Positions 1 to 64,000 are shown, counted from the first letter of the stretch. The stretch: 64,000 nucleotides of DNA from a virus (IMGVR_UViG_648276708_000003), one strand, 5' to 3'. A program made the numbers and translations. Notes: generated by a model not told the origin, from the sequence alone.

Positions 1-1
1 A

Positions 2-2626
2 GGAGCGGATCAGAACGGCTGGCGAAAGATGATGGACAGCGCCAGCATGACTCTTGCCGATCTGGTAAAAGCGGGCGCGGCACAGGCAGGTGATAACAAC
101 GATATTACCAGCACCAGCCAGCTATCCAGCATCAATACGCCAAAGCTGACAGTCTCAAAAAATCTGGAAGTTGGCTCTCAAATCAGTGCCGGATATCGTA
201 TTGGTGTGATTCGTTCTGAACCTTCAGTTCCGTCGATGACGTTTTTACGGACCGATCAGCTGGGTGATAAGCCGCCGACGTATGAAACGGACGTGATGCA
301 GATTGTTGGCCGGGTTGCGGCATTAAGTGGTGATGCCTGGAGCGGCAGGATCCTCGGTGGCATTACCACTACAAACATGACGCATGGCGGCGGAAAAATT
401 GTGGTAGATGCGCGCTCGTCTACCGGCGCAATTACCGCACGTCTCGCTCTAAATGGCGGAGACGGCTTAGCCACACTGCAGGGGGCTGGCGGACTGGCTA
501 TCACCGGTGGTGGAGGCCTGTCGTCGGATGGTGCCGGACTCTTTGCCGCTGACGCAACTACGCTCCAGCTGAAGCCCAAAACCAAAGACAAAGCCTACTA
601 TCTGCGCGGCAAAAAGTCTGATGACACGCTGCACTGGTATTTCGGCCAGTCTAGGGACAGTAACGATGCCGTTACCTGGGGGAACTCAATCACGAGTACA
701 TGGCTCACCCTGTCAGGTGACGGTACGGGTGAAACCAACGTTTCAACAATGAACTTCCTGAACAGCGCGGTTGTCGGTGGCAACCTTACGGTAAACAGGG
801 GCGCTGACTTTACCGGGCCGGTAAACGTGCTTGCGAAGGGGGCAACAGCGGTAGGCGATCTGACCAATGCCGCGCTGGTGGTGACGGGCAGCATCAGTGA
901 CGGCACCCAGGGAATCACTGTTAACAGCTTTGCGCCTACAATCACTTTTATCGATCGCGACGCAGATGCAGCGGGCTTCCGCCTGAGAGGCGAGGGCAGT
1001 AGCCTGCGTCTCGATGTGGATAACCGGAATAATGGCGTAACGTGGAACCAGAATATCGCGCTCTTCAGCGACAAAGGGCATCTAGCACTTGGCGGTAGCA
1101 GTGACAGCACTGGACGCATGCTGACGATTGGAAGCACAGCACCGGGCAAAGGTAATCTGACAGGAACCACCCAGATTGCTGCAATGGCTTACACTAATCT
1201 CGGTGCAGACGCGACAGTCCGTGGCATTGGTTTTGGTGTCGAAATGTCAGTAGGTGACGGAAAAACCGGACAAAACTTGCCTGAAGTTGTCGAGTTTTGG
1301 GGTAACAGCACAGTTGTTAACGCCAATGCCACCGTAGGGCTAATGTCGTCTTTCCGCGTGTTTGATAAAGCCAATCTCAGCATTAAAGCGGCCTATGCAT
1401 TTGAAGGGATGATGACGCAACGCGCAGGATTAAATCGGTGGAACCTGTATATGCAGGGAACGGCACCAAACTATCTGCGCGGACAGACGATCATTGGCGG
1501 AGTGGATACAGCCCTTCCGGCCAGTTATGTCGCGTTGTCGGTAAAAGGTGGGCTGGAAGTCAGCGATTTATTCAGGGCTTCCAACGCTGCGGAGTTCAGA
1601 AGCCAGGTCAGCATAATTTCAGCAAATCCGTATATCGACTTCAATTCATCAACTGCACAGATGAATGACTACGACGCCCGTATTCTGGTCGATACGACTG
1701 ATGCAACTGCTTCGGGGCAGGCAACAATGAATATCGTTGCCGGTCATCTCAATATCAATGCAGCGTCGCATTTAGTTGGGTCACTTGTTGTTGATAAAGA
1801 TGCGCACTTTGAGAGTGATACCTTTGTCGGAGGCCGACTATTTACAACAACACATATAAGCATCGGAAATATCGGAACAGCTTCTTTTGCTGATAGTCAT
1901 GGCTCGATCAATATTGGCGACTCCGATACAGGTTTATTATGTCCTGATGATGGAACATTAGATGTTTATACAAACAACGTTAAAACGGCCCGCTTTACCA
2001 CGAACAAACTATATGTATACGGAAAAATAGTTCAAGAAGACCCGGATTTCCGCATACGTCCGGTTGGTGGCAAAGGCATCGGAATGCTGCACCGGTTTGA
2101 TGGCTCAAACTATTACATGCTGGTCACAAACCAGAATGATCCGGATGGGGGATTTAATACTCTAAGGCCGTTCAGCTTTAATGGCACCAATGGCGACGTT
2201 CTTATGAACCATAACGTCAACGTAGGCGCTAGCTTTTCCGCAAATGGAAATATCAATGCTGGTGGCGATGTTGTAGGTGGCAACTTTTCAGCACGAGGAA
2301 ATGTTAGTGCTGCTGGAAATCTTTATGCCGGTAATGTGGTGTATTCCGGTAATGGTCAGTCGGTCATGCATGCGGATGGCAATATCTATGGTCCGGTTTG
2401 GGGCGGATTTATCAATAACTACATTGCAGCACGATATGTTAGTGCCGTCAGATTTGCCGGTTTTAAGCAAGGATCAACCTGGAACGGCCCCGGTATTTCT
2501 GAAGAGAGCGGCTACGTTATAACGTCTGCCAGGAACGACAACCAGGACCAATATATCGACGTCGTGACGGCGCGATGCGTTCAGTACTGTATTAACGGTG
2601 GCTGGTATACAGCAGGCTTTGCGTAA
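2..2626 (+). CDS. Tail fibre protein (5' end lies outside the window)
   Basis: Frame is open from base 2 upstream of the Met at 29; Gly/Thr/Asn-rich with T-even gp37-like motifs (GSINIGDSDTG, LRPFSFN); followed by a fibre assembly gene; position of P1 gene S. Confidence 0.85.
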   Translation, partial: GADQNGWRKMMDSASMTLADLVKAGAAQAGDNNDITSTSQLSSINTPKLTVSKNLEVGSQISAGYRIGVIRSEPSVPSMTFLRTDQLGDKPPTYETDVMQIVGRVAALSGDAWSGRILGGITTTNMTHGGGKIVVDARSSTGAITARLALNGGDGLATLQGAGGLAITGGGGLSSDGAGLFAADATTLQLKPKTKDKAYYLRGKKSDDTLHWYFGQSRDSNDAVTWGNSITSTWLTLSGDGTGETNVSTMNFLNSAVVGGNLTVNRGADFTGPVNVLAKGATAVGDLTNAALVVTGSISDGTQGITVNSFAPTITFIDRDADAAGFRLRGEGSSLRLDVDNRNNGVTWNQNIALFSDKGHLALGGSSDSTGRMLTIGSTAPGKGNLTGTTQIAAMAYTNLGADATVRGIGFGVEMSVGDGKTGQNLPEVVEFWGNSTVVNANATVGLMSSFRVFDKANLSIKAAYAFEGMMTQRAGLNRWNLYMQGTAPNYLRGQTIIGGVDTALPASYVALSVKGGLEVSDLFRASNAAEFRSQVSIISANPYIDFNSSTAQMNDYDARILVDTTDATASGQATMNIVAGHLNINAASHLVGSLVVDKDAHFESDTFVGGRLFTTTHISIGNIGTASFADSHGSINIGDSDTGLLCPDDGTLDVYTNNVKTARFTTNKLYVYGKIVQEDPDFRIRPVGGKGIGMLHRFDGSNYYMLVTNQNDPDGGFNTLRPFSFNGTNGDVLMNHNVNVGASFSANGNINAGGDVVGGNFSARGNVSAAGNLYAGNVVYSGNGQSVMHADGNIYGPVWGGFINNYIAARYVSAVRFAGFKQGSTWNGPGISEESGYVITSARNDNQDQYIDVVTARCVQYCINGGWYTAGFA

Positions 2627-2634
2627 GGATAAAT

Positions 2635-3219
2635 ATGTTAAATTCTGGACCATTTAAAAAATATACACCGAATGTGCCGGTCGTTACTGAATCTTCCACT
2701 GATGAAGAAAAAGTAGAGGCTGCCAGACTGCAGTCGCTCAATGACATGAATATCATTTTTGTCCGATGCAAAAGCGGTCAGGACTGGTATGAGTCGCAAA
2801 AACTGTATTCACCAGACACGATGAAAATTGTGTACGACGAAGCAGGTCGGGTAGTTAGCTTTGACACGGACGCTTCAAAGCTGTGGCCGATCAACTGCTG
2901 GGTGGCAGAGGTGGCCGCTTCGGATATTCCAGACGGCATGGATAGATTAGGCGGGTGGGTTTACCGTAATGGCAAGGTAGTGGCTTATAAACACTCTGCC
3001 GCAGAGCTGCAGGAAATGGCTGAGCGCACCAGAAGTTCACTCCTGGCAAAAGCGCGAGCCTTTATCAGTGACTGGCAGGCGGAGTTGGCGCTTGGCATCC
3101 TGCCGGATAACGATAAGGCGCAGCTGGTGGAGTGGATGGCTTACATCCGGCAGCTTAAAGAAACTGATATCGGCAACGTGCCGGAATCTGCCTGGCCTGC
3201 ACCACCAGCAGCACTCTGA
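2635..3219 (+). CDS. Tail fibre assembly chaperone (Tfa/gpU-like)
   Basis: GQDWYESQK..DTMKIVYD N-terminus and W..Y...L...D......WP..P C-terminus typical of Caudo_TAP proteins. Confidence 0.85.
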   Translation: MLNSGPFKKYTPNVPVVTESSTDEEKVEAARLQSLNDMNIIFVRCKSGQDWYESQKLYSPDTMKIVYDEAGRVVSFDTDASKLWPINCWVAEVAASDIPDGMDRLGGWVYRNGKVVAYKHSAAELQEMAERTRSSLLAKARAFISDWQAELALGILPDNDKAQLVEWMAYIRQLKETDIGNVPESAWPAPPAAL

Positions 3220-3266
3220 TCTCCCTCCTAACAGCGCCTCCGGGTGCTGTTTTTCTTTACCTCTCT

Positions 3267-3287
3267 AAATTACAGACTCCGTACCCT
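3267..3287 (+). promoter_or_regulatory. Candidate Lpa-dependent late promoter (lydA-dar operon)
   Basis: AAATTACAGACTCCGTACCCT; same motif precedes four other late genes. Confidence 0.65.
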
Positions 3288-3322
3288 CTCGCCACCTGAT
3301 TACCAGGTGCTAAGGGGGGTAT

Positions 3323-3640
3323 GTGACCGATGTAGAAAAAATGCTCGCGGTTTCGCTTCTCCTGTCTTTGCTGAGTGGCACAGGCGTTTTCCTGCTGGGA
3401 GTGCGCGAATACCGGATCCGACCGACAGTATTCAACTTTACCACCGAGCTTGTGCTGGCGCTGATTACGGGCCTCACGGCCTATTTCTTTGCCCGCCAGC
3501 AGGGACTGGACGAAATCGTGATTTACCTTGCCGTGTTAGTTGCAAGCAACAACTGGCGAGAACTCTCAACCGTGTTTAAAGAACGACTCATTGCGGCAAT
3601 AAATGGCGTATTTGGGTCAAAAGGAGGCTCCGGCCCATGA
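3323..3640 (+). CDS. lydA: Holin LydA
   Basis: Two TM helices, LLSLLSGTGVFL and ASNN motifs match recalled P1 LydA; synteny. Confidence 0.85.
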   Translation: MTDVEKMLAVSLLLSLLSGTGVFLLGVREYRIRPTVFNFTTELVLALITGLTAYFFARQQGLDEIVIYLAVLVASNNWRELSTVFKERLIAAINGVFGSKGGSGP

Positions 3641-4092
3641 TTGATTACCAGAACCTGTTTATCACAGCGATGGCGGCGGCGATGGTTGTCGATCGCTGCG
3701 CCTTTGCCCGTAAAAAAGTGTCTCTGCTTGGATGTGGCGTGGCCACTGTGCGCGGCAACGCGCTGGCATTCCCGGTCCGCCTCAACATTGCCTGCGTGGG
3801 TAAACTTGCAGGAGCCAAAATTGAGTACTGGCTGCGCGATAGTAATGATCCGACAGTGGTCATTTCCGGCAAGCAGCGCACGCTGGACCTCTCACCAAAA
3901 GGCGTGAGCGAAGAGTTTTTGCTGATCGATACGCGCTATCTGGAACCGGGCGAGTGGTCGCTGACAGTGCGCGTGACCCACGGTAACAGCCGCCTGAACC
4001 CGCTTTATCGCATTTTCCCGCTTCAGGATACCGTCACCAGAACCTACCAGCTGAGCCAGTCAGAGCAGGGGGAATACCGTGTCGAATCCTAA
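3637..4092 (+). CDS. lydB: Antiholin LydB
   Basis: YWLRD..P and VTHG.S.LNPLYRIFP motifs match recalled P1 LydB; overlaps lydA stop. Confidence 0.85.
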   Translation: MIDYQNLFITAMAAAMVVDRCAFARKKVSLLGCGVATVRGNALAFPVRLNIACVGKLAGAKIEYWLRDSNDPTVVISGKQRTLDLSPKGVSEEFLLIDTRYLEPGEWSLTVRVTHGNSRLNPLYRIFPLQDTVTRTYQLSQSEQGEYRVES

Positions 4093-4696
4093 GACCTACG
4101 TCCTGCTGAGCTTTGACGAGCTCAACGAGAAGGGGCTGGCAAAGCTGAAAAAGGCGATCGCCACCAGCGGCTTTGAAGTAGCCAAAATCACCGCCGCCGG
4201 CGCAGCCCGGAAAAAGGATGGCGTTCTCACTAAAACCTTCAGCCTCACCGGCATGGACGAGCAGGTTATGACCGTGCAGGTCAACGACAGCGGCGACATT
4301 TCCGGCCTAAAACTGAACGGTAAAAACGTGCCGTTTACACACGTCACCACGATCCCCGACCTGGGACGCCAGCTGGCTGCGTTATTTAAAAAAGGCTCGA
4401 CGGCATTCCAGAAGGCGCTGGCGCGCAAGATGGCACGCGCCGCCGCCAGCAAAGACGACTCTCCGCAGCCAAAACGCGGTGTGAAATCGTCAGTGCAGAT
4501 GTTGGCCGAAGTGCGCCAGCAGCGTGACGCCTACAAAGCGGGTATCGAGGAAACTCAGAAGAAGGCTGACCAATTGACGCGGGATGCCGACACGGCACAG
4601 AAAAATGCGGACAGCTTACAGACCGAGCTTAATCAGGAGCAGGCGATCACCCGCCAGCTGAAAGAGCAGATCGCCCAACTGGAAGAGGCAGCATGA
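4079..4696 (+). CDS. hdf: Hdf, DarA N-terminal homologue (antirestriction)
   Basis: FDELNEKGL..LKK start, C-terminal coiled coil; synteny between lydB and darA. Confidence 0.8.
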   Translation: MSNPKTYVLLSFDELNEKGLAKLKKAIATSGFEVAKITAAGAARKKDGVLTKTFSLTGMDEQVMTVQVNDSGDISGLKLNGKNVPFTHVTTIPDLGRQLAALFKKGSTAFQKALARKMARAAASKDDSPQPKRGVKSSVQMLAEVRQQRDAYKAGIEETQKKADQLTRDADTAQKNADSLQTELNQEQAITRQLKEQIAQLEEAA

Positions 4697-6879
4697 TGAA
4701 TGAGATTTTAAGCAACCGTATGGTGCTGGACCTCCAGAACCGCACACCGGGCGCAGTGCTGGCGCAGGCGGTTTATGACGGCCTGATGACCGGCAGCAGC
4801 GCGGATATGATGCTGGAAAGCGTCACTATCGACGATATAGATCACACCTACCTGGGAAATGAAAGTCTGGTGCCGGGTGCGATGTTTGAGGCGATCAGCA
4901 CCGAGCGCATGCGTCTGGCGCAGACCATGCGCGCCTTTGTGAAAGCGTTAAACCGTGGCCTGAACGGGACCAATATCAGCGCCGGTACTGACGATGCAGG
5001 CGCTGATACTACCGGGCAAAAAGCTGTGGGCGGCGCGGTGATTGGTAAAGTTCGCCGTGTGGCCAGCATACCGGTTATGAGTGCGCTGATTCCATTATCG
5101 GACGGGCAGAGCGTGTCGCTGGTGTTTCACTCTCCGACCGCTGACAACGGTAAGATCCGTAATCAGGATACGCTGGTGGCGTTTCAGTTCCTGATCAACA
5201 AGCGCGACGTGACACACATTGTGGCCCCGATTGGCGGACGGGATGTGTCGCTGCAGCAGGTCACGCAGGCGCTTTCCAACCTGATCGAGAAGAACAGCGG
5301 CAAGTTCACAAAGCAGAAGGATGCACAGACGAAGTTACGCGCCGAAGTGGAGACCACACAGGCCGAAACGGACAAGCTGGCAGATCAGCAGTCTGCACTG
5401 CTGGAAGTGGTGGATACACAGACCGCACGCGTGCAGATGCAGCAGGATAATGAGCAGACGCTGCGCGGCAAAGTCGCAGCCCAGCGCCAGATCAATGCCG
5501 ACCTTACCGGACAGCTGGCGGCGCTACAGCAGGCGAAAGCCAGTGAGCCTGAGATCACGGACACTTTCAGCGATCGCACTATCCAGGTTAAAGCGCGCCT
5601 GAACATGGACGGACAGGCGACGCTGAGCAACGGCGCGACGGTCCGATATCACAGCTATGACCAGGACGGACAGCTTAAAGGCAAGGTGATCATCACCGAA
5701 GCGGACGGGACCACGTTTGAAATGCCGTCCAAATCCAGCCAGGGCGCGGAAATAGGTAAAGCCGCCACAAAACTGCTGAAGGCCTACCGCACCGGCGCGG
5801 CGGATAAATACCGTGTCAGTGCTGAGCCAGTTTTGACGCAGGAGCCACAACCTGAACCGGCGCCGCAACCAGAGCCACAGCCACAGCCAGAGCCACAACC
5901 TGTCACACCCGCAGCCGTCTGGCGCTATGCGCTGGTAAACCGGCCAGTGGGTATCGGCGCGGTACCGCCTGAATATGCTTCCGTTGCAGACCAGCCAGCA
6001 GAAGGCCAGCCATACAGCGGCGTTGCGCGTAACGGCATTATTTCCTACGACCGTCCGCTTACTGACAAAGAGATTGCTGACTTTGAGCTGAAGTTGATCC
6101 CGACGCATACGGATCTCGATGAGCTGGCCGTAAACGTGGCCGACAAGATGAGCGATTACGCCGCACAGTATCTGGAAATGTCCTCAGAAGACCCGGACAC
6201 CTACGCAAAACAGGTGCGCATGGTTGCCCGTAAAAACCTGACTGGCGTGGCCTACCCGGAAGGTGAAGACCTGACCTATTTCAATCAGGCCATTAACGCC
6301 AGATTGCAGATCCTTGCAGCAGGTGAACCAAAGCAGGAGGAGACAGACGTGACTGACGATCGTGAAAACACAGACCCGTTCTGGATGGCGGCGAAACGCT
6401 TGGGCGATCTTGTAGGCTGGGCGTCTGACCTGGTAAATGCCTGGGCCGAAGCGCTGGGTTATGGCAGTGAGCAGATGAAGCAAGCGGCGGACTATGTGGA
6501 GGTTAATCAAAGCCCTGATTATCTGAAGGCTGTAGAAGCCGCGATGATCACCGGCAAGCGTATTCCGCTGGTGGAGGAACTAAGCACCTCTGAGCCAGAG
6601 CCAGCCCCGCAGCCAGAGCCACAACCAGAACCGCAGCCTGAGCCAGTGCCGGAAGCAGACACTCAGGCGCAGAAGGCGATTGATTACCTTCAGGGGCTGA
6701 CTTCGCTCGATACCGACGATATGGACGTGATCCGTGCTGGCCGTACCCAAGTCCGTGAGGCCATTGCCGCACTGACGGCCGCAGGTGTATTCGATGAAAA
6801 CGAATCGCTGGTCAATGACGCCGTGCAGCACCTTAGCGATCTGCTGGTGGCCGTGCAGCGTAACGGGGTGGCCGCATGA
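4693..6879 (+). CDS. darA: DarA antirestriction / head morphogenesis protein
   Basis: DarA-N-like region (LSDGQSVSLVFHSP), coiled coil, DarA-C-like motif (YALVNRPVGIGAVP..GIISYDRPL); synteny. Confidence 0.85.
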   Translation: MMNEILSNRMVLDLQNRTPGAVLAQAVYDGLMTGSSADMMLESVTIDDIDHTYLGNESLVPGAMFEAISTERMRLAQTMRAFVKALNRGLNGTNISAGTDDAGADTTGQKAVGGAVIGKVRRVASIPVMSALIPLSDGQSVSLVFHSPTADNGKIRNQDTLVAFQFLINKRDVTHIVAPIGGRDVSLQQVTQALSNLIEKNSGKFTKQKDAQTKLRAEVETTQAETDKLADQQSALLEVVDTQTARVQMQQDNEQTLRGKVAAQRQINADLTGQLAALQQAKASEPEITDTFSDRTIQVKARLNMDGQATLSNGATVRYHSYDQDGQLKGKVIITEADGTTFEMPSKSSQGAEIGKAATKLLKAYRTGAADKYRVSAEPVLTQEPQPEPAPQPEPQPQPEPQPVTPAAVWRYALVNRPVGIGAVPPEYASVADQPAEGQPYSGVARNGIISYDRPLTDKEIADFELKLIPTHTDLDELAVNVADKMSDYAAQYLEMSSEDPDTYAKQVRMVARKNLTGVAYPEGEDLTYFNQAINARLQILAAGEPKQEETDVTDDRENTDPFWMAAKRLGDLVGWASDLVNAWAEALGYGSEQMKQAADYVEVNQSPDYLKAVEAAMITGKRIPLVEELSTSEPEPAPQPEPQPEPQPEPVPEADTQAQKAIDYLQGLTSLDTDDMDVIRAGRTQVREAIAALTAAGVFDENESLVNDAVQHLSDLLVAVQRNGVAA
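5845..5901 (+). repeat. In-frame PQPE linker repeat in darA (second copy about 6590-6655)
   Basis: Encodes EPQPEPAPQPEPQPQPEPQP. Confidence 0.8.
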
Positions 6880-7271
6880 CCTTAACCGCACTGCAAAAGC
6901 TGGATTTAGCCGACCAGCTGGACGAGCTGATTATCAAAGCCCCGACCGTTAAGGGGCTGGACCTTCTGGATCTCAATGACCAGATGGAGGCGATCATGCT
7001 CCAGCTGGGTTATGGCGTTGCGCCAGCACCCGCCACCAGCGAACCGGCACCCGCGCCGGTCACTGAGCCACAGCCGGAACCCGTGAAGGAAGATCAGCCC
7101 GTTCCCGAAGTTGTTACTGACTTTCTGGCCGGTAAGTTCATCAGCCAGGCGCAACTGGATTTTGTTGAGACGCTGCGCCGTGTCGGTGACTACATCGGCG
7201 TTTATCTGGAGCTCGACGACGCGAGACAACAGACCGCCAGCTGGATAGCCGCCAGCGGCCTCGCTGCTTAA
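6876..7271 (+). CDS. ddrA: DdrA
   Basis: MTLTALQKLDLADQLDEL..LLDLNDQME.IM.QLGYG matches recalled P1 DdrA; synteny. Confidence 0.8.
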   Translation: MTLTALQKLDLADQLDELIIKAPTVKGLDLLDLNDQMEAIMLQLGYGVAPAPATSEPAPAPVTEPQPEPVKEDQPVPEVVTDFLAGKFISQAQLDFVETLRRVGDYIGVYLELDDARQQTASWIAASGLAA

Positions 7272-7276
7272 ACATC

Positions 7277-7300
7277 AACCCCGTTTCGGCGGGGTTTTTT
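7277..7300 (+). terminator. Intrinsic terminator
   Basis: AACCCCG-TTTCGG-CGGGGTT followed by T run. Confidence 0.75.
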
Positions 7301-7315
7301 ATTCCTGGGAACAAA

Positions 7316-8680
7316 ATGCTTAACGAGAAATTACGAAATCTGCTGAGCGACGCTGGCAGCATATTTGCCCTGATCGGGCTGGTGGGCTCACTGCGTAAAG
7401 CACAGACCACAACGGGGCGATCGTCATATGTCGTTACCGGCAAAGGGCAGGAGGTAAAGACGGCGTTTAAGGTGGTTGATGCGCGCCACCTGATTATTTC
7501 TAACAACCTCGACGGCACAATAAACGCGCTTTTCCCGGCTGAGTTGCAGCCACGCGACCGCACGCGCCTGACCAGTAAAGTGCAGGTATCTAAAATCGCG
7601 GGCAACCTCCGACCGGCAAAGCTGACTGATTCAGGCATGAGCAGCCACGGCGCGCCAATCGTGGGCGCAGATAACGTGGTTGAGTCGGGTAACGGGCGCT
7701 CGATGGGGATCACCCGCGCCTATGAGCAGGGGCAGGCCGACGAGTACCGCCAGTATCTGATTGAGCACGCAAAAGATTACGGCCTTAAAGCGTCGGATAT
7801 CGCGCAGATGGATATGCCGGTACTGGTGCGTGAGCGCATTACTGACGTTGACCGTGCGCAGTTTGCGAAAGACTCCAACCTCTCCGATTTGCAGGAAATG
7901 GCGGCGAGTGAGAAGGCCTTTGTCGATGCCGAAATGCTCGATGAGCGTCTGATGGCCATCTTCAATCCGTCCGACGACGGCAACCTTCTGGCACGCTCAA
8001 ATGACGGATTTATCCGTGCATTCATGAAAGAGATTGGCGACACAGCGACCGCAGGCCTGCTGACCGAAGACGGGCGCCCGACGAAGCAACTGATTGACCG
8101 TATGCAGAATGCGATCTTTGCCCGCGCCTACAAAGACGAGCGCCTGGTTAAGCTGGTATCCGAAGAGCCGGACCCGGAAATGCGCAACATTCTGACAGCG
8201 CTCAACACAGCGGCAAGCGAGTTTGCACAGATGCAGATGTTATCCGGAGACGTTCACCGGCAGGCCGTCACCGGGCTGGTGGATGGAGTGCAGTCGGTTG
8301 ATGGTCTCGATCAGCAGGCAATCGCTGCGCTGCAGGATGCTATCAAGCTGGTTCGCCAGGCAAAAGACAGCGGGCAGGCTATACAGGAAGTGCTGGCACA
8401 GCAGGGTCTATTTGAGGAGTCCAGCAAGGAGGCCGAAGCCCTGGCGCTGTTTATCGTGGCAAACAACCGCAGCGCGAAACGCATCGGGGCCGCGTTTAAA
8501 AAGATGGCGCAGAAGATCAACGACGAGCTGCTACACCAGCTGCAGGCGTTGGGGGATATGTTCGGCGGCGGTGAGCTGACGCTGAATGACGTGCTGACGG
8601 CGGTATCAGGAGAAATTGAGGAGGAATTTGGTGAAGGTAAGGGGTTAAGCTTTGCCATTTTCGAGTCTGTCAGCGCGTAG
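7316..8680 (+). CDS. ddrB: DdrB-like protein with ParB-like domain
   Basis: LQPRDR, GAPIVG.DNVVESGNGRSM motifs of ddrB-ParB family; synteny after ddrA. Confidence 0.75.
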   Translation: MLNEKLRNLLSDAGSIFALIGLVGSLRKAQTTTGRSSYVVTGKGQEVKTAFKVVDARHLIISNNLDGTINALFPAELQPRDRTRLTSKVQVSKIAGNLRPAKLTDSGMSSHGAPIVGADNVVESGNGRSMGITRAYEQGQADEYRQYLIEHAKDYGLKASDIAQMDMPVLVRERITDVDRAQFAKDSNLSDLQEMAASEKAFVDAEMLDERLMAIFNPSDDGNLLARSNDGFIRAFMKEIGDTATAGLLTEDGRPTKQLIDRMQNAIFARAYKDERLVKLVSEEPDPEMRNILTALNTAASEFAQMQMLSGDVHRQAVTGLVDGVQSVDGLDQQAIAALQDAIKLVRQAKDSGQAIQEVLAQQGLFEESSKEAEALALFIVANNRSAKRIGAAFKKMAQKINDELLHQLQALGDMFGGGELTLNDVLTAVSGEIEEEFGEGKGLSFAIFESVSA

Positions 8681-8715
8681 GCAACGAACTAATTATACTG
8701 GTTCATAATATGTGC

Positions 8716-8795
8716 GTCAGCTCAGACTTGAGCTGACGGTTTTCAATGGCTGCACATCATTAAGTCTGACCGTCTGCTTTGAGCGAAAAGCGGAC
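8716..8795 (+). repeat. Cassette-boundary element A
   Basis: Perfect IR GTCAGCTCA-GACT-TGAGCTGAC (8716-8737) plus GTCTGCTTTGAGCGAAAAGCGGAC (8772-8795). Confidence 0.75.
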
Positions 8796-8859
8796 GCTGC
8801 CTTTAGACGACGATCGATGATGTCGAAGCGATAAGCAATTATTTATCATCATGGCTTTG

Positions 8860-9366
8860 TTATGAGTCGTTTTCCGAGTCTCGTCTCATAAGATATTCGT
8901 CATGAAAAATACCATTAGCGTAAAGCGCAGCAGTATCAGTGGCCCAGTTAGCGAAACCGTACGACCGATAAAGTGCATATGCGGCATGATTCGTTGTGAC
9001 GACGGAAAGCTTTACAGTCCTTACTGAGCTTGCAGCTTCCAGCGCAGCCTCCATTAGCCCTGATGATAGTCCCGATCCCCTCATCCCGGCACGGACATAC
9101 ATCCCCCAGATAGTAGCGACATGACTCAGCTTTGATGAGGTATTGAAGCTCAAACCAATCAGGCCCTGTAAGGTGTTGTGAAGGTCGAATCCGCCGAAAA
9201 CATAATTGGTTCGCAATTTTTCAGCAAAAAATGGTGCTGGCTTCTGGCTCCAGTCTTCGTAGGACGCGCCAAAAGCGTCCGGATGAAGGAGCAACGCTTC
9301 CAGTCTTACTCTTCTGAAATCTTCTAGATCGCTCTCATTAATGCGACGCACCGTAAATGCTTTCAA
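8860..9366 (-). CDS. GNAT N-acetyltransferase
   Basis: GMYVRAGMRGSGLSSGL acetyl-CoA motif; N..A.ALY..YGF. Confidence 0.85.
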   Translation of the reverse strand: MKAFTVRRINESDLEDFRRVRLEALLLHPDAFGASYEDWSQKPAPFFAEKLRTNYVFGGFDLHNTLQGLIGLSFNTSSKLSHVATIWGMYVRAGMRGSGLSSGLMEAALEAASSVRTVKLSVVTTNHAAYALYRSYGFANWATDTAALYANGIFHDEYLMRRDSENDS

Positions 9367-9439
9367 TTAAGGCTCTCTCTGATCATAAATTTTTCACTTC
9401 CACAAACAGATCAACTTAACATGAGTTTTGCACCATGTT

Positions 9440-9502
9440 TTTATAACTGCCTACAAAGCGGTCTGACATGGAGCAAAGGTGCGCTGTGAGCGAAAAGCGG
9501 AC
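9440..9502 (+). repeat. Cassette-boundary element B
   Basis: ..CTGCCTACAAAGCGGTC-15 nt-GTGCGCTGTGAGCGAAAAGCGGAC. Confidence 0.7.
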
Positions 9503-9650
9503 ATTGACTAGTATACCTTGCAAATCTTACAGAATACGCCAGCAGATATAGTGCCGATATGGACCTGAAAGTCTTAAAAGAAACACTTCTCAGGCTTTGT
9601 CTGACAGATTACTGTGTTTAGCAAAGCATTTGAATGGAATGGAGGAGCTA

Positions 9651-10184
9651 ATGTACTGGGAGTCAGAAAGACTACTTTACAGACCAGTAATTATGTCCGA
9701 CGTGGAAGCACTGTTTCGCATATACGGTGACGAAAGAACGCACGCGTTTAACCCAAGAGGTCCACATCGGGACATCGAGCAAAGTCGTAGTGTTATCCTT
9801 CAGCGAACCGCAAACCGCGAGCTGTACGGGTTTGACGACTGGGCTGTCTCTGAAAAGACGGCTCCAGAAAGGATCATTGGATTTGGAGGCGTATTTGTCA
9901 GTCAGTTTAATGGCCGACGAACCAACAATCTGGGCTACCGGCTTGAACCAGAATCATGGGGGAAGGGTTATGCAACTGAACTTTCCTGTCGCGCTTTGAT
10001 ATATGGATTTGACGAGCTAAAACTGCCTGAAATTGTCGAAGTGACACGCGAAAATCATATCGCCTCTCGCCGCGTTCTCGAAAAAGCAGGTTTGCTGTTT
10101 ACCCAAAGGGTGGATAATCCTGAAGACCCACCGGCTAACCTGATGTTCACTCTGAGTATCGAGCAATGGAGGAGGTTAAAATGA
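9651..10184 (+). CDS. RimJ/RimL-type GNAT N-acetyltransferase
   Basis: ERLLYRP, LGYRL..E.WGKGYATE, N.AS.RVLEKAG; ATG 9651 follows GGAGGAG. Confidence 0.85.
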   Translation: MYWESERLLYRPVIMSDVEALFRIYGDERTHAFNPRGPHRDIEQSRSVILQRTANRELYGFDDWAVSEKTAPERIIGFGGVFVSQFNGRRTNNLGYRLEPESWGKGYATELSCRALIYGFDELKLPEIVEVTRENHIASRRVLEKAGLLFTQRVDNPEDPPANLMFTLSIEQWRRLK

Positions 10185-10223
10185 CAGGCTTGAGGCATGG
10201 TTATAGCTTTTGACTACATAATG

Positions 10224-10242
10224 TTATGAGCGAGAAGCGGAC
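10224..10242 (+). repeat. Cassette-boundary element C (partial)
   Basis: TTATGAGCGAGAAGCGGAC, right part of the second palindrome. Confidence 0.6.
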
Positions 10243-10288
10243 TTGGTATTAGGGCCGATTACGCAGCAGGAACCTGCTCCTCGGAGAT

Positions 10289-10669
10289 TTAATCTTGCTT
10301 ATTCTGGTAAAGATCCCAGCGGTTGTCGTAAATGTCCTCAAACACCACGACCATTCCGTAATCCTCCTCGCGCGGCTCCTGGCAGAAGTGGACACCCTTC
10401 GCCTTCATGGCGTTGTAGTCGCGCCAGAAGTCGTTAGTCTGCAGGAACAGGAATACCCGCCCGCCGCACTGATTGCCGATAAAGTCTTCCTGCCGCTCGT
10501 TTGAAGCACGGGCCAGAAGAAGATTACAGTCGCTCTCCGGGTTCGGCGTCACCACAACCCAGCGCTTGCCAGGCTGAGGCGTGTATTCAACCAGCGTAAA
10601 GTCCAGCTTGTCGGTGTTGTACTCAATTGCACGGTCATAGTCGTCGACCACGATGGCCACATAACCCAT
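10289..10669 (-). CDS. VOC/glyoxalase family protein
   Basis: AIVVDDYDRAIE, EPREEDYG.VVVFEDIY.NRWDL. Confidence 0.85.
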   Translation of the reverse strand: MGYVAIVVDDYDRAIEYNTDKLDFTLVEYTPQPGKRWVVVTPNPESDCNLLLARASNERQEDFIGNQCGGRVFLFLQTNDFWRDYNAMKAKGVHFCQEPREEDYGMVVVFEDIYDNRWDLYQNKQD

Positions 10670-10785
10670 GCATCGTTTTTGCGTTCTTATTTTTGCTCCA
10701 TCAGGGTTCAGATACGGCTGTCTTGAAACAACTTTTTAACACAATCTAACTCTACTAGCTGCATAGATGAGGCCAGAATAATAAC

Positions 10786-10850
10786 GTCCGCTTCTGGCAC
10801 ACAGCGGACTTACTGCAGGCTTAGGTCCGTTATGAGCGAGGAGCAGAAGT
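10786..10850 (+). repeat. Cassette-boundary element D (most complete)
   Basis: GTCCGCTTCTGGCACACAGCGGAC-15 nt-GTCCGTTATGAGCGAGGAGCAGAAG. Confidence 0.75.
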
Positions 10851-11005
10851 TGGCGAAGAGAAGAATTTTTAAGTCTAATAATTACTAGAATCGCTGCAAA
10901 TATTACTTACGCGACTTTATTCCTTAGTTTGATAGCTGATTCATATCTTAGAGAGTTAACATTCATAATGATGTAATGGGGTGGTTCATACGGCTGATTC
11001 TTTTG

Positions 11006-11548
11006 TCAAAGGTCCCATTTTTTCCCTTCCACAGATAGTCTGAATTCCATGGGTTCTCCGCAAATGTGTACAGTTGGAGCACCAGGTTCATTCCATCGAA
11101 ACAGATTAAGATGCCAGCCGCCCGGTATTAATCTTGAGCAATCAATAAGTCCATCAGCACCGTAACTACGAGCAAGATCAGAGTTTTTCCATGAAGGTGG
11201 TTCACCATTTACCTGTAATACAGGTATCCATGGCTTTTTTGAAAGCTCTGGATCAATCCCCAACACACTACAAGCCAGTTCATCATTCTGATCCAAGACA
11301 AATGCTTCGTCGATATAGAGTGGAACAACTACGCGTCGAATTCCGTCAGTCCGCATATACCCGGACACAGCCCTTATTGACCACTCTTTTACGGGACTCA
11401 TATAGAGTATAGGCTGTCCAGGGCGATGATACCGCCCGCTACTTTCTGGTTTTGGGAGATCAAGAACATAAGCTAACTTTTCTATGGGAACAGTGCGAAA
11501 AAAATAGCCACTCATTCTTCTCAAAAATTTCTTGTCGGCCTGACTCAT
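11006..11548 (-). CDS. RES domain protein
   Basis: SGRYHRPGQPILYMS, G.DGL...S, W.L.LF motifs. Confidence 0.75.
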   Translation of the reverse strand: MSQADKKFLRRMSGYFFRTVPIEKLAYVLDLPKPESSGRYHRPGQPILYMSPVKEWSIRAVSGYMRTDGIRRVVVPLYIDEAFVLDQNDELACSVLGIDPELSKKPWIPVLQVNGEPPSWKNSDLARSYGADGLIDCSRLIPGGWHLNLFRWNEPGAPTVHICGEPMEFRLSVEGKKWDL

Positions 11549-11627
11549 ATTACCTCACAGAATTAAAAAATCTGCCTTATACGATGAAGGTAAGATGTCC
11601 GATGATGCATATCCAAAGTTACAAAAT

Positions 11628-11685
11628 GTCTGTTAATGGCACAGAGCGGACTATAGGTGCTTAATGCCCGCTATGAGCTAACACA
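11628..11685 (+). repeat. Cassette-boundary element E
   Basis: GTCTGTTAATGGCACAGAGCGGAC-14 nt-GCCCGCTATGAGCTAAC (second half truncated). Confidence 0.7.
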
Positions 11686-11720
11686 CAATGGCCACACCAT
11701 GCGGCGTTTCTTCCCAGCGC

Positions 11721-11741
11721 AAATTACAAACTCCATACAGT
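11721..11741 (+). promoter_or_regulatory. Candidate late promoter (endolysin)
   Basis: AAATTACAAACTCCATACAGT. Confidence 0.65.
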
Positions 11742-11775
11742 CTCGCTCTTCATAAACACATAGAGCGAAATCATC

Positions 11776-12267
11776 ATGGATCAACCCCTAAACCGTAAAG
11801 CCTTTGGCGACATGCTGGCCTTTTCCGAAGGCACAAGCACACACCCATTAACCCGCATGAATGGCTATGACGTCATTGTGACAGGGCTGGGCGAAAAGCA
11901 GGGCGAAGTCTTTACCGACTTCAGCGATCACCCGTTTGCACATCGCCGTGCAAAAGAGCTTAACAGCCATGGCCTGGCATCCACCGCAGCGGGCCGTTAT
12001 CAGCAGCTTTACCGCTACTGGCCTGCCTACAAAAAACAGCTGAACCTGCCTGATTTTAGTCCTGCCTCACAAGAGCGCTTACTCGATCAGCTGCTGAAAG
12101 AGCAGGGTGCTTATGCTGACGTACTGGCCGGACGTATCCGCACGGCAATTGGTAAAACTAACGATATCTGGGCCTCACTGACCGGATCTCCGTATGGTCA
12201 GAAAACGCATGCCATTGAGACGCTACTCAATGCCTACCAGAAAGCCGGAGGTGTAATTACCGACTAA
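11776..12267 (+). CDS. Endolysin, lambda R-type lytic transglycosylase
   Basis: KAF.DMLA.SEGT, GYDVIV.G, STAAGRYQ.L, DFSP.SQ, WASL.GSPYGQ. Confidence 0.9.
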   Translation: MDQPLNRKAFGDMLAFSEGTSTHPLTRMNGYDVIVTGLGEKQGEVFTDFSDHPFAHRRAKELNSHGLASTAAGRYQQLYRYWPAYKKQLNLPDFSPASQERLLDQLLKEQGAYADVLAGRIRTAIGKTNDIWASLTGSPYGQKTHAIETLLNAYQKAGGVITD

Positions 12268-13190
12268 CAGCCGCGCCAGCCTTCAGGGATCGCATAGTCA
12301 ACTTTTGAGTAGTCGCCGCTTAACGAGTCAACATAGCGGCGGCTTTTTTGCTTCCTGCCACAAGTAGACTTTGCCCTGAACGTAGACTTCAGTGCCTGAT
12401 AGGCTTCATGCAGTACTCCGCCTTTTCGCTGAAACTCTTCTGCGCTTCGTTCGTTCTGCGCTGCTGACGATGCTGCTGCCAGTTGCTGTTGCGTGTTCTG
12501 GTAGAACCCGAACTTTTTCACGGAGGCCGGTTGTTCTTCTGCTAATTTTTCAACCTCAGAATTTAATGCCTCCCCATTTTGTATTTTTCTTTTACTGGAG
12601 AGATCTCTTACTTCTTGTTGGTCAGTTTGACTAGGGGCAACCTGTTCATTCTGACTAGGGGTTTTGTGGATAAAATCGTTTTTAAAGAATGCCTTAGCGA
12701 TAATTCTCCGGACTAAGTTCTGACGTCCGGACGGCTTCAGATTTGCCTCTTTCAGTGCATCCAGACTGGCCCGGATAAAGGCCAGTGCTTTATTAGTAAA
12801 CGTGTACTTGCTGGGTTTGCTAACGCTGTGATTTTTCTCGTCGCGCTGCTCTTCATAGCTGAGGATTCCCAGCTTAACGGCAGCACGATAAGCACGCTGA
12901 ACGGTGGAGATACTGCAACCGGCTTCTTCAGCCAGATTCCTGAGCGATTTGATGATGATGAAATCGGACGTAGAACCGGCCAGATTGCAGGCGAATTTTA
13001 AAACACGGGTAACTGACTTCGGGAGGGGGGAAAGTTCGATAATGTGGGTGAGATCAAAGCCTGTAATTCGGACAGATCTGTGCTCGTTATTTGAGCGAAA
13101 TGCGGGAAAGGTGTTGCCGGGATCGGCGCTATTAGCTACTATAGGCACAGTTGTTCTCCATGAGACAACAGGTGCAATACCTGGCGTCAT
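12264..13190 (-). CDS. repL: Lytic replication initiator RepL
   Basis: HTH (LAEEAGCSISTVQRAYRAAVKLGIL) and C-terminal IPEGWRG match recalled P1 RepL. Confidence 0.85.
   Translation of the reverse strand: MTPGIAPVVSWRTTVPIVANSADPGNTFPAFRSNNEHRSVRITGFDLTHIIELSPLPKSVTRVLKFACNLAGSTSDFIIIKSLRNLAEEAGCSISTVQRAYRAAVKLGILSYEEQRDEKNHSVSKPSKYTFTNKALAFIRASLDALKEANLKPSGRQNLVRRIIAKAFFKNDFIHKTPSQNEQVAPSQTDQQEVRDLSSKRKIQNGEALNSEVEKLAEEQPASVKKFGFYQNTQQQLAAASSAAQNERSAEEFQRKGGVLHEAYQALKSTFRAKSTCGRKQKSRRYVDSLSGDYSKVDYAIPEGWRGC
12312..12349 (+). terminator. Intrinsic terminator after endolysin
   Basis: GTCGCCGCT..AGCGGCGGC followed by T6. Confidence 0.55.
12628..12673. other. Candidate oriL within repL
   Basis: Two TGACTAGGGG repeats plus DnaA box TTATCCACA (minus strand); P1 oriL lies inside repL. 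Confidence 0.45.
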
Positions 13191-13272
13191 AATGGTTTAA
13201 GGTCAACTTCCGTTCAAAGAAGTTATACGGCACAACGCCGGTGTGGTTGTCAGAGACCACACAAAGTTGTTT

Positions 13273-13339
13273 AAAAATCGTCTGCGTCAACAGGCGATTT
13301 TTTTTCGTCCTCACATTCAGTCGCCAAACTGAATTTGAG
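13273..13339 (-). promoter_or_regulatory. Structured repL leader: two hairpins with TTGGCG and TTGACG loops
   Basis: CTCAAATTCAGT-TTGGCG-ACTGAATGTGAG and AAATCGCCTG-TTGACG-CAGACGATTT on the mRNA strand. Confidence 0.55.
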
Positions 13340-13450
13340 CGCGGATAATAAACGCGATCCGATAAAGGATCAACACTCAGTTTTTTCCTAATTTTTAGTT
13401 TTGACTAAAACGTGCCCCAGTTTTCAGGGCACGATTTCTTTTTCCCCTTC

Positions 13451-14452
13451 TTATCGTGTGTTAATCCACAGCAGCGGTGCTGAGTCCACGGCTGGCGGGC
13501 GCGTCTCTGGTAATGTGTGCTGGTGGGCGGTTCCGATCGGCAGCGTGGCCGTAGCATTTGTACCGATTGATTCCAGCATTGCCGCGACGATCTGCGCGTC
13601 TTCCGGCGTGTCCATCCGGCATAGTGCCGCCTGCTGGGCTTTACTTAAAAACAGCGGCATGTTAGCCAGCGCATCCTTCATAATCCGGCGGCGCGCCTTT
13701 GCAACAGTACCCGCACTCTCGATCATCAGCTGCGCGTTGCGCAGACGTTCCTCCAGCTCCAGACGCTTTCCATGCTCGATGTGAAGCGCAGATTCCATCA
13801 GCAAAGAATCCGTAGACTCCAGCACTGCCGCCTGGCCGCGCAGGGTTTCAAAATGCTGGATAATGTCGGCCGCCTGGTTCTCCGAATACCCCTTTTCAAT
13901 CAGGACCGCGTGCATAGCGTCAGCGCGTTCGCTGGCCGACTCCAGCAGCAGAGCAGGGTGATCCTGACTGATGTAGTTTGGATTGGTCACATAATCGAAG
14001 CCGTGGAAGCTGGTCACTTTGGAAATGGCGTTATCATCACCGCCAGTCGCCCACGACCAGCCACCAGCGCGAGAACGGTTCATGCCGTCAACGATGTTGC
14101 CAGGCTCAGTGTCCAGAATCTCCTGAACGTGAGTCACAATGCCGTTATCGTCCACGCTGACATCCAGCGTACGGTTAGACGGTACGTTTTCCAGCGTCAC
14201 CGGCTTCCCGTCAACCATGACAACCGCAAATTCCGGCAGATTGAGCCGCCCGGTCTTAGCGTAATAGGCGGCGCGACGTCCGTGGCCGTAATATCCGAAC
14301 ATTTCCCCCAGCTGGATTCTCTCCAGAGTTTCGGGGCTGGCGAACGTCTCGCGGACAGAGCGCAGCAGGTAGTTGCGATCATTCTGTGGAGTAAATCGAC
14401 GAATTTTATCAATCAATGAAAAACGATCCGTCACCGTGCGGAGTGCTTCCAT
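13451..14452 (-). CDS. pro: Pro, prohead processing protein
   Basis: TVTDRFSL, GYYGHGRR, GGWSWA motifs resemble P1 Pro; near prt. Confidence 0.75.
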   Translation of the reverse strand: MEALRTVTDRFSLIDKIRRFTPQNDRNYLLRSVRETFASPETLERIQLGEMFGYYGHGRRAAYYAKTGRLNLPEFAVVMVDGKPVTLENVPSNRTLDVSVDDNGIVTHVQEILDTEPGNIVDGMNRSRAGGWSWATGGDDNAISKVTSFHGFDYVTNPNYISQDHPALLLESASERADAMHAVLIEKGYSENQAADIIQHFETLRGQAAVLESTDSLLMESALHIEHGKRLELEERLRNAQLMIESAGTVAKARRRIMKDALANMPLFLSKAQQAALCRMDTPEDAQIVAAMLESIGTNATATLPIGTAHQHTLPETRPPAVDSAPLLWINTR

Positions 14453-14522
14453 AAATACCTCATATTCACAGGGTTATGCCCCGCAGAGCGGCGGCAGCGC
14501 TGGCGATAGCCTGCGTGAAAAG

Positions 14523-14543
14523 ATGGTAGGGAGGTTGTAATTT
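14523..14543 (-). promoter_or_regulatory. Candidate late promoter (pro)
   Basis: Minus strand AAATTACAACCTCCCTACCAT. Confidence 0.6.
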
Positions 14544-14610
14544 GTCAGGGTAGCGATTCTTCGATTATCAGTGGATCTAATAACCAGTGGATAATTTCAC
14601 ATTAGAAATA

Positions 14611-14638
14611 TTGAATTTATCCGCGCCGGGGATATAGT
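14611..14638 (+). promoter_or_regulatory. Sigma70 promoter of C4 locus
   Basis: TTGAAT-16-TATAGT. Confidence 0.55.
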
Positions 14639-14745
14639 GTGCGCGCCACTGTAAAACAGTGGTCGGGATTGGAACCCCGAACGAATGTACGAGGAGGCAC
14701 TTAGTGCCTCCGGCGCTACCACGTCTGGAGTTTGCCAGATGTTTC

Positions 14746-14828
14746 AATGGTGGCGTTGGTGGGGCTACCTTCGGGTAGGCCGGTTTTCTTGTGCACCGGT
14801 AGTTCCAACCCTGTCAACGTCACCACCC
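14746..14828 (+). ncRNA. c4: C4-type antisense RNA (P1 c4 / P4 CI family)
   Basis: Closing stem GGTGGCGTTG/CAACGTCACC, CTACC-TTCG-GGTAG hairpin, GTTCCAACCC guide; target sites CGGGATTGGAACCCCG (14664-14679) and GGAGATTGGAACCTCC (14829-14844). Confidence 0.8.
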
Positions 14829-14879
14829 GGAGATTGGAACCTCCCGTTGTGACGCGCCTCAAAGCACAGGGAGCATTTC

Positions 14880-15137
14880 ATGTCTGATATCCCCGACACG
14901 CCACCCTAGGCGGAAACAGGTTTCAACCACGCCATGACAGCTATCAGCCAGACGGACAGTAATATCTGTCGTCATACCAAATGGGGCGATACACCTGTTC
15001 ATGTATTCACTGAAATAGACGCTGACAGTCAGAGGCAGTTTATTGTCATGAGCGAGTTAGGTGTACTGTCTTTTTATGATCCTACTCCTGACGACATTAT
15101 TTCAGCTGACTGGAGAGTTATTTCGCTGCTACACTGA
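14880..15137 (+). pseudogene. DUF2829/Tad2-like small protein; TAG at codon 10, or intact 67-aa product from ATG 14934
   Basis: GFNHAM.AI...ICRH.KWG...Y.PTPDDIISADW.V; RBS-ATG at 14880 is in frame with 14934. Confidence 0.55.
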
Positions 15138-15368
15138 AGCGTCATGATTTTGCTTATGGTTGAGATATCAGGTCCGGTTCAGGTTGCGCCCGTTAATTTA
15201 CTTTGATTAACTCTGCACGCCTGGGATTCTCATTCGGGTACGTAAAATTTAGTGCCAGGCTGAATTTACAGCCTCCATACCCGCAGACCAACTACCAATA
15301 ATAATAATAATCAATATCATTATCTTTCTCCTGTTTAAACAGGATCAATACTGCATAAAGGAATTAGC

Positions 15369-15815
15369 ATGTTAGAGGCTAAGAAATACTATGTCTGCTT
15401 TCACCATGAAAGCGGTATTCTGATGCACCGTGAAGGCTGTAAACTTCTCCCAAAAACGCCTGAAAGCCGGATATTTATCGGCACGCTCTACACCACGCAA
15501 CAAGCAATGACTGTGGCACTGGGCCATCACAGTAGTTCTGAGCGATGCCCGGAATGTTTAAAAATCCAGAATCCTGAAGAAAAAGACTCCCGCAAAGAGC
15601 GGCTGCTTAATCTCAGTCAGAAACCTAAAAAGAGGCCTGCGCCCAAAGCAAAGAAGGCGATAGCGACGCAAGCATGCCAGCCTGTTAAGCCTGCTGCTCC
15701 ACTGATGAAACAGGCAATTGCGCGGGAGCAGGCCGGTCCGCAGCAGGTTGTGAAAATTAAAAAAGGTGTTGAGGCTGTTGCTGTGCAACATTTTGTTTAT
15801 AACTGGCCTAATTAG
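15369..15815 (+). CDS. Putative Zn-binding protein (H..C, CxxC) with Lys/Pro-rich tail
   Basis: YYV..H..GILMHREGC.LLP...RIFIG...CPEC. Confidence 0.65.
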   Translation: MLEAKKYYVCFHHESGILMHREGCKLLPKTPESRIFIGTLYTTQQAMTVALGHHSSSERCPECLKIQNPEEKDSRKERLLNLSQKPKKRPAPKAKKAIATQACQPVKPAAPLMKQAIAREQAGPQQVVKIKKGVEAVAVQHFVYNWPN

Positions 15816-16406
15816 CTGCATCCAATATCGCAAAGCAGCTTACTGAAAAGTGGCTGTCTGTAACCGCACAAAGGCTTACTCAAGTGCGGTTTTTTTTGCC
15901 TGCAATTAAGATGTTATTAAGCATAAACATAATAACCCTTAATAATAATTTTTGGTGTTAACTAAACAGGAAGCAATAATTTTAATGATCAGGGTAAAAT
16001 TACCTCTTGTTTTATTTAATGAGTTTAGGTAGGACGATAAAATGCAATGCAGTAAAATTGATTTTTACATGGCTTTTTTAGCCTGGCATGATTCTCATTA
16101 GATATACTGAATTGGCTATAACTTTCCGATGTGAAGATTGAAATTCAGGGATTTACATGCCACTAAGTGATTGCATTGTAAGCAATGCAAATGGTGATTA
16201 GGACAGGATAAATATAGAGTTCACTAAAAAATGTTTTAAAATTAAAACCAGAGTGCTAAATTTTGTTAACGCAGACGAGCTAATGTGAAAAAGTTTGATA
16301 TATAAATTTTACATAGACACGACTGCGGCTATCACGGATTATGGATAATTACGAATAGCAACAACTCTGAATGGTACTTCCATTACACGCAGCAAAAGGA
16401 TATGGC

Positions 16407-16673
16407 ATGTACAGCGCCATAAAGTTCTACGTCAGTGACCACGGTAACAGCGGGTTACTGCTGCACCGGATTGACTGTCCCCGGCTACCCGCTAAGGAAG
16501 GCAGGACATTTATTGGCAGCTGTCATTCACTGTTACAGGCACTGAGCGTGGCAAAAAGAAGTTACAAAGGGGTGATGCCGTGTCCATACTGCGCGGCACT
16601 TCCTGAGATAAATGCAGCTGAATCTGATGCGTCTGTTTTATTAAACACCGCCCGAAAGCCGCAGAAAAAATAA
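16407..16673 (+). CDS. Putative Zn-binding protein, paralogue of 15369-15815
   Basis: FYV..H...GLLLHRIDCP.LP...RTFIG...CPYC; start could be 16371. Confidence 0.65.
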   Translation: MYSAIKFYVSDHGNSGLLLHRIDCPRLPAKEGRTFIGSCHSLLQALSVAKRSYKGVMPCPYCAALPEINAAESDASVLLNTARKPQKK

Positions 16674-16769
16674 GCTGCCTGTCAGTCTCTCTGGGTTATT
16701 GATTTACAGGACGGCTAAATATTACTCTTATTTCACATCATTCCGTATCGCATTGATAAGGCGTTTATC

Positions 16770-16808
16770 AACCGCACATCCCCCTGGATGTGGTGTGCGG
16801 TTTTTTTT
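16770..16808. terminator. Terminator between convergent units
   Basis: AACCGCAC..GTGCGGTT followed by T run. Confidence 0.6.
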
Positions 16809-16816
16809 AACGCTGG

Positions 16817-18517
16817 TCAGTTGTCGGGTGTTGTCACATAACGGGCAAATGTCACCAGCTCGTCATGCGTCCAGCTTTCCGGATCCGAACCGCCAGGCGC
16901 TGATTCATTCATCATGCTGCCATTACCGCCTTCCTCATCCTGCGCGTCCGCCTTCTTCCTGCTCTTCTCAAACTCCGCCAGCATTTTGTCGAGCGTGCCG
17001 CCGTCCATTTTCAGCTGATCGCTGAACAGGTAACGCATAAACGTGTCGTTCTCCGCCAGCTTGTTATTGGCCTGCAGCGCGTCCATAACCTGCACCATCA
17101 GGGTAATGAAGTTGGCGCGGGCGTCCAGTTCGCGGCTTTCCTCTTCCTGAATGGCGGTGTTCATGGAGTTAAACTGCACCACGTAGGGGCGGTCATTGAC
17201 CGGGTACACCTTGCCGTATTTGAACGCCAGGTGAATGTCGATCAGCCGGTAAATCATTTCCTGTGCGCCCTGGCGCAGCCACTGCGCCCGGAGTGCCGCC
17301 TGAATAGCCGTCTGTATCCAGCCGCCTTCACCCAGCCCGCCTGCCATCTGATCGGCCCAGCCCAGCATAGTCGAGTCGATACCGAGTGCGGCACACAGCT
17401 GGCGCAGGTGAAACATTACGTCCTCGATGCCGGTAATGTCAGCTGGTATCGACTGCGTGTCGATCGTAATTCCGTTCTTGCCGTCACCCATCACCGGGAT
17501 CACATGGTTCATCACGGTTGGCATAGTGTTGCCGTTCACCGCTTTTTTCTGGAGTGCTTCGCCGTGGCGCTTGAGCGTCTGCGACACGGTGCGGGTGTAA
17601 TTCGCGCCGACGACTGGATCGAGTGAGTTGGTTGTCAGGGCTATCAGGCGGTCAATTTTGGCGGCGTTGTAACGCGTTGCCTTCAGCGCATTCAGCGCGC
17701 CGACCAGATTCAGGAAAGGCTCATAGGCATGCGCCAGGAAGCTGGTACCGTAGTTCTGCGTTTCCGCAACTTCCTTATCGTCTTCCTCCGACAGCAGCGA
17801 GTAGCCGCGATTTCCGGACGTCACCGGCTGAACATTGCGCGTGGGCGTCCAGTACGGGTTTTTCATCGGGACCAGCGACCACGGCGTAGACAGCGTACGG
17901 GTGTGGGTATCAGGTGCCAGCACGTAATCGCCGCCGAAGCCCACCAGCTGATCGCCTTTGTAAAACTCCTGAATGAAGTAGGGCAGCGAGTAATAGCTGT
18001 TTTCCAGGCTGGTGATCCCCTTGCCGGTACGGGCATAGGGGCGGACATAGGAGACACCGAAAATCGCCATGGTCATAGCCAGCGACGGCAGATGCCGGTT
18101 AATCATCGCGCCGAGATCATCCTGTAGCTCTTTAGCCCGTGCCGCGCCTTCGGCGTCGGACGGATCAACCGGCACGATTGAGAACGCCAAGCCGGTTTTT
18201 TTGTCCGGCGCGAGTGCGTGGCCAATGTGGATATTCAGCGCGGCTGAGCACGTCGGACTATTAGCCATTTCCTCCAGAATCGCATAACGCTGCAGCCGGT
18301 CCAGCGGCAGCTCCGCGCCCAAGTAAAGACTGTCACCGGCAGAGGTCATTTCCCCCGCCTTTCCCTCGTTATATGCCATTGCCGCCAGCCCGGAGCGAGA
18401 GACAACCACGTTTTGCCCGTTAGTCCATGCCAGGCTTTGCGGTGCTTCAGTCGTCGCGCCCCGGAATGCCTGCCTCAGTGCGCCTAAAACAGACAATGCC
18501 TTTTTTTTAGTAGCCAA
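16817..18517 (-). CDS. prt: Portal protein Prt
   Basis: 566 aa, TTG start; motifs and divergent arrangement with darB as in P1. Confidence 0.8.
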   Translation of the reverse strand: MATKKKALSVLGALRQAFRGATTEAPQSLAWTNGQNVVVSRSGLAAMAYNEGKAGEMTSAGDSLYLGAELPLDRLQRYAILEEMANSPTCSAALNIHIGHALAPDKKTGLAFSIVPVDPSDAEGAARAKELQDDLGAMINRHLPSLAMTMAIFGVSYVRPYARTGKGITSLENSYYSLPYFIQEFYKGDQLVGFGGDYVLAPDTHTRTLSTPWSLVPMKNPYWTPTRNVQPVTSGNRGYSLLSEEDDKEVAETQNYGTSFLAHAYEPFLNLVGALNALKATRYNAAKIDRLIALTTNSLDPVVGANYTRTVSQTLKRHGEALQKKAVNGNTMPTVMNHVIPVMGDGKNGITIDTQSIPADITGIEDVMFHLRQLCAALGIDSTMLGWADQMAGGLGEGGWIQTAIQAALRAQWLRQGAQEMIYRLIDIHLAFKYGKVYPVNDRPYVVQFNSMNTAIQEEESRELDARANFITLMVQVMDALQANNKLAENDTFMRYLFSDQLKMDGGTLDKMLAEFEKSRKKADAQDEEGGNGSMMNESAPGGSDPESWTHDELVTFARYVTTPDN

Positions 18518-18530
18518 AGTTATACGCCCT

Positions 18531-18550
18531 ATTTAATAAACATTTAGAAT
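18531..18550 (-). promoter_or_regulatory. Candidate C1-like operator
   Basis: Minus strand ATTCTAA-ATGTTTAT-TAAAT. Confidence 0.4.
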
Positions 18551-18596
18551 CAAATAAAGCATATTCGCTTTATGCAATCTGAGGGAAAGTTACACA

Positions 18597-21500
18597 GTGG
18601 AAAATCCAGCAAACAGGGCGGTGCAGGAGGCGGGATCGGTTGAGGAACTGATCCGGCTGGTCATGCGCCTGCACAAACAGCGGACCGTCGTCGCGTTTGG
18701 CGTGACCAAGCGTGAAGGCGTGAGCCTGCAGCGTGAGCGCCGGAGTGCGAACGACAATGCGATCGCACTGCTTAAATCACTGCCGCAGGGCTTTGACGGC
18801 AACAAACTGACTGACGAGCAGCGCCGGGTACTGGCGGGCTACAGCGGCGAGGGCGGTCTGGAAGGAAGCGGCGGCAGTCAGTATGAGTACTACACGCCGC
18901 CATTCATGGCGGAAGGCATCTGGGATCTGTTTTCCGATTACGGCATTACCAGCGGTCACATGCTGGAGCCGTCAGCCGGTACCGGCGTTTTTCAGGAGAC
19001 AAAACCGGCTGGCGCTATGATGACGTCGGCGGAGATTTCTGACACGTCCGGACGTATCAACCAGCTGCTGCACCCGGAGGATGATGTTCGCCTGGGCGCA
19101 TTTGAGAAGCTGGCGGCATCCGTGCCGGATAACAGCTATGACCACGCTGTAGGTAACGTGCCGTTTGGCGACTCGCGCACAGGCTTTGCCGAGCTCGACC
19201 CGGCTTACCGCGATGAAACCAATGTTGGCCATTACTTTGTGATGCGCACCATCGACAAGGTGAAATTCGGCGGGTTGGTGGTGCTGGTGGTTCCTAACGG
19301 CATGACCGACGGCGGCGGCAATAACAAAAAGCTGCGCGATCGCGTCTCCCGCGTGGCGGAGTTCCTGGGCGCACACCGCATGCCGTCCGGCACGTTTGCC
19401 GAAAGCGGTACCGCAACGGTGGTGGATGTGTGGGTATTGCGCAAGCATACCGAGGCGCTGACTCAGCTGGTGCATGACAGCGATGATCAGTCTCTTGAGG
19501 CGGCAAGCGTACTGTGGCCAACGTTCATCCGGGGTAAGTGGTTTGAAACCGAAGGCCGTCGCTTTGTTCACGGTGAAACTGAGCGATCTGACTTCAATAA
19601 TATTCTGGTGGTCAAAAAAGATGGCCAGCTGACCAATGAGGCCATGAAGGCCGCACTGTCACGCCGCTTTGACAGCCGCATTGACTGGGATCGGCTGGGT
19701 ACGCCTGCCGCCGTCTGGCAGTCGCCGGTTGAAGGTGATAAGCGCCTCATGGCTGGCGTATGGCACACCTATGACGGCATCCGGTTTATCAAAGACGCCA
19801 CCACGGCATCGAGCGGGATTGATGCGAAGCGGTTCGGCGCGGCCACGTTTGGCGATCTCCAGACAAAAACACGCACCATTAACGGCATGCTGTCGCTCAA
19901 TAGCCGCGAACTGTATGCCGCCAGCGTCGAATACCCACAGCTGTTTGACGATCGCACCCATGCTGCGATCCGTTTCGCCATGCAGCAGAAACCGGGCCAC
20001 CGCTGGCGCGTTATGCGTGCCTCGATCATCGGTTTGCGTATCAATGACGCGCTGAATACACAGATGCTGGGCAGCGACGCCAGCGGCATCATTGCCGACG
20101 CTGCCCGTCTGGTAAGCGAAGAGGTGGGCCAGTACGGCACGCCGAAAGGCCTGAAACTGGCGGGGCTGTCTGACGCCAGCGCGAAAGGCTGGCTGAGTTT
20201 TCAGGCCAACGTGAGCCGTGAGGGCGATCTGTCCGCGCTGCTGAACGGCACCATCGACCGCAGCGAAGCCGTGGCCGTCGATTTCGCCAGCCCGGAGCAG
20301 GTGGTATCACATCTTTTCAGCGACGTTGATCTGGTTCCGGTTGCGCTGGCCGCCTTCCGCGCCGCGTATACCGGCCAGCTGCCGGAGGATGACGATGCGC
20401 TGCTGGCGCACCTGGCGACCTTCCCGGAGATCGCCCTCGATGGCAACGGCAATATCATGCCATTGGCCCGCGCCACCAGCGGGAACGTTCGCGGCAAAGT
20501 CTCCCGCCTGGCGGGGCTGATTGACGACGCGCCGGATGGCCCGGTAAAGGCGAACTATATCCGACAGCTGGAAGCCATTAACGAGAAGCGCAAGCACACG
20601 CCGATTGAAGACATTACGGTAAACCTCAATGCCCGCTGGCTGGACCGTCGCCTGATCAAAGAGTTTCTGATCGAGCAGGGCTTTGATGACTTCAAATACA
20701 CGCAGGATCTGGCAAACGACAATGGCTATCTGACCGCAGAAGACAACTACGCGGGCAAGGACGGCGTATTCTCTGGCTATCAGGTTCGATCTGTCACCAG
20801 CAAAGGCGGCGTGACCGAGTTCAAGCGCGCCAGCTACAAAGACGGCTTCTACAACCAGCTGGAAAATTACCTCAACGGCGTGAAGCCACGCGGGGTAAAT
20901 GCCAATGTGTACCTGAAGCGAATCAGTGAGCTGGAGTCGCATTTCAATGACTGGCTTCGCACTCATCCGGACGTGGAAAACGTTGTCAGTGATTACAACG
21001 ACGCCTTTAACGGCTACGTTCCGTTTGAGCACTCTTCTTCCTCGCTGCAGCTGCAGCAGATCAGCGGCAAACGTCTCCCGCTGAGCTACCAGAATGCCGA
21101 AGTCCGGCGCCTGTCAGAAGACGGCCGCGGCATCATGGGCTTTGGCACAGGCCTGGGTAAAACCACGACGGCGCTGGCGCTGGAAGCCTACAACTACGAG
21201 GTAGGGCGCAGTAAGCGAACCGTCTACGTCGTACCGAAAGCCGTCCTCCAGAACTGGTATCACGAAGCTCAGAGTTTCTACAGTGCCGAAGCCTTCCAGA
21301 ACATGCTGTTTGTCGGCCTGGATGAAGTGCGCGGCGAAGATGGCCAGATCATGCAGGCCCAGGAGCGCGACGAGAACAACGAGCCGAAACTGGACAAAGA
21401 CGGCCAGCCGGTAATGCGTAACGTGGTGAAAGAGTCCGCGGCCGCAACCGTGCTTGAGCGCATGAACATGATCCCGGTCTCCAACTACCGCGCCGTGATA

Positions 21501-24500
21501 ATGACCAAAGAGCAGTTTGGCGATATCCCGATGCGTCCGGAGACGATTGAGGAAAACTCCAATCAGGCAGTCTTTAACCAGATTGAGAATGGCCGCACGG
21601 ACCTGATGAAGTCCACGCACCGCGCCGCCACGTCCCGTAACAAACTCCGCGACAAAGCCGCCGATACCGGCACGAAGAAAAAGAGCCAGATCCCGTACTT
21701 TGAGGATATGCACTTTGACAGCGTGATCGCAGACGAAGGGCATAACTACCGCAACTCGCACAGCGCCGGACGTGAAGCAGGCCAGCTGGCCTACCTGCCT
21801 AATCCGTCCGTCTCTAAGATTGCCCGCGATATGGCCGTGAAAAGCCAGTACATGATGAAGAAGTACAACGGCCGCGGCGTCGTTATGCTGACCGCAACAC
21901 CGCTGGTTAACTCCCCGATTGACGCCTTTAACATGCTGTCACACGTCGTGTCGCTGGATGAGTGGAAGGCGATGGGGATACTGACGCCGGATGACTTTGT
22001 GCGTGTATTCGGGGAAACCGACACCGTTACCGTCCAGAAGATTTCAGGCGAACTGGAAGACAAGCAGGGGCTGGTGGGCTTCAAAAACCTTGATGGTCTG
22101 CGCGGCATCTTCCATCGCTGGACGACGCTTAAATCTGCTGCTGACGTGAAAGACAGCGTGAAGATCCCAGGCCTCGACGAGAAAACCGTTGGCGTGCCGA
22201 TGACGCGGGACCAGAAGGAGCTTTATGAAGAGCTCCGCTTGCGCGCCAGCCGTATCGGGCAAAAGGAAATCGTAGAGGACAATGGCGATGGTCATATTTC
22301 CATTGTGCAAAACGAAGACGATTTCATTTTCTCTGTTATCCGCGACATGGATAAGGTGGTTATCGATCCGGACCTGTACCGCTCCGCTATTACGTTCCGA
22401 TTCCGTGAAGAGGACGTAGAACTGGCGAAACAGGTGGCGCGTTCGCTGCCGGGTAAAGCCGGTGGCCAGCTGCTTGCCGGTGATGATGAAGAAACCGCTG
22501 AGGATGCGGAAACCGGCCTTACCGATACGCGCACCAGCAAGGTAGTCAAAACCACCCTGAAGGATCGCGGCGGCGTCGTGGAGCTGGTGGTGAGCGACAC
22601 GCTGGAGCAGCAGGTACTGGATGCGATCGCCGCTGCCGATATCAGCATGGAAAACGTCTCGCACCCGGTACCGCCGAAGTATGCCGCGCTGATTGAAAAC
22701 CTGAAGGCAGGCCTGCCAGACGGTAAGCAGATCATTTTCATGGATGAAAAGTCCCAGCACAACAAGCTGCGCCGCATCATCGCCAGCGCTCTGGGCCTGG
22801 CGGAGCAGCAGATAGGCATCATCAACGCCACAACAGTCAGCAAAGCATCTGGCGTGAAGTTGAAGCCCGTGAAGAAACCAGTTGAGCCGGTGGAAAAAGC
22901 GGACGGCAGTTTCAAGGACGGTGCCTGGGACAAGTATTATCAGGATCTGGCGCGCTATGAGGATTATCAGGCCGCAATGAGTGACGCCTCGCTGGCCGGT
23001 ATGGAAGGGATCGCCGCCGACTACAACGAAGGCCGCACGCCAATCATCATCTGCAACAAAAAGGCCGAAGTGGGGATTAACCTGCACAAAGGCACCGCCG
23101 ATTCACACCATCTGACACTCCCCTGGACGCCAGCCAGTATCGACCAGCGTAACGGACGCGGCGCCCGCGTGGGCTCCGAGCGCGACACCATGCGCGTGCA
23201 TTACTACTGTGGCAAAGGGTCATTTGACGAGTTCCGCTTGGAGACGCTGCAGCGTAAGAAAAACTGGATCAACGACGTCATGAAATCTGACGTTTCCAGC
23301 ATCAGAAACGGTGATGTGGAGTCCAAAGAAGAGCAGAGCCTGCTGCTGGCCGCTAACCCGGAAGAGCGCCGCGCCCGCGTGGATGCACAGCTGAAAGCGA
23401 AGCGTGAAGCGGACCGCCAGCAGGCCGAGCGTGAAGCCGCTGCCGCGCTGGATATCTACCTGAAAGCAAGTGTTGCGGCTGCTACCCCCGTAGAAGTGCT
23501 GGAAGACAACATTACCAAACTGTCTGCTGCCTTTGATGCGATCAACGGCGAGATTGATGGCTATCGCGAGGATGTCACTGTCGCTGAAGCCGCTTATAAC
23601 CGCGAAGTTGAGCAGTATGGCAAACGGTCAGCAGATCAGTGGCGCGGTCAGGACCGTCGCGTAGCGCGTGCTGCACTCCGTGATGGCCTGGCGAAGCAGA
23701 AGAAGCTGGAGCAGGAGCTGGGTGGCGCACGCAAGGCGCTGACTCGCTCCAAAAGTGCAGCCAGCACCATCAAGCGCTCCCGCGGGGAAGTAGAGCGCGC
23801 AATCAAGTCCGGCGTACTGGAAGTAGATCCGGACGTGCTGCGCGCCCCGGAGCAGTACATGAAACTGCCTGATGGCCAGCTGCTGCGAATTGGCGCGACC
23901 TATGAAATCTGGCTCAACGATGACCGCGAAAAAAAGGGCGTATTTCAGATCCGCAAATTCTTCCCGGAGAAAAATACGGTTGAGGTTGAACTGATCCACA
24001 AGCCGCTGCGCTGCTATACCGGTCCGAATATCGGTGGTTTTGCTGAAATGCCGTCTGCGCTGGTGAGCGACCGCGTGGATATCACCAGTGACCAGGCAAA
24101 AGCGCTCCAGACAGCAGCGAAGGGCATCGATCCTGTAAACCTGGCGGACACGCTGAGCCGTGATGACTTCTATGCGGCCATTCACGCGGGCGTCCTGAAT
24201 GTGCGCACAGACGGATGGCTGTACCGTGACAGTGACGGCAGGCTGAAACTGGCTTACCTCAGCGGCACGATCAGCGCCAGCGAAGAGCGTCCGGCTGAAA
24301 CGTGGCTGTACCCGGACCACAGCGACGAGCAGCTGAAGCGCGAGCTTTATCAGTACAGCGTGGATAACAACATCTACAGCGCGCAGGGCTTCTTTAAGGC
24401 GATGTTTGGCCGCAACTACGACATGGCATTGCAGGCTTACGGGAAGCAGGCGGGCATGGCGGACGTGGTTAAAGTCTTTAAGCGGCTGGTGGTGGAGTTT

Positions 24501-25466
24501 GAAGCAAACGACTCCAGAAATCGGACAATGACCGGCGCAACAGATGAAGAAGCACATGCCGCTTTCCTGGGCGCAGGGCAGGACCGTTACTACTGGAGCA
24601 ATTCAATCAGCCTTCGTCAGTTCCGTAACGGCATGGAAGAGTTCTCCAACCGTAACGAGTATGAAGTGATATTCGATCAGCTGCGTAACGAGATGGCCGA
24701 CGGCAAGATGCAGGCTATCAGGTCACTGACAGAGCAGTATGCCGCCGCCGCATTGCAGCAGTTCCGCCAGATGAGCGAGAGCGACAGCCAGGCCGGTATT
24801 GCTGTGCTGCTGGTAAAGTCGAAATTTGATGCACAATCCGACGTTACCCGACCGGCTACCGTTACCGAATCGCCTGCAGCAGTTTATCTGCGTGCCGGCG
24901 TTTCACTGGGCGCGCTCGATGAAGCTGCGATCAGTGCCGAAACGTTTACCTCATCCTCCGCCGTTATGAGCCGGTTAAATGAGATTTATGCGTGGCTGGA
25001 GCAGATGGAGAAGGGTGGATACCGGGATTACGCCGTAACGTGGGATGACTACAAAGGGATGATTATCGGCAAGCTGTCGCCTGATGCTGTGAAGGCCCGC
25101 CGCGATGAGGCTCAAAGACTCGCAGCAGCAGCGGCAACGACCGTGCGCACCGCACAGGTACAGAAGCAGTCCGATGGCTTCCAGGTCATGAAAAACGAGC
25201 AGGATCTGGTGGCTTCGCGCAAGTGGAAGAACCGCACTTTCAAAATCGACTTCCCGGCTGGTGGCGCTTATGTCCTGACGGACACCAGTGATAAGCCGGT
25301 GCTTAAGCGCAAAGCGGTTCGTGATCTCATCAAAGAGAAGTACGGCGCGAAATTCTGGAATTTTGAAGAAGATCCGGTAGCCGGAAACGAGTTCACACAA
25401 GCCGCCTGGCTTATCCCTTCCTCCCACGATCTCGATGCGTTACGCAACGATATTGTAAACGCATAA
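18597..25466 (+). CDS. darB: DarB antirestriction protein (N6-adenine MTase plus SNF2-type helicase)
   Basis: YEYYTP, LEPSAGTG, GNVPFG MTase motifs; GTGLGKT Walker A, DEGH, LTATP, QRNGRGAR helicase motifs; 2289 aa. Confidence 0.92.
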   Translation: MENPANRAVQEAGSVEELIRLVMRLHKQRTVVAFGVTKREGVSLQRERRSANDNAIALLKSLPQGFDGNKLTDEQRRVLAGYSGEGGLEGSGGSQYEYYTPPFMAEGIWDLFSDYGITSGHMLEPSAGTGVFQETKPAGAMMTSAEISDTSGRINQLLHPEDDVRLGAFEKLAASVPDNSYDHAVGNVPFGDSRTGFAELDPAYRDETNVGHYFVMRTIDKVKFGGLVVLVVPNGMTDGGGNNKKLRDRVSRVAEFLGAHRMPSGTFAESGTATVVDVWVLRKHTEALTQLVHDSDDQSLEAASVLWPTFIRGKWFETEGRRFVHGETERSDFNNILVVKKDGQLTNEAMKAALSRRFDSRIDWDRLGTPAAVWQSPVEGDKRLMAGVWHTYDGIRFIKDATTASSGIDAKRFGAATFGDLQTKTRTINGMLSLNSRELYAASVEYPQLFDDRTHAAIRFAMQQKPGHRWRVMRASIIGLRINDALNTQMLGSDASGIIADAARLVSEEVGQYGTPKGLKLAGLSDASAKGWLSFQANVSREGDLSALLNGTIDRSEAVAVDFASPEQVVSHLFSDVDLVPVALAAFRAAYTGQLPEDDDALLAHLATFPEIALDGNGNIMPLARATSGNVRGKVSRLAGLIDDAPDGPVKANYIRQLEAINEKRKHTPIEDITVNLNARWLDRRLIKEFLIEQGFDDFKYTQDLANDNGYLTAEDNYAGKDGVFSGYQVRSVTSKGGVTEFKRASYKDGFYNQLENYLNGVKPRGVNANVYLKRISELESHFNDWLRTHPDVENVVSDYNDAFNGYVPFEHSSSSLQLQQISGKRLPLSYQNAEVRRLSEDGRGIMGFGTGLGKTTTALALEAYNYEVGRSKRTVYVVPKAVLQNWYHEAQSFYSAEAFQNMLFVGLDEVRGEDGQIMQAQERDENNEPKLDKDGQPVMRNVVKESAAATVLERMNMIPVSNYRAVIMTKEQFGDIPMRPETIEENSNQAVFNQIENGRTDLMKSTHRAATSRNKLRDKAADTGTKKKSQIPYFEDMHFDSVIADEGHNYRNSHSAGREAGQLAYLPNPSVSKIARDMAVKSQYMMKKYNGRGVVMLTATPLVNSPIDAFNMLSHVVSLDEWKAMGILTPDDFVRVFGETDTVTVQKISGELEDKQGLVGFKNLDGLRGIFHRWTTLKSAADVKDSVKIPGLDEKTVGVPMTRDQKELYEELRLRASRIGQKEIVEDNGDGHISIVQNEDDFIFSVIRDMDKVVIDPDLYRSAITFRFREEDVELAKQVARSLPGKAGGQLLAGDDEETAEDAETGLTDTRTSKVVKTTLKDRGGVVELVVSDTLEQQVLDAIAAADISMENVSHPVPPKYAALIENLKAGLPDGKQIIFMDEKSQHNKLRRIIASALGLAEQQIGIINATTVSKASGVKLKPVKKPVEPVEKADGSFKDGAWDKYYQDLARYEDYQAAMSDASLAGMEGIAADYNEGRTPIIICNKKAEVGINLHKGTADSHHLTLPWTPASIDQRNGRGARVGSERDTMRVHYYCGKGSFDEFRLETLQRKKNWINDVMKSDVSSIRNGDVESKEEQSLLLAANPEERRARVDAQLKAKREADRQQAEREAAAALDIYLKASVAAATPVEVLEDNITKLSAAFDAINGEIDGYREDVTVAEAAYNREVEQYGKRSADQWRGQDRRVARAALRDGLAKQKKLEQELGGARKALTRSKSAASTIKRSRGEVERAIKSGVLEVDPDVLRAPEQYMKLPDGQLLRIGATYEIWLNDDREKKGVFQIRKFFPEKNTVEVELIHKPLRCYTGPNIGGFAEMPSALVSDRVDITSDQAKALQTAAKGIDPVNLADTLSRDDFYAAIHAGVLNVRTDGWLYRDSDGRLKLAYLSGTISASEERPAETWLYPDHSDEQLKRELYQYSVDNNIYSAQGFFKAMFGRNYDMALQAYGKQAGMADVVKVFKRLVVEFEANDSRNRTMTGATDEEAHAAFLGAGQDRYYWSNSISLRQFRNGMEEFSNRNEYEVIFDQLRNEMADGKMQAIRSLTEQYAAAALQQFRQMSESDSQAGIAVLLVKSKFDAQSDVTRPATVTESPAAVYLRAGVSLGALDEAAISAETFTSSSAVMSRLNEIYAWLEQMEKGGYRDYAVTWDDYKGMIIGKLSPDAVKARRDEAQRLAAAAATTVRTAQVQKQSDGFQVMKNEQDLVASRKWKNRTFKIDFPAGGAYVLTDTSDKPVLKRKAVRDLIKEKYGAKFWNFEEDPVAGNEFTQAAWLIPSSHDLDALRNDIVNA

Positions 25467-25496
25467 TTCAGGAGCGGCCCGCGAGGGCCGTCAAAC

Positions 25497-25925
25497 ATGA
25501 CGACACTCATTGATACCATCAAGCCAACCGAAACCTACATTGAGAGCCTGCTACCGCTGGCGCTGGACGGGCGAACCGAAGAGGCCTTTTTAGTAAACTA
25601 TCTGGAAAATTTAGTAAAGCGCGTGAGCAGTACGAGGTTTGCGTACCGGGCTTTTGGGCCGTGGTGGCCTGCCGTCAAAACGTTATTGCTGGAACGTGCT
25701 ACTACTAAATTTGGGCAGGTAGTCGAAAGCGATGTAGCTGAAATATACTCGCTTTCACGTCCTGCTCTTACGGTCATAGCTGCGCATCTGTACGCTGACG
25801 ACCGTACCGAAAACGATGCCGTATTCAGCGCGGTACATCTGCTTCCCGTGATGCCTTCGGCGGATGATACTGAACCTTACATGTACGTCAGCTATGATGA
25901 ATCCATAGAGAAAAGAAGATTTTAG
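25497..25925 (+). CDS. ulx: Ulx antirestriction accessory
   Basis: TL.DTIKP..TY, YRAFGPWWP.VK.LLLER, RPALT.IAA.LY match recalled P1 Ulx. Confidence 0.85.
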   Translation: MTTLIDTIKPTETYIESLLPLALDGRTEEAFLVNYLENLVKRVSSTRFAYRAFGPWWPAVKTLLLERATTKFGQVVESDVAEIYSLSRPALTVIAAHLYADDRTENDAVFSAVHLLPVMPSADDTEPYMYVSYDESIEKRRF

Positions 25926-25933
25926 GAGACACC

Positions 25934-26215
25934 GTGCCGCGAGAGAACAAGTACCTTAAGCTGGAGGAACTGGAAGCCTATGCCTATGCCAATGGTGCTG
26001 AGCTGAATTTTTACCCCCCGACTGGAGTATTTACGATGCGTAATCGCCAGGATCATGAAGCATGGGTATGGGTAATTAATCCCTACACACAGGAGAGAGT
26101 TAAGCGGGTACGGGAACTGGATAAAAGTAGCTGGATTTCTGCGCTGCAGGATGCGTTAAATCGGCTGAAAAATGCCGGAGAAGCCTTGCCGCAGGTGAAA
26201 AGTGACGAAAAGTAG
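25934..26215 (+). CDS. Small protein at the lxc position (possible Lxc/Bof-like corepressor)
   Basis: Synteny after ulx; only weak resemblance to Lxc. Confidence 0.45.
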   Translation: MPRENKYLKLEELEAYAYANGAELNFYPPTGVFTMRNRQDHEAWVWVINPYTQERVKRVRELDKSSWISALQDALNRLKNAGEALPQVKSDEK

Positions 26216-26224
26216 TTATTTTAA

Positions 26225-26253
26225 TTGACGCTAAATTAGAAAACCCTTAGATT
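26225..26253 (+). promoter_or_regulatory. Sigma70 promoter overlapped by candidate C1-like operator
   Basis: TTGACG-17-TAGATT; minus strand 26234-26253 AATCTAA-GGGTTTTC-TAATT. Confidence 0.65.
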
Positions 26254-26279
26254 GCGTTAAGCAGCTAAGGCAGCGACAA

Positions 26280-26356
26280 AGAAAAAGCCCGACCATAAGG
26301 CCGGGCTTTCACTTTGCAGGGGTTCAGTTTGGCGACGTACACCCCTGCACCTAACA
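26280..26356 (-). ncRNA. Candidate cis-antisense RNA with CGCCAA loop
   Basis: Extended -10 TGGTATATT (26362-26370, minus), hairpin TGCAGGGGT..CGCCAA..ACCCCTGCA, terminator AAAGCCCGGCC-TTAT-GGTCGGGCTTTTT. Confidence 0.5.
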
Positions 26357-26369
26357 AAGAGAATATACC

Positions 26370-26534
26370 ATGAATAATTTTGCGCAGCGTGATTTTGTTA
26401 ATGCCACCTCAAACAAGGCTCTTTCAGCAATAGCCACGCCTTTTTCTAATGTGATCGGCAGGTTCCTTGTACTTTGCTTCAGTACGCTCGGTATCGTTTA
26501 CAGCCTGGCGTTCATGTGGATGGCCCACCAGTAA
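26370..26534 (+). CDS. 54-aa peptide with one C-terminal TM helix
   Basis: MNNFAQRDFVNATSNKALSAIATPFSNVIGRFLVLCFSTLGIVYSLAFMWMAHQ; below ORF-track cutoff. Confidence 0.5.
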   Translation: MNNFAQRDFVNATSNKALSAIATPFSNVIGRFLVLCFSTLGIVYSLAFMWMAHQ

Positions 26535-26670
26535 AATGATAACTGCCTGTAATAACTATCTTTCAAAGATGTAGATTACAGGCTTGTTTTTTCCCGTCTC
26601 AACGTTAAAAATACCCCCCAACGCAGATCCACTTTTTAGACTAATTAATCATCGGTTGGCAATTTCGGAT

Positions 26671-27261
26671 ATGCGCTTCAGTGATGAGTGGTTGCACTCC
26701 TATAAAAAAAATCAAAAAACCCGCACCAAAGCAGCTGTTAAATCTGCTGGTGGAGCGTCGGTAAAATCCGGCAAAACCTCTGCCTGGTTAGCGGCAGCTT
26801 TAGAAATATCGGTTCACGCAAAAGCGCTGGCCGCTCTCGTCAAAAATCCCGATCTGCGCAAAGGCAAACAAGAGCATTTCGATCAGGTTCGAATCTTTGA
26901 CCATTTTCACCGTCACAACAGGGTTATTTATGACCATCTGTATGCCGTACCAAACGGAGGATTTCGCTTAAAGGCGACCGCCGCAGCGATCGAGGCTGAA
27001 GGCGCAAAGCGGGGCGTTCCGGATATGTCCCTGGAAATACCGGCAGGCATCTATCACGGAATGCGGGTAGAGCAGAAACACGGAAAGAATATGCCTTCTG
27101 AGTTTCAGCTGACGTGGATGCGTCGCCTGAAAGAGCAGGGGTATTACGTTCTTTTATCATTTTCACCTGAAGAGACGATCAGCGTGATTGAGCAATACGC
27201 AGTTCTCAAAGCAGGCGAAGCAATGCCAGCGCATGAGAATGACGGTTTCTGGAGCGAATAA
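26671..27261 (+). CDS. VRR-NUC domain nuclease
   Basis: YAVPNGG.R, EGAKRGVPD, E.K......S..Q..W...L...GY; ATG 26671 preferred over TTG 26584. Confidence 0.85.
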   Translation: MRFSDEWLHSYKKNQKTRTKAAVKSAGGASVKSGKTSAWLAAALEISVHAKALAALVKNPDLRKGKQEHFDQVRIFDHFHRHNRVIYDHLYAVPNGGFRLKATAAAIEAEGAKRGVPDMSLEIPAGIYHGMRVEQKHGKNMPSEFQLTWMRRLKEQGYYVLLSFSPEETISVIEQYAVLKAGEAMPAHENDGFWSE

Positions 27262-27780
27262 GTGCTTTTTGACGCGCAGTTTTTTACCGGATGCCCCACC
27301 TTTGAGCAGTATGCGCGCCGTCAAAAGACGCGCGACGGCTTGGGCCGTGGGCTTTCGGTTTTTGCCGACATGGCTATGGACGTCGGCATTTTCAAAGTAC
27401 CGAAGCAGGAGCTTATGTCGCGCAGCGGCATGAGTAACCGCCAGCTGAACTATTTCGGCGGCGTGAAGGGGATCAGTTACATCTTGAGAAAATCATTAAC
27501 AGAAGGACGCGGACGCATGACTACGGCACAGATCGAAGGTTTGAGCAAAATTGGAATCGGTGCCATTACGTGCAGCTATGACCGCGCCTTGCTGAAGATG
27601 AAAGAGGATCCGGAATTGCTGATGCGCCGGGAAGCGTGGGAGGCGGGTTACTTTGTGTCGCTTGAGCAGGAGCATGAAGGCTGTGACGTGCTGATACTGA
27701 CCCGACCGGACGGCGACGTTGAGATACACGAACTGAGCATTAACGATATGCGCGTCAGCGACTGGGTAGTTATCAGCTGA
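27262..27780 (+). CDS. Hypothetical protein, C-terminal DUF2829/Tad2-like domain
   Basis: SYDRAL.KMK...LMRREAW..G.F and LS.NDMR.SDW.V. Confidence 0.55.
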   Translation: MLFDAQFFTGCPTFEQYARRQKTRDGLGRGLSVFADMAMDVGIFKVPKQELMSRSGMSNRQLNYFGGVKGISYILRKSLTEGRGRMTTAQIEGLSKIGIGAITCSYDRALLKMKEDPELLMRREAWEAGYFVSLEQEHEGCDVLILTRPDGDVEIHELSINDMRVSDWVVIS

Positions 27781-28076
27781 TGGGCCAGGATAAGCCATAC
27801 CACTACCATACTGTCTGCTACATGGGCGACAACGGGAAGATGAGATCCGGAATCGTCCAGCTGGCCACACGTCAGATTTCCCGCCAGACGCTTGAGAACG
27901 TCCGGGCTACGCTTAGCTTTGACGAAAACGCAGTGCTGATCTCGCACAGCTACCTGGGCAGGATGACGCAGACAGAGTATGAGACCGGCGAGATCAAGGT
28001 GCCGTCTGTACTGCTGAACGTGCTGATGATTATCACTGTGGCCGCCATAGCCGTAACGGCGCTGAAACTGCTGTAA
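27780..28076 (+). CDS. Hypothetical protein with C-terminal TM anchor
   Basis: Coupled to upstream stop; hydrophobic C-terminus. Confidence 0.65.
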   Translation: MGQDKPYHYHTVCYMGDNGKMRSGIVQLATRQISRQTLENVRATLSFDENAVLISHSYLGRMTQTEYETGEIKVPSVLLNVLMIITVAAIAVTALKLL

Positions 28077-28082
28077 CCCTCT

Positions 28083-28115
28083 GCTGGTGGCGGAGTCCAC
28101 GGTAACGCCACCAGC
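28083..28115. repeat. Hairpin whose arms each contain a Chi octamer
   Basis: GCTGGTGGCG-13 nt-CGCCACCAGC. Confidence 0.7.
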
Positions 28116-28138
28116 AATCTCACCTTGATAGTTTAATC

Positions 28139-28158
28139 AAATCTAAGAAAACTCTTAG
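28139..28158. promoter_or_regulatory. Candidate C1-like operator
   Basis: AAATCTAAGAAAACTCTTAG, exact reverse complement of 29532-29551. Confidence 0.6.
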
Positions 28159-28217
28159 GCAGTGGTTAATTTCGAGTTATCATCCGCCGCAAATTACACG
28201 CGGATCTGATTCTCAAT

Positions 28218-29507
28218 ATGACTACACTCGCTCCACTCCAGCAGCTGCAAAATCTCCCTGTATGCAACGTCGATGACGATGTTCTGCACCAGGCGTTTGT
28301 CACCGCTTACAGCCAGCTTAATTCCATCCGTAAACGCCTGACGCTTGATGACCTGGAGCTGCGCCTCCTTGATAACTGCACGAACGCTCTGGAGCAGATC
28401 CAGATCGATATCGGCATGCGGCTCAATCATGAGGCTGACACCTACAACCTGCTATTAGACGCACTGGAGCAGGTACAGCAGCAGCTGGGTGCGCAGTCCG
28501 CACTGGTCAACGAAGTAACAAAAATTCGTCTCGATGCCGAGAACGCCATTGAAGATGCCCGTGAGGCGGCTACTCAGAGGGTGCTGGAGGCGGACAACCG
28601 CGTAATTAATGCAGAGAATCAGCTTGAGGGTATCAGGTCTGCCCTGACCACCGCGCAGCTGGCGTTTACCTCTGTCTCACAGGAATATGAACAGTATCGC
28701 CGCAAGAATCCTGAGCGCCTGGCGCGAGACCTGAATGAGCGTGACAAAACCATTTCACAGCTGCGCGCCGATCGCAAAAAAGACAGCCTTAAGCGGCAGG
28801 AGTTACAGATCAAACTCAACATCGCGGATAAGGTTGTCGGAGAAGAGCGCCGCCAGCGCGCCGCGACGGCCAATGACCTGATGAAGACTACCGCTCTTTA
28901 TAACCACCTGAAGGAGCGTGTCGAGTTTCATGATGGCCGGGAAGATGTGCAGCAGTTCCTTCTTCAGCTGCCGGATGGCTCTGGCGACGTGGGCTGCTAC
29001 ATCTACAACTTCCACTTTGGCCTGAGCGTTTTCCACGGTGTTCGGGACGTGTCTATCGAGACGGCTGATTTCCACTTCCAGATCCGTACCGCGATGATGC
29101 TGGCAATGGACGTGGTGCCGGGAATATGGGGCAATCCGGTCTTCCGCCTGCTGCCTGAGCTTGCGCCGATGTGGGACACGGCTATCAATGACGAGCTGCA
29201 CACACGGATCATGAAGCGCCTGGCGCAGGATTTCCCGCGTCTTCACCAGCGCATTCTTGACGGCAAGGCTGCGCCTGTTTCCGAGCTGGCCATACCGACA
29301 CGCCTCCTTAACGTTCTGACAAAGGCCGGGTATGAGACGGTTGCAGATGCTGGTGGTGAGTTACCTGACGAGCTGGCAAAAGTGAGGGGGCTGAGTGAGG
29401 CCTCAGCGATTGAAATTCGTGCTGCCGTGAACAGCTGGTGCATAAAGTGGGCGCAGGCGAACGGCGACATTGAGAACATCAGAAACCCCAAAGTAAAGCG
29501 CCGCTAA
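28218..29507 (+). CDS. Coiled-coil protein with C-terminal RNAP alpha-CTD-like domain
   Basis: Long heptad region; APVSELAIPTRLLNVL..AG..TV.D...L.KVRGLSEASAIEI. Confidence 0.7.
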   Translation: MTTLAPLQQLQNLPVCNVDDDVLHQAFVTAYSQLNSIRKRLTLDDLELRLLDNCTNALEQIQIDIGMRLNHEADTYNLLLDALEQVQQQLGAQSALVNEVTKIRLDAENAIEDAREAATQRVLEADNRVINAENQLEGIRSALTTAQLAFTSVSQEYEQYRRKNPERLARDLNERDKTISQLRADRKKDSLKRQELQIKLNIADKVVGEERRQRAATANDLMKTTALYNHLKERVEFHDGREDVQQFLLQLPDGSGDVGCYIYNFHFGLSVFHGVRDVSIETADFHFQIRTAMMLAMDVVPGIWGNPVFRLLPELAPMWDTAINDELHTRIMKRLAQDFPRLHQRILDGKAAPVSELAIPTRLLNVLTKAGYETVADAGGELPDELAKVRGLSEASAIEIRAAVNSWCIKWAQANGDIENIRNPKVKRR

Positions 29508-29524
29508 CCCCTCCTTTCATGCTT

Positions 29525-29583
29525 TGAAAATCTAAGAGTTTTCTTAGATTTTCATTGCTTAATTACTCCGTTTTGTGTACATT
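29525..29583 (+). promoter_or_regulatory. Palindromic C1-like operator and adjacent sigma70 promoter
   Basis: TGAAAATCTAAGA-GTTT-TCTTAGATTTTCA (13-bp arms), then TTGCTT-17-TACATT. Confidence 0.7.
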
Positions 29584-29935
29584 CCTCCCCGCTGACAAGA
29601 GCTTTACGGCTCCGTGCAAAAATCATAATAGGCATTTGGCGGATTACTCATAACTGTCTGTTTAATCCGCTCTTTTTTCACAAATCAGAGTCTATTCCAG
29701 AGTAGGCTTTGCTGTGTGTAGTAGGGTTTTTGCCCCGGTAGTTTCCGGGCTTTTTTTCAGGTTCAGCCGTGAGCGCATCAGGGTGTGCTGACGGCTGAAA
29801 CGGGGAAAACGCTTTAGCAAGCGAGGCAAACGCACTGCAAATCTGGCGAGGTTTCCTGACCTCATACGTGACGCAAGCGGGCAGGTTGACCAGATACCTA
29901 AGTGTCCGCGCCGGGTATGCACCGGCAAGTATTCA

Positions 29936-30008
29936 GCATGGGTAGCGAAGAGGCCGAACGCAGAAGTTGTTAAGTCCGCCGCCGGTTCAAATCCGGCCCC
30001 ATGCACCA
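29936..30008 (+). tRNA. Degenerate tRNA (Asn-GTT-like) with broken anticodon stem
   Basis: Acceptor GCATGGG/CCCATGC plus ACCA, T arm GCCGG-TTCAAAT-CCGGC, loop TTGTTAA; anticodon stem mismatched and short. Confidence 0.55.
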
Positions 30009-30485
30009 GTTCGTAACGGGCCGCCCCGGTTATTACCTTTTCCGGGTGTGTTATGAGTAGGGTGAACGGCAAGTAGCCCCTCCTGTCATGGCAGTGAACG
30101 CGGTTGATGGACTAATCCCGCGCAAAGAATGCCCCATGAGGCTTAAACACGTACCCGCCTGATCCTCGTAAGGGATCACTATTTGTGAGCGTGCTGGTGC
30201 TTCTGTTGTTTTACTGGCGTTTGGCGAAAGATTACCTCTGTCAGCGCGCTCACAAATGGGGGAATGCGGCTATGCGCACGCGGGACGGAACAGTTACCTG
30301 ACGTTTTGCAAATTCCTTTACATGACCCGTCCGTAGATTCCGTAACGGACAGCTGGTGGCACCAGCCCCCCATGCACTACACGTCAACACCAGGCGAAGC
30401 CCTGTTTACTGGCTAATTTGGCTGGTGGCAGAGCAGGTCAGCGGCAGACCTTAACAGTTCGTGACGGCTGGGAAAGACCAGCCCA

Positions 30486-30559
30486 TAACGGCGAGGACAC
30501 TGAAAGGTGACTTTAATGAACACCTGGCGCGTGGTTGCTCAGTGTTCTCGACCGTTGTG
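30486..30559 (+). repeat. Long-hairpin motif, copy 1
   Basis: AACGG-CGAGGACACTGA..TCAGTGTTCTCG-ACCGTTGTG. Confidence 0.5.
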
Positions 30560-30748
30560 GTGATCGCTTTAACACACCGTAGGAGTTGTGGATTCGGAAT
30601 CCACGGGGCGAAAGCCTTGTCTGTGAATTAACACTGGCGGTCAGCGATGGGCTGCGAAAGCAAAGCGGGTTTAAGTCCCGCCTCATTGAACAATCGCGCT
30701 AACGGAAAACGGTCACAACAACCCCATTCCCCCACGGCAGGATGCGAT

Positions 30749-30877
30749 ATGTCGTTATCAGAGTTTGCTGCAGAGCACCCGTTCCTCACTGTGATTTATG
30801 CGCTGGTGGCCATCTATGCCATCGAGACATTTATTAAGGCGGTAAGAGGCGGCAGGAAGAAGCAGCGCCGCAAATAG
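30749..30877 (+). CDS. 42-aa single-TM peptide with basic tail
   Basis: MSLSEFAAEHPFLTVIYALVAIYAIETFIKAVRGGRKKQRRK; AGGA upstream. Confidence 0.5.
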   Translation: MSLSEFAAEHPFLTVIYALVAIYAIETFIKAVRGGRKKQRRK

Positions 30878-30884
30878 AGCACAC

Positions 30885-30934
30885 CAACAGGAAAGAGCAT
30901 TGGACTAGGTATGATCAGTGCTCTATCCGTTGTG
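30885..30934 (+). repeat. Long-hairpin motif, copy 2
   Basis: CAACAGGAAAGAGCATTG..CAGTGCTCTATCCGTTGTG. Confidence 0.6.
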
Positions 30935-31092
30935 GTGCATTCGCAGTTGCTGCTGCGATCGCAAGACTGGCCCCCGCTTCTTCAGTCGCGTACACAGGGG
31001 TTAAAGCCGCCAGTAACTAGGTTGACCAGTCGCTTGAGAGGTTACTTGCCGGGTATGGCACCGGCCACCATAAACGTTTATGAGAGGGATAT

Positions 31093-31482
31093 ATGGATCA
31101 GGGTAAAAATCGTGTCGCTTTAGCAAGACCGCAGCCTTTAACCATTGAGCGCATAGAGAAGCATAGTGGGTTTTGCAGATACGCATTATGGGATGAAAAT
31201 GGATCCTGTATCGCCCTGGTAAGTGAGCAGGAACTGGCTGAAAGCTACGTCGTTATGGACGATGTTTCACATCTTAAACCGTATCAGCAGCGCGCCATTA
31301 TGGAGCTGAAAATACTGTCAGATATAGAAGATCAGATGATTAAAATGATGCAGGACTCACCTCATTTTCAGGAATTATCGCCCGTTGAGTCACAGCTGAT
31401 GCTGGCGCAGAGAGGGGCAATATCCCTTTGCAATAAGCTATTAGCAACACGTATTCGCGGATTTTATTTACCAGAATATTGA
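31093..31482 (+). CDS. Hypothetical protein
   Basis: GAGAGG RBS, 129 aa. Confidence 0.65.
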   Translation: MDQGKNRVALARPQPLTIERIEKHSGFCRYALWDENGSCIALVSEQELAESYVVMDDVSHLKPYQQRAIMELKILSDIEDQMIKMMQDSPHFQELSPVESQLMLAQRGAISLCNKLLATRIRGFYLPEY

Positions 31483-31669
31483 GGCGCTATTTCTGGCATG
31501 ATCAGGGTAAGACAGCCAGCTAATCCGGACGCAACACGCATGAGTGACAGCACCTACACAAAGACCATCAGAGCCATGCAGTTTGCCATGTTTCATTGCC
31601 TGCTTAATGCCGGACTTTTTGCCGGTCATAAATGGCTTATTTCGCAGCTGGTGGCAGGCTGAGACAGGA

Positions 31670-31709
31670 CAACAGGTAAGAGCGCCTGCAAAGCGCTTTT
31701 ACCGTTGTG
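31670..31709 (+). repeat. Long-hairpin motif, copy 3
   Basis: CAACAGGTAAGAGCGC-CTGCAAA-GCGCTTTTACCGTTGTG. Confidence 0.6.
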
Positions 31710-31747
31710 TTGTCGCTTAACGGAAGCAACCGCCGTTCCATTGAATA

Positions 31748-31810
31748 GCTGTAAAGCCTGATGGGGACAGACGGACGGTAGCCGGTTCGAATCCGGACAG
31801 CACAATGCCA
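31748..31810 (+). other. tRNA-like element
   Basis: GCTGT/ACAGC stem, CCGG-TTCGAAT-CCGG T arm, downstream CCA; not a canonical cloverleaf. Confidence 0.35.
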
Positions 31811-31944
31811 TTACAGCCACCCGGCCACGCGCCGGCGCAGGCTTCAAATTATCGCCGTGCGTATCCTACGCCGGATTTAACCAGGTGAGATTTAATCACC
31901 GGCACCTGCCGGGGATTCTGCACGCCTGCAGGAAGAGAAAACGC

Positions 31945-32172
31945 ATGAAGAAGATCGCACTGATGGGCGCAATTATGGGAAGCCTCAGCTGGATAGCCCG
32001 CCGTCCGCCAACCGTTCCGGTCCTGCAGGTAAGAACGCTGCTGGTGGCAGAGACCCGGCCACCCGTGCAGGAAGAGATAGAACAGGGAATACGTCGTTTG
32101 GCCACAGACATTACAGGCATGAAAAAGCAGAGACAGGCAACGCAGAAGCGCAAGCAGAAACGAGGCTACTGA
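31945..32172 (+). CDS. Small basic hypothetical protein
   Basis: GGAAGAG RBS before ATG 31945. Confidence 0.55.
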   Translation: MKKIALMGAIMGSLSWIARRPPTVPVLQVRTLLVAETRPPVQEEIEQGIRRLATDITGMKKQRQATQKRKQKRGY

Positions 32173-32174
32173 TA

Positions 32175-32759
32175 ATGATGACCGCTCAACAGTTAAACGC
32201 AACCATCGCCATGATTGCAGACGCACAAGCCGACTATGCAGGCGATTACATGGCGCTGCTGACCGTGTTCGAACGCCTCGGATATGCCATTACAGAGACG
32301 TCTGAGACCAAAACTGACGGATACGCAGCCGTTATCAGCAAAAGCGGCCTGACAATGACCGGTTTTGGCGAAACCCTGAACCACGCCGCCTGTGCCGCGC
32401 TGATTAAGCTGAATGATCTTATCCTGCGTAACGAAGCGATGATTGATACCGGCGAACTGAGTTTCAGGCAGGAGCAAGCACCGCTGGCCGTCGCGCAGCT
32501 GTGGCTGTCAGAGGGCTGCAAAGTGGCGCGGGCAGTATGGGGGAAGGGCGTTCATCTGCGCCTCACCAGAGGGCTGACACGCGCAGCGCTGAATGGATCA
32601 GACATGTATGGCGTACCGGCCCGCTACTTTGATTGCAGCCAGGATGTGGCCGTAACGCAGATGCCCCAGCTTTTGCTCATTGATACCGAAAAGCTAACGG
32701 TTTCCGACTGGGCGCCAGCCTCAACGGATCTTCTCGCAAGCGACTGGAGGCTGGTGTAG
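32175..32759 (+). CDS. ABA-sandwich-like N-terminus fused to DUF2829/Tad2-like domain
   Basis: L.EGCKVAR.VWGKGVHL..W.PASTDLLASDW.LV. Confidence 0.7.
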   Translation: MMTAQQLNATIAMIADAQADYAGDYMALLTVFERLGYAITETSETKTDGYAAVISKSGLTMTGFGETLNHAACAALIKLNDLILRNEAMIDTGELSFRQEQAPLAVAQLWLSEGCKVARAVWGKGVHLRLTRGLTRAALNGSDMYGVPARYFDCSQDVAVTQMPQLLLIDTEKLTVSDWAPASTDLLASDWRLV

Positions 32760-33157
32760 TGGAAACAGTTAAAATCAGTGACCTGGCAGCGCTGGAATGG
32801 CGCGCTGCTAACTGCCAAATTACGTCTGTCTCCTGTAAACGCAGTTATCCCAGTGCCGGTACAGAAACTTCGGCTATGATCGTCGGCGGCACGGTGACGC
32901 TCGAGCTCCGAAAGAACTGTGGTGTGCGTTTCGCATGGCGGGCAGAGCAGCTGGTGGAGCATTTCGGTTCTACTCCCGGATTTTCCTACAGCGTAGACGC
33001 CGCGAAAGCCGGTACATCTCAGGAACTGATTTTTGTGGGTGATGCAGGGGTACATGTGCCATTAAGCGATTACAGCGCAGTCATCCTGCAGTTAGGAAGT
33101 GACATAGTAACTTTGTGGTCCCCAACCGTCAGCCACTTCCTGAGAAGCCTCCGCTGA
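32759..33157 (+). CDS. Hypothetical protein
   Basis: Coupled to upstream stop. Confidence 0.6.
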   Translation: METVKISDLAALEWRAANCQITSVSCKRSYPSAGTETSAMIVGGTVTLELRKNCGVRFAWRAEQLVEHFGSTPGFSYSVDAAKAGTSQELIFVGDAGVHVPLSDYSAVILQLGSDIVTLWSPTVSHFLRSLR

Positions 33158-33459
33158 CAGCCTGATACATGTTCGACCGGGTGAAGATGCTCACCCGGCA
33201 CCTGCAGCAATCCACACATCGCATAAACTCTAAGTAAAAAAATCGGGTTTACCGTGATAATCCCCCTTAAAACTATATTTAAGGCGGTCCGGATTCGCGG
33301 TATCAAGCGTACTGAAATGCACTGCCAGTACTGCGATCGTCATTCACTGATACAGCCACCAGCCAGTTTAGGCATGCGCCATTCGTCCCCGGAATCGTCT
33401 CTAAAACGCGCTTATACCTGCTAATAATGGCGATATTTAAACCATTACCACTTGTGCTA

Positions 33460-33479
33460 ATTATACAATCCTTAGAATT
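33460..33479 (-). promoter_or_regulatory. Candidate C1-like operator upstream of lpa
   Basis: Minus strand AATTCTAAGGATTGTATAAT; P1 lpa is C1-controlled. Confidence 0.6.
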
Positions 33480-33508
33480 GCTTGTAGTAAAAACAAGCGG
33501 AGCAGTAT

Positions 33509-33916
33509 ATGGAGCAAAAGGTGAGCAGTATAGAGGTGGCCGATCTGTTGATTCGCAGGAAGGACTACATGACAGTGGCCGAAGTCACTAAGCTGGTGGA
33601 AACGGAATACCCGCACCTGTTGGTGAACACCGGCATTATCTCGAATATCCTGCGCTCCTTTGTCCGTTCGCCGTTCGCACAATGCCGGGTACATCCCGAT
33701 GCCTATCCCCGGCAGTATCGCCTGGAGGCCATGAACGGCTACATCTTCAAGGTGCGGGGAAGAAAGGATCTGAATTACGACTCGCTGTGTGTGGAAAGCG
33801 CCACAAAGCGTGTGCTGCAGAAGAAGGAAATGGAACAGCTGTCGGTATGCGCGCTGGCGCGGCAACTGATGGATATGTGCAGACGGGGAAGGATGGAAAA
33901 TGCCCCGCTCATGTGA
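33509..33916 (+). CDS. lpa: Late promoter activator Lpa
   Basis: S.EVA.L.I...Y.TV.EVT.LV..EYPHL.V...LR.FVRSP.A.C..PR.YRL matches recalled P1 Lpa; upstream of pacA. Confidence 0.8.
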   Translation: MEQKVSSIEVADLLIRRKDYMTVAEVTKLVETEYPHLLVNTGIISNILRSFVRSPFAQCRVHPDAYPRQYRLEAMNGYIFKVRGRKDLNYDSLCVESATKRVLQKKEMEQLSVCALARQLMDMCRRGRMENAPLM

Positions 33917-33931
33917 ACGGGGCAGAGCGGC

Positions 33932-34474
33932 TTAGCCTGAAACTCTGTGGCGTTGCAGCTTTAAGGCGCTTGATGTAACACCTTTGGGTGCTTCTTCTAC
34001 GCGCTTGGATGAATTGTCATCCGGATTATGAGTAACGCTAACCGCCTCCGGCTGACTCTCGGCCTGTGCTGGTTGAGCGGCTTCGCTGGAAGGATTATCG
34101 GCCTGTGCCGGTTGAACCTTTTCAGCTGGTGGCGCTGCAACGACAGCGGCGGCTGGTTCTGCCACTGGTGCCTGTACCGGCTGCATACCCGGCGTCGGTG
34201 GAGTGGTTTCACCCAGCGTAACGCTGATTAGCGAAAGCAGGCGCTGCAGCCGTTCACGCTTGGTCATGGTCATGAACGTATCAGCATACGTCTCTTCCAT
34301 CAGCGCGAGGATAGGCGCAAGGCCCATCATTTCGACTGCATAGCCCGATCGAATGACGTTAATCACAAAGGCGCGCTTTGCGGGATTCGTCTTCAGCTTG
34401 TTGTAGTCTTCGAGCATAGAGCGGCTGAACAGCCCGCCTTCCTCCAGCCCGGTAAATTTAATCACCTGTGCCAT
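33932..34474 (-). CDS. ParR/StbB-like partition adaptor
   Basis: Directly downstream of parM; small N-domain plus Pro/Ala-rich tail. Confidence 0.5.
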   Translation of the reverse strand: MAQVIKFTGLEEGGLFSRSMLEDYNKLKTNPAKRAFVINVIRSGYAVEMMGLAPILALMEETYADTFMTMTKRERLQRLLSLISVTLGETTPPTPGMQPVQAPVAEPAAAVVAAPPAEKVQPAQADNPSSEAAQPAQAESQPEAVSVTHNPDDNSSKRVEEAPKGVTSSALKLQRHRVSG

Positions 34475-34476
34475 AG

Positions 34477-35604
34477 TTAGCCCTTCTCGTTGGTCCGGCT
34501 ACGGATATCGCTTACAGACGCCGCACTGCTGATATCAGCCAGAATATCGGCCTCTGAGGCCTGCAGCGCCAGATAGACGCCACGCGCAATAGCCATTTCA
34601 GGGTTATTCGGCACAACAACAACATCATGCCAGCCAGCGGTGTGATCGGTCAGTCCTGACAGCTTGCCAGCGATGTAGTTAGCACCGCCGCCAACAACCA
34701 GAACAACGTCAACATCGCGGGTATTACGGTGCAGCGCACGCACGTCCTGCCAGATTTTCTCTGCCAGCTCAGATGCGGCCTGATTGATGACTTCACTGAT
34801 ATCAATACGCTTCGATTTAGCGCTTTCCAGACGGGAGCCGATATAGCCCTGACGAATGATGGCATCAACGCTATCAACGCTGAGATCGGATGCACCGAAC
34901 GATTTACCCAGCTTTTCTTCAAACTCAGGCAGCAGCGCATGGACACGCTCGATCATCTTCTGAACGCCGTGCTCATAACTGGCCTTTTTCACAGGCATCA
35001 GGTCTTTATCTACCAGGGCGATATCACAGGTAAAGCGTCCCAGGTCCACTACCAGCGTCTGCTCAGCGTCAGCCAGCTCCGGATTATCAGCCTGTGCCGA
35101 AACGATGGCAGGAACGGCTTCAGGGAATACTTCGACGTGAATGATGTTAGCCGGTTCGCTGCCGTCGCGGTAATTGGTGACAGACGTCTTCAGGCTGGCA
35201 ACCTTCTCACGGATACGGGCTTCGTTAATCACACCCATAGCGCTGTAGAACTGATTCACCGGCAACGTTTCACCAATGATCACATCACGCCCGCCGAGGC
35301 CAGCACGGTGCAGTGCATCGGCAATCAGGACGCGGTGAGCGGGTGAGACCTGATAGTTAGGGTCGCAGGTGTCATACAGGTCATAGCCTTTCTTCATGAC
35401 GGTGTAGGCGCGCTCTTTGCCGCTGGCATCCGTTGTCAGCCACGTTGACTGTGATTCAGCCGCGAAAGACTGCTGGTGGCCCTCCAGTATCAGTGAAGGG
35501 GTAACAGAGGTGATCCAGCGCCCTGTGCCTTCCTCAGCATAAGTCAGTGCTACGTTGCCAGAGCCTGCGTCTACTGCCACTAAAACAGCTTTATTCTTAG
35601 TCAT
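34477..35604 (-). CDS. parM: ParM/StbA actin-like partition ATPase
   Basis: VAVDAGSGNV, V.VFPEAV.A, VVDLGRFTCD, LVVGGGA. Confidence 0.9.
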   Translation of the reverse strand: MTKNKAVLVAVDAGSGNVALTYAEEGTGRWITSVTPSLILEGHQQSFAAESQSTWLTTDASGKERAYTVMKKGYDLYDTCDPNYQVSPAHRVLIADALHRAGLGGRDVIIGETLPVNQFYSAMGVINEARIREKVASLKTSVTNYRDGSEPANIIHVEVFPEAVPAIVSAQADNPELADAEQTLVVDLGRFTCDIALVDKDLMPVKKASYEHGVQKMIERVHALLPEFEEKLGKSFGASDLSVDSVDAIIRQGYIGSRLESAKSKRIDISEVINQAASELAEKIWQDVRALHRNTRDVDVVLVVGGGANYIAGKLSGLTDHTAGWHDVVVVPNNPEMAIARGVYLALQASEADILADISSAASVSDIRSRTNEKG

Positions 35605-35735
35605 TTAATTTTATCCAGTGGTTAATTTCATACTGCGAACGAGCAATCAAAGTACCACATATTCCGGTTTTGTCCATTAGTAAGGGACCAAAACGGCGCG
35701 TTAGCTGCGCTAGTGATCATTAATGTGATCACTGC

Positions 35736-35756
35736 AAATTACAGACTCCATAACAT
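35736..35756 (+). promoter_or_regulatory. Candidate late promoter (pacAB)
   Basis: AAATTACAGACTCCATAACAT. Confidence 0.65.
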
Positions 35757-35789
35757 CCCGGTTTATTGGCCTCTTTTGAACGATAAACC

Positions 35790-37064
35790 ATGTCCAAAGT
35801 TAACTGGGATGACCACAGAAAAGCCTTCATCGAGCAGAAGGCGCAGAACGGGATAACCGTCAAAGAGTACTGTGAGCACTACGGTCTGCCGTTTAACACC
35901 GCACGCCGGGAGCTGAACGGCAAAGCGCTGGCCGCAATGTGTGATCAGGCTGGTGATCACAATCATGATCATTCGAGTGATCACGCTTCTGATCATCAAA
36001 ATGATCACGCCAGGCAAGAAGACCTGATCATCCGCCGAAACGGGCGCAAAGTCAGGCACAGCGCGGCTTTAGAGGGGGTGCTGGAACCACGCGCTGACGC
36101 AGCAGCGCAACCTGGCGGGAAGAAAAAGCCCAATGCTTCACATGCCAAAAAGATCATAAATGCCGGTGATCAGGATTCCGGGCGCCCGAAGCACATCCCA
36201 AAGCCTCGCGGGGAGGGAAAACCGTTTGAGGAAGGGCATGAAACTAAGCTGGTGGCCAACCGGCGCGGCTACCCGCGGCCGGAGGATTACGAATCAGCAT
36301 TAGAGGTACTGGGCGAGGGCGTGGAAGCCAGCGCCATGACGGTGCTGTTTGACTCGCTGGCTCACATGGACCTGCTGAAGCGCACCACGGCGCGGGCGGT
36401 CGAACTGTTTGAGCTGGAAGCCAGTAACCTGAAGAACGGCGGCAAAAAGGAGGATGACGAAGGCGGCGGCGGGCCACACCCCATCCTCAAGATGACCAAA
36501 CTGATGATCGAGGTCGGTTATCTGGTTAATGACCACGCTACGCGGGTGGCGGCGATCGCCAGCGGCACCGACAAGAACCGGCGCGACAATGAGAAGCATG
36601 CACTGACGCATAACGCCGGTGAGGTGATTAGCCGCGCCTACCAGCTGCGCGAGGAAAAGGACTGGGATTTACTGGAGACGGCCGAGTACATCGAGCGGCA
36701 CGGTATCAAACTGCCTGAGTCACTATCCAGACGCCTTGAGAACGAGCTCAAGAACGCCGAACCGCCAGTAGATGACAGCGGCGCGGTCACTGAGGACGAA
36801 CTGGACCGGGATGCGCGGAAATTCCGTGAGCAGCAGGCCACCAGCGCGGCCTTTGTAGAGGAACGCCGCGCTGCGGTCGCTGCGCTGGTGGATGGCGGGG
36901 GATTCGGTGACGTCCAGGCGGACGGAGAGAACCGCGCCGGCGAAACAGCGGGCGAGGGTAATCTCAGTGGCAACTTTGACTTTATGGCCACGGCAGAGCT
37001 GTACGGAGACGATGACGATATCCCGCCTGATATAGACGTCATACAGGGCGAGGACGACGCCTGA
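35790..37064 (+). CDS. pacA: Terminase small subunit PacA
   Basis: W..HR..F...G.TVKEYCE.YGL.FNTARREL HTH; internal GATC array; upstream of pacB. Confidence 0.85.
   Translation: MSKVNWDDHRKAFIEQKAQNGITVKEYCEHYGLPFNTARRELNGKALAAMCDQAGDHNHDHSSDHASDHQNDHARQEDLIIRRNGRKVRHSAALEGVLEPRADAAAQPGGKKKPNASHAKKIINAGDQDSGRPKHIPKPRGEGKPFEEGHETKLVANRRGYPRPEDYESALEVLGEGVEASAMTVLFDSLAHMDLLKRTTARAVELFELEASNLKNGGKKEDDEGGGGPHPILKMTKLMIEVGYLVNDHATRVAAIASGTDKNRRDNEKHALTHNAGEVISRAYQLREEKDWDLLETAEYIERHGIKLPESLSRRLENELKNAEPPVDDSGAVTEDELDRDARKFREQQATSAAFVEERRAAVAALVDGGGFGDVQADGENRAGETAGEGNLSGNFDFMATAELYGDDDDIPPDIDVIQGEDDA
35942..36030 (+). other. pac site
   Basis: TGATCA at 35942, 35954, 35966, 35978, 35990, 36002 (12-bp period) and 36025; another at 36167. 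Confidence 0.8.
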
Positions 37065-38575
37065 TGAGCGGTAAGAAGCGCATAAAGAGCGTCACGACAG
37101 ACCCGCGCTGGCGCGACATGGTTATCCGTTACCGCTATAACTGGGCGCTGGCCGTCGTTGAGCTGTTTGGCATGATCCCCACCTGGCAGCAGGAAGAGAT
37201 CATGAACTCCGTACAGGAGACCGGGAGCCAGACTACCGTGACGTCTGGACACGGTACGGGTAAATCATCCCTGACGGCCATGATGCTGCTGATCTACATG
37301 ATCATGTACCCGGATGCCCGCGTAATCATCGTGGCCAACAAAATCGGGCAGGTTAAGACCGGCGTTTTCAAGTATGTCAAAACCTACTGGGCGAACGCCG
37401 CCAGACGTCACCCGTGGCTTCAAAACTACTTTACCCTGACCGACACTATGTTTTACGAGAAGTCGCGTAAGGGCATCTGGGAGGTGCTCTGTAAGGGCTA
37501 TCGCTTGGGAAACGAAGAAGCACTTGCCGGTGAGCACGCCGCACACATTCTGCTGATCCTCGATGAGGCGTCGGGTATCTCTGACAAAGCAATCGCAATC
37601 ATGCGTGGTGCGCTGACAGAAGAAGATAACCGCATGCTGATGATGTCGCAGCCTACTCGCCCCAGTGGTTACTTCTATGACTCGCACCATTCGTTAGCCA
37701 GACACCCGGATAACCCTAACGGCTTCTGGAATGCCATTGTCCTCAATTCCGAGGAAGCGCCGCACGTTACCCTGAAATTCATCCGTGAAAAGCTGGTGGA
37801 GTACGGGGGCCGCGATTCACTGGAATACATGGTGAAGGTGCTGGGCCGCTTCCCGCGCAACGTCAGCGGCTATCTGTTGGGGCGTGACGAGTGCGATCGC
37901 GCAGCGCGCCGGAAAGTGTATCTGGAGAAGGGCTGGGGATGGGTGGCCACCGCCGACGTCGGTAACGGGCGCGATAAGTCGATCCTCAACATCTGCAAGG
38001 TATCCGGGTACGGCGATGCGCGCCGCGTCGTGTCGTTTAAGCTACTGGAAATGCCCGGCACAATGGACCCGATCTCGTTCGGTGACTACATCGCCAACGA
38101 ATGCACCCAGGAGCGCTATCCGGGCATTACCATTGCAGTAGATGGCGACGGCGTGGGTTCGGGTACGCTCAAGCAGCTGGAGCGCCGGGGCGTTAATGCA
38201 ATCAGTATCCGCTGGGGCCAGCCGCCTTTCAGTAAGAAGGTGAGAGAGCGATTCAAGAATCAACGCGCCTGGTCGAACATCATGGCCGCTGACGCGATCC
38301 GGTCGGGCCGGATGCGCATTGATATGTCACAGCACACGGCAGAGCAGGCCTCAAAGATTCCTTACTTCATGGATGAAATGGGGCGGATCATGATGGTGCC
38401 GAAGCCTCAGATGCGTCAGAAACTAAACATCAAATCGCCTGACCGCTGGGATACTTACTGCTTCATCTTCCTGATTGGCTACCGTCCGGCAGAGGCCGAA
38501 CTGAGCGAAGACATGGCTGACTTTACTCAGAGTAAACTGGATGAACTGTCAGAGCTGGACGCGCTGCTTGGCTGA
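37064..38575 (+). CDS. pacB: Terminase large subunit PacB
   Basis: SGHGTGKS Walker A, LILDEASG Walker B, ADVGNGRDKS, SPDRWD nuclease motifs. Confidence 0.92.
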   Translation: MSGKKRIKSVTTDPRWRDMVIRYRYNWALAVVELFGMIPTWQQEEIMNSVQETGSQTTVTSGHGTGKSSLTAMMLLIYMIMYPDARVIIVANKIGQVKTGVFKYVKTYWANAARRHPWLQNYFTLTDTMFYEKSRKGIWEVLCKGYRLGNEEALAGEHAAHILLILDEASGISDKAIAIMRGALTEEDNRMLMMSQPTRPSGYFYDSHHSLARHPDNPNGFWNAIVLNSEEAPHVTLKFIREKLVEYGGRDSLEYMVKVLGRFPRNVSGYLLGRDECDRAARRKVYLEKGWGWVATADVGNGRDKSILNICKVSGYGDARRVVSFKLLEMPGTMDPISFGDYIANECTQERYPGITIAVDGDGVGSGTLKQLERRGVNAISIRWGQPPFSKKVRERFKNQRAWSNIMAADAIRSGRMRIDMSQHTAEQASKIPYFMDEMGRIMMVPKPQMRQKLNIKSPDRWDTYCFIFLIGYRPAEAELSEDMADFTQSKLDELSELDALLG

Positions 38576-38701
38576 CCACCAGCAGGCAACCACTATAGTC
38601 AGCAATCGACTGAAATTTGGTCAGGCCGACTGATTTACGGCCACAAAAAAGGGCGCTTATGCGCCCTTCTGTTTTCCCTGCTGGTGGCAAAATATTCGTT
38701 A

Positions 38702-39781
38702 TTATTTTTCCTGATTTTTCAGGTTACTTTCCAGCTCTCGCAGGAGGCTGTACATGTTGCGCATATTCTTTCCGGCGCGTGGCTCTTCGCCACCGTAGCG
38801 CTTGCGGATCTCCGGCATGGTCAGCTGTTCGGTATCGCCTGCAGCAACCTTCTTCTCTAGCAGCGCCCAGTCGTATGCTTCCAGCTTTTCCAGCAGGTCA
38901 CGGTTTTCGTCGATTTCAGCCTTGAACAGACGTGCTTCTTGCGCGTCCTTTGCCTTCGCAATCTTCGCCTTTGCCCTGGTCTCAAACTGAGTGCGGCGCG
39001 TGTTCACCGTATAGGCCACAGAAGAACGCTGAGCGGCCAGCTGCTTGCTGTAATCCACGTCTTCAATCGTGTACAGCTTGGCATTCGGCAGTACTGAGCA
39101 TGCCACAGGGGAAATCGCGTCGTAAGAGGACGTGTAACCGCCGTTGCTGTTAACGTTCAGCCTGATATCACGCTCTTTGTTCAGCTTTTCACCGTAGATA
39201 AGCATGCCGTGCGCGCCATAACGAAACGATTCGCCCTCGTCTTTTTTGTCGTCGGTGTAGCGCGCAGTCACCTGAATGTCAGAGTAGTTGCTGGTGCGGG
39301 CGCGGTACATTGCGCCAGGCGCTGCGGCTTCAAACGCCTTCATTTCGTCTTCCAGTGACATGATGGCACCGGCAGCGAACGGAACCTTGCGCAGCTTGCC
39401 GATCTGCTTCTCATAACGCTTCAGGATATCTTCGCGGGTGTGGTTCGCGGTCGCCGTAGCGCGGAAGCGGTTGATAGTGACGTGCTTCGGCTCAACGATC
39501 AGGGTCGGCACCGGCAGGTAAAGGTTAGTCGTAATAGCGATAGAGCGCGCCTGACGTTTCTCTTCTGCCAGGTCGGCAAAGCTCTGCCAGTCGGCCAGCA
39601 GGTGCTCTGCGCGCTGAAAGGTCTTCTTGTCAGTAATAAAGCCGATCGGGCGGCATTCTTCGCCCATAGCGTTTTTATCAATGAAAATCTGGTTGTCCGT
39701 GATGAGAGTCAGCCACTCTTTTTGTACCTGTAGAAAATGTTTATAGCGCTTCTCAAATTCTACATCGCTGAAGTTAGGCAT
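38702..39781 (-). CDS. c1: C1 repressor homologue
   Basis: LYLPVPT and SSYDAISPVAC..LP.AKLY.I.DV align with recalled P1 C1; position between pacB and lox/cre. Confidence 0.8.
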   Translation of the reverse strand: MPNFSDVEFEKRYKHFLQVQKEWLTLITDNQIFIDKNAMGEECRPIGFITDKKTFQRAEHLLADWQSFADLAEEKRQARSIAITTNLYLPVPTLIVEPKHVTINRFRATATANHTREDILKRYEKQIGKLRKVPFAAGAIMSLEDEMKAFEAAAPGAMYRARTSNYSDIQVTARYTDDKKDEGESFRYGAHGMLIYGEKLNKERDIRLNVNSNGGYTSSYDAISPVACSVLPNAKLYTIEDVDYSKQLAAQRSSVAYTVNTRRTQFETRAKAKIAKAKDAQEARLFKAEIDENRDLLEKLEAYDWALLEKKVAAGDTEQLTMPEIRKRYGGEEPRAGKNMRNMYSLLRELESNLKNQEK

Positions 39782-39867
39782 AATTGTATTCCAAAAAAAT
39801 TAATGAGCGGTGCAAGTCTCTCTGGACTTAATGGTGGCGAATATAGACAGAATCAGTAGACATGTAA

Positions 39868-39887
39868 AATTAACTCTCCTTAGAATT
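39868..39887 (-). promoter_or_regulatory. Candidate C1-like operator upstream of c1
   Basis: Minus strand AATTCTAAGGAGAGTTAATT (one-base shorter spacer). Confidence 0.45.
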
Positions 39888-40168
39888 GCAATAATAAGAA
39901 TAGTCTGCATTGTGCATCTGTCAGATATTTCTGCTGTACACGCTTATTAATGAAACTTTGTGTTCAGGGTTGTGTAACAGGTATCAGGTGCAAAGCGCCT
40001 AGGCCAATGGTCCCGACTGATAATAGTTACCTTTAACAATCAATTTGCATGCCAAATCATCATATATGAAGGCATGGTGCCGATCACGAACAATAACGTA
40101 ACGAATTTGCAAATTTTTCGATTTGGCTACTCTTGCAGGCAGTCACTGTACAAAAAGTGTCAAAACGG

Positions 40169-40202
40169 GAAACTTTAAATAATAAGTCTTATATAAAGTT
40201 TC
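40169..40202. other. lox-type recombination site (pox-like)
   Basis: GAAACTTTAAATA-ATAAGTCT-TATATAAAGTTTC, 13-8-13 architecture upstream of recombinase. Confidence 0.88.
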
Positions 40203-40392
40203 CCCTGATTCATGTATGCTTGATCAGTGGTTGATGATCAAATGATCAGGTAAGCGAAGCCGCTGGCAAAATGTATGCTTTCTGAGCGGTTTTGCACCAG
40301 GCGTCGCTACGTGAAATCTGACGTATCACACCCCTGCTGTTTTCGTAGATTTCGCGTAGCGTTGTCTCTCTGATTTGGGATGAAATATATAA

Positions 40393-41424
40393 ATGAAACA
40401 TCTGGCTCAAATAAAGACCGGCGCACTCCCGGCAGAATTAACGCAATTAACGCCGGAAGACATTGCAAATAACCTGCGCAGATTCATCGCAGATAAGGCC
40501 GCTTATTCCGAGAATACTTTCCGCGACCTGTTATCTGTTATCCGGCGCTGGGCCTTCTGGTGTAACGAGCGCGATGTGGGCTACCTGCCGATCGACCCGG
40601 AGCTGGCGCGGGAGTACTTTCTGCAGATGGCAGAAAGCGGCCTGGCATCGAGCACGATCGACAAACACTATGCCATGATGAACATGCTGTGCCGGGAAAG
40701 CGGCCTGCCAGATCTCCGGGGAAGCGTGGACCTGAAACGCTCCATGAAACGCATCCGCCGCGAGGCCGTGCTGCAGGGTGAGCGCACCGGCCAGGCTGTG
40801 CCGTTCCGCCTGCCGGACCTGCAGCTGCTGTCGCATCTCATGGGCCGCTCCGACCGGCTGACCGATCAGCGCAACCTGGCGTTTCTGTTTGTGGCCTACA
40901 ACACCCTGTGCCGTATGTCCGAACTCAGCCGCATCCGGGTGCGCGACCTGGATATCAGTGACAGTGGCCATGTGGTGATAAACCTGTCACACACTAAAAC
41001 GATGGTGACGGCCGCGGGCGTGATCAAGCACCTCAGCCGCGCCGCTGCCGGTCATCTGATGCACTGGCTGGAGCTGTCCGGGCTGATTCATCATCCGGAC
41101 GCGATGGTTTTCGGCCCGGTCCGCCACAACAACACAGCTGGCGTGTCTGAAAAGCCAATGTCTGCACCGGCGACCGAGAAGATTTTCAAAGACGCATGGG
41201 ATCTGCTGGGGAAAGAGCCGGTCCAGGACAACAAAGGCCGCTACGCCAAATGGTCCGGCCACAGCGCCCGCGTGGGTGCCGCGATGGATATGGCCGAACG
41301 TGACGCGACGATTACTCAGATCATGCAGGAAGGCACCTGGCAGGATCCGAAAACTGTTATGCGCTACCTCCGCCGCTCTGAAAGTCAGAAAGGGAAAATG
41401 TCGGGAATACTGGACGGAGAATAG
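40393..41424 (+). CDS. cre: Cre-family tyrosine recombinase (Panto-like)
   Basis: 343 aa; AYSENTFRDL, YNTLCRMSEL, HTKT, WSGHSARVGAA.DM, VMRY catalytic motifs. Confidence 0.93.
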   Translation: MKHLAQIKTGALPAELTQLTPEDIANNLRRFIADKAAYSENTFRDLLSVIRRWAFWCNERDVGYLPIDPELAREYFLQMAESGLASSTIDKHYAMMNMLCRESGLPDLRGSVDLKRSMKRIRREAVLQGERTGQAVPFRLPDLQLLSHLMGRSDRLTDQRNLAFLFVAYNTLCRMSELSRIRVRDLDISDSGHVVINLSHTKTMVTAAGVIKHLSRAAAGHLMHWLELSGLIHHPDAMVFGPVRHNNTAGVSEKPMSAPATEKIFKDAWDLLGKEPVQDNKGRYAKWSGHSARVGAAMDMAERDATITQIMQEGTWQDPKTVMRYLRRSESQKGKMSGILDGE

Positions 41425-41441
41425 AGACTTACATTTATTGA

Positions 41442-41461
41442 AATCTAAAGAAATAATAATT
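41442..41461 (+). promoter_or_regulatory. Candidate C1-like operator after cre
   Basis: AATCTAA-AGAAATAA-TAATT. Confidence 0.55.
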
Positions 41462-41517
41462 GTAACGTTACCATTTATCCCCCACAATTCGGGCCATCCC
41501 GCATCCTGCGAATACCG

Positions 41518-41850
41518 ATGGCCAGACAACAAATCTTACTTACGCGCACGTTCTCCATTGACGGCCACCAGCTGACCTTTACCGCCATCGAGCGCGGCGG
41601 AGTGGCGCTGGTGGAATACGGCGTGTCTACGCTGTCAGAAGCCGCACCACTGCTGACCCTCGAAAAACCCAGGATCGACCAATACAGCGCCTGCTACTAC
41701 GTGGAAAACATCACCGACCGCGCCGCAAATAAGCTACTGGAGTATTTCAGAAGTGAATTTGCCGCAGTTGTCGGGCTGGTGGACCGCGCTTTCACCCAGC
41801 AGGAAACCAACACCTTAAGCAGCCGGGAACGGCTCTTTATGGGGAAATAA
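41518..41850 (+). CDS. Hypothetical protein
   Basis: 110 aa, first gene after the operator. Confidence 0.65.
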   Translation: MARQQILLTRTFSIDGHQLTFTAIERGGVALVEYGVSTLSEAAPLLTLEKPRIDQYSACYYVENITDRAANKLLEYFRSEFAAVVGLVDRAFTQQETNTLSSRERLFMGK

Positions 41851-42308
41851 TGTCTGTTACCGGCAACGTCGTTAACTTCTTCGTGGCTGTGGCAATGGCA
41901 CACGACGTCTCTAACCCTATCGGCTCCTATTCCAGCGGCTCCTACGTCGATTCCTGCACCGGGCAGTACTGGGGCGAGGAAATATTCAGGCACCCCAAAA
42001 CCGTCGCATCCCTCGCTAAACACGGCGCGATCGAGTACGCCCGCGACCCGGACCAGGGCGAAGTCATTCGCTTTGAAGACCGGCGCGAAGTGCTCAGCGA
42101 GTTTGCGCGTGGCTACGCCGACGCAGAGGACGGCCAGTGTACCGAGGAAGGCGCGATCGAGTCTGTCGTGCCGCATGCCTACCTTTCAGGAGCGCAGTTC
42201 TGCCGCAGGCGCAGCAAGCTGGGCGGCATGGCCTTCAGGCTGGATCAGGGGCGCGTGTGTCACGGCGTGGTGTGCGTTGATACGGGCGAGAAGTGGACGC
42301 AGGACTAA
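41850..42308 (+). CDS. Hypothetical protein
   Basis: Coupled to upstream stop. Confidence 0.7.
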   Translation: MSVTGNVVNFFVAVAMAHDVSNPIGSYSSGSYVDSCTGQYWGEEIFRHPKTVASLAKHGAIEYARDPDQGEVIRFEDRREVLSEFARGYADAEDGQCTEEGAIESVVPHAYLSGAQFCRRRSKLGGMAFRLDQGRVCHGVVCVDTGEKWTQD

Positions 42309-42415
42309 AGAAAAAGGGAGCCATTGCTGGCTCCCTTATCCCGTTCGTTCTGGTTCAAACGTTAACCACTGGATGTAGGTATCCGAAATAAACCAATGGC
42401 AAGGATAACAGAACA

Positions 42416-42907
42416 TTGAAGCGCCTTTTACCAAAACTTAAAGTTTTTCGCGCCCGATATCCGGAAACGGCCTCAGCTGTGCTGATGCTGCTGAAGGATG
42501 AGCGTATCGCCACGCGCCGCCGCTTTACCCGCGCCCTGCCGGACACGTCAACGCATGTCATCCGGGGAACGCTGTTGGACCTCCTTAAAAATGGACTGAT
42601 CACGCGATCCATTGATAACGAGTACAGCCTGGCGGTGACGCCCGCGTATGCCGCCAGACTGACGCCCCTGAAAATGGGGAAGACCGAAGAGTACATTCTG
42701 ATTCTGCTCGATCAGAACCGGTACATCACCGCCAGACAGGTGCGCCAGGAGTTTGATGTAAGCCATTCCCTCTTCCTGCAGTCCGTGAAGAAACTGATTG
42801 CACGCGGGCTGGTGGAGTACACAGACGTCCCTCTCTATGAGAACTCTGTCCGCAAGCGCCGCCATTACACCTTTAAATCACCGGAGTTAAGCCATGCCTC
42901 AAATTAA
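42416..42907 (+). CDS. Tandem winged-helix DNA-binding protein
   Basis: Two wHTH-like units (L.DLLKNGLI.R; VKKLIARGLVE). Confidence 0.65.
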   Translation: MKRLLPKLKVFRARYPETASAVLMLLKDERIATRRRFTRALPDTSTHVIRGTLLDLLKNGLITRSIDNEYSLAVTPAYAARLTPLKMGKTEEYILILLDQNRYITARQVRQEFDVSHSLFLQSVKKLIARGLVEYTDVPLYENSVRKRRHYTFKSPELSHASN

Positions 42908-43478
42908 GATCAAACGTCTCACACCAGACGCCAAACTGCCGTTCCGTGGTTCGGACGGCGCTGCAGCGTGGGATATCACCGCGCTGGACGTGAAAAATAA
43001 CGTCGTACTGACTCAAGGCGCAACCCGTCAGCCGCGTGCGTGGTGGGTCACGACCGGACTGGCCGTGGAGATCCCATCTGGCTACTGCATGAAGATTTAT
43101 CCTCGTTCCGGGCTGGCTGTGAACAACTTCCTGCGCCTGGCGAACAACGTGGCCATCATCGACAGCGATTATCGTGGCGAGATCAAACTGCGCATGATTG
43201 CCGATGAAGGCGGTCAGTTCATTGAGCCGAAGGCTGGCATGGTCATCGCGCAGGCAACGATCGAGAAAGTTGAGTCAGTCACCTGGAAAGAAGTCGATCA
43301 GCTGTCAGAAACTGCCCGTGGCGATGGCGGCTTTGGGTCTACTACGCCGGTACAGACCAACCCGACGCCTGTCGAAGACAATACCAGCACGACCGCTGCC
43401 GACTCGCAGGAACCCGCTCAGGCTGAAGAATCAGCGGTGAACGAAACCAGCACCAACACTAAGACCACCAGCAAATAA
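42894..43478 (+). CDS. dut: dUTPase
   Basis: A.WDI, TGLAVEIP, IYPRSGLA, IIDSDYRGEIK, RG.GGFGST. Confidence 0.92.
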   Translation: MPQIKIKRLTPDAKLPFRGSDGAAAWDITALDVKNNVVLTQGATRQPRAWWVTTGLAVEIPSGYCMKIYPRSGLAVNNFLRLANNVAIIDSDYRGEIKLRMIADEGGQFIEPKAGMVIAQATIEKVESVTWKEVDQLSETARGDGGFGSTTPVQTNPTPVEDNTSTTAADSQEPAQAEESAVNETSTNTKTTSK

Positions 43479-43487
43479 GGCGCGATC

Positions 43488-44282
43488 ATGACTCAGTACA
43501 TTATCAGCAAGACCACGGCCATTGAGGTCAATGAGAAGAACGAGATCGTCCCGGCAAATCTTGAGATTGCGCTTGTGGCCGCACTGGGCTTTGAGCCGCA
43601 GGAAGTTGAAGGCGTCACTGTGTGGGTTAACAAAGATGAGCGCTACTGGCTGCTCCACAGCCAGGAATTGCCGGAGGATGCCGCCAAACGTCAAGAAGCG
43701 GTAGACGCTATCAATGAGAAGACCGGCGCGCTGCCCCTGGCTCCGACGATGGACAAGAGCTTTGCGCAGCTGCTCATGCGTCAGATGTCGATGAACGTCA
43801 CTGGCGAGGCGTTTGTGGACGGTTCGCTTACCGGCGCGTGGCGCGTTGAGACGGTCAGTCCATACATGCCTCATAATGCGCAGCTGCACGGCGTCCTCAC
43901 TGGCAGGCTGCAGCATGTCAGCGTAGTGCATACCTCTCTGCCACTGGCTGTCTGCGTCCTGTTCCTCCAGGCGTTAGGCGTTGGCCAGCATGCTTACGTG
44001 TATATCCCGGATGGCGCAGAGGCCGAGCCACAGCTGATTTACATCACAGTTGAGAACGAGAAAGCCCTGAAAGAAATGGCACCTGAAACGAACCTTTTCC
44101 GCATGGAAGGCCTGGACAAGTTTGCGGTTGTCGGACTGGATGCTGATATGGTGAAAGAGGCCATCGAAAAGGCGCAACTGCAGCGCACTATCCTGCTGGC
44201 TAAGGCGAAAACCGACGCCCCACAGCCTCAGCCGGAGCTGGTGGCCTCAGCGGCAGCGGCTGAACCGCAAAAAGCGGAATAA
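43488..44282 (+). CDS. Hypothetical protein, possible phage ABA-sandwich domain
   Basis: W.V..SLPLAVC.LFL.AL motif. Confidence 0.6.
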   Translation: MTQYIISKTTAIEVNEKNEIVPANLEIALVAALGFEPQEVEGVTVWVNKDERYWLLHSQELPEDAAKRQEAVDAINEKTGALPLAPTMDKSFAQLLMRQMSMNVTGEAFVDGSLTGAWRVETVSPYMPHNAQLHGVLTGRLQHVSVVHTSLPLAVCVLFLQALGVGQHAYVYIPDGAEAEPQLIYITVENEKALKEMAPETNLFRMEGLDKFAVVGLDADMVKEAIEKAQLQRTILLAKAKTDAPQPQPELVASAAAAEPQKAE

Positions 44283-44350
44283 AAGGCGTTAGTACCTGCC
44301 AGAATTAGCAGGTAACAATGCTTCAGGCTGGCGATAAAAGAGCTTGTATA

Positions 44351-44370
44351 AATCTAAGGGTTTGGTAATT
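44351..44370 (+). promoter_or_regulatory. Candidate C1-like operator in promoter spacer
   Basis: AATCTAA-GGGTTTGG-TAATT following TTGTAT. Confidence 0.6.
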
Positions 44371-44535
44371 TGCTAATCGGATGTTTCTTGATTGATGTTG
44401 CCATTAGCCTTTGCTCTCCAAAGCCCCTTAATCGGGGCTTTTTTTATGCCTGTCGATACCCGGCAGGCATTACCTCTGTTGCGTCTTATACTCATCACAG
44501 GAGCTGTATAACGCTTATCAGAATGGAGCATTGCA

Positions 44536-44913
44536 ATGGCCTTTCAGAGCCCCGCCCAGAACTACACTGAAACGCGCCTGAACCTGGGCGATCTGGTATC
44601 CCTTTCCTCCTTCTCAACCTATCTGATGCGCAGTGAATCCGACTGCCCCGGCGCCGGGATTGTCAAAGGGTCCGTGCTGGCCATCGATCGCGCCCTGACG
44701 CCGGCGCACGGCCAGCTTATCGTGGCGGAGTTCGACGGCGAGCTGACACTGAGGCGGCTGTTGCTCAATCCGGTTCCCGCCCTTCAGGCGCTGGACGCGG
44801 ACGAGACAGTAACACTGCTCGATGTGAGCCAGGAGCTTCCTGTGTGGGGTGTGGTGGCTTATGCCCTAACCGATGTGGCCGGGATCGGCTTTAACGGACC
44901 TGCAGGAGATTAA
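44536..44913 (+). CDS. humD: HumD/UmuD'-like protein, protease-dead
   Basis: Begins at MAFQSPA; GDSM replaced by ESDC and VKK by LRR. Confidence 0.75.
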   Translation: MAFQSPAQNYTETRLNLGDLVSLSSFSTYLMRSESDCPGAGIVKGSVLAIDRALTPAHGQLIVAEFDGELTLRRLLLNPVPALQALDADETVTLLDVSQELPVWGVVAYALTDVAGIGFNGPAGD

Positions 44914-44915
44914 GC

Positions 44916-46178
44916 ATGTTTGCACTGGCCGATGCCAATAACTTCTATGCCACCTGTGAAACCGTGTTCAGACCCGATCTGCGCGGTAGACCGATTGTCG
45001 TCGTTTCGAACAATGACGGCTGCGTGATCGCACGTTCGGCGGAGGCAAAGCGCCTGGGAATCAAAATGGCGGCGCCGCTGTTTCTGAATGAGCGTTTTTT
45101 CAGGCAGAACGGCGTGCATGTGTTCAGTTCCAATTATGAGCTGTACGGCGATATGTCGGCCCGGATGATGGCCATACTGGGCGAGATGGCTGCTGGACAG
45201 GAGGTTTACTCTATTGACGAGTCATTTCTGGACGTCACCGGCATCAGCAATGTGATCCCGCTTGAGACGTTCGGACACCAGATGCGTGAGCGTATCCGGA
45301 AGGAAACCGGGCTGATAATTGGCGTAGGGTTCGGACCAACGAAGACGCTGGCCAAGCTGGCTAACCATGCTGCGAAAAAATGGACGCAGACAAAGGGCGT
45401 GGTCGATTTATCCAGCCGGACCCGGCAGCGAAAGCTGCTTCACCTGACCGACGTCGGCGATATATGGGGTATCGGCCCGCGCATTACCAAGCGCATGCAC
45501 CAGCTGGGGATCACTACGGCTCTGCAGCTGGCAGACAGCAATATCAGCATGATCCGGAAAAACTTTGACGTCATCGTTGAGCGGACCACCCGCGAGCTCA
45601 ATGGCGAGTCCTGCATCGCACTGGAAGACGCGCCGCCGCCGAAGCAGAACATCCTTAACTCACGCTCATTTGGTGAGAAGATCACTGAGCTGGAGGACAT
45701 GAAGCAGGCCGTCACACTCTACGCCACCCGTGCAGGAGAAAAGCTGAGAGAGCAGAACTCGCGTTGCCGACATATCAGCGTGTCGATCTCTACCGCTAGG
45801 CACGCAAACGAGCCTCAGTATTCGAATACCGCCTCATGCGTCTGCGACTACCCCACCAGCGACACGCGGGACATAATTGAGTCTGCGCTACGTGGGCTGA
45901 GCACTATCTGGCGCGACGGCTACCGGTATGCAAAAGCAGGCGTCATGCTGGGGGATTTTTACCAGTCTGGCGTGGCGCAGTTTGACATGTTCAGTGAGCA
46001 GCAGCCGCGTGCAAATGCAGATGCCTTAATGGCCGCGCTGGACGCTATCAATCGATCCGGGAGGGGCAAGGTATTCTTCGCTGGACAGGGGGAGCAAGAC
46101 AGCGCGTGGCAGATGAAGCGTGAAATGCTCTCGCCTCGATACACCACACGATTAAAAGATATCCCAGCTATAAAGTAG
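44916..46178 (+). CDS. umuC: Y-family DNA polymerase V UmuC (copy 1)
   Basis: D.NNFYA.CE, SNNDGC, YSIDESF, W.MKRE.LSPRYTT. Confidence 0.93.
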   Translation: MFALADANNFYATCETVFRPDLRGRPIVVVSNNDGCVIARSAEAKRLGIKMAAPLFLNERFFRQNGVHVFSSNYELYGDMSARMMAILGEMAAGQEVYSIDESFLDVTGISNVIPLETFGHQMRERIRKETGLIIGVGFGPTKTLAKLANHAAKKWTQTKGVVDLSSRTRQRKLLHLTDVGDIWGIGPRITKRMHQLGITTALQLADSNISMIRKNFDVIVERTTRELNGESCIALEDAPPPKQNILNSRSFGEKITELEDMKQAVTLYATRAGEKLREQNSRCRHISVSISTARHANEPQYSNTASCVCDYPTSDTRDIIESALRGLSTIWRDGYRYAKAGVMLGDFYQSGVAQFDMFSEQQPRANADALMAALDAINRSGRGKVFFAGQGEQDSAWQMKREMLSPRYTTRLKDIPAIK

Positions 46179-46454
46179 TGTGATTTTTGGTCGTTATTAC
46201 GACAACGTAGCCCTCGTCATCAGAGCTTTTTTTTCTGCTGGTGGTCAACCAATGACCAACTTTCAGTAGTGACTTGCAACAGTCCGAAAACGGTATTTTC
46301 CCAGTGTTTAAAGGGGATTTAGCACTTTTAGCTTTGCCAAATCTACTACTGTTACGTAGATTTAGTGGACCGTTGTCGAATGTCGACAACCGACTTGATT
46401 GGCTCACATAAACGAGCTGCCTGGTGATACACGTATCCCGGCTAAGGTGGAAAA

Positions 46455-46874
46455 ATGTTACATAGCGAAGCAAGAGCGAAAAGCGAACGTTCAATTCACA
46501 CAATTAATGATAACACTCGTGTTTTTGACACGATTGAATCACGCTCACTACTGGCTGACACTGTTCAAGTGCGCAGCATGCTTAGCCGTACCCACAAAGA
46601 ATCTCAGCATTTCATCGTAACCCTGTTAAGCGATGTTATGCGTGCTCAGGACACAGAGGTAGTTAAGCCTCTTGCTGAACTGGCCATTCGCGACAATAAG
46701 GTTCGCTTTACTGTGAAGCCAAAAAAACAGTATCCAAACCTGCGAATCAACGAAGAAATACTTCACATGATTGAGAAGTCAATTGCTCACTTCATGAAAG
46801 ATAAGTTCAGTACCAAAGTGCTCGTTAGCACTGATATGAATCGGGATGGCGTAAAGGAATGGCACCTACTGTAA
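46455..46874 (+). CDS. Hypothetical protein, partner of downstream GNAT
   Basis: Lower GC; overlaps next ORF by 16 nt. Confidence 0.6.
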   Translation: MLHSEARAKSERSIHTINDNTRVFDTIESRSLLADTVQVRSMLSRTHKESQHFIVTLLSDVMRAQDTEVVKPLAELAIRDNKVRFTVKPKKQYPNLRINEEILHMIEKSIAHFMKDKFSTKVLVSTDMNRDGVKEWHLL

Positions 46875-47587
46875 ATAGCGGAAACTACGCTAAGGATTTA
46901 TCTAAAGCCCCGTCATTTGACGGGGTTTCTCATTGTATAATTCATGATTTCATTATTCCTGATGATACGACTATTTATCGTATTGTTGAGAAGGCTTATG
47001 TTGGTGCAGAGTACGGCTACGTTGCGGAAGTACATCAACTTGCATTTCACTCGCCGGACTTTATCGAAGATGAAATTGATAGGTTACGTGAGAATGATGA
47101 AAGTGAAGAAGAAGTAGTACGCCAGATCATCCAACTTGAAATGGAAGTTGTACAACCACACGTTGTGATTGCGCGATTCGCGTATGACCCTATCCAAATA
47201 CTGGACCCAAACCAGCAGCCGGTATCAGGCATACAGATCCGCGGCGCTTATGTAGCACCTCAGAGAGCGGGTGCCGGTTTAGCAGGCCAGATCTATCGCC
47301 AGTTGGTTCTAATTCATGGGCTTCTGGTCTGCGATAATGCTCAGACTGAGTATGGTGCTGCTTTGTGGGCTGGAACGATTCGGAACGTAGTAGGTAGGGT
47401 AGACATTTATGATTGTGCCAGGCAGCAGTACATTCAGGAACTTGGCGACAAGGGTATTGGCGTTAACGGTTTTATTCCGTGGGATCTAAATGCAGTCCAG
47501 CCGCATCAATTCCAATTGACGCGCTGGGTGCGATATAAATTTGAGATAAGAAGCTGCAGCCATATAGTTTTAGTAGTATCACGATAA
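46859..47587 (+). CDS. Divergent GNAT-fold protein
   Basis: GAYVAPQRAGAGLAGQIY..L..D..QT..GAALW. Confidence 0.65.
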   Translation: MAPTVNSGNYAKDLSKAPSFDGVSHCIIHDFIIPDDTTIYRIVEKAYVGAEYGYVAEVHQLAFHSPDFIEDEIDRLRENDESEEEVVRQIIQLEMEVVQPHVVIARFAYDPIQILDPNQQPVSGIQIRGAYVAPQRAGAGLAGQIYRQLVLIHGLLVCDNAQTEYGAALWAGTIRNVVGRVDIYDCARQQYIQELGDKGIGVNGFIPWDLNAVQPHQFQLTRWVRYKFEIRSCSHIVLVVSR

Positions 47588-47614
47588 TAAACCCGCTTCG
47601 GCGGGTTTATTTTT
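47588..47614. terminator. Bidirectional-type terminator
   Basis: AAACCCGC-TTCG-GCGGGTTT. Confidence 0.8.
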
Positions 47615-47647
47615 CCTGCCTGTTTCTGCCTGTCAACAATTTCAGCC

Positions 47648-48088
47648 CTACTGACTACAGTGAACGTTTTCACCTGTTTTCAGCTGTTCAATCCCTGCCC
47701 GCAGCGCGTCGCGTTCCTTCTCTGCGTCCACCAGCCGCTGTGAGAGCATCATCAGGCCGTTGTGGTGTGAGTACGCCGTCAGCTGGGCTTCTGCTTCCTC
47801 CAGCTGCGCCTGCTGCGCGCTCCACTGCTGCGCGTGCTTTCGCGTCACCGCCTCGATAAACATTTCCGCTGCAGCATCGGGATTGCCTTCAAACGCCACC
47901 CTGCCCTTATTCACTGTAAGCTGCGCCCGCGTGCCGTCTGTTGCGCAGAAAGTTACCACCAGCGGCGCCGGGGCGATCGGCAGAGAAAATGCCGCGCCGG
48001 CGATAAACGTCAATTCGCCGGCGTTGAATGTTTCGGGCAATGCGGCTGCATCGTTGGCAATGCTGTTTAAGTCGGTTGGTGTGGTCAT
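47648..48088 (-). CDS. Hypothetical phage protein with coiled-coil C-terminus
   Basis: GAGG RBS before ATG 48088. Confidence 0.65.
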   Translation of the reverse strand: MTTPTDLNSIANDAAALPETFNAGELTFIAGAAFSLPIAPAPLVVTFCATDGTRAQLTVNKGRVAFEGNPDAAAEMFIEAVTRKHAQQWSAQQAQLEEAEAQLTAYSHHNGLMMLSQRLVDAEKERDALRAGIEQLKTGENVHCSQ

Positions 48089-48427
48089 GCTGGTGGCCTC
48101 TGAGTCAGTGTGACGGCCAGGATAAGCGGTTTGTGATATGCGTAACGGTGTGATTTGTTCTCCGCCCTGTAAGCTGCTATCAGCAGACAGGCATGCACCT
48201 TTCTGCATATCAGATGGACTTCCCTGCGATACGACTTGCCTGCCCTGTGCAGGCTTTTTTATGCCTGTTTATGTGAGGTGGCGAGAAAGTTAGCTTTCTG
48301 AGGCTGGTTTATCGGGCTGACACAGCTACAGTTAATCCCGTTCTACAGAGAACCCCATAACCCACACGTTATGAGAAACCTCAATCAATCTCTTTGAGTC
48401 CGTTAGCCTGCCATGTGCAGGCTTTTT

Positions 48428-49072
48428 TTATGCGTAGTTCGTAGCAAGCTGATGAATCATGGCCAGTGCGCGAAGGTAATCTTTATCCCACAGCAGGTAA
48501 TCGTCTACGGGCACCTCTTCAGGCAAGGGGTGCCATTTATCCTCCCAGGCATTTGTGAGGCTGATTACATCAGGCAGCGAAGGTACCACGCCCAGTATTT
48601 TGTCCGCCTGGCGGATCGCAGACTTCAGAGCGTTTCTGGTGATCTGATCTGCAAATTTATTTCTGTTGGCGTGCCACTTTTCTCTGAGGTCTGTCACGGC
48701 AGTTGAATAGCCTATCCAGTCCCAATAGTAACCCTCCTGGGCTGGCCCATTGTTTGAATGTGAAAGCATATAGTCTTCCCAGATTTCAGGTGCAATGGGT
48801 GCTCCTTTAGCCATAGCCGCTAATGGATGTGCGGTCGGCGTAAAGAAAATATAGCCTTTACCTGCTTTATGCAGCGCAACCGTTACCTGATTGAGAGAGC
48901 AGATTACATTTGCGAATGCCTGGTCTTCACCACTTTCACTAAAAGCGTATTGCTCGATGTGAGGGTGAGCGACAATTTTTGATACCTCCACGCCCTCCCC
49001 AAATAAGTTTTTCTGGATCTCTTCAAGGTCGATGATGAGGTGGCGGTCGCGGCGATTTGGCTTGTCTGTCAT
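48428..49072 (-). CDS. Hypothetical protein
   Basis: ATG 49072; lower GC. Confidence 0.65.
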   Translation of the reverse strand: MTDKPNRRDRHLIIDLEEIQKNLFGEGVEVSKIVAHPHIEQYAFSESGEDQAFANVICSLNQVTVALHKAGKGYIFFTPTAHPLAAMAKGAPIAPEIWEDYMLSHSNNGPAQEGYYWDWIGYSTAVTDLREKWHANRNKFADQITRNALKSAIRQADKILGVVPSLPDVISLTNAWEDKWHPLPEEVPVDDYLLWDKDYLRALAMIHQLATNYA

Positions 49073-49297
49073 GTGTAAATTTTTGATAAGCAATAAGTCC
49101 GGACACCTTAACAGGCAGGTAAGCACTTCGCCATTAAAATCTATATATCTAATTGATTTATATCACTTTTGCAAAGTTGGCTTTGCATGGATCGATCAGT
49201 TAACTGTACACGGCCATGCAGGGAATGGAGGGGCTTATGCTGGTGGGATTGTAAGGCAATTAAAAGCCCGCGTGATGCGGGCTGTTAGTATTGCGGG

Positions 49298-50374
49298 CTA
49301 TGCGTCGTTACCTGCGGTACGGAGCGCTTTCTCTCTGCGTCGGCGCGCAATCTTCTGTCCGATTGGCTCAATATAGCGGTAGCTGAGCCAGCCCAGCAGC
49401 AGCGCCAGCAGGACGTTACAAACAAAGAACGTCATGCCCTGGTCCGTGAATGCTTTGGCTAACCGCGCTTTGGTCACGATATGGATCAGATACACAGAGA
49501 AAGAAATGTCGCCCAGGAATACCAGCCAGCGCGGCGTGATGCGCCCTAACCAGCTGTCGTTGAATGCCACAGCGGCCAGCAGCAGTGCCAGTACGGTACC
49601 GGACGCCATCATGCCATGCCCTATATTCTGGTGGCTGATAATGTGCTGCACAAACAGGGCAACTGCAGCCAGCAGGAACGGCACCCGCATAGCAACCGGC
49701 AGGCGCGCCATGTGCGGGTAAACCAGACCAATCAGAACGCCTGCAGCGAACTGCCAGATAATCGGGTTCGTCATCAGGTTCAGGTAGGCGTAGCCCATAT
49801 CATATCCGCTCACCTGCAGCGTCGGCTGGTGGCCTGCTGCCATCGGCACTGCCACCAGCACCGCGCCCAGCATTGCGGCCAGCGCCGCCCAGCGTGCGCG
49901 TACCAGCAGGCAAACAGCCATCATCAGGTAAAACAGAAACTCGTAATTGAGCGTCCAGCGCACGCCCATAAATCCGTTGTCGTCCACGTAAAACGGCGCG
50001 TGCTGCGGCAGGTAAACGGATAGCGTCGCCGCGCTAATCACCGCCTGCGTCTTTTCAGCATAGTGAAACGTCGCCATTCCACCGCTTAAGAAAAAGTTGA
50101 TCAGCAGCAGAATGAAGTAGGCGGGCAGCAGGCGCAGCGCCCGACGCTTCAGAAAGTCGCCTGCTGCAGCGAATCCAGTACCCATGCGCGATACAGAGAG
50201 TGTGATAACAAAGCCACTGAGGATGAAAAACAGATCCACGCCAACAACACCGGTTGAAAGCAGATTGGCTAATGCCGGGTACTGCTCCTGTATCTGGTAG
50301 CGGAAATGAAAGGTAACGACGGCGAGGCAGGCAAGCCCACGCAGCGCCTGAATAGATTTGAGTTGTTGTGTCAT
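49298..50374 (-). CDS. Acyltransferase family 3 (OafA-like O-acetyltransferase)
   Basis: IQALRGLA...V..H, GVDLFFILSGFV, F.KRRA.R..P, WTL.YE..FY, LG.ISFS.YLIH; about 10 TM helices. Confidence 0.92.
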   Translation of the reverse strand: MTQQLKSIQALRGLACLAVVTFHFRYQIQEQYPALANLLSTGVVGVDLFFILSGFVITLSVSRMGTGFAAAGDFLKRRALRLLPAYFILLLINFFLSGGMATFHYAEKTQAVISAATLSVYLPQHAPFYVDDNGFMGVRWTLNYEFLFYLMMAVCLLVRARWAALAAMLGAVLVAVPMAAGHQPTLQVSGYDMGYAYLNLMTNPIIWQFAAGVLIGLVYPHMARLPVAMRVPFLLAAVALFVQHIISHQNIGHGMMASGTVLALLLAAVAFNDSWLGRITPRWLVFLGDISFSVYLIHIVTKARLAKAFTDQGMTFFVCNVLLALLLGWLSYRYIEPIGQKIARRRREKALRTAGNDA

Positions 50375-50552
50375 AAGTCCGTTTTAAAATCGTCAAAATA
50401 TTGTAAAGAGGCGCATTCTAGGGATGCTGGCAGCTGAGGGCAACCACCAGGCAGGCGCGGTGAACGTCTGCTTTAACTGGATCTGTTATTCCTCCGGGCT
50501 TGTGGCCCCGGTCCTGTCCGGAATTACCAGCTTATCCACCAGCCGCGTCAGA

Positions 50553-50996
50553 TTAAGCGCTGGCAACGTTATCGCGTAAAAACGTGTCGCCGCATTTACT
50601 GCAATACCACTGCCTGTTGTAGTTCTCACGCGCCCTGCGGCGGTTATGCCGGTTAAGGTGAGCCGCCAGCGCGGTTATCAGTAATGCGACGATTGCTCCA
50701 GCAATTACCGATCCCAGTACTGTAGTCGCCGGTATATCGAGTATCAGCCAGGCAGACAGGGGGAACGTGGCAACAAACGTAAGCACCTCCAGTTTTCGGC
50801 CGACTGGCGCATTACGCGAAGCAGCAATCGACTGACGTGTTGATTTGCCCTGCCGCCTGCTCCCGCCCGATCCGCGATTTGATATCCATCCCGTGTGGCT
50901 GACGTTGCGCGTGTTTGAGGTTCCCTGCTCATAGACCGCCCTACTGCTCTTGACGCTTCCCGATCCGCAGTGCGGGCATTTAATCCTGATTTCCAT
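50553..50996 (-). CDS. Membrane protein with split Zn ribbon
   Basis: CPHCGS at N-terminus, CSKCG at C-terminus, two TM helices between. Confidence 0.7.
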   Translation of the reverse strand: MEIRIKCPHCGSGSVKSSRAVYEQGTSNTRNVSHTGWISNRGSGGSRRQGKSTRQSIAASRNAPVGRKLEVLTFVATFPLSAWLILDIPATTVLGSVIAGAIVALLITALAAHLNRHNRRRARENYNRQWYCSKCGDTFLRDNVASA

Positions 50997-51071
50997 TTTC
51001 TGCCGTTCTGAATTGCTTGAAATGATAACCGGCCACCAACCGGATAGCTGGTGGTCAGTCAGTGAGAAGTG

Positions 51072-51434
51072 TTAACGCCACTTTGGCAGGCCCAGCTGGT
51101 CGAACTCAACATAGAGCGGGATCCCGGTCGTGTGCCGGTGGCCCACCAGCGACTCCCGGCGCTCCGGTATCTCGTCTACTTCCACGGCGTTTTTGTAGAG
51201 ATACACCGCCTCTTCCGGGTCTTTGAAGCACCAGCGATACTGATACACGTCCGTTGGCGTGATCCCCATGCAGACGCTGAGCGTATACAGAAGACGCAGA
51301 AGTCCTGTCCAGCTGCCGTCCGGCAATTTGCGGGCATGGATGATGCCGCATTTAGTGGTGAGATAGTCGTGAACTTCACTGTCCGGCCAGCCCTCGAATG
51401 AGAGCCAGCCGTATTTACTTAGCCTGTCGTCCAT
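51072..51434 (-). CDS. Hypothetical phage protein
   Basis: 120 aa in coupled operon. Confidence 0.65.
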   Translation of the reverse strand: MDDRLSKYGWLSFEGWPDSEVHDYLTTKCGIIHARKLPDGSWTGLLRLLYTLSVCMGITPTDVYQYRWCFKDPEEAVYLYKNAVEVDEIPERRESLVGHRHTTGIPLYVEFDQLGLPKWR

Positions 51435-51742
51435 CAGCGCCCGGATGCCAGATTTTTGCTGTTGGCCAGCACGGAGGTTTTCGACGGCTTGCGCATGATG
51501 TAGGTCGGAAACTCAATGCTTGCCGCCTTATCGTGAAACAGCGCCATAGTGCGCGCCTCTGCGCCACCACAAGCAGCGATCTCAACATTTCCAGCCAGTT
51601 GCCCGTAAATTTCGCCAAACTGCTCTGCAAGTGCCTGAGCGACGCTGTAGCAGGCAGGGTCCAAATCGGTACTGCCATCAGGCTGCTGCTCCATTTTGAA
51701 GCCGTGCGCCAGAAACAGCGCCCTGATTTCCTGTTTAATCAC
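51434..51742 (-). CDS. Hypothetical phage protein
   Basis: GTG 51742 with AGGA; IRALFLAHGF..Q..G..DL motif. Confidence 0.55.
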   Translation of the reverse strand: MIKQEIRALFLAHGFKMEQQPDGSTDLDPACYSVAQALAEQFGEIYGQLAGNVEIAACGGAEARTMALFHDKAASIEFPTYIMRKPSKTSVLANSKNLASGR

Positions 51743-51773
51743 TGGTGTTCTTATCCTGTTGCTGGCACGCAGG

Positions 51774-52247
51774 TTAATTATCCCACTCGTTACGAAAGCG
51801 GCTCTCTTCCCTGGTTGGTGTGCAGGGAATAGCTTCCTCATAACTCTGGATAGCCATCTGCGCACCGAGTTTGTCTAAATGCTTAATTTCATCAGCCCAA
51901 AAGAATCCAGCCTGTGACTCTTCGCCGGTATATCGGGGAACCTTAATGCCAACACTTCCTATGCTGGCTTCTTGCATCCGCCACGACTCATCACGACGGT
52001 TGTAAATTCTGAAACACGTATCGGTCCCTGCTGAGTTTCCAGATTGCCGCAACTGGTCATCGGCTGACTGGCAAACAGCGTCGAGGTGATGCTGTATCCA
52101 TTCTGACAGTTTCATCCCTTCCCGCTGCGCCTGCGCGACATAGCGGTTTTTAACATCGGGAATGACGCGCATCTGAATCTGAGCCGTCGCGGGGGCGGCT
52201 CCTTTAACTGAATTTAAAGCCCGTGGATCGCGTGCTTTATCGGTCAT
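51774..52247 (-). CDS. Ribbon-helix-helix-like DNA-binding protein
   Basis: IQMRV.PDVK.RY..QA.REG..LSEWI. Confidence 0.6.
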   Translation of the reverse strand: MTDKARDPRALNSVKGAAPATAQIQMRVIPDVKNRYVAQAQREGMKLSEWIQHHLDAVCQSADDQLRQSGNSAGTDTCFRIYNRRDESWRMQEASIGSVGIKVPRYTGEESQAGFFWADEIKHLDKLGAQMAIQSYEEAIPCTPTREESRFRNEWDN

Positions 52248-52249
52248 GA

Positions 52250-52930
52250 TTAGCCTCGATTAGTCGCCCCTTCTGCCGGGGTGTATTGTTGATAGACGTC
52301 AGTGAAATACTCATTACAGAATCCCAGCGCGCAATCCATTTCCTGTAACACCGTCAGCGCATCAAGTGGGCTTCCGTCATATTCAAACAGTGAGAACTCA
52401 TACGGCAGCGTAAACCGGGCTGCCGTGATGTACACCATAAACGGCAGGTTATACTCTTCGGCCTTTTCGCCCATGATCATTGTCCACTCAAACGCGAACT
52501 GATATTCGCCTTCTGTGTCTGTCATGGTGGCAGTGCCGGTAACGGTATCTTTAGTCTGTGCAGTTACCACGATCTGCTGAGGGTCCCACCAGTCCAGCTC
52601 AAACATATTGCTGAGCGTCATTCTGTGCGCCGGTGCAGTACCCGGACGCCAGCCTGATTTGAGAATGAAGTCGATGTGATCGCGGTCGGCCAAGTTGATC
52701 TCTTCAAATGTGTGTTCATCACCAATGTAACCAAAGCAGATGTGATTACGCAGCCAGACAACGGTCGCCAGGTCTGTGCAGCTGGTGGCCACCAGCTCGT
52801 AATTGGTTTTGATATCTGCGTAGGCTTCCGCCTCGTTAAAGTCAGGCTGCTGACTCTGTTTAATTACGCCGGTCAGGGTGTAAGACATGTGCTGGAGCGC
52901 AGCGGTGGCAGTCATTGGAGAGGTATTCAT
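52250..52930 (-). CDS. Hypothetical protein
   Basis: 226 aa, first gene of leftward operon. Confidence 0.7.
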   Translation of the reverse strand: MNTSPMTATAALQHMSYTLTGVIKQSQQPDFNEAEAYADIKTNYELVATSCTDLATVVWLRNHICFGYIGDEHTFEEINLADRDHIDFILKSGWRPGTAPAHRMTLSNMFELDWWDPQQIVVTAQTKDTVTGTATMTDTEGEYQFAFEWTMIMGEKAEEYNLPFMVYITAARFTLPYEFSLFEYDGSPLDALTVLQEMDCALGFCNEYFTDVYQQYTPAEGATNRG

Positions 52931-53156
52931 TGCATAGTTCCTTAATGCCTGGAGCCGCCAGGGCGGTGACGCCTGAGTAACGCCATGAGATGAAATATAC
53001 AGGTGGTGATTTTGATTGTCAATACAAGCAAAAAGACATATTATCTTTTGACCGATAGACGATAAATTAATGCCTCATTGGGGAAGGGTTTTTGTATGTA
53101 GCAGATATAGCATGTAGTAAAATCTAAGCATCTTATCCGTAAAGGAAGACAATGAA

Positions 53157-53621
53157 ATGGCAATAAATTTTGCTCCAAAAGTGGGCCAAATCCTTACCTG
53201 TAATTATGGAAATTATTTGAAAGATGAAAATGGGGATATCATTACAAATGCTGTCGATGCGCATATCCCACCGGAAATGATAAAATATCGGCTTGTAGTC
53301 GTTCTAAATGGTCGTCTTAATGGTAATGCTTGTATAGTGGTTCCAATCAGTACAACAAAGGATCAGTCTAAGCTGATACAGGGCCTTCACGTTGAATTGG
53401 AAGAAGGTATTATCAACGAAGCAAAATATTTCCCGCAAACTACAAGCTGGGTTAAGTGTGACATGATACAGACGGTCAGCAACATTCGCCTGAATCGCCC
53501 TATGGATTTAGGTAGAGGATGGGTTACTCAAACATTGTCACGCGAAATTGTCACCAAACTGCAAAAGGCTGTTATCAAAGCAATCAATGCAACGGCTTTG
53601 ACCCAACCACAAGCTATCTAA
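53157..53621 (+). CDS. PemK/MazF-family (YifN-like) toxin, no adjacent cognate antitoxin
   Basis: P..GQIL.C.Y, PPEM.K.R.VVVL, C.VVPIST, W.KCDMIQTVS..RL. Confidence 0.8.
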   Translation: MAINFAPKVGQILTCNYGNYLKDENGDIITNAVDAHIPPEMIKYRLVVVLNGRLNGNACIVVPISTTKDQSKLIQGLHVELEEGIINEAKYFPQTTSWVKCDMIQTVSNIRLNRPMDLGRGWVTQTLSREIVTKLQKAVIKAINATALTQPQAI

Positions 53622-53861
53622 GAACCAAGTGAGCTCTCCTGGAAGAGCTGCCACTATGTGACTTTCCAGTATTGACATAAATCTGTTTTCAGATAAGATA
53701 TCAGTGTTGCCCATAGAGGCCATTCAGATTTTCTCCCCTTGAGGGACCGCGAAGCCCAGCTGAAAAGCTGGGCTTCTGCACATCAGTAGCTTCGTAAAAT
53801 CATGCAATTCCGTAACGTCATCCGCTGATGCACTAATGAATAATTAGGAGGAAGTGCGATT

Positions 53862-54038
53862 ATGCTGAGATACACCCTACCGATTGAAGACGAAGCAGAG
53901 TTTCTTGCTTACCTTGAAAATAATATCAGTACACATTCAGAGAACATTATCCCGGTATCTGTAGCTTACTGGGAAAGGATTAAGGCGTTAACTGCTGGTG
54001 TGGAAGTCGATTTAGACGCTCCACTGACTGACGACTGA
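53862..54038 (+). CDS. PrlF/SohA antitoxin C-terminal-domain-like peptide (58 aa)
   Basis: AEFLAYLE..I......WERIKALTAGVEVDLDAPL.DD; AGGAGG RBS; no AbrB domain. Confidence 0.6.
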   Translation: MLRYTLPIEDEAEFLAYLENNISTHSENIIPVSVAYWERIKALTAGVEVDLDAPLTDD

Positions 54039-54059
54039 CAGCACGTAAGGTGGCTTAAC

Positions 54060-54227
54060 ATGGCAACACTGAAAGAATTGATGGACGGACTTTCACCCGA
54101 AGCCCGTGAGAGAGTTGAAGCCCGTGCGGCTGAACTCAGTAAAGAAATTGCAGAGCATGAAACTGATGAAATGCGCCAGCTCAAAGAGTCTTATGACCTG
54201 GCGGAACGTTCAGGCACTAAGCATTAA
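54060..54227 (+). CDS. HigA-type antitoxin N-terminal-segment-like peptide (55 aa)
   Basis: MATLKELMDGLSPEARERVEARAAEL; no HTH follows. Confidence 0.55.
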   Translation: MATLKELMDGLSPEARERVEARAAELSKEIAEHETDEMRQLKESYDLAERSGTKH

Positions 54228-54245
54228 CGCAAAGTGCTTCGGCAG

Positions 54246-54533
54246 TCAGGATACCTGAATTAGCTGTTTCACCTCACTAATCGTCTCTTCGGCCCAGTCA
54301 CGATCGAAACCCGGCATAGTGTCAAATGCACCAGCTATATCAGCCGGAATTGGGTCGATATACTCCAGCCCCGCCTTTGCCACCTCCACCAGCTCCGAAC
54401 CGGACCGGCGTAGTGCCAGCAGCTCTCTGGCCATCATCTGCGCCAGCGCGTGATTGGGCGCAAACACCAGGTTGTTTTGCGGTTCAGCGGCGAATATTTC
54501 CAGCTCTTTATCCGTCACGCGATCGTTGATCAT
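54246..54533 (-). CDS. Ead/Ea22-like hypothetical protein
   Basis: VTD.ELE, MARELLALR motif. Confidence 0.65.
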   Translation of the reverse strand: MINDRVTDKELEIFAAEPQNNLVFAPNHALAQMMARELLALRRSGSELVEVAKAGLEYIDPIPADIAGAFDTMPGFDRDWAEETISEVKQLIQVS

Positions 54534-54543
54534 TGCGCTTTCC

Positions 54544-54897
54544 TCAGCTCTCAGTGGCGATCATGTTTATTGCGGGCTCAAAGTCTGCAGGCACGGTATG
54601 CCCTTCTATGAATGCCAGGCGCATAGCGATGTTATGACGGCCGCGGGACAGCAAAAACGCCACAGCGCCGGCGCAGTGCGCCTCCTTCCCGGACGGGCTG
54701 TAACCCCCGCCGTCTTCGTCCTCTTCTTCGCCAGTGTGGTGCGTCGTTTTGTGGCAGTAGAACGATGAGTAGTCGTCTCGCAACAGGTGCGCTTTGATGC
54801 CCTCAAGACGTCCGGGATTCAGCTCGATGCCACCAGCTTTCAGGAACGGACAGTTAGCGCATGGCGCTTTGAGGCGGAAGAATTTGCGCAGGTTCAT
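54544..54897 (-). CDS. Cys-rich hypothetical protein
   Basis: PCANCPF, F.CHKT, HCAGA. Confidence 0.75.
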   Translation of the reverse strand: MNLRKFFRLKAPCANCPFLKAGGIELNPGRLEGIKAHLLRDDYSSFYCHKTTHHTGEEEDEDGGGYSPSGKEAHCAGAVAFLLSRGRHNIAMRLAFIEGHTVPADFEPAINMIATES

Positions 54898-55373
54898 TGC
54901 TGCTCTCCGTCTTTGATGAAGGTAAACCAGTGCGTTAAACCACGCTTCCCGCTGATGTGGCCAAACAGGGGTTTCTGGTCAGTCAGCGCCAGAATGTCCC
55001 GCGCCCGGATCTGCGTTTCATTCCATTTAAAAATCAGCAGGCCGTTCGGGCGCAGCACGCGGAAGGCCTCAGTAAAACCGGCGCGCAGATCATTGCGCCA
55101 TGTCCCGCGATTGAGCACTCCATACTTGAGCCGTTGCCACCCCTTTTCGCCTGCCCGCTCCAGGTGCGGCGGGTCAAAGGCAATCACGTAAAAAGAGTTA
55201 TCCGGGAATGGCAAGGATCGGAAGTCGGCAATCACGTCCGGGCTAATGACAAGCTCCCGGTCGGGCAGCTGGTGGGTCTCTTCCCGGATATCGGAATACA
55301 GCACGCGGGGATCGGCTTTATCGAACCACATCATGCGTGGGCCACAGCACATGTCTAATACGGCCTTATCCAT
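54894..55373 (-). CDS. SAM-dependent methyltransferase (phage type)
   Basis: VLDMCCG.RMMWFDK, FDPPHL, F.E..RVL.P.G.LIFKWNETQI; ATG 55373. Confidence 0.85.
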   Translation of the reverse strand: MDKAVLDMCCGPRMMWFDKADPRVLYSDIREETHQLPDRELVISPDVIADFRSLPFPDNSFYVIAFDPPHLERAGEKGWQRLKYGVLNRGTWRNDLRAGFTEAFRVLRPNGLLIFKWNETQIRARDILALTDQKPLFGHISGKRGLTHWFTFIKDGEQQ

Positions 55374-56010
55374 GCGTACGCGCTCCCGCACACTGCCAGT
55401 CAGCACAGCCTTCAAAGACATACGGATTGAGTTGCCAGTGAATGCGCCCACAGTCCGGGCAATTGAGGCGCGTCTTTCCTGTGCCTGGCTCGCGGCGGCG
55501 GGAGCGGCTGATGTGCGCCGGTACTCGCAGACCAGCACCCTGCACCATGCGGCGATGATCCAGCATGGCAATGGGGAACGTGCGGCGCTTTACTGCGTCA
55601 GCCGTGGCGAACGGTAGCCAAACCAGCTCGGCCGTATCGCCCGGTCTATCGAAAATGGTCGCTTGTGTGAAGTCGGTCGTTGGCAGGCCGCCGTTGCGGA
55701 GCCAGTACAGGTCATTGCCGTCCCAGCGCCCTTTCTGAAATGCAACGTACTTACTGCAATCAGGAGTAATGACCGACTCACCGGGTACGTGCTGGTGGTC
55801 AACGTGTACGACGGCCAGCGCATCCACGCTGTCAGCGCAAACGGGTTGATCGATAACCCGGCCTGTATTCCAGCGGCTCTGTGCTTCTGCCAGGGTATAG
55901 ACGTGTGCTTTTTCGATATTGGTGTTATAGCCGTGACCATTCTGGCACCAGAAAGAGGCATTACTACCTACCGTATCTCTGGTACAGATCATGTAAAAGC
56001 GGTCAGTCAT
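55366..56010 (-). CDS. Hypothetical phage protein with C-terminal CxxC
   Basis: VG.N..FW..NG.GY.T.I.KAH.YT. Confidence 0.75.
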   Translation of the reverse strand: MTDRFYMICTRDTVGSNASFWCQNGHGYNTNIEKAHVYTLAEAQSRWNTGRVIDQPVCADSVDALAVVHVDHQHVPGESVITPDCSKYVAFQKGRWDGNDLYWLRNGGLPTTDFTQATIFDRPGDTAELVWLPFATADAVKRRTFPIAMLDHRRMVQGAGLRVPAHISRSRRREPGTGKTRLNCPDCGRIHWQLNPYVFEGCADWQCAGARTHG

Positions 56011-56186
56011 CAGGCATCACCACTTTCGCGGCTAAAGGCAATTACTACATGGCTTACTGCCTCCACAACGGCAGAAAACTGCGCCTTATTAACGCTGGTA
56101 CCGGGATGGATACTTGCTATTTCAGCGAGTAAAGCACTGATGAGTAACGGCTGGCTCAGATTGAGGGGTTTAGCTGTGCCGGTCAT
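56010..56186 (-). CDS. Small hypothetical protein
   Basis: CTGGA RBS before ATG 56186. Confidence 0.55.
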   Translation of the reverse strand: MTGTAKPLNLSQPLLISALLAEIASIHPGTSVNKAQFSAVVEAVSHVVIAFSRESGDA

Positions 56187-56228
56187 GCGTAATATTCCAG
56201 TGGTTAATTTCAACCATTAGTTTATTAC

Positions 56229-56248
56229 ATTCTAAAGATTATTTAAAT
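56229..56248 (+). promoter_or_regulatory. Candidate C1-like operator
   Basis: ATTCTAA-AGATTATT-TAAAT. Confidence 0.5.
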
Positions 56249-56355
56249 TTAATGTTAACCATCATTTTGACAGACAAAACAGAGACCCGCTGGCCTGAAC
56301 TGCAGCCAGCAGGGCATCAGATAAGCATAAATTTAAAACGGGACGTATAGGGGGA

Positions 56356-56544
56356 TCAGTTTAGGGTATTCGATTTAGCTATGTAGGCGTCAAATGCGCG
56401 CAACATCGCAGGCAATCCGCACAAGGTCGCGACAGTTGCCAGCGCCAGTAATGCAAAGAAAAGCGTCATTAAAATAAAAGCAAAGTTTGCTGTGTCAGTC
56501 ATATCCGTACAACTCCAAGCCAGAAAAAAGTTAACGCATTTCAT
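56356..56544 (-). CDS. Small TM protein
   Basis: Hydrophobic helix; start uncertain. Confidence 0.35.
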   Translation of the reverse strand: MKCVNFFLAWSCTDMTDTANFAFILMTLFFALLALATVATLCGLPAMLRAFDAYIAKSNTLN

Positions 56545-56693
56545 TAATTTATGCGTTTTCGGTTTTTTCTGATTGTAGGCACACTCTAAGAAGCGATCAA
56601 GAAGTGATCAGCACTACTACTAAAAGTAGTGGCACTAATCACTCTGAAATTACACTTAAGTTAAATTGCTGATAATTAGGTACTTATCTCAAA

Positions 56694-57959
56694 TTATTTC
56701 ATCTTTACGATGGGTAGCTCTTCCCAGCGCGTCAGATAGCGCGGAGATAACATTTCCCGCTTCATCTGGTAGGCCGGATTGACACCCTGACCGGCAATAA
56801 ACAGTGTGCCGCGCTGGTAGCTATTCAGCTTGTCCATCACGGCCATCAGCTTATCGCTGCCAGGGCGCGGCGGTGACTCGTCAAAGAGATTCAGTTGCTG
56901 CTCTGAGCCGCAGAACTCCCCAAGCATCACTCCGGCCTTCGCATACTCATAGCCGTCCCGCCAGATAGCTCTGAGGCCACGCACGGCGGCATCAATCAGA
57001 TCGCGGGTATCCTGTGTGGCCGTCGTAAACGAATGGCTGGCGCCGCGTGAATAATACGGGCGGCGCGGATCGTGTTTGCTGGTCTGGATAAATACCGTGA
57101 TATTCCGGCAGTACTGCTTTTCACGCCGCAGCTTTTCACCGGCGCTGGTGGCAAAGAAGCACACGGCGTTACTCACTTCATCCAGGCTGGTGAGGCGTTT
57201 GCCGAACGAACGGCTTACCACCAGCTGCTGCTTAGTCGGCGGGTTCTCTTCGAGCTCAAAGCAGCGTTCACCGCGCAGCTCCCGCACGGTGCGCTCCAGC
57301 ATCACATTGAAGTTTTTGCGGATCATGGTTGTGTCAGCGCGGGCCAGGTCGAGCATCGTCCTGATGTTCATCAGCTGCAGCCTGGCCCCTATCTTTCTGC
57401 CGACACCCCACGTCTCGGAGACGTCGAGCAGTGATAGCAGCTTGTCGCGCCGTTTCGGGTCGGTCAGCACCACCACGCCGCCTGTTTTAGGCCAGGTCTT
57501 TGCTGCGTGCGTGGCTACCTTACAGAGCGTCTTCGTCTCGGCTATCCCTATGCCACACTTCATCGTGGTGTGCTGGATAACGGTGCGCCGGATCTCTTCT
57601 CCGAATGTTTGGAAGTCCACCAGCTTTTCCATGCCGTCCAGAGAACCAAACACTTCGTCGATCGAGTACGCTTCCAGGTTCGGGACATACTCGCCCACTA
57701 TCGTATGGAAACGCTTACTGAATGCGTCATACAGCGTGTAGTTACTGCTGAACACCACTACGCCGTAGCGCCGGATGGTATCGCGGATTTTAAACAGCGG
57801 ATCGCCCCGCTTCAGGCCTACGTTTTTCGCCTCGCGATTCAGCGCCGCAATACAGCCGTCATTGTTGGTCGCCACCACGACAGGACGCCCGTACAGGTCC
57901 GGCCTGAATGCCAGCTCGGCCGACACGTAGAAGGCGTTAACGTCACTGTGCAGGAACAT
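56694..57959 (-). CDS. umuC: Y-family DNA polymerase V UmuC (copy 2)
   Basis: D.NAFY.S.E, NNDGC, YSIDE, MKREMLSPRYLTRW. Confidence 0.93.
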   Translation of the reverse strand: MFLHSDVNAFYVSAELAFRPDLYGRPVVVATNNDGCIAALNREAKNVGLKRGDPLFKIRDTIRRYGVVVFSSNYTLYDAFSKRFHTIVGEYVPNLEAYSIDEVFGSLDGMEKLVDFQTFGEEIRRTVIQHTTMKCGIGIAETKTLCKVATHAAKTWPKTGGVVVLTDPKRRDKLLSLLDVSETWGVGRKIGARLQLMNIRTMLDLARADTTMIRKNFNVMLERTVRELRGERCFELEENPPTKQQLVVSRSFGKRLTSLDEVSNAVCFFATSAGEKLRREKQYCRNITVFIQTSKHDPRRPYYSRGASHSFTTATQDTRDLIDAAVRGLRAIWRDGYEYAKAGVMLGEFCGSEQQLNLFDESPPRPGSDKLMAVMDKLNSYQRGTLFIAGQGVNPAYQMKREMLSPRYLTRWEELPIVKMK

Positions 57960-58383
57960 TGTCAGTACGGTGGATGACGTATGTCACCACCCCCCATATT
58001 TCCAGACCATCAGGCTCGACAGGGATCGGCTTAAAGCGCGGGTTCATGGCCAGCAGCATCGGCACCGGCCTCAGCTGCAGCTTTTTTACCGTAAATTCCC
58101 CGTCCACAGAGGCAATCACGATCTGGCCGTCTGCCGCCGCCTTCGATTTATCCACCACCAGCAGATCGCCGTCAAAAATACCGGCCCCGATCATCGACTC
58201 ACCCTCGCAGCGCACAAAGTAAGTGGCCGTTTTGGCCCTGACGCAATACTCGTTCAGGTCCAGCGGAGTGTCTTCGTACCCGATGGCCGGAGACGGAAAG
58301 CCCGCTGCTACCGTTTCAAGAAACTGCCTGAAAGCCTGTCTGGGCGCGGCTTCGTCAGGTATTGCTATTATCTCTAAGCGCAT
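57943..58383 (-). CDS. umuD: UmuD, full-length self-cleaving form
   Basis: VAAGFPSPA cleavage site, GESM Ser, TVKKL Lys. Confidence 0.92.
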   Translation of the reverse strand: MRLEIIAIPDEAAPRQAFRQFLETVAAGFPSPAIGYEDTPLDLNEYCVRAKTATYFVRCEGESMIGAGIFDGDLLVVDKSKAAADGQIVIASVDGEFTVKKLQLRPVPMLLAMNPRFKPIPVEPDGLEIWGVVTYVIHRTDNVPAQ

Positions 58384-58401
58384 AATTCCCCCTCCTTTTA
58401 A

Positions 58402-58417
58402 CTGTATAAAAATACAG
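58402..58417. promoter_or_regulatory. LexA (SOS) box
   Basis: CTGTATAAAAATACAG upstream of umuD. Confidence 0.88.
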
Positions 58418-58473
58418 TATAAGATTAAGGATATGGAATTGACCAGTGGGCGATTTCATATAAGAATAAGCAC

Positions 58474-58493
58474 ATTCTAAAATTTTAATAATT
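58474..58493 (+). promoter_or_regulatory. Candidate C1-like operator
   Basis: ATTCTAA-AATTTTAA-TAATT directly before small ORF. Confidence 0.5.
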
Positions 58494-58501
58494 TACTCAC
58501 T

Positions 58502-58717
58502 ATGAATTTAGGCTTGAAGCAGATCGAACTGGATAAGATGCGCGGCATCTGGAAGGCAAAAGGGTTTATAGAAGCAGGCAGAACCGAACCACTGCGCATC
58601 AACCGCACTGACTGCTACATCACGTTTCAGCGTAAAAACTGGGTGTGCAAAGACCTGAATGGGAACACGATAGACAGTAGAGCAATGCTTTATGCTCTAC
58701 TAAAAAATAATATTTGA
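58502..58717 (+). CDS. Small hypothetical protein
   Basis: 71 aa followed by terminator-like hairpin. Confidence 0.55.
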   Translation: MNLGLKQIELDKMRGIWKAKGFIEAGRTEPLRINRTDCYITFQRKNWVCKDLNGNTIDSRAMLYALLKNNI

Positions 58718-58825
58718 TCGACTAGAGGCCGCTGCGAAGCAGCTTTTTTTATGCTGGTGGCCTGGATCACAGAGTGCGGCAAACGTTGGTCGGTTCATGG
58801 CTGGGCCGGACCCGTTCTGCGGTCA

Positions 58826-59048
58826 TTAGTCTATTCATGGTAAGCGTTAGTCTATTCATGGTATTCATTGCCATAGAACGCTAAACGTTAGTCTATTCAT
58901 GGTGTGCCAGGTGTCTCACCCGCATGACGCTTAAAATTGCAGCTATTTCCCAACATTTACCATGAATAGACTAATGCCGCCCATGAATCACCTAACGTTA
59001 TGCGCGCTCTACCGGTTTTCACCTAACGTTCACCATGAATCACCTAAC
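58826..59048. repeat. incA-type copy-control iterons
   Basis: Three inverted (58826, 58846, 58887) and three direct (58960, 58981, 59033) copies of CCATGAATMRMCTAAC. Confidence 0.88.
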
Positions 59049-59049
59049 G

Positions 59050-59934
59050 TCAATCGGCTGGTAACAGTTCCGGGCGACGCGAGTGGATCTGGAAGTACAC
59101 CACCCCGTCTTTCTTCACTTCTGAGTAGGTCAGATAGCCTATCTTCTGTAGCTCCTTCATAGCGTTTCTCACCGCCAAATTTTGCGCACTGATACTGGAT
59201 GTCAGATTAAGCCGCTCACGTAATCGCTCCAGTGATATCTGTATGAATCCATTTGGCATACTTTCGATATATACATACAGAGCTTGAGCTGATTCCTTGC
59301 GTGGTAATGCCTGTATGGCCTTAAGCTGCAACAAGACTTTATGATCAAACGCATATAGCTCCCATAGCCTGGAGTCGCCCTCCAGCGAGATAACGTCTCT
59401 CTCAATGTCGAACGTAGCGCTCTGCAGTAAGTGGGTAATAGTGCCTTTGCTGCCGTCTTTGTTTTTGAATGAAATTACAATGGATGCAATGCGGCTAAGT
59501 GACGCAAAAAAACGATCACGCGCACGCTGGTTGATGTCATCAACAGCGATGCCCGTCAATTTGGCAAATTCAGTAAAAGGCAACTCGATTCGATTGGAGT
59601 GGTCGCCATATTTAGAGAACGCCCGAATAGCTCCTATCCACGTCTTGAAGTCTGTACTCATATCAAGGCGACTACCGCGGATGTTGATGTTGGTATAGCC
59701 CTCCGCCTTAGCTATTTCGAGCTCGCGCAAGTCTTCCGAAGCGTCAATATTGGAGTTTCCACGTCCGGATATGGGCTTATTTTTGGCCGATGGGACAAAG
59801 ACTCCTAAGCGCATCAATGCTATTGGCTGGACGGTTCGATTAGCCGTTGGTGTCAGTGTATAAGTCTTCCCTTCTTCACCACCAACAAATGATAAGGCAT
59901 CACTTATTGTCTTGATTTGATTACCATTTCCCAT
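59050..59934 (-). CDS. repA: Plasmid replication initiator RepA (P1/RepFIB-like)
   Basis: TVQPIALMRLGVFVP, LEIAKAEGY, RLDM.TDFKTWIG, AQALY.YIES. Confidence 0.93.
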   Translation of the reverse strand: MGNGNQIKTISDALSFVGGEEGKTYTLTPTANRTVQPIALMRLGVFVPSAKNKPISGRGNSNIDASEDLRELEIAKAEGYTNINIRGSRLDMSTDFKTWIGAIRAFSKYGDHSNRIELPFTEFAKLTGIAVDDINQRARDRFFASLSRIASIVISFKNKDGSKGTITHLLQSATFDIERDVISLEGDSRLWELYAFDHKVLLQLKAIQALPRKESAQALYVYIESMPNGFIQISLERLRERLNLTSSISAQNLAVRNAMKELQKIGYLTYSEVKKDGVVYFQIHSRRPELLPAD

Positions 59935-59977
59935 TGATATCGCCTGGTTGTAGTGATGTGAATATTTATGAACGCAG

Positions 59978-60078
59978 CCATGAATAGACTAACACACTAC
60001 CATGAATAAACTAACAATTGCCATGAACAGACTAACATTCAACATGAATAGACTAACTATTACCATGAATAGACTAAC
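59978..60078 (+). repeat. Origin (incC-type) iterons, five copies
   Basis: CCATGAATAGACTAAC at 59978, 60000, 60021, 60042, 60063. Confidence 0.92.
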
Positions 60079-60125
60079 ACTAAGCCCTATTTTTCATATT
60101 AAATTCAATTACTTGAAAGTGAGGT

Positions 60126-60222
60126 GATCTATTAGGATCTATTTATGATCTTTATATGATCGATTTATATGATCTATCCAGTGGATAAGTGGATAACTGA
60201 TTGTCCAGCTCAGTTATCCACA
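60126..60222. other. oriR: five GATC sites in AT-rich tract plus DnaA boxes
   Basis: GATC at 60126, 60136, 60147, 60158, 60171; tandem TTATCCACT (minus) and TTATCCACA (60214). Confidence 0.88.
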
Positions 60223-60232
60223 TTCCCGAACG

Positions 60233-60682
60233 TCATACGGGCTTATTTGGAGCAAAAGCCTCAACCGGTCCCAGCCTTACTGTGCGTCCGAGCTGGTGGA
60301 TCGCATGCTCGACTGATTCCACCTTTGAGGGATGATGCACATCGAGCAGCCGGTCAACCTGCGGTCCTTTCAGATTCATACTGCGCGCCAGGTCTGCTTT
60401 TCGTGTGCCGGTCTCGATCATCGAATTGTGCAAAACAGCCTTCATGGCCACCAGCACCGGCACGCCTACCAGATACTCGCCCTTCTTCGCCTTGCTGGCC
60501 AGCGGCACCATACGGCGCTCGTCCATTTCGATAGAGATTGCCAGAACAACAGCTTCAGCCGCGTTTAGCAGCGCATCCTCCACCGTGTCGCCTACTGAGT
60601 TCAGTAATGGCAGATCACGACATGAAACAACATAAGAGCCGGTTGGTTTGTCGTGCTCCAACTGTACCGGGTATACAAACAT
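60233..60682 (-). CDS. hicB: HicB antitoxin
   Basis: YPV.LE..G.YVVS..DLP..S.GDT.EDAL.NA.EA; C-terminal HTH. Confidence 0.88.
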   Translation of the reverse strand: MFVYPVQLEHDKPTGSYVVSCRDLPLLNSVGDTVEDALLNAAEAVVLAISIEMDERRMVPLASKAKKGEYLVGVPVLVAMKAVLHNSMIETGTRKADLARSMNLKGPQVDRLLDVHHPSKVESVEHAIHQLGRTVRLGPVEAFAPNKPV

Positions 60683-60718
60683 GGTTTTCTCCTGCAGCAG
60701 ATACGAAAAAGGTGGGGC

Positions 60719-60901
60719 CTAAAGCCCCAAATCCTTAATTATTTTCTTCCGTAGAGGCTCTGGTATCTCCTTCGCCCCGTGGAAAGGAACAATGCTTATA
60801 CGGCCATTGTACCTCGCTTTAAAGTGGCTGCTTCCACCAGGGGATTTCGTTAACTCTACCCCCATGCTGAGTAACCACCTGCGAAACTCGCTGTACTTCA
60901 T
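60719..60901 (-). CDS. hicA: HicA toxin
   Basis: MKYSEF.RWL..G..GGSSH.K..Y.G..SIVP.HG.KEI. Confidence 0.9.
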   Translation of the reverse strand: MKYSEFRRWLLSMGVELTKSPGGSSHFKARYNGRISIVPFHGAKEIPEPLRKKIIKDLGL

Positions 60902-61052
60902 TTCGCTCCTTGCTTTCTGTGGCTGTGCGCCACGAAAAGAATATTAACACACACGTTAACAAAAACAACATGTATGTTATATATTTTTCGGGTATTCGAT
61001 TTCTCCAGTGGTCAATTCCAAATTGCTTTACAGCGAGGCAAAGGTGATCAAC

Positions 61053-61074
61053 AATCTAAAAAATAATTTAGATT
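61053..61074. promoter_or_regulatory. Palindromic C1-like operator upstream of ref
   Basis: AATCTAA-AAAATAAT-TTAGATT; P1 ref is C1-controlled. Confidence 0.65.
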
Positions 61075-61084
61075 TGGTTAAATC

Positions 61085-61753
61085 ATGGAAAAGGCAGATT
61101 TTCAGGCCGCACGGGATAAGCAGGCAAAAGCACAGCAGCGTCAGCGTGAAAAACACGCAGCAAAACTGGCAGACCCGGAGTTTCGGCAGCAGCAGTATGC
61201 AAAGCAAAAGGCCACCAGCAGCAGGAAGATTGCCAGGCAGATTGAAAAGCGTAATTCCCCTGAATGGATCGCAGAGCAAAGAGCCAAAGCAGTGAAACGC
61301 GCTGTAAGCGCCTCTGAGCGCCTGAAAGAGAAAAAACCATCACCTGTAGCAGCGAAACGGCAAACACGCGCCAGCGCGTCAGGCAGAGGCCTTAAAGGAC
61401 GCACCCCGACCGCAGCCGAGCGCGTAGTAATGGATGCACTGGGGAAACTGCCCTGCATTGCCTGCCTACAACACGGGAAAGAATCGCCGCTAATCAGCCT
61501 GCATCACATCGAGGGCCGGACGAAAACCGGCGCACACTTCCTGCAACTCCCCCTTTGCGATCATCACCACCAGCACGCCGCACCGGCGACGATCCGTGCA
61601 CAGTTCCCCTGGCTCGTGCCTGTACACGCGGACGGTATTACGGGGGGCAAGGCAGAGTTTTCTCGGCATAACGGTACTGAAAAGGATTTGATGATTAAGG
61701 CCTATAAATTAGCCGATTTGAATGTAGATTTAATTTACCTCATGCAAAAGTAA
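61085..61753 (+). CDS. ref: Ref recombination-enhancement HNH nuclease
   Basis: GRTPT..E...L.CIAC, LHHI.GRTK.GAH..LPLC.HHHQ, PVHA.G..GGK. Confidence 0.9.
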   Translation: MEKADFQAARDKQAKAQQRQREKHAAKLADPEFRQQQYAKQKATSSRKIARQIEKRNSPEWIAEQRAKAVKRAVSASERLKEKKPSPVAAKRQTRASASGRGLKGRTPTAAERVVMDALGKLPCIACLQHGKESPLISLHHIEGRTKTGAHFLQLPLCDHHHQHAAPATIRAQFPWLVPVHADGITGGKAEFSRHNGTEKDLMIKAYKLADLNVDLIYLMQK

Positions 61754-61802
61754 AATACATAAGATAAACTTCATTATTACAATTAAATGCGTTTAAAGGA
61801 AA

Positions 61803-62717
61803 ATGCAAATGCTCAGTTCAAGTGACAGACATATAGAGATGCAGGAAGAGGCAGCTAAGAAAAGTTGGATTAATATTCATGCTGGAAAAGAAATAGAAGA
61901 ATATAGTGATGAATGGGAATATTGGGAAAATCAATATTATTCTCGTCCTGATGAAGAAGATTATGATGATGGTGACGATTATATAAATGACGTATTGACT
62001 GAAGAATACTTTAGCCATCAAAAAAACTTTGATGATTCATTTACTGATGATTCATTTACTGATGAAGAAATAGAAGAAAGATTTAAATTTCAGGATCAGC
62101 AAGATCGGGTTGCTAAGTATACAAAACACAGAAAGCCATACAAAGATTTTTTGGCTCAGATGAAGGAGCTTGAAGAACTTGCCAGTGGCCACAACGATCA
62201 GAATAGTAAGATTTTATTAAAAATCAGAATGAGCTATACGGTCGGCCTTATGGAAACTTGTTTAGGAGAAATGCTGAGAGCAGCAGCGTTTGCTAAGGAC
62301 GATTTCAAAAATAACGCGGCTAAGAATCTCAAGGGCGTTAAGGATACAAAAATTGAAGCCCAACACATTTTCAATAATCAGGGTCGGGAAATTTTAGAAG
62401 CCAGAATTTTTAACACCCTGAATAGTTTGCTATACCATAGAATTTTAGATGTTTTTCATTACTATACTGCTGTGTTTGGTAGTAATAAATTCGGTATACC
62501 TAAAGCCGATAGGGCAAACCTATTTAAAGCTGTAAATATGCGCCATGCCATAACTCACCGAAATGGCAAGGACAAAGAGGGTAAAGAATTAGATATTGAT
62601 AAAGAAATTGTTGAAGAATACATTAAAAGTATTAGCGTTTTTGTAGAGTGTATGTTTGTATTTATTGAAGAAAGCCTCCGCAAAAACGACTCATTTGAGC
62701 CTGATGATATTGAGTAG
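61803..62717 (+). CDS. Low-GC protein with acidic N-terminus and HEPN-like C-terminus
   Basis: MRHAITHRNG (R-x4-H) motif; Y.V...E..L..helix. Confidence 0.65.
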   Translation: MQMLSSSDRHIEMQEEAAKKSWINIHAGKEIEEYSDEWEYWENQYYSRPDEEDYDDGDDYINDVLTEEYFSHQKNFDDSFTDDSFTDEEIEERFKFQDQQDRVAKYTKHRKPYKDFLAQMKELEELASGHNDQNSKILLKIRMSYTVGLMETCLGEMLRAAAFAKDDFKNNAAKNLKGVKDTKIEAQHIFNNQGREILEARIFNTLNSLLYHRILDVFHYYTAVFGSNKFGIPKADRANLFKAVNMRHAITHRNGKDKEGKELDIDKEIVEEYIKSISVFVECMFVFIEESLRKNDSFEPDDIE

Positions 62718-62799
62718 CATGGAGATAAAACTGGCTTTTTTCTTGAGTTAGTTACAGGCTCGATGGGTGGTTAAAAAAATGTTTGACAACTAACTATAC

Positions 62800-62820
62800 A
62801 AAGTACAAACCGCTTACAGT
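62800..62820 (+). promoter_or_regulatory. Candidate late promoter (gene 26/25 operon)
   Basis: AAAGTACAAACCGCTTACAGT, 17/21 to the endolysin copy. Confidence 0.5.
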
Positions 62821-62949
62821 CTCCCCAAGCTGTTAGCGGTTCCCTGATGGAATTTTTGACAACTTACCTAATCTGCAACGCGCGGTTGGGAACGTTAAAA
62901 GCCAGAGAGGCCGCTATATGCGGCCTTTCGCCTTTTCAGGGGTACAGAC

Positions 62950-63603
62950 GTGAAACAGAAAATTGCAGTAATCAGCCTTTCCACCAGCCAGCCGATGGCA
63001 ATCACCGCCATTTACGAAGAGCACACGCTCGTTATGTCAAAGCCGCAGACGCTGCCAAAGGGCATGCGAAAGCAGCTGATCAAACTCGCCCCTTTCGTTG
63101 AGGCACTGCGTAAGCAGGGCTTTAAAGTGCTGGTGGATGAAGCCACCGGCAAAGTGGCAAACGAGGTAGGCGGCAACCATATCTCTCTCAAAACACGGGG
63201 AAGCGACGGGCGCGCTGCCGTGCTCACCGGCATTGAGCGTTACAACGAGCTCATGCTGCAGGACAACATTGCGCTGCCAGCAGAGAACAAGGGCGCATTT
63301 GAGATCCCCGATTCCATTGTTGAAGTGGAGTACAACGCCAGCGGTGAAGAGGTTTATCGGATCAACTGGCGCGAGATACGCCCGGAGCAGGTACTGACCA
63401 TTCTGTGCTGCTTCGCCGTAGGCTACAACAACGTGGCTTCTGCGGACTATATCAACGCCATGACCGCCGCGACCGCCGAGCAGGAGCCGTCCCTTATGGA
63501 CTCGCTTAAACGCATCATCGGCTATGAGAAAATCAAAGCCGCCGAAGCCGTGCCGGAGTCACTGACCGGCAAGCGAATCAGCGATGAGGAGCGCATTCTG
63601 TGA
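62950..63603 (+). CDS. P1-like late-operon hypothetical protein
   Basis: GTG start, overlaps gene 26 start. Confidence 0.7.
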   Translation: MKQKIAVISLSTSQPMAITAIYEEHTLVMSKPQTLPKGMRKQLIKLAPFVEALRKQGFKVLVDEATGKVANEVGGNHISLKTRGSDGRAAVLTGIERYNELMLQDNIALPAENKGAFEIPDSIVEVEYNASGEEVYRINWREIRPEQVLTILCCFAVGYNNVASADYINAMTAATAEQEPSLMDSLKRIIGYEKIKAAEAVPESLTGKRISDEERIL

Positions 63604-63932
63604 GTTACAACCGCCTCGACGATCGCTCAATAAGTGACGTGGTGCTGCGCAGCCTCTTTCACCAAGAGGTGATCAAGCGATCCGCGTCATTTCATGAAGA
63701 CAACCGCGACTACACCATCCGTCTCGATGAGATATTCCGCGCTGACCTGGCGGCATACCGGGCTTATGAAGGTAACGACGATCTGCGCTGGGTATTCCGC
63801 CTACTGTGCGGGATAGAGTCGGAAATGGAACCGCTGCCCGCAGGCCAGACGCTTTCCCTGCCGGACATGGCATGGCTGCGCGGGCGTATACGCGACTTTG
63901 CTGGCGGTAAGCCGGAGTTGATCAGTGGCTGA
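63600..63932 (+). CDS. gp26-like baseplate protein
   Basis: DDR.ISD.VLR, DE.FR.DL.AYR, LRWV, L.LP..W.R match recalled P1 gp26. Confidence 0.8.
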   Translation: MSYNRLDDRSISDVVLRSLFHQEVIKRSASFHEDNRDYTIRLDEIFRADLAAYRAYEGNDDLRWVFRLLCGIESEMEPLPAGQTLSLPDMAWLRGRIRDFAGGKPELISG

Positions 63933-64000
63933 TACTCCGTTTGCCCGCACCCGGTCCGGGCGCTACGACACGGCAGGGCTTTCCTCCAAAGAGTTCTCCC
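63925..64000 (+). CDS. gp25-like tail protein (truncated by window end)
   Basis: R.R.GRYDT.GLSSKEFS resembles recalled N-terminus of P1 gp25. Confidence 0.55.
   Translation, partial: MADTPFARTRSGRYDTAGLSSKEFS

Follow-up and report, generated by a model that had tools for sequence, protein, structure and literature searches.

The two small open reading frames considered here, ORF1 and ORF2, are located on a stretch of DNA of 64,000 nucleotides (referred to as the window throughout), the gene content of which is that of a P1/D6-like phage-plasmid. Markers of this type of element include a C4 antisense RNA, a P1-type tail fibre, a DarA-like gene, a portal gene, PmgS and PacA/B-like terminase genes, and umuDC-like and Rep genes are found near the ORF1/ORF2 locus. 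The host genus is probably Pantoea; consistent with this assignment, the closest named relatives of the ORF1/ORF2 cassette are a plasmid of Pantoea sp. PSNIH1 and a protein of Pantoea eucrina. Near-identical DNA occurs in metagenomes from root, rhizosphere, phyllosphere and food. A megablast search of phage records with the ORF1/ORF2 region returned no match. Both frames reside exactly where a previous sequence-only reading had placed them, the peptide ends quoted there are correct, and ORF1 is indeed preceded by a strong AGGAGG ribosome-binding site (Table 1). As judged from their homologies, the adjacent ORF1 and ORF2 (54060-54227, 55 aa as a whole) are cut-down antitoxins in which the putative toxin-binding pieces have been retained and the DNA-binding domains are gone.

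Table 1. Features at the ORF1/ORF2 locus, with positions counted from the first nucleotide of the window.
Feature	Position	Strand	Basis or remark
226-aa gene, left border of the slot	52250-52930	-	
Accessory insert in the cargo hot-spot	53033..54261	.	Between the 226-aa gene and the 95-aa gene; junctions in relatives
PemK/MazF-family toxin-like gene, 154 aa, separate module	53157..53621	+	Pfam PF02452 3.5e-14; phrog_15698 2e-59
Sigma-70-like promoter TTGACA-16-TAAGAT	53672..53699	+	10/12 consensus positions, best match of the region
Conserved 76-nt RNA-like element, GC-rich closing hairpin at 53751-53776	53704..53780	+	Conservation in plasmids, fold
Recombining two-gene cassette: leader, ORF1, 21-nt spacer, first 30 codons of ORF2	53794..54149	+	Limits of DNA homology
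Shine-Dalgarno AGGAGG of ORF1	53846..53851	+	10 nt before ATG; derived from Gly-Gly codons of prlF
ORF1, stand-alone PrlF C-terminal domain (mini-PrlF), 58 aa	53862..54038	+	PF15937, PrlF alignments, structure model
Shine-Dalgarno-like AAGGTGG of ORF2	54047..54053	+	6 nt before ATG, read from the sequence
ORF2 codons 1-30, N-terminal arm of a HigA-type XRE antitoxin	54060..54149	+	tblastn, alignment of five HigAs
ORF2 codons 31-55, tail from the 3' part of the unrelated small gene X	54150..54227	+	DNA identity
Conserved 95-aa gene, no family found, right border of the slot	54246..54533	-	Homologues beside the slot in G002, G419:C4 and G420:C9

The likeness of ORF1 to the C-terminus of PrlF, as proposed in the sequence-only reading, is supported by several lines of evidence. 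Pfam family PF15937 matches ORF1 with 36.2 bits (gathering score 32) at model positions 54-99 of 99 only, and the NCBIfam equivalog NF007429 likewise scores 36.2 bits, missing its cut-off of 125 by far. Residues 11-58 are 57-66% identical to full-length PrlFs of 112-120 aa, and the identity of ORF1 to PrlFs paired with YhaV is 60-66%; all of the matching full-length PrlFs that were looked up are encoded directly upstream of yhaV. With these proteins ORF1 shares the invariant acidic tail G-V-E-V-D-L-D-x-P-L, and its last 16-20 residues are identical in YhaV-paired PrlFs at a DNA identity of just 81-84%. Comparison of the last 30 codons with full-length prlF yields a pN/pS of 0.15-0.20 (p <= 2e-6), with pN at about 0.14 and synonymous sites near saturation. 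The homology extends in frame for 15 nt (five codons) 5' of the ORF1 ATG, where the translation reads GGSAIM as compared to GGKVIM in PrlF, which indicates that the start codon of ORF1 is the internal Met55 of PrlF and that the AGGAGG site represents recruited Gly-Gly codons. ORF1 begins at the equivalent of Met55, and the AbrB/SpoVT-type (MazE-like) N-terminal domain for DNA binding and dimerization is missing. By these alignments, ORF1 is a 5'-truncated PrlF comprising the C-terminal 47 residues. In two relatives, L012 and L017, the position equivalent to Met55 is now occupied by Ile, and a new ATG with a good spacer is present two codons upstream with the frame retained; from the sequence comparison, such a shifted start codon in a retained frame is the behaviour of a translated gene. 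An AlphaFold model of ORF1 predicts helices at residues 8-24 and 34-43, followed by an extended acidic tail, and is devoid of a DNA-binding fold.

A sequence search found no solved PrlF-YhaV structure. By analogy to MazE/AbrB-type antitoxins, and based on the pattern of conservation, we infer that the YhaV-binding part of PrlF is its C-terminus, the region retained in ORF1. Directly 3' of ORF1 there is no yhaV; the next gene is ORF2, which has no similarity to YhaV, and the possibility that it is a YhaV fragment was rejected. A yhaV deletion scar at this position was rejected as well, as homology to the prlF operon ends at the ORF1 stop codon.

The resemblance of ORF2 to the N-terminal arm of HigA-type antitoxins likewise holds, within residues 1-30. 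A tblastn search of the window with the HigA of L019 aligned these residues with 63% identity (E 2e-7), and they are 63-67% identical to the first 30 residues of five full-length HigAs. The relatives were obtained by six-frame searches, genome by genome, in 401 Enterobacterales genomes and subsequently in 75 genomes of the nearest genus, with per-genome E values for the arm of 1e-5 to 3e-6. They are XRE-type proteins of 99-103 aa with HTH_3/HTH_37 domains that match M. tuberculosis HigA2 (7EWC) over the full length, with further matches to HigA3 and the HigA of S. pneumoniae; each of them overlaps the 3' end of a gene encoding a Gp49 (PF05973) toxin of the RelE superfamily and thus has the toxin-first order of HigBA. 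In the literature, toxin binding by HigA-type antitoxins has been assigned to the N-terminal arm (PMC8420761, PMC8438204); in the case of V. cholerae HigA2, the affinity of peptides 3-23 or 3-33 for HigB2 is close to that of the complete protein (PMC8438204). In ORF2, no match to an HTH family such as HTH_3/HTH_37 was found, the higA homology ends at codon 30 and the beta-lid is missing, as is a higB/Gp49 toxin gene directly 5', where ORF1 is located instead.

From 54148-54150 on, the DNA of ORF2 is homologous to a different gene, referred to as gene X, with 77-81% identity in L045, L048, L049 and L050; copies of gene X were seen in chromosomes belonging to the nearest genus as well as in a contig that resembles a phage-plasmid. 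Thus, ORF2 is a chimera, the two parts of which were fused in frame at a short microhomology. The tail is different in L006, where about six further higA-like codons are kept, and different again in L017. Searches with ORF2 across whole databases were unproductive, as only 30 residues are informative: phmmer against 1.84 billion representatives retrieved just ORF2 itself and a 45-aa relative, and tblastn against phages and plasmids gave nothing useful. Look-alikes of ORF2 in the ESM Atlas, which are leads only, comprised short proteins (0.93) as well as clusters of HTH_3/HTH_37 type (0.79-0.87). The models of both proteins are helical and show no globular fold. Foldseek found no match in the PDB at E <= 0.001 for either model, an outcome to be anticipated for fragments of two helices, and sequence searches of the PDB with ORF1 and ORF2 returned chance matches only.

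ORF1 and the ORF2 arm travel together as a cassette of about 340 bp (53794/53816 to 54149), the homology of which begins at 53794 in comparison with L012 and at 53816 in comparison with L017; the spacer between the genes is homologous and measures 21-26 nt across the copies. Homology with L006 and L017 stops at 54148-54150, exactly where the homology to gene X starts. The cassette was found in four contexts, namely that shared by the window and L006, that of L012, that of L017, and that of the alleles P0032/P0034; it is intact in all four, and the sequence 3' of it differs each time. In the window and in L006-L011 it lies behind the PemK-like gene and the 76-nt element, in L012 directly behind the 226-aa gene and followed by parDE, and in L017, the Pantoea plasmid pPSP-26e, behind a 187-aa gene with a VapB-like gene in the slot. 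A pair of inverted repeats at the borders of the cassette (53803-53816 and 54139-54152, 79% complementary) was rejected as being at chance level. In the nearest virus record, G002, the slot is empty, with positions equivalent to about 53032 and 54262 of the window joined by about 40 nt, and G001 has a larger deletion (53033-54532 missing). Other relatives carry a full higBA and a 269-aa gene (G419:C4), gene X (G420:C9), or a 69-aa variant of ORF1 that is more PrlF-like and stands without ORF2 (L090). By this comparison of gene contents, the site is a hot-spot for toxin-antitoxin cargo. Relatives with full operons and deletion scars at the locus had been named in the sequence-only reading as evidence against it. 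A complete higBA does occur at the slot in G419:C4; however, a parent for a recent deletion is not seen there, as the higA of G419:C4 has just 67% identity in the arm and undetectable DNA similarity to ORF2 and is thus not the source of such an event in the window.

Upstream of the cassette, the 154-aa PemK-like protein shares 83% identity with its plasmid homologues, the annotation of which is PemK/MazF toxin. The 76-nt element is 95-96% identical in 70 enterobacterial plasmids and is located just behind the PemK-like gene in both plasmids examined, one of which lacks ORF1 and ORF2. The promoter which the sequence-only reading had placed upstream of the two frames is present, but since it is positioned directly 5' of the PemK-linked element, with TTGACA and spacing conserved at this site in the plasmids, it belongs primarily to the PemK-plus-RNA module. 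In the plasmid copies the stem of the 76-nt element is followed by TTTTGCATTT; the window copy of the hairpin has lost the T-run, and no terminator was called in the window. Read-through from the promoter past the hairpin into ORF1 and ORF2 is therefore possible as far as the sequence is concerned. The cassette is found without the PemK gene in L012, L017 and L090.

Conservation and dN/dS across relatives had been named in the sequence-only reading as a check, and both speak for function. The window and L017 carry the two most diverged truncated copies. Between them the ORF2 arm has a pS of 0.63 and a pN of 0.12 (ratio 0.20, p = 5e-6), and the concatenated ORF1 and arm have a pN/pS of 0.33 (p = 6e-5); in neutral simulations at this divergence both frames and both starts survived in only 7%. 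Synonymous divergence between the two copies is unequal, 0.63 in the arm versus 0.22 in ORF1, which suggests gene conversion, and part of the constraint may date from the full-length ancestor. ORF1 alone, compared within the clade, gives ratios of 0.39-0.6 that are not significant (p > 0.1) in a comparison that lacks power. On the basis of these substitution patterns, the cassette is under purifying selection. The earlier view that the pair is not debris is supported by this selection, the shifted starts, the four intact contexts and the short forms in phages described below. In contrast, the term 'purpose-built' used there is an overstatement, as ORF2 is a recombinant chimera and the slot is a cargo hot-spot with full higBA in one relative; ORF1 and ORF2 are better described as fragments that were salvaged and afterwards retained.

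Neither YhaV nor Gp49/HigB homologues were found by tblastn in the 64-kb window, as the sequence-only reading had stated for the vicinity of the locus; the sole weak match (E 0.009) falls within a 217-aa gene, in antisense orientation. The locus thus presents antitoxin-derived genes on a mobile element without a cognate toxin. We consider it slightly more probable than even (about 0.55) that ORF1 and ORF2 are orphan antitoxin fragments, reduced to toxin binding, which neutralize YhaV-type and Gp49/HigB-type toxins in trans. Both mini-antitoxins probably disarm toxins of the host or of rival plasmids, and we infer that they are expressed, bind toxin and confer a biological benefit. According to this model, ORF1 would directly bind toxins of the YhaV type, and the ORF2 arm, carried on an arbitrary helical tail, would directly bind Gp49/HigB-type toxins of the RelE superfamily, in both cases toxins produced from the host chromosome or from resident plasmids. 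The bound toxins would stay inactive once their labile cognate antitoxins run out, which would block both toxin-antitoxin-based abortive infection and the post-segregational killing exerted by competitors (anti-addiction). Such protection might be of use once host antitoxins are degraded in the course of infection or induction, or upon loss of a competing plasmid or of a sibling phage-plasmid with an addiction module. Fragments without DNA-binding domains would not be expected to act as operator-bound repressors.

Candidate targets are present in the probable host genus. Among 75 species genomes of the nearest genus, Gp49 toxins are encoded in 57-58, often in several copies, and YhaV in 10-11, and four of ten PrlFs from this genus share the final 16 residues of ORF1. 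The closest prlF-yhaV pairs also occur in leading regions of F-type plasmids adjoining anti-restriction genes, and higBA is carried by a sibling phage-plasmid at the same slot. YhaV was not found in the nearest genome examined (G001). Antitoxin-toxin pairs are usually specific, and the ORF2 arm is just 63-67% identical to the sampled host HigAs.

An alternative explanation is that ORF1 and ORF2 are functionless leftovers of prlF-yhaV and higBA, produced by recombination, with frames that have remained open solely on account of shortness and young age. Some properties of the locus fit this scenario: the toxin-antitoxin cargo of the slot varies from element to element (higBA in G419:C4, parDE in L012, a VapB-like gene in L017, PemK in the window), a turnover that makes chance fragments expected, and ORF2 is an illegitimate-recombination fusion at microhomology with variable tails. 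True prlF debris does exist, although it looks unlike ORF1: on large IncHI1B plasmids, an unannotated 30-codon 3' remnant is flanked by IS copies. The within-clade comparisons restricted to ORF1 are not significant. However, the pN/pS values between the two truncated copies argue against decay, as do the start codons and Shine-Dalgarno sites, which have been kept at shifted positions, and the frames, which are free of frameshifts and stops in all four contexts although the DNA has diverged by up to 22%, set against the neutral expectation of 7%. In addition, all four cut points coincide with domain borders, both toxins are gone, and PrlF-C genes that arose by separate truncations have been conserved in other phage-plasmids as well as in lytic jumbo phages. 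We therefore regard recombination debris as unlikely, if still a serious contender. The fragments might also belong to the upstream PemK/MazF-like toxin as its protein antitoxins in a toxin-first operon, considering that they follow it closely in the same orientation with one promoter in between, and that PrlF and MazE are both of the AbrB-type family (PMC5408214). The distribution of the modules described above, in which the PemK gene and its 76-nt element occur without ORF1/ORF2 and the cassette occurs without PemK, and an ORF1 tail that is identical to that of YhaV-paired PrlFs and not to MazE, render this arrangement hardly credible.

Two further hypotheses assign a different activity to the fragments. 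As unstructured antitoxin-like peptides, they might serve as decoys that occupy or modulate Lon/ClpP and thereby stabilize many host antitoxins or otherwise alter Lon. Ectopic prlF expression and the prlF1 allele have been reported to activate Lon (PMC5408214), and helices without a globular fold, as predicted for both proteins, would suit such a role; we nevertheless consider it very improbable, since the reported effect on Lon concerns full-length PrlF and the strongest conservation is found in motifs common to toxin-paired antitoxins. Conversely, the fragments might compete with full-length antitoxin or upset the ratio at the operator, and in this way unleash or de-repress the system of a rival element. 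In S. pneumoniae, peptides mimicking interface helices of HigA or HigB disrupt HigBA and free active HigB (PMC7984235), and ORF1 and ORF2 are without the dimerization and DNA-binding parts that are required for normal autoregulation. Yet each fragment retains the whole conserved toxin-contacting segment and not a sub-helix, and the arm of V. cholerae HigA2 alone binds at full affinity (PMC8438204). As killing its own host would also be harmful to a temperate phage-plasmid, a role as toxin activator appears very improbable to us.

Toxin-antitoxin systems are now viewed both as anti-phage defences and as plasmid addiction devices. To our knowledge, proven phage countermeasures are still few and comprise Dmd, pseudo-ToxI and DarG-like enzymes, and orphan antitoxins of type II are hard to recognize. 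A T4-like NADAR protein counters DarTG1 (PMC11825919), an antitoxin mimic of ICP1 counters DarTG (PMC11481870), and orphan full-length type II antitoxins reside in plasmid leading regions, for which a role in counter-defence has only been proposed (PMC11541004). As in these cases, the phage-plasmid carries antitoxin-derived genes without a toxin, and the target toxin is presumably encoded elsewhere. In contrast to ORF1 and ORF2, which are putative antitoxins of type II, consist of the binding segment only and are arranged in tandem, NADAR and the ICP1 mimic are proven, enzymatic antitoxins of type IV, and the leading-region antitoxins are full-length proteins instead of reduced segments. In anti-addiction modules, chromosomal antitoxin homologues neutralize plasmid toxins (PMC11825919); similarly, ORF1 and ORF2 are proposed to act in trans and to shield the cell from the toxin of another replicon, but they reside on the invading or competing element and are devoid of DNA-binding domains.

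With regard to the parental systems, the homology of ORF1 covers residues ~55-111/114 of PrlF, including the acidic tail, as known from the PrlF-YhaV pair of E. coli K-12 (PF15937/PF11663; PMC5408214). It differs from this system by the loss of the AbrB/SpoVT-type N-terminal domain, by the lack of a following yhaV and of autoregulation through DNA binding, and by its location on a phage-plasmid. Residues 1-30 of ORF2 can be aligned to the arm found in full-length relatives of the HigA2 type (M. tuberculosis HigA2, 7EWC; V. cholerae HigA2-HigB2, 5JAA; S. pneumoniae HigBA, 6AF3/6AF4), whereas the HTH, the beta-lid dimer interface and the upstream toxin are absent and the second half is derived from another gene; no sequence similarity was detected between ORF2 and V. 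cholerae HigA2 itself. Compared with the orphan antitoxins cited above, what is new is a tandem pair of type II antitoxins on a phage-plasmid, each cut down to its putative binding segment, along with the related genes that jumbo phages carry.

Genes restricted to the PrlF C-terminus recur elsewhere. A profile search identified many PrlF-C-only proteins of 50-70 aa; two short hits, P0022 and P0026, which start at Met55 of PrlF, were left out of the counts, since their contigs measure just 514-916 nt and the gene calls have probably been cut. Stand-alone genes of this kind, encoding 55-69 aa, are present on other contigs of phage-plasmid size, where umuDC or ParM genes are found and the alleles have been truncated independently, and in lytic jumbo phages. 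The latter include GAP32, Kaldavass, XbC2 and metagenomic relatives, in which a tRNA gene precedes the PrlF-C gene and pN/pS amounts to 0.16-0.30. A fusion of the PrlF-C domain behind an unrelated domain of 105 aa is found in phage CBB and in one relative from IMG/VR. The PrlFs of species-representative bacterial genomes, in contrast, are full-length only. It might be hypothesized, tentatively and at somewhat below even odds, that a class of mini-antitoxins exists in the phages and phage-plasmids of Enterobacterales, that is, type II antitoxins pared to the toxin-binding segment, arranged in tandem and exchanged as cassettes, which serve as weapons against toxin-antitoxin systems and addiction and are directed at toxins of the RelE superfamily (YhaV and Gp49/HigB). 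If such a class exists, PrlF-C would represent a widespread phage gene family that reaches into lytic jumbo phages. Stealing an antitoxin, retaining its toxin-binding segment and dropping the DNA-binding domain would then constitute a cheap route to counter-defence, and PrlF-C-only genes would provide a sequence signature by which counter-defence genes in phages might be spotted. A search for this signature would extend to those lytic jumbo phages that are being considered as biocontrol agents against plant-associated Enterobacterales.

The PemK/MazF-family gene upstream of the cassette and the 76-nt element behind it were absent from the sequence-only reading. No Rfam family was found for the element, the predicted fold of which has a free energy of -32.1 kcal/mol (z = -3.0). 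Together, the PemK-like gene and this ultra-conserved downstream RNA could form an undescribed module of a toxin and an RNA partner.

The gap between a 226-aa gene and the 95-aa and 117-aa genes is a cargo hot-spot in this phage-plasmid family. The slot is empty in the nearest virus record (G002), and its contents vary in relatives: some carry parDE, others a gene of 185-187 aa, a VapB-like gene, the small gene X, or higBA together with a gene of 269 aa. On its far side, the 117-aa protein has Cys-rich motifs and a weak hint of DUF6283, and the search with the 95-aa protein gave zero family matches. Gene X belongs to a family of small genes (~45-57 aa) with the conserved core ...AERKAEAMRQLKESFDLAERSGT..., for which the only family assignment is a weak hint of DUF5486 (E 0.01-0.1). 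The 3' part of this gene forms the tail of ORF2, the 55-aa frame with a HigA-type arm. In one element, the phage-plasmid-like contig L049, gene X lies inside the cargo slot, and in chromosomes of the nearest genus (L045, L048, L050) it adjoins an oxidoreductase gene.

Coordinates of the features discussed
Feature	Location	Strand	Remark
Cargo slot	window 53033-54532; G002:C1 ~9831-9871; nearest genome G001:C12 ~65800-65818; sibling element G419:C4 ends		
PemK/MazF-like gene, promoter and 76-nt element	window 53157-53780		
11-nt complementary stretches	window 53701-53711 and 54062-54072		start of 76-nt element; start-codon region of ORF2
ORF2 tail	window 54150-54227		
95-aa gene	window 54246-54533	minus	kept beside slot in relatives
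117-aa gene	window 54544-54897	minus	phrog_5443 match (7e-22)
prlF 3' remnant, 30 codons	L018 2501-2590 (E. coli pEC422_1)		80% identity to ORF1 residues 29-58
PrlF-C fusion proteins and paralogue	L031 2677-3153; L033 2680-3153 and 3140-3661		

At the window locus, an antitoxin gene is absent upstream of the PemK/MazF-like gene, and the gene is followed by a 76-nt element which has its own promoter and ends in a hairpin. Across 70 plasmids (IncX4 and others) this element is 95-96% identical, whereas the identity of the toxin protein is just 83%. A search of Rfam with the element returned zero family matches. The toxin module would be an undescribed one, with the element as its candidate RNA partner, acting as an antitoxin or in regulation. 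Its start is perfectly complementary to the start-codon region of ORF2 over 11 nt, of which 2-3 positions are changed in the plasmid copies; this match is probably due to chance, since transcription is expected to start downstream of most of it.

Genuine antitoxin debris does occur on large IncHI1B/IncFIB plasmids of Klebsiella and E. coli, where the unannotated 3' remnant of prlF is flanked by IS200/IS605-type transposase genes and is found in about 109 further similar plasmid records, at two places in each. The prlF-yhaV pairs closest to ORF1, the stand-alone C-terminal domain of PrlF (PrlF-C), reside on F-type plasmids of Enterobacter and Citrobacter (L029, L030) among anti-restriction, DUF1380 and DUF4942 genes and an orphan vapB, in what looks like a leading-region anti-defence island. 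The PrlF-C domain is also present in jumbo phages. In CBB and an IMG/VR relative it forms the C-terminus of a 158-159-aa protein, and the next gene encodes a paralogue of the ~105-aa N-terminal domain. A free-standing version of the domain, preceded by a tRNA gene, is encoded in GAP32, Kaldavass and XbC2; the XbC2 annotation of 102 aa overlaps this tRNA, and its start has probably been miscalled.
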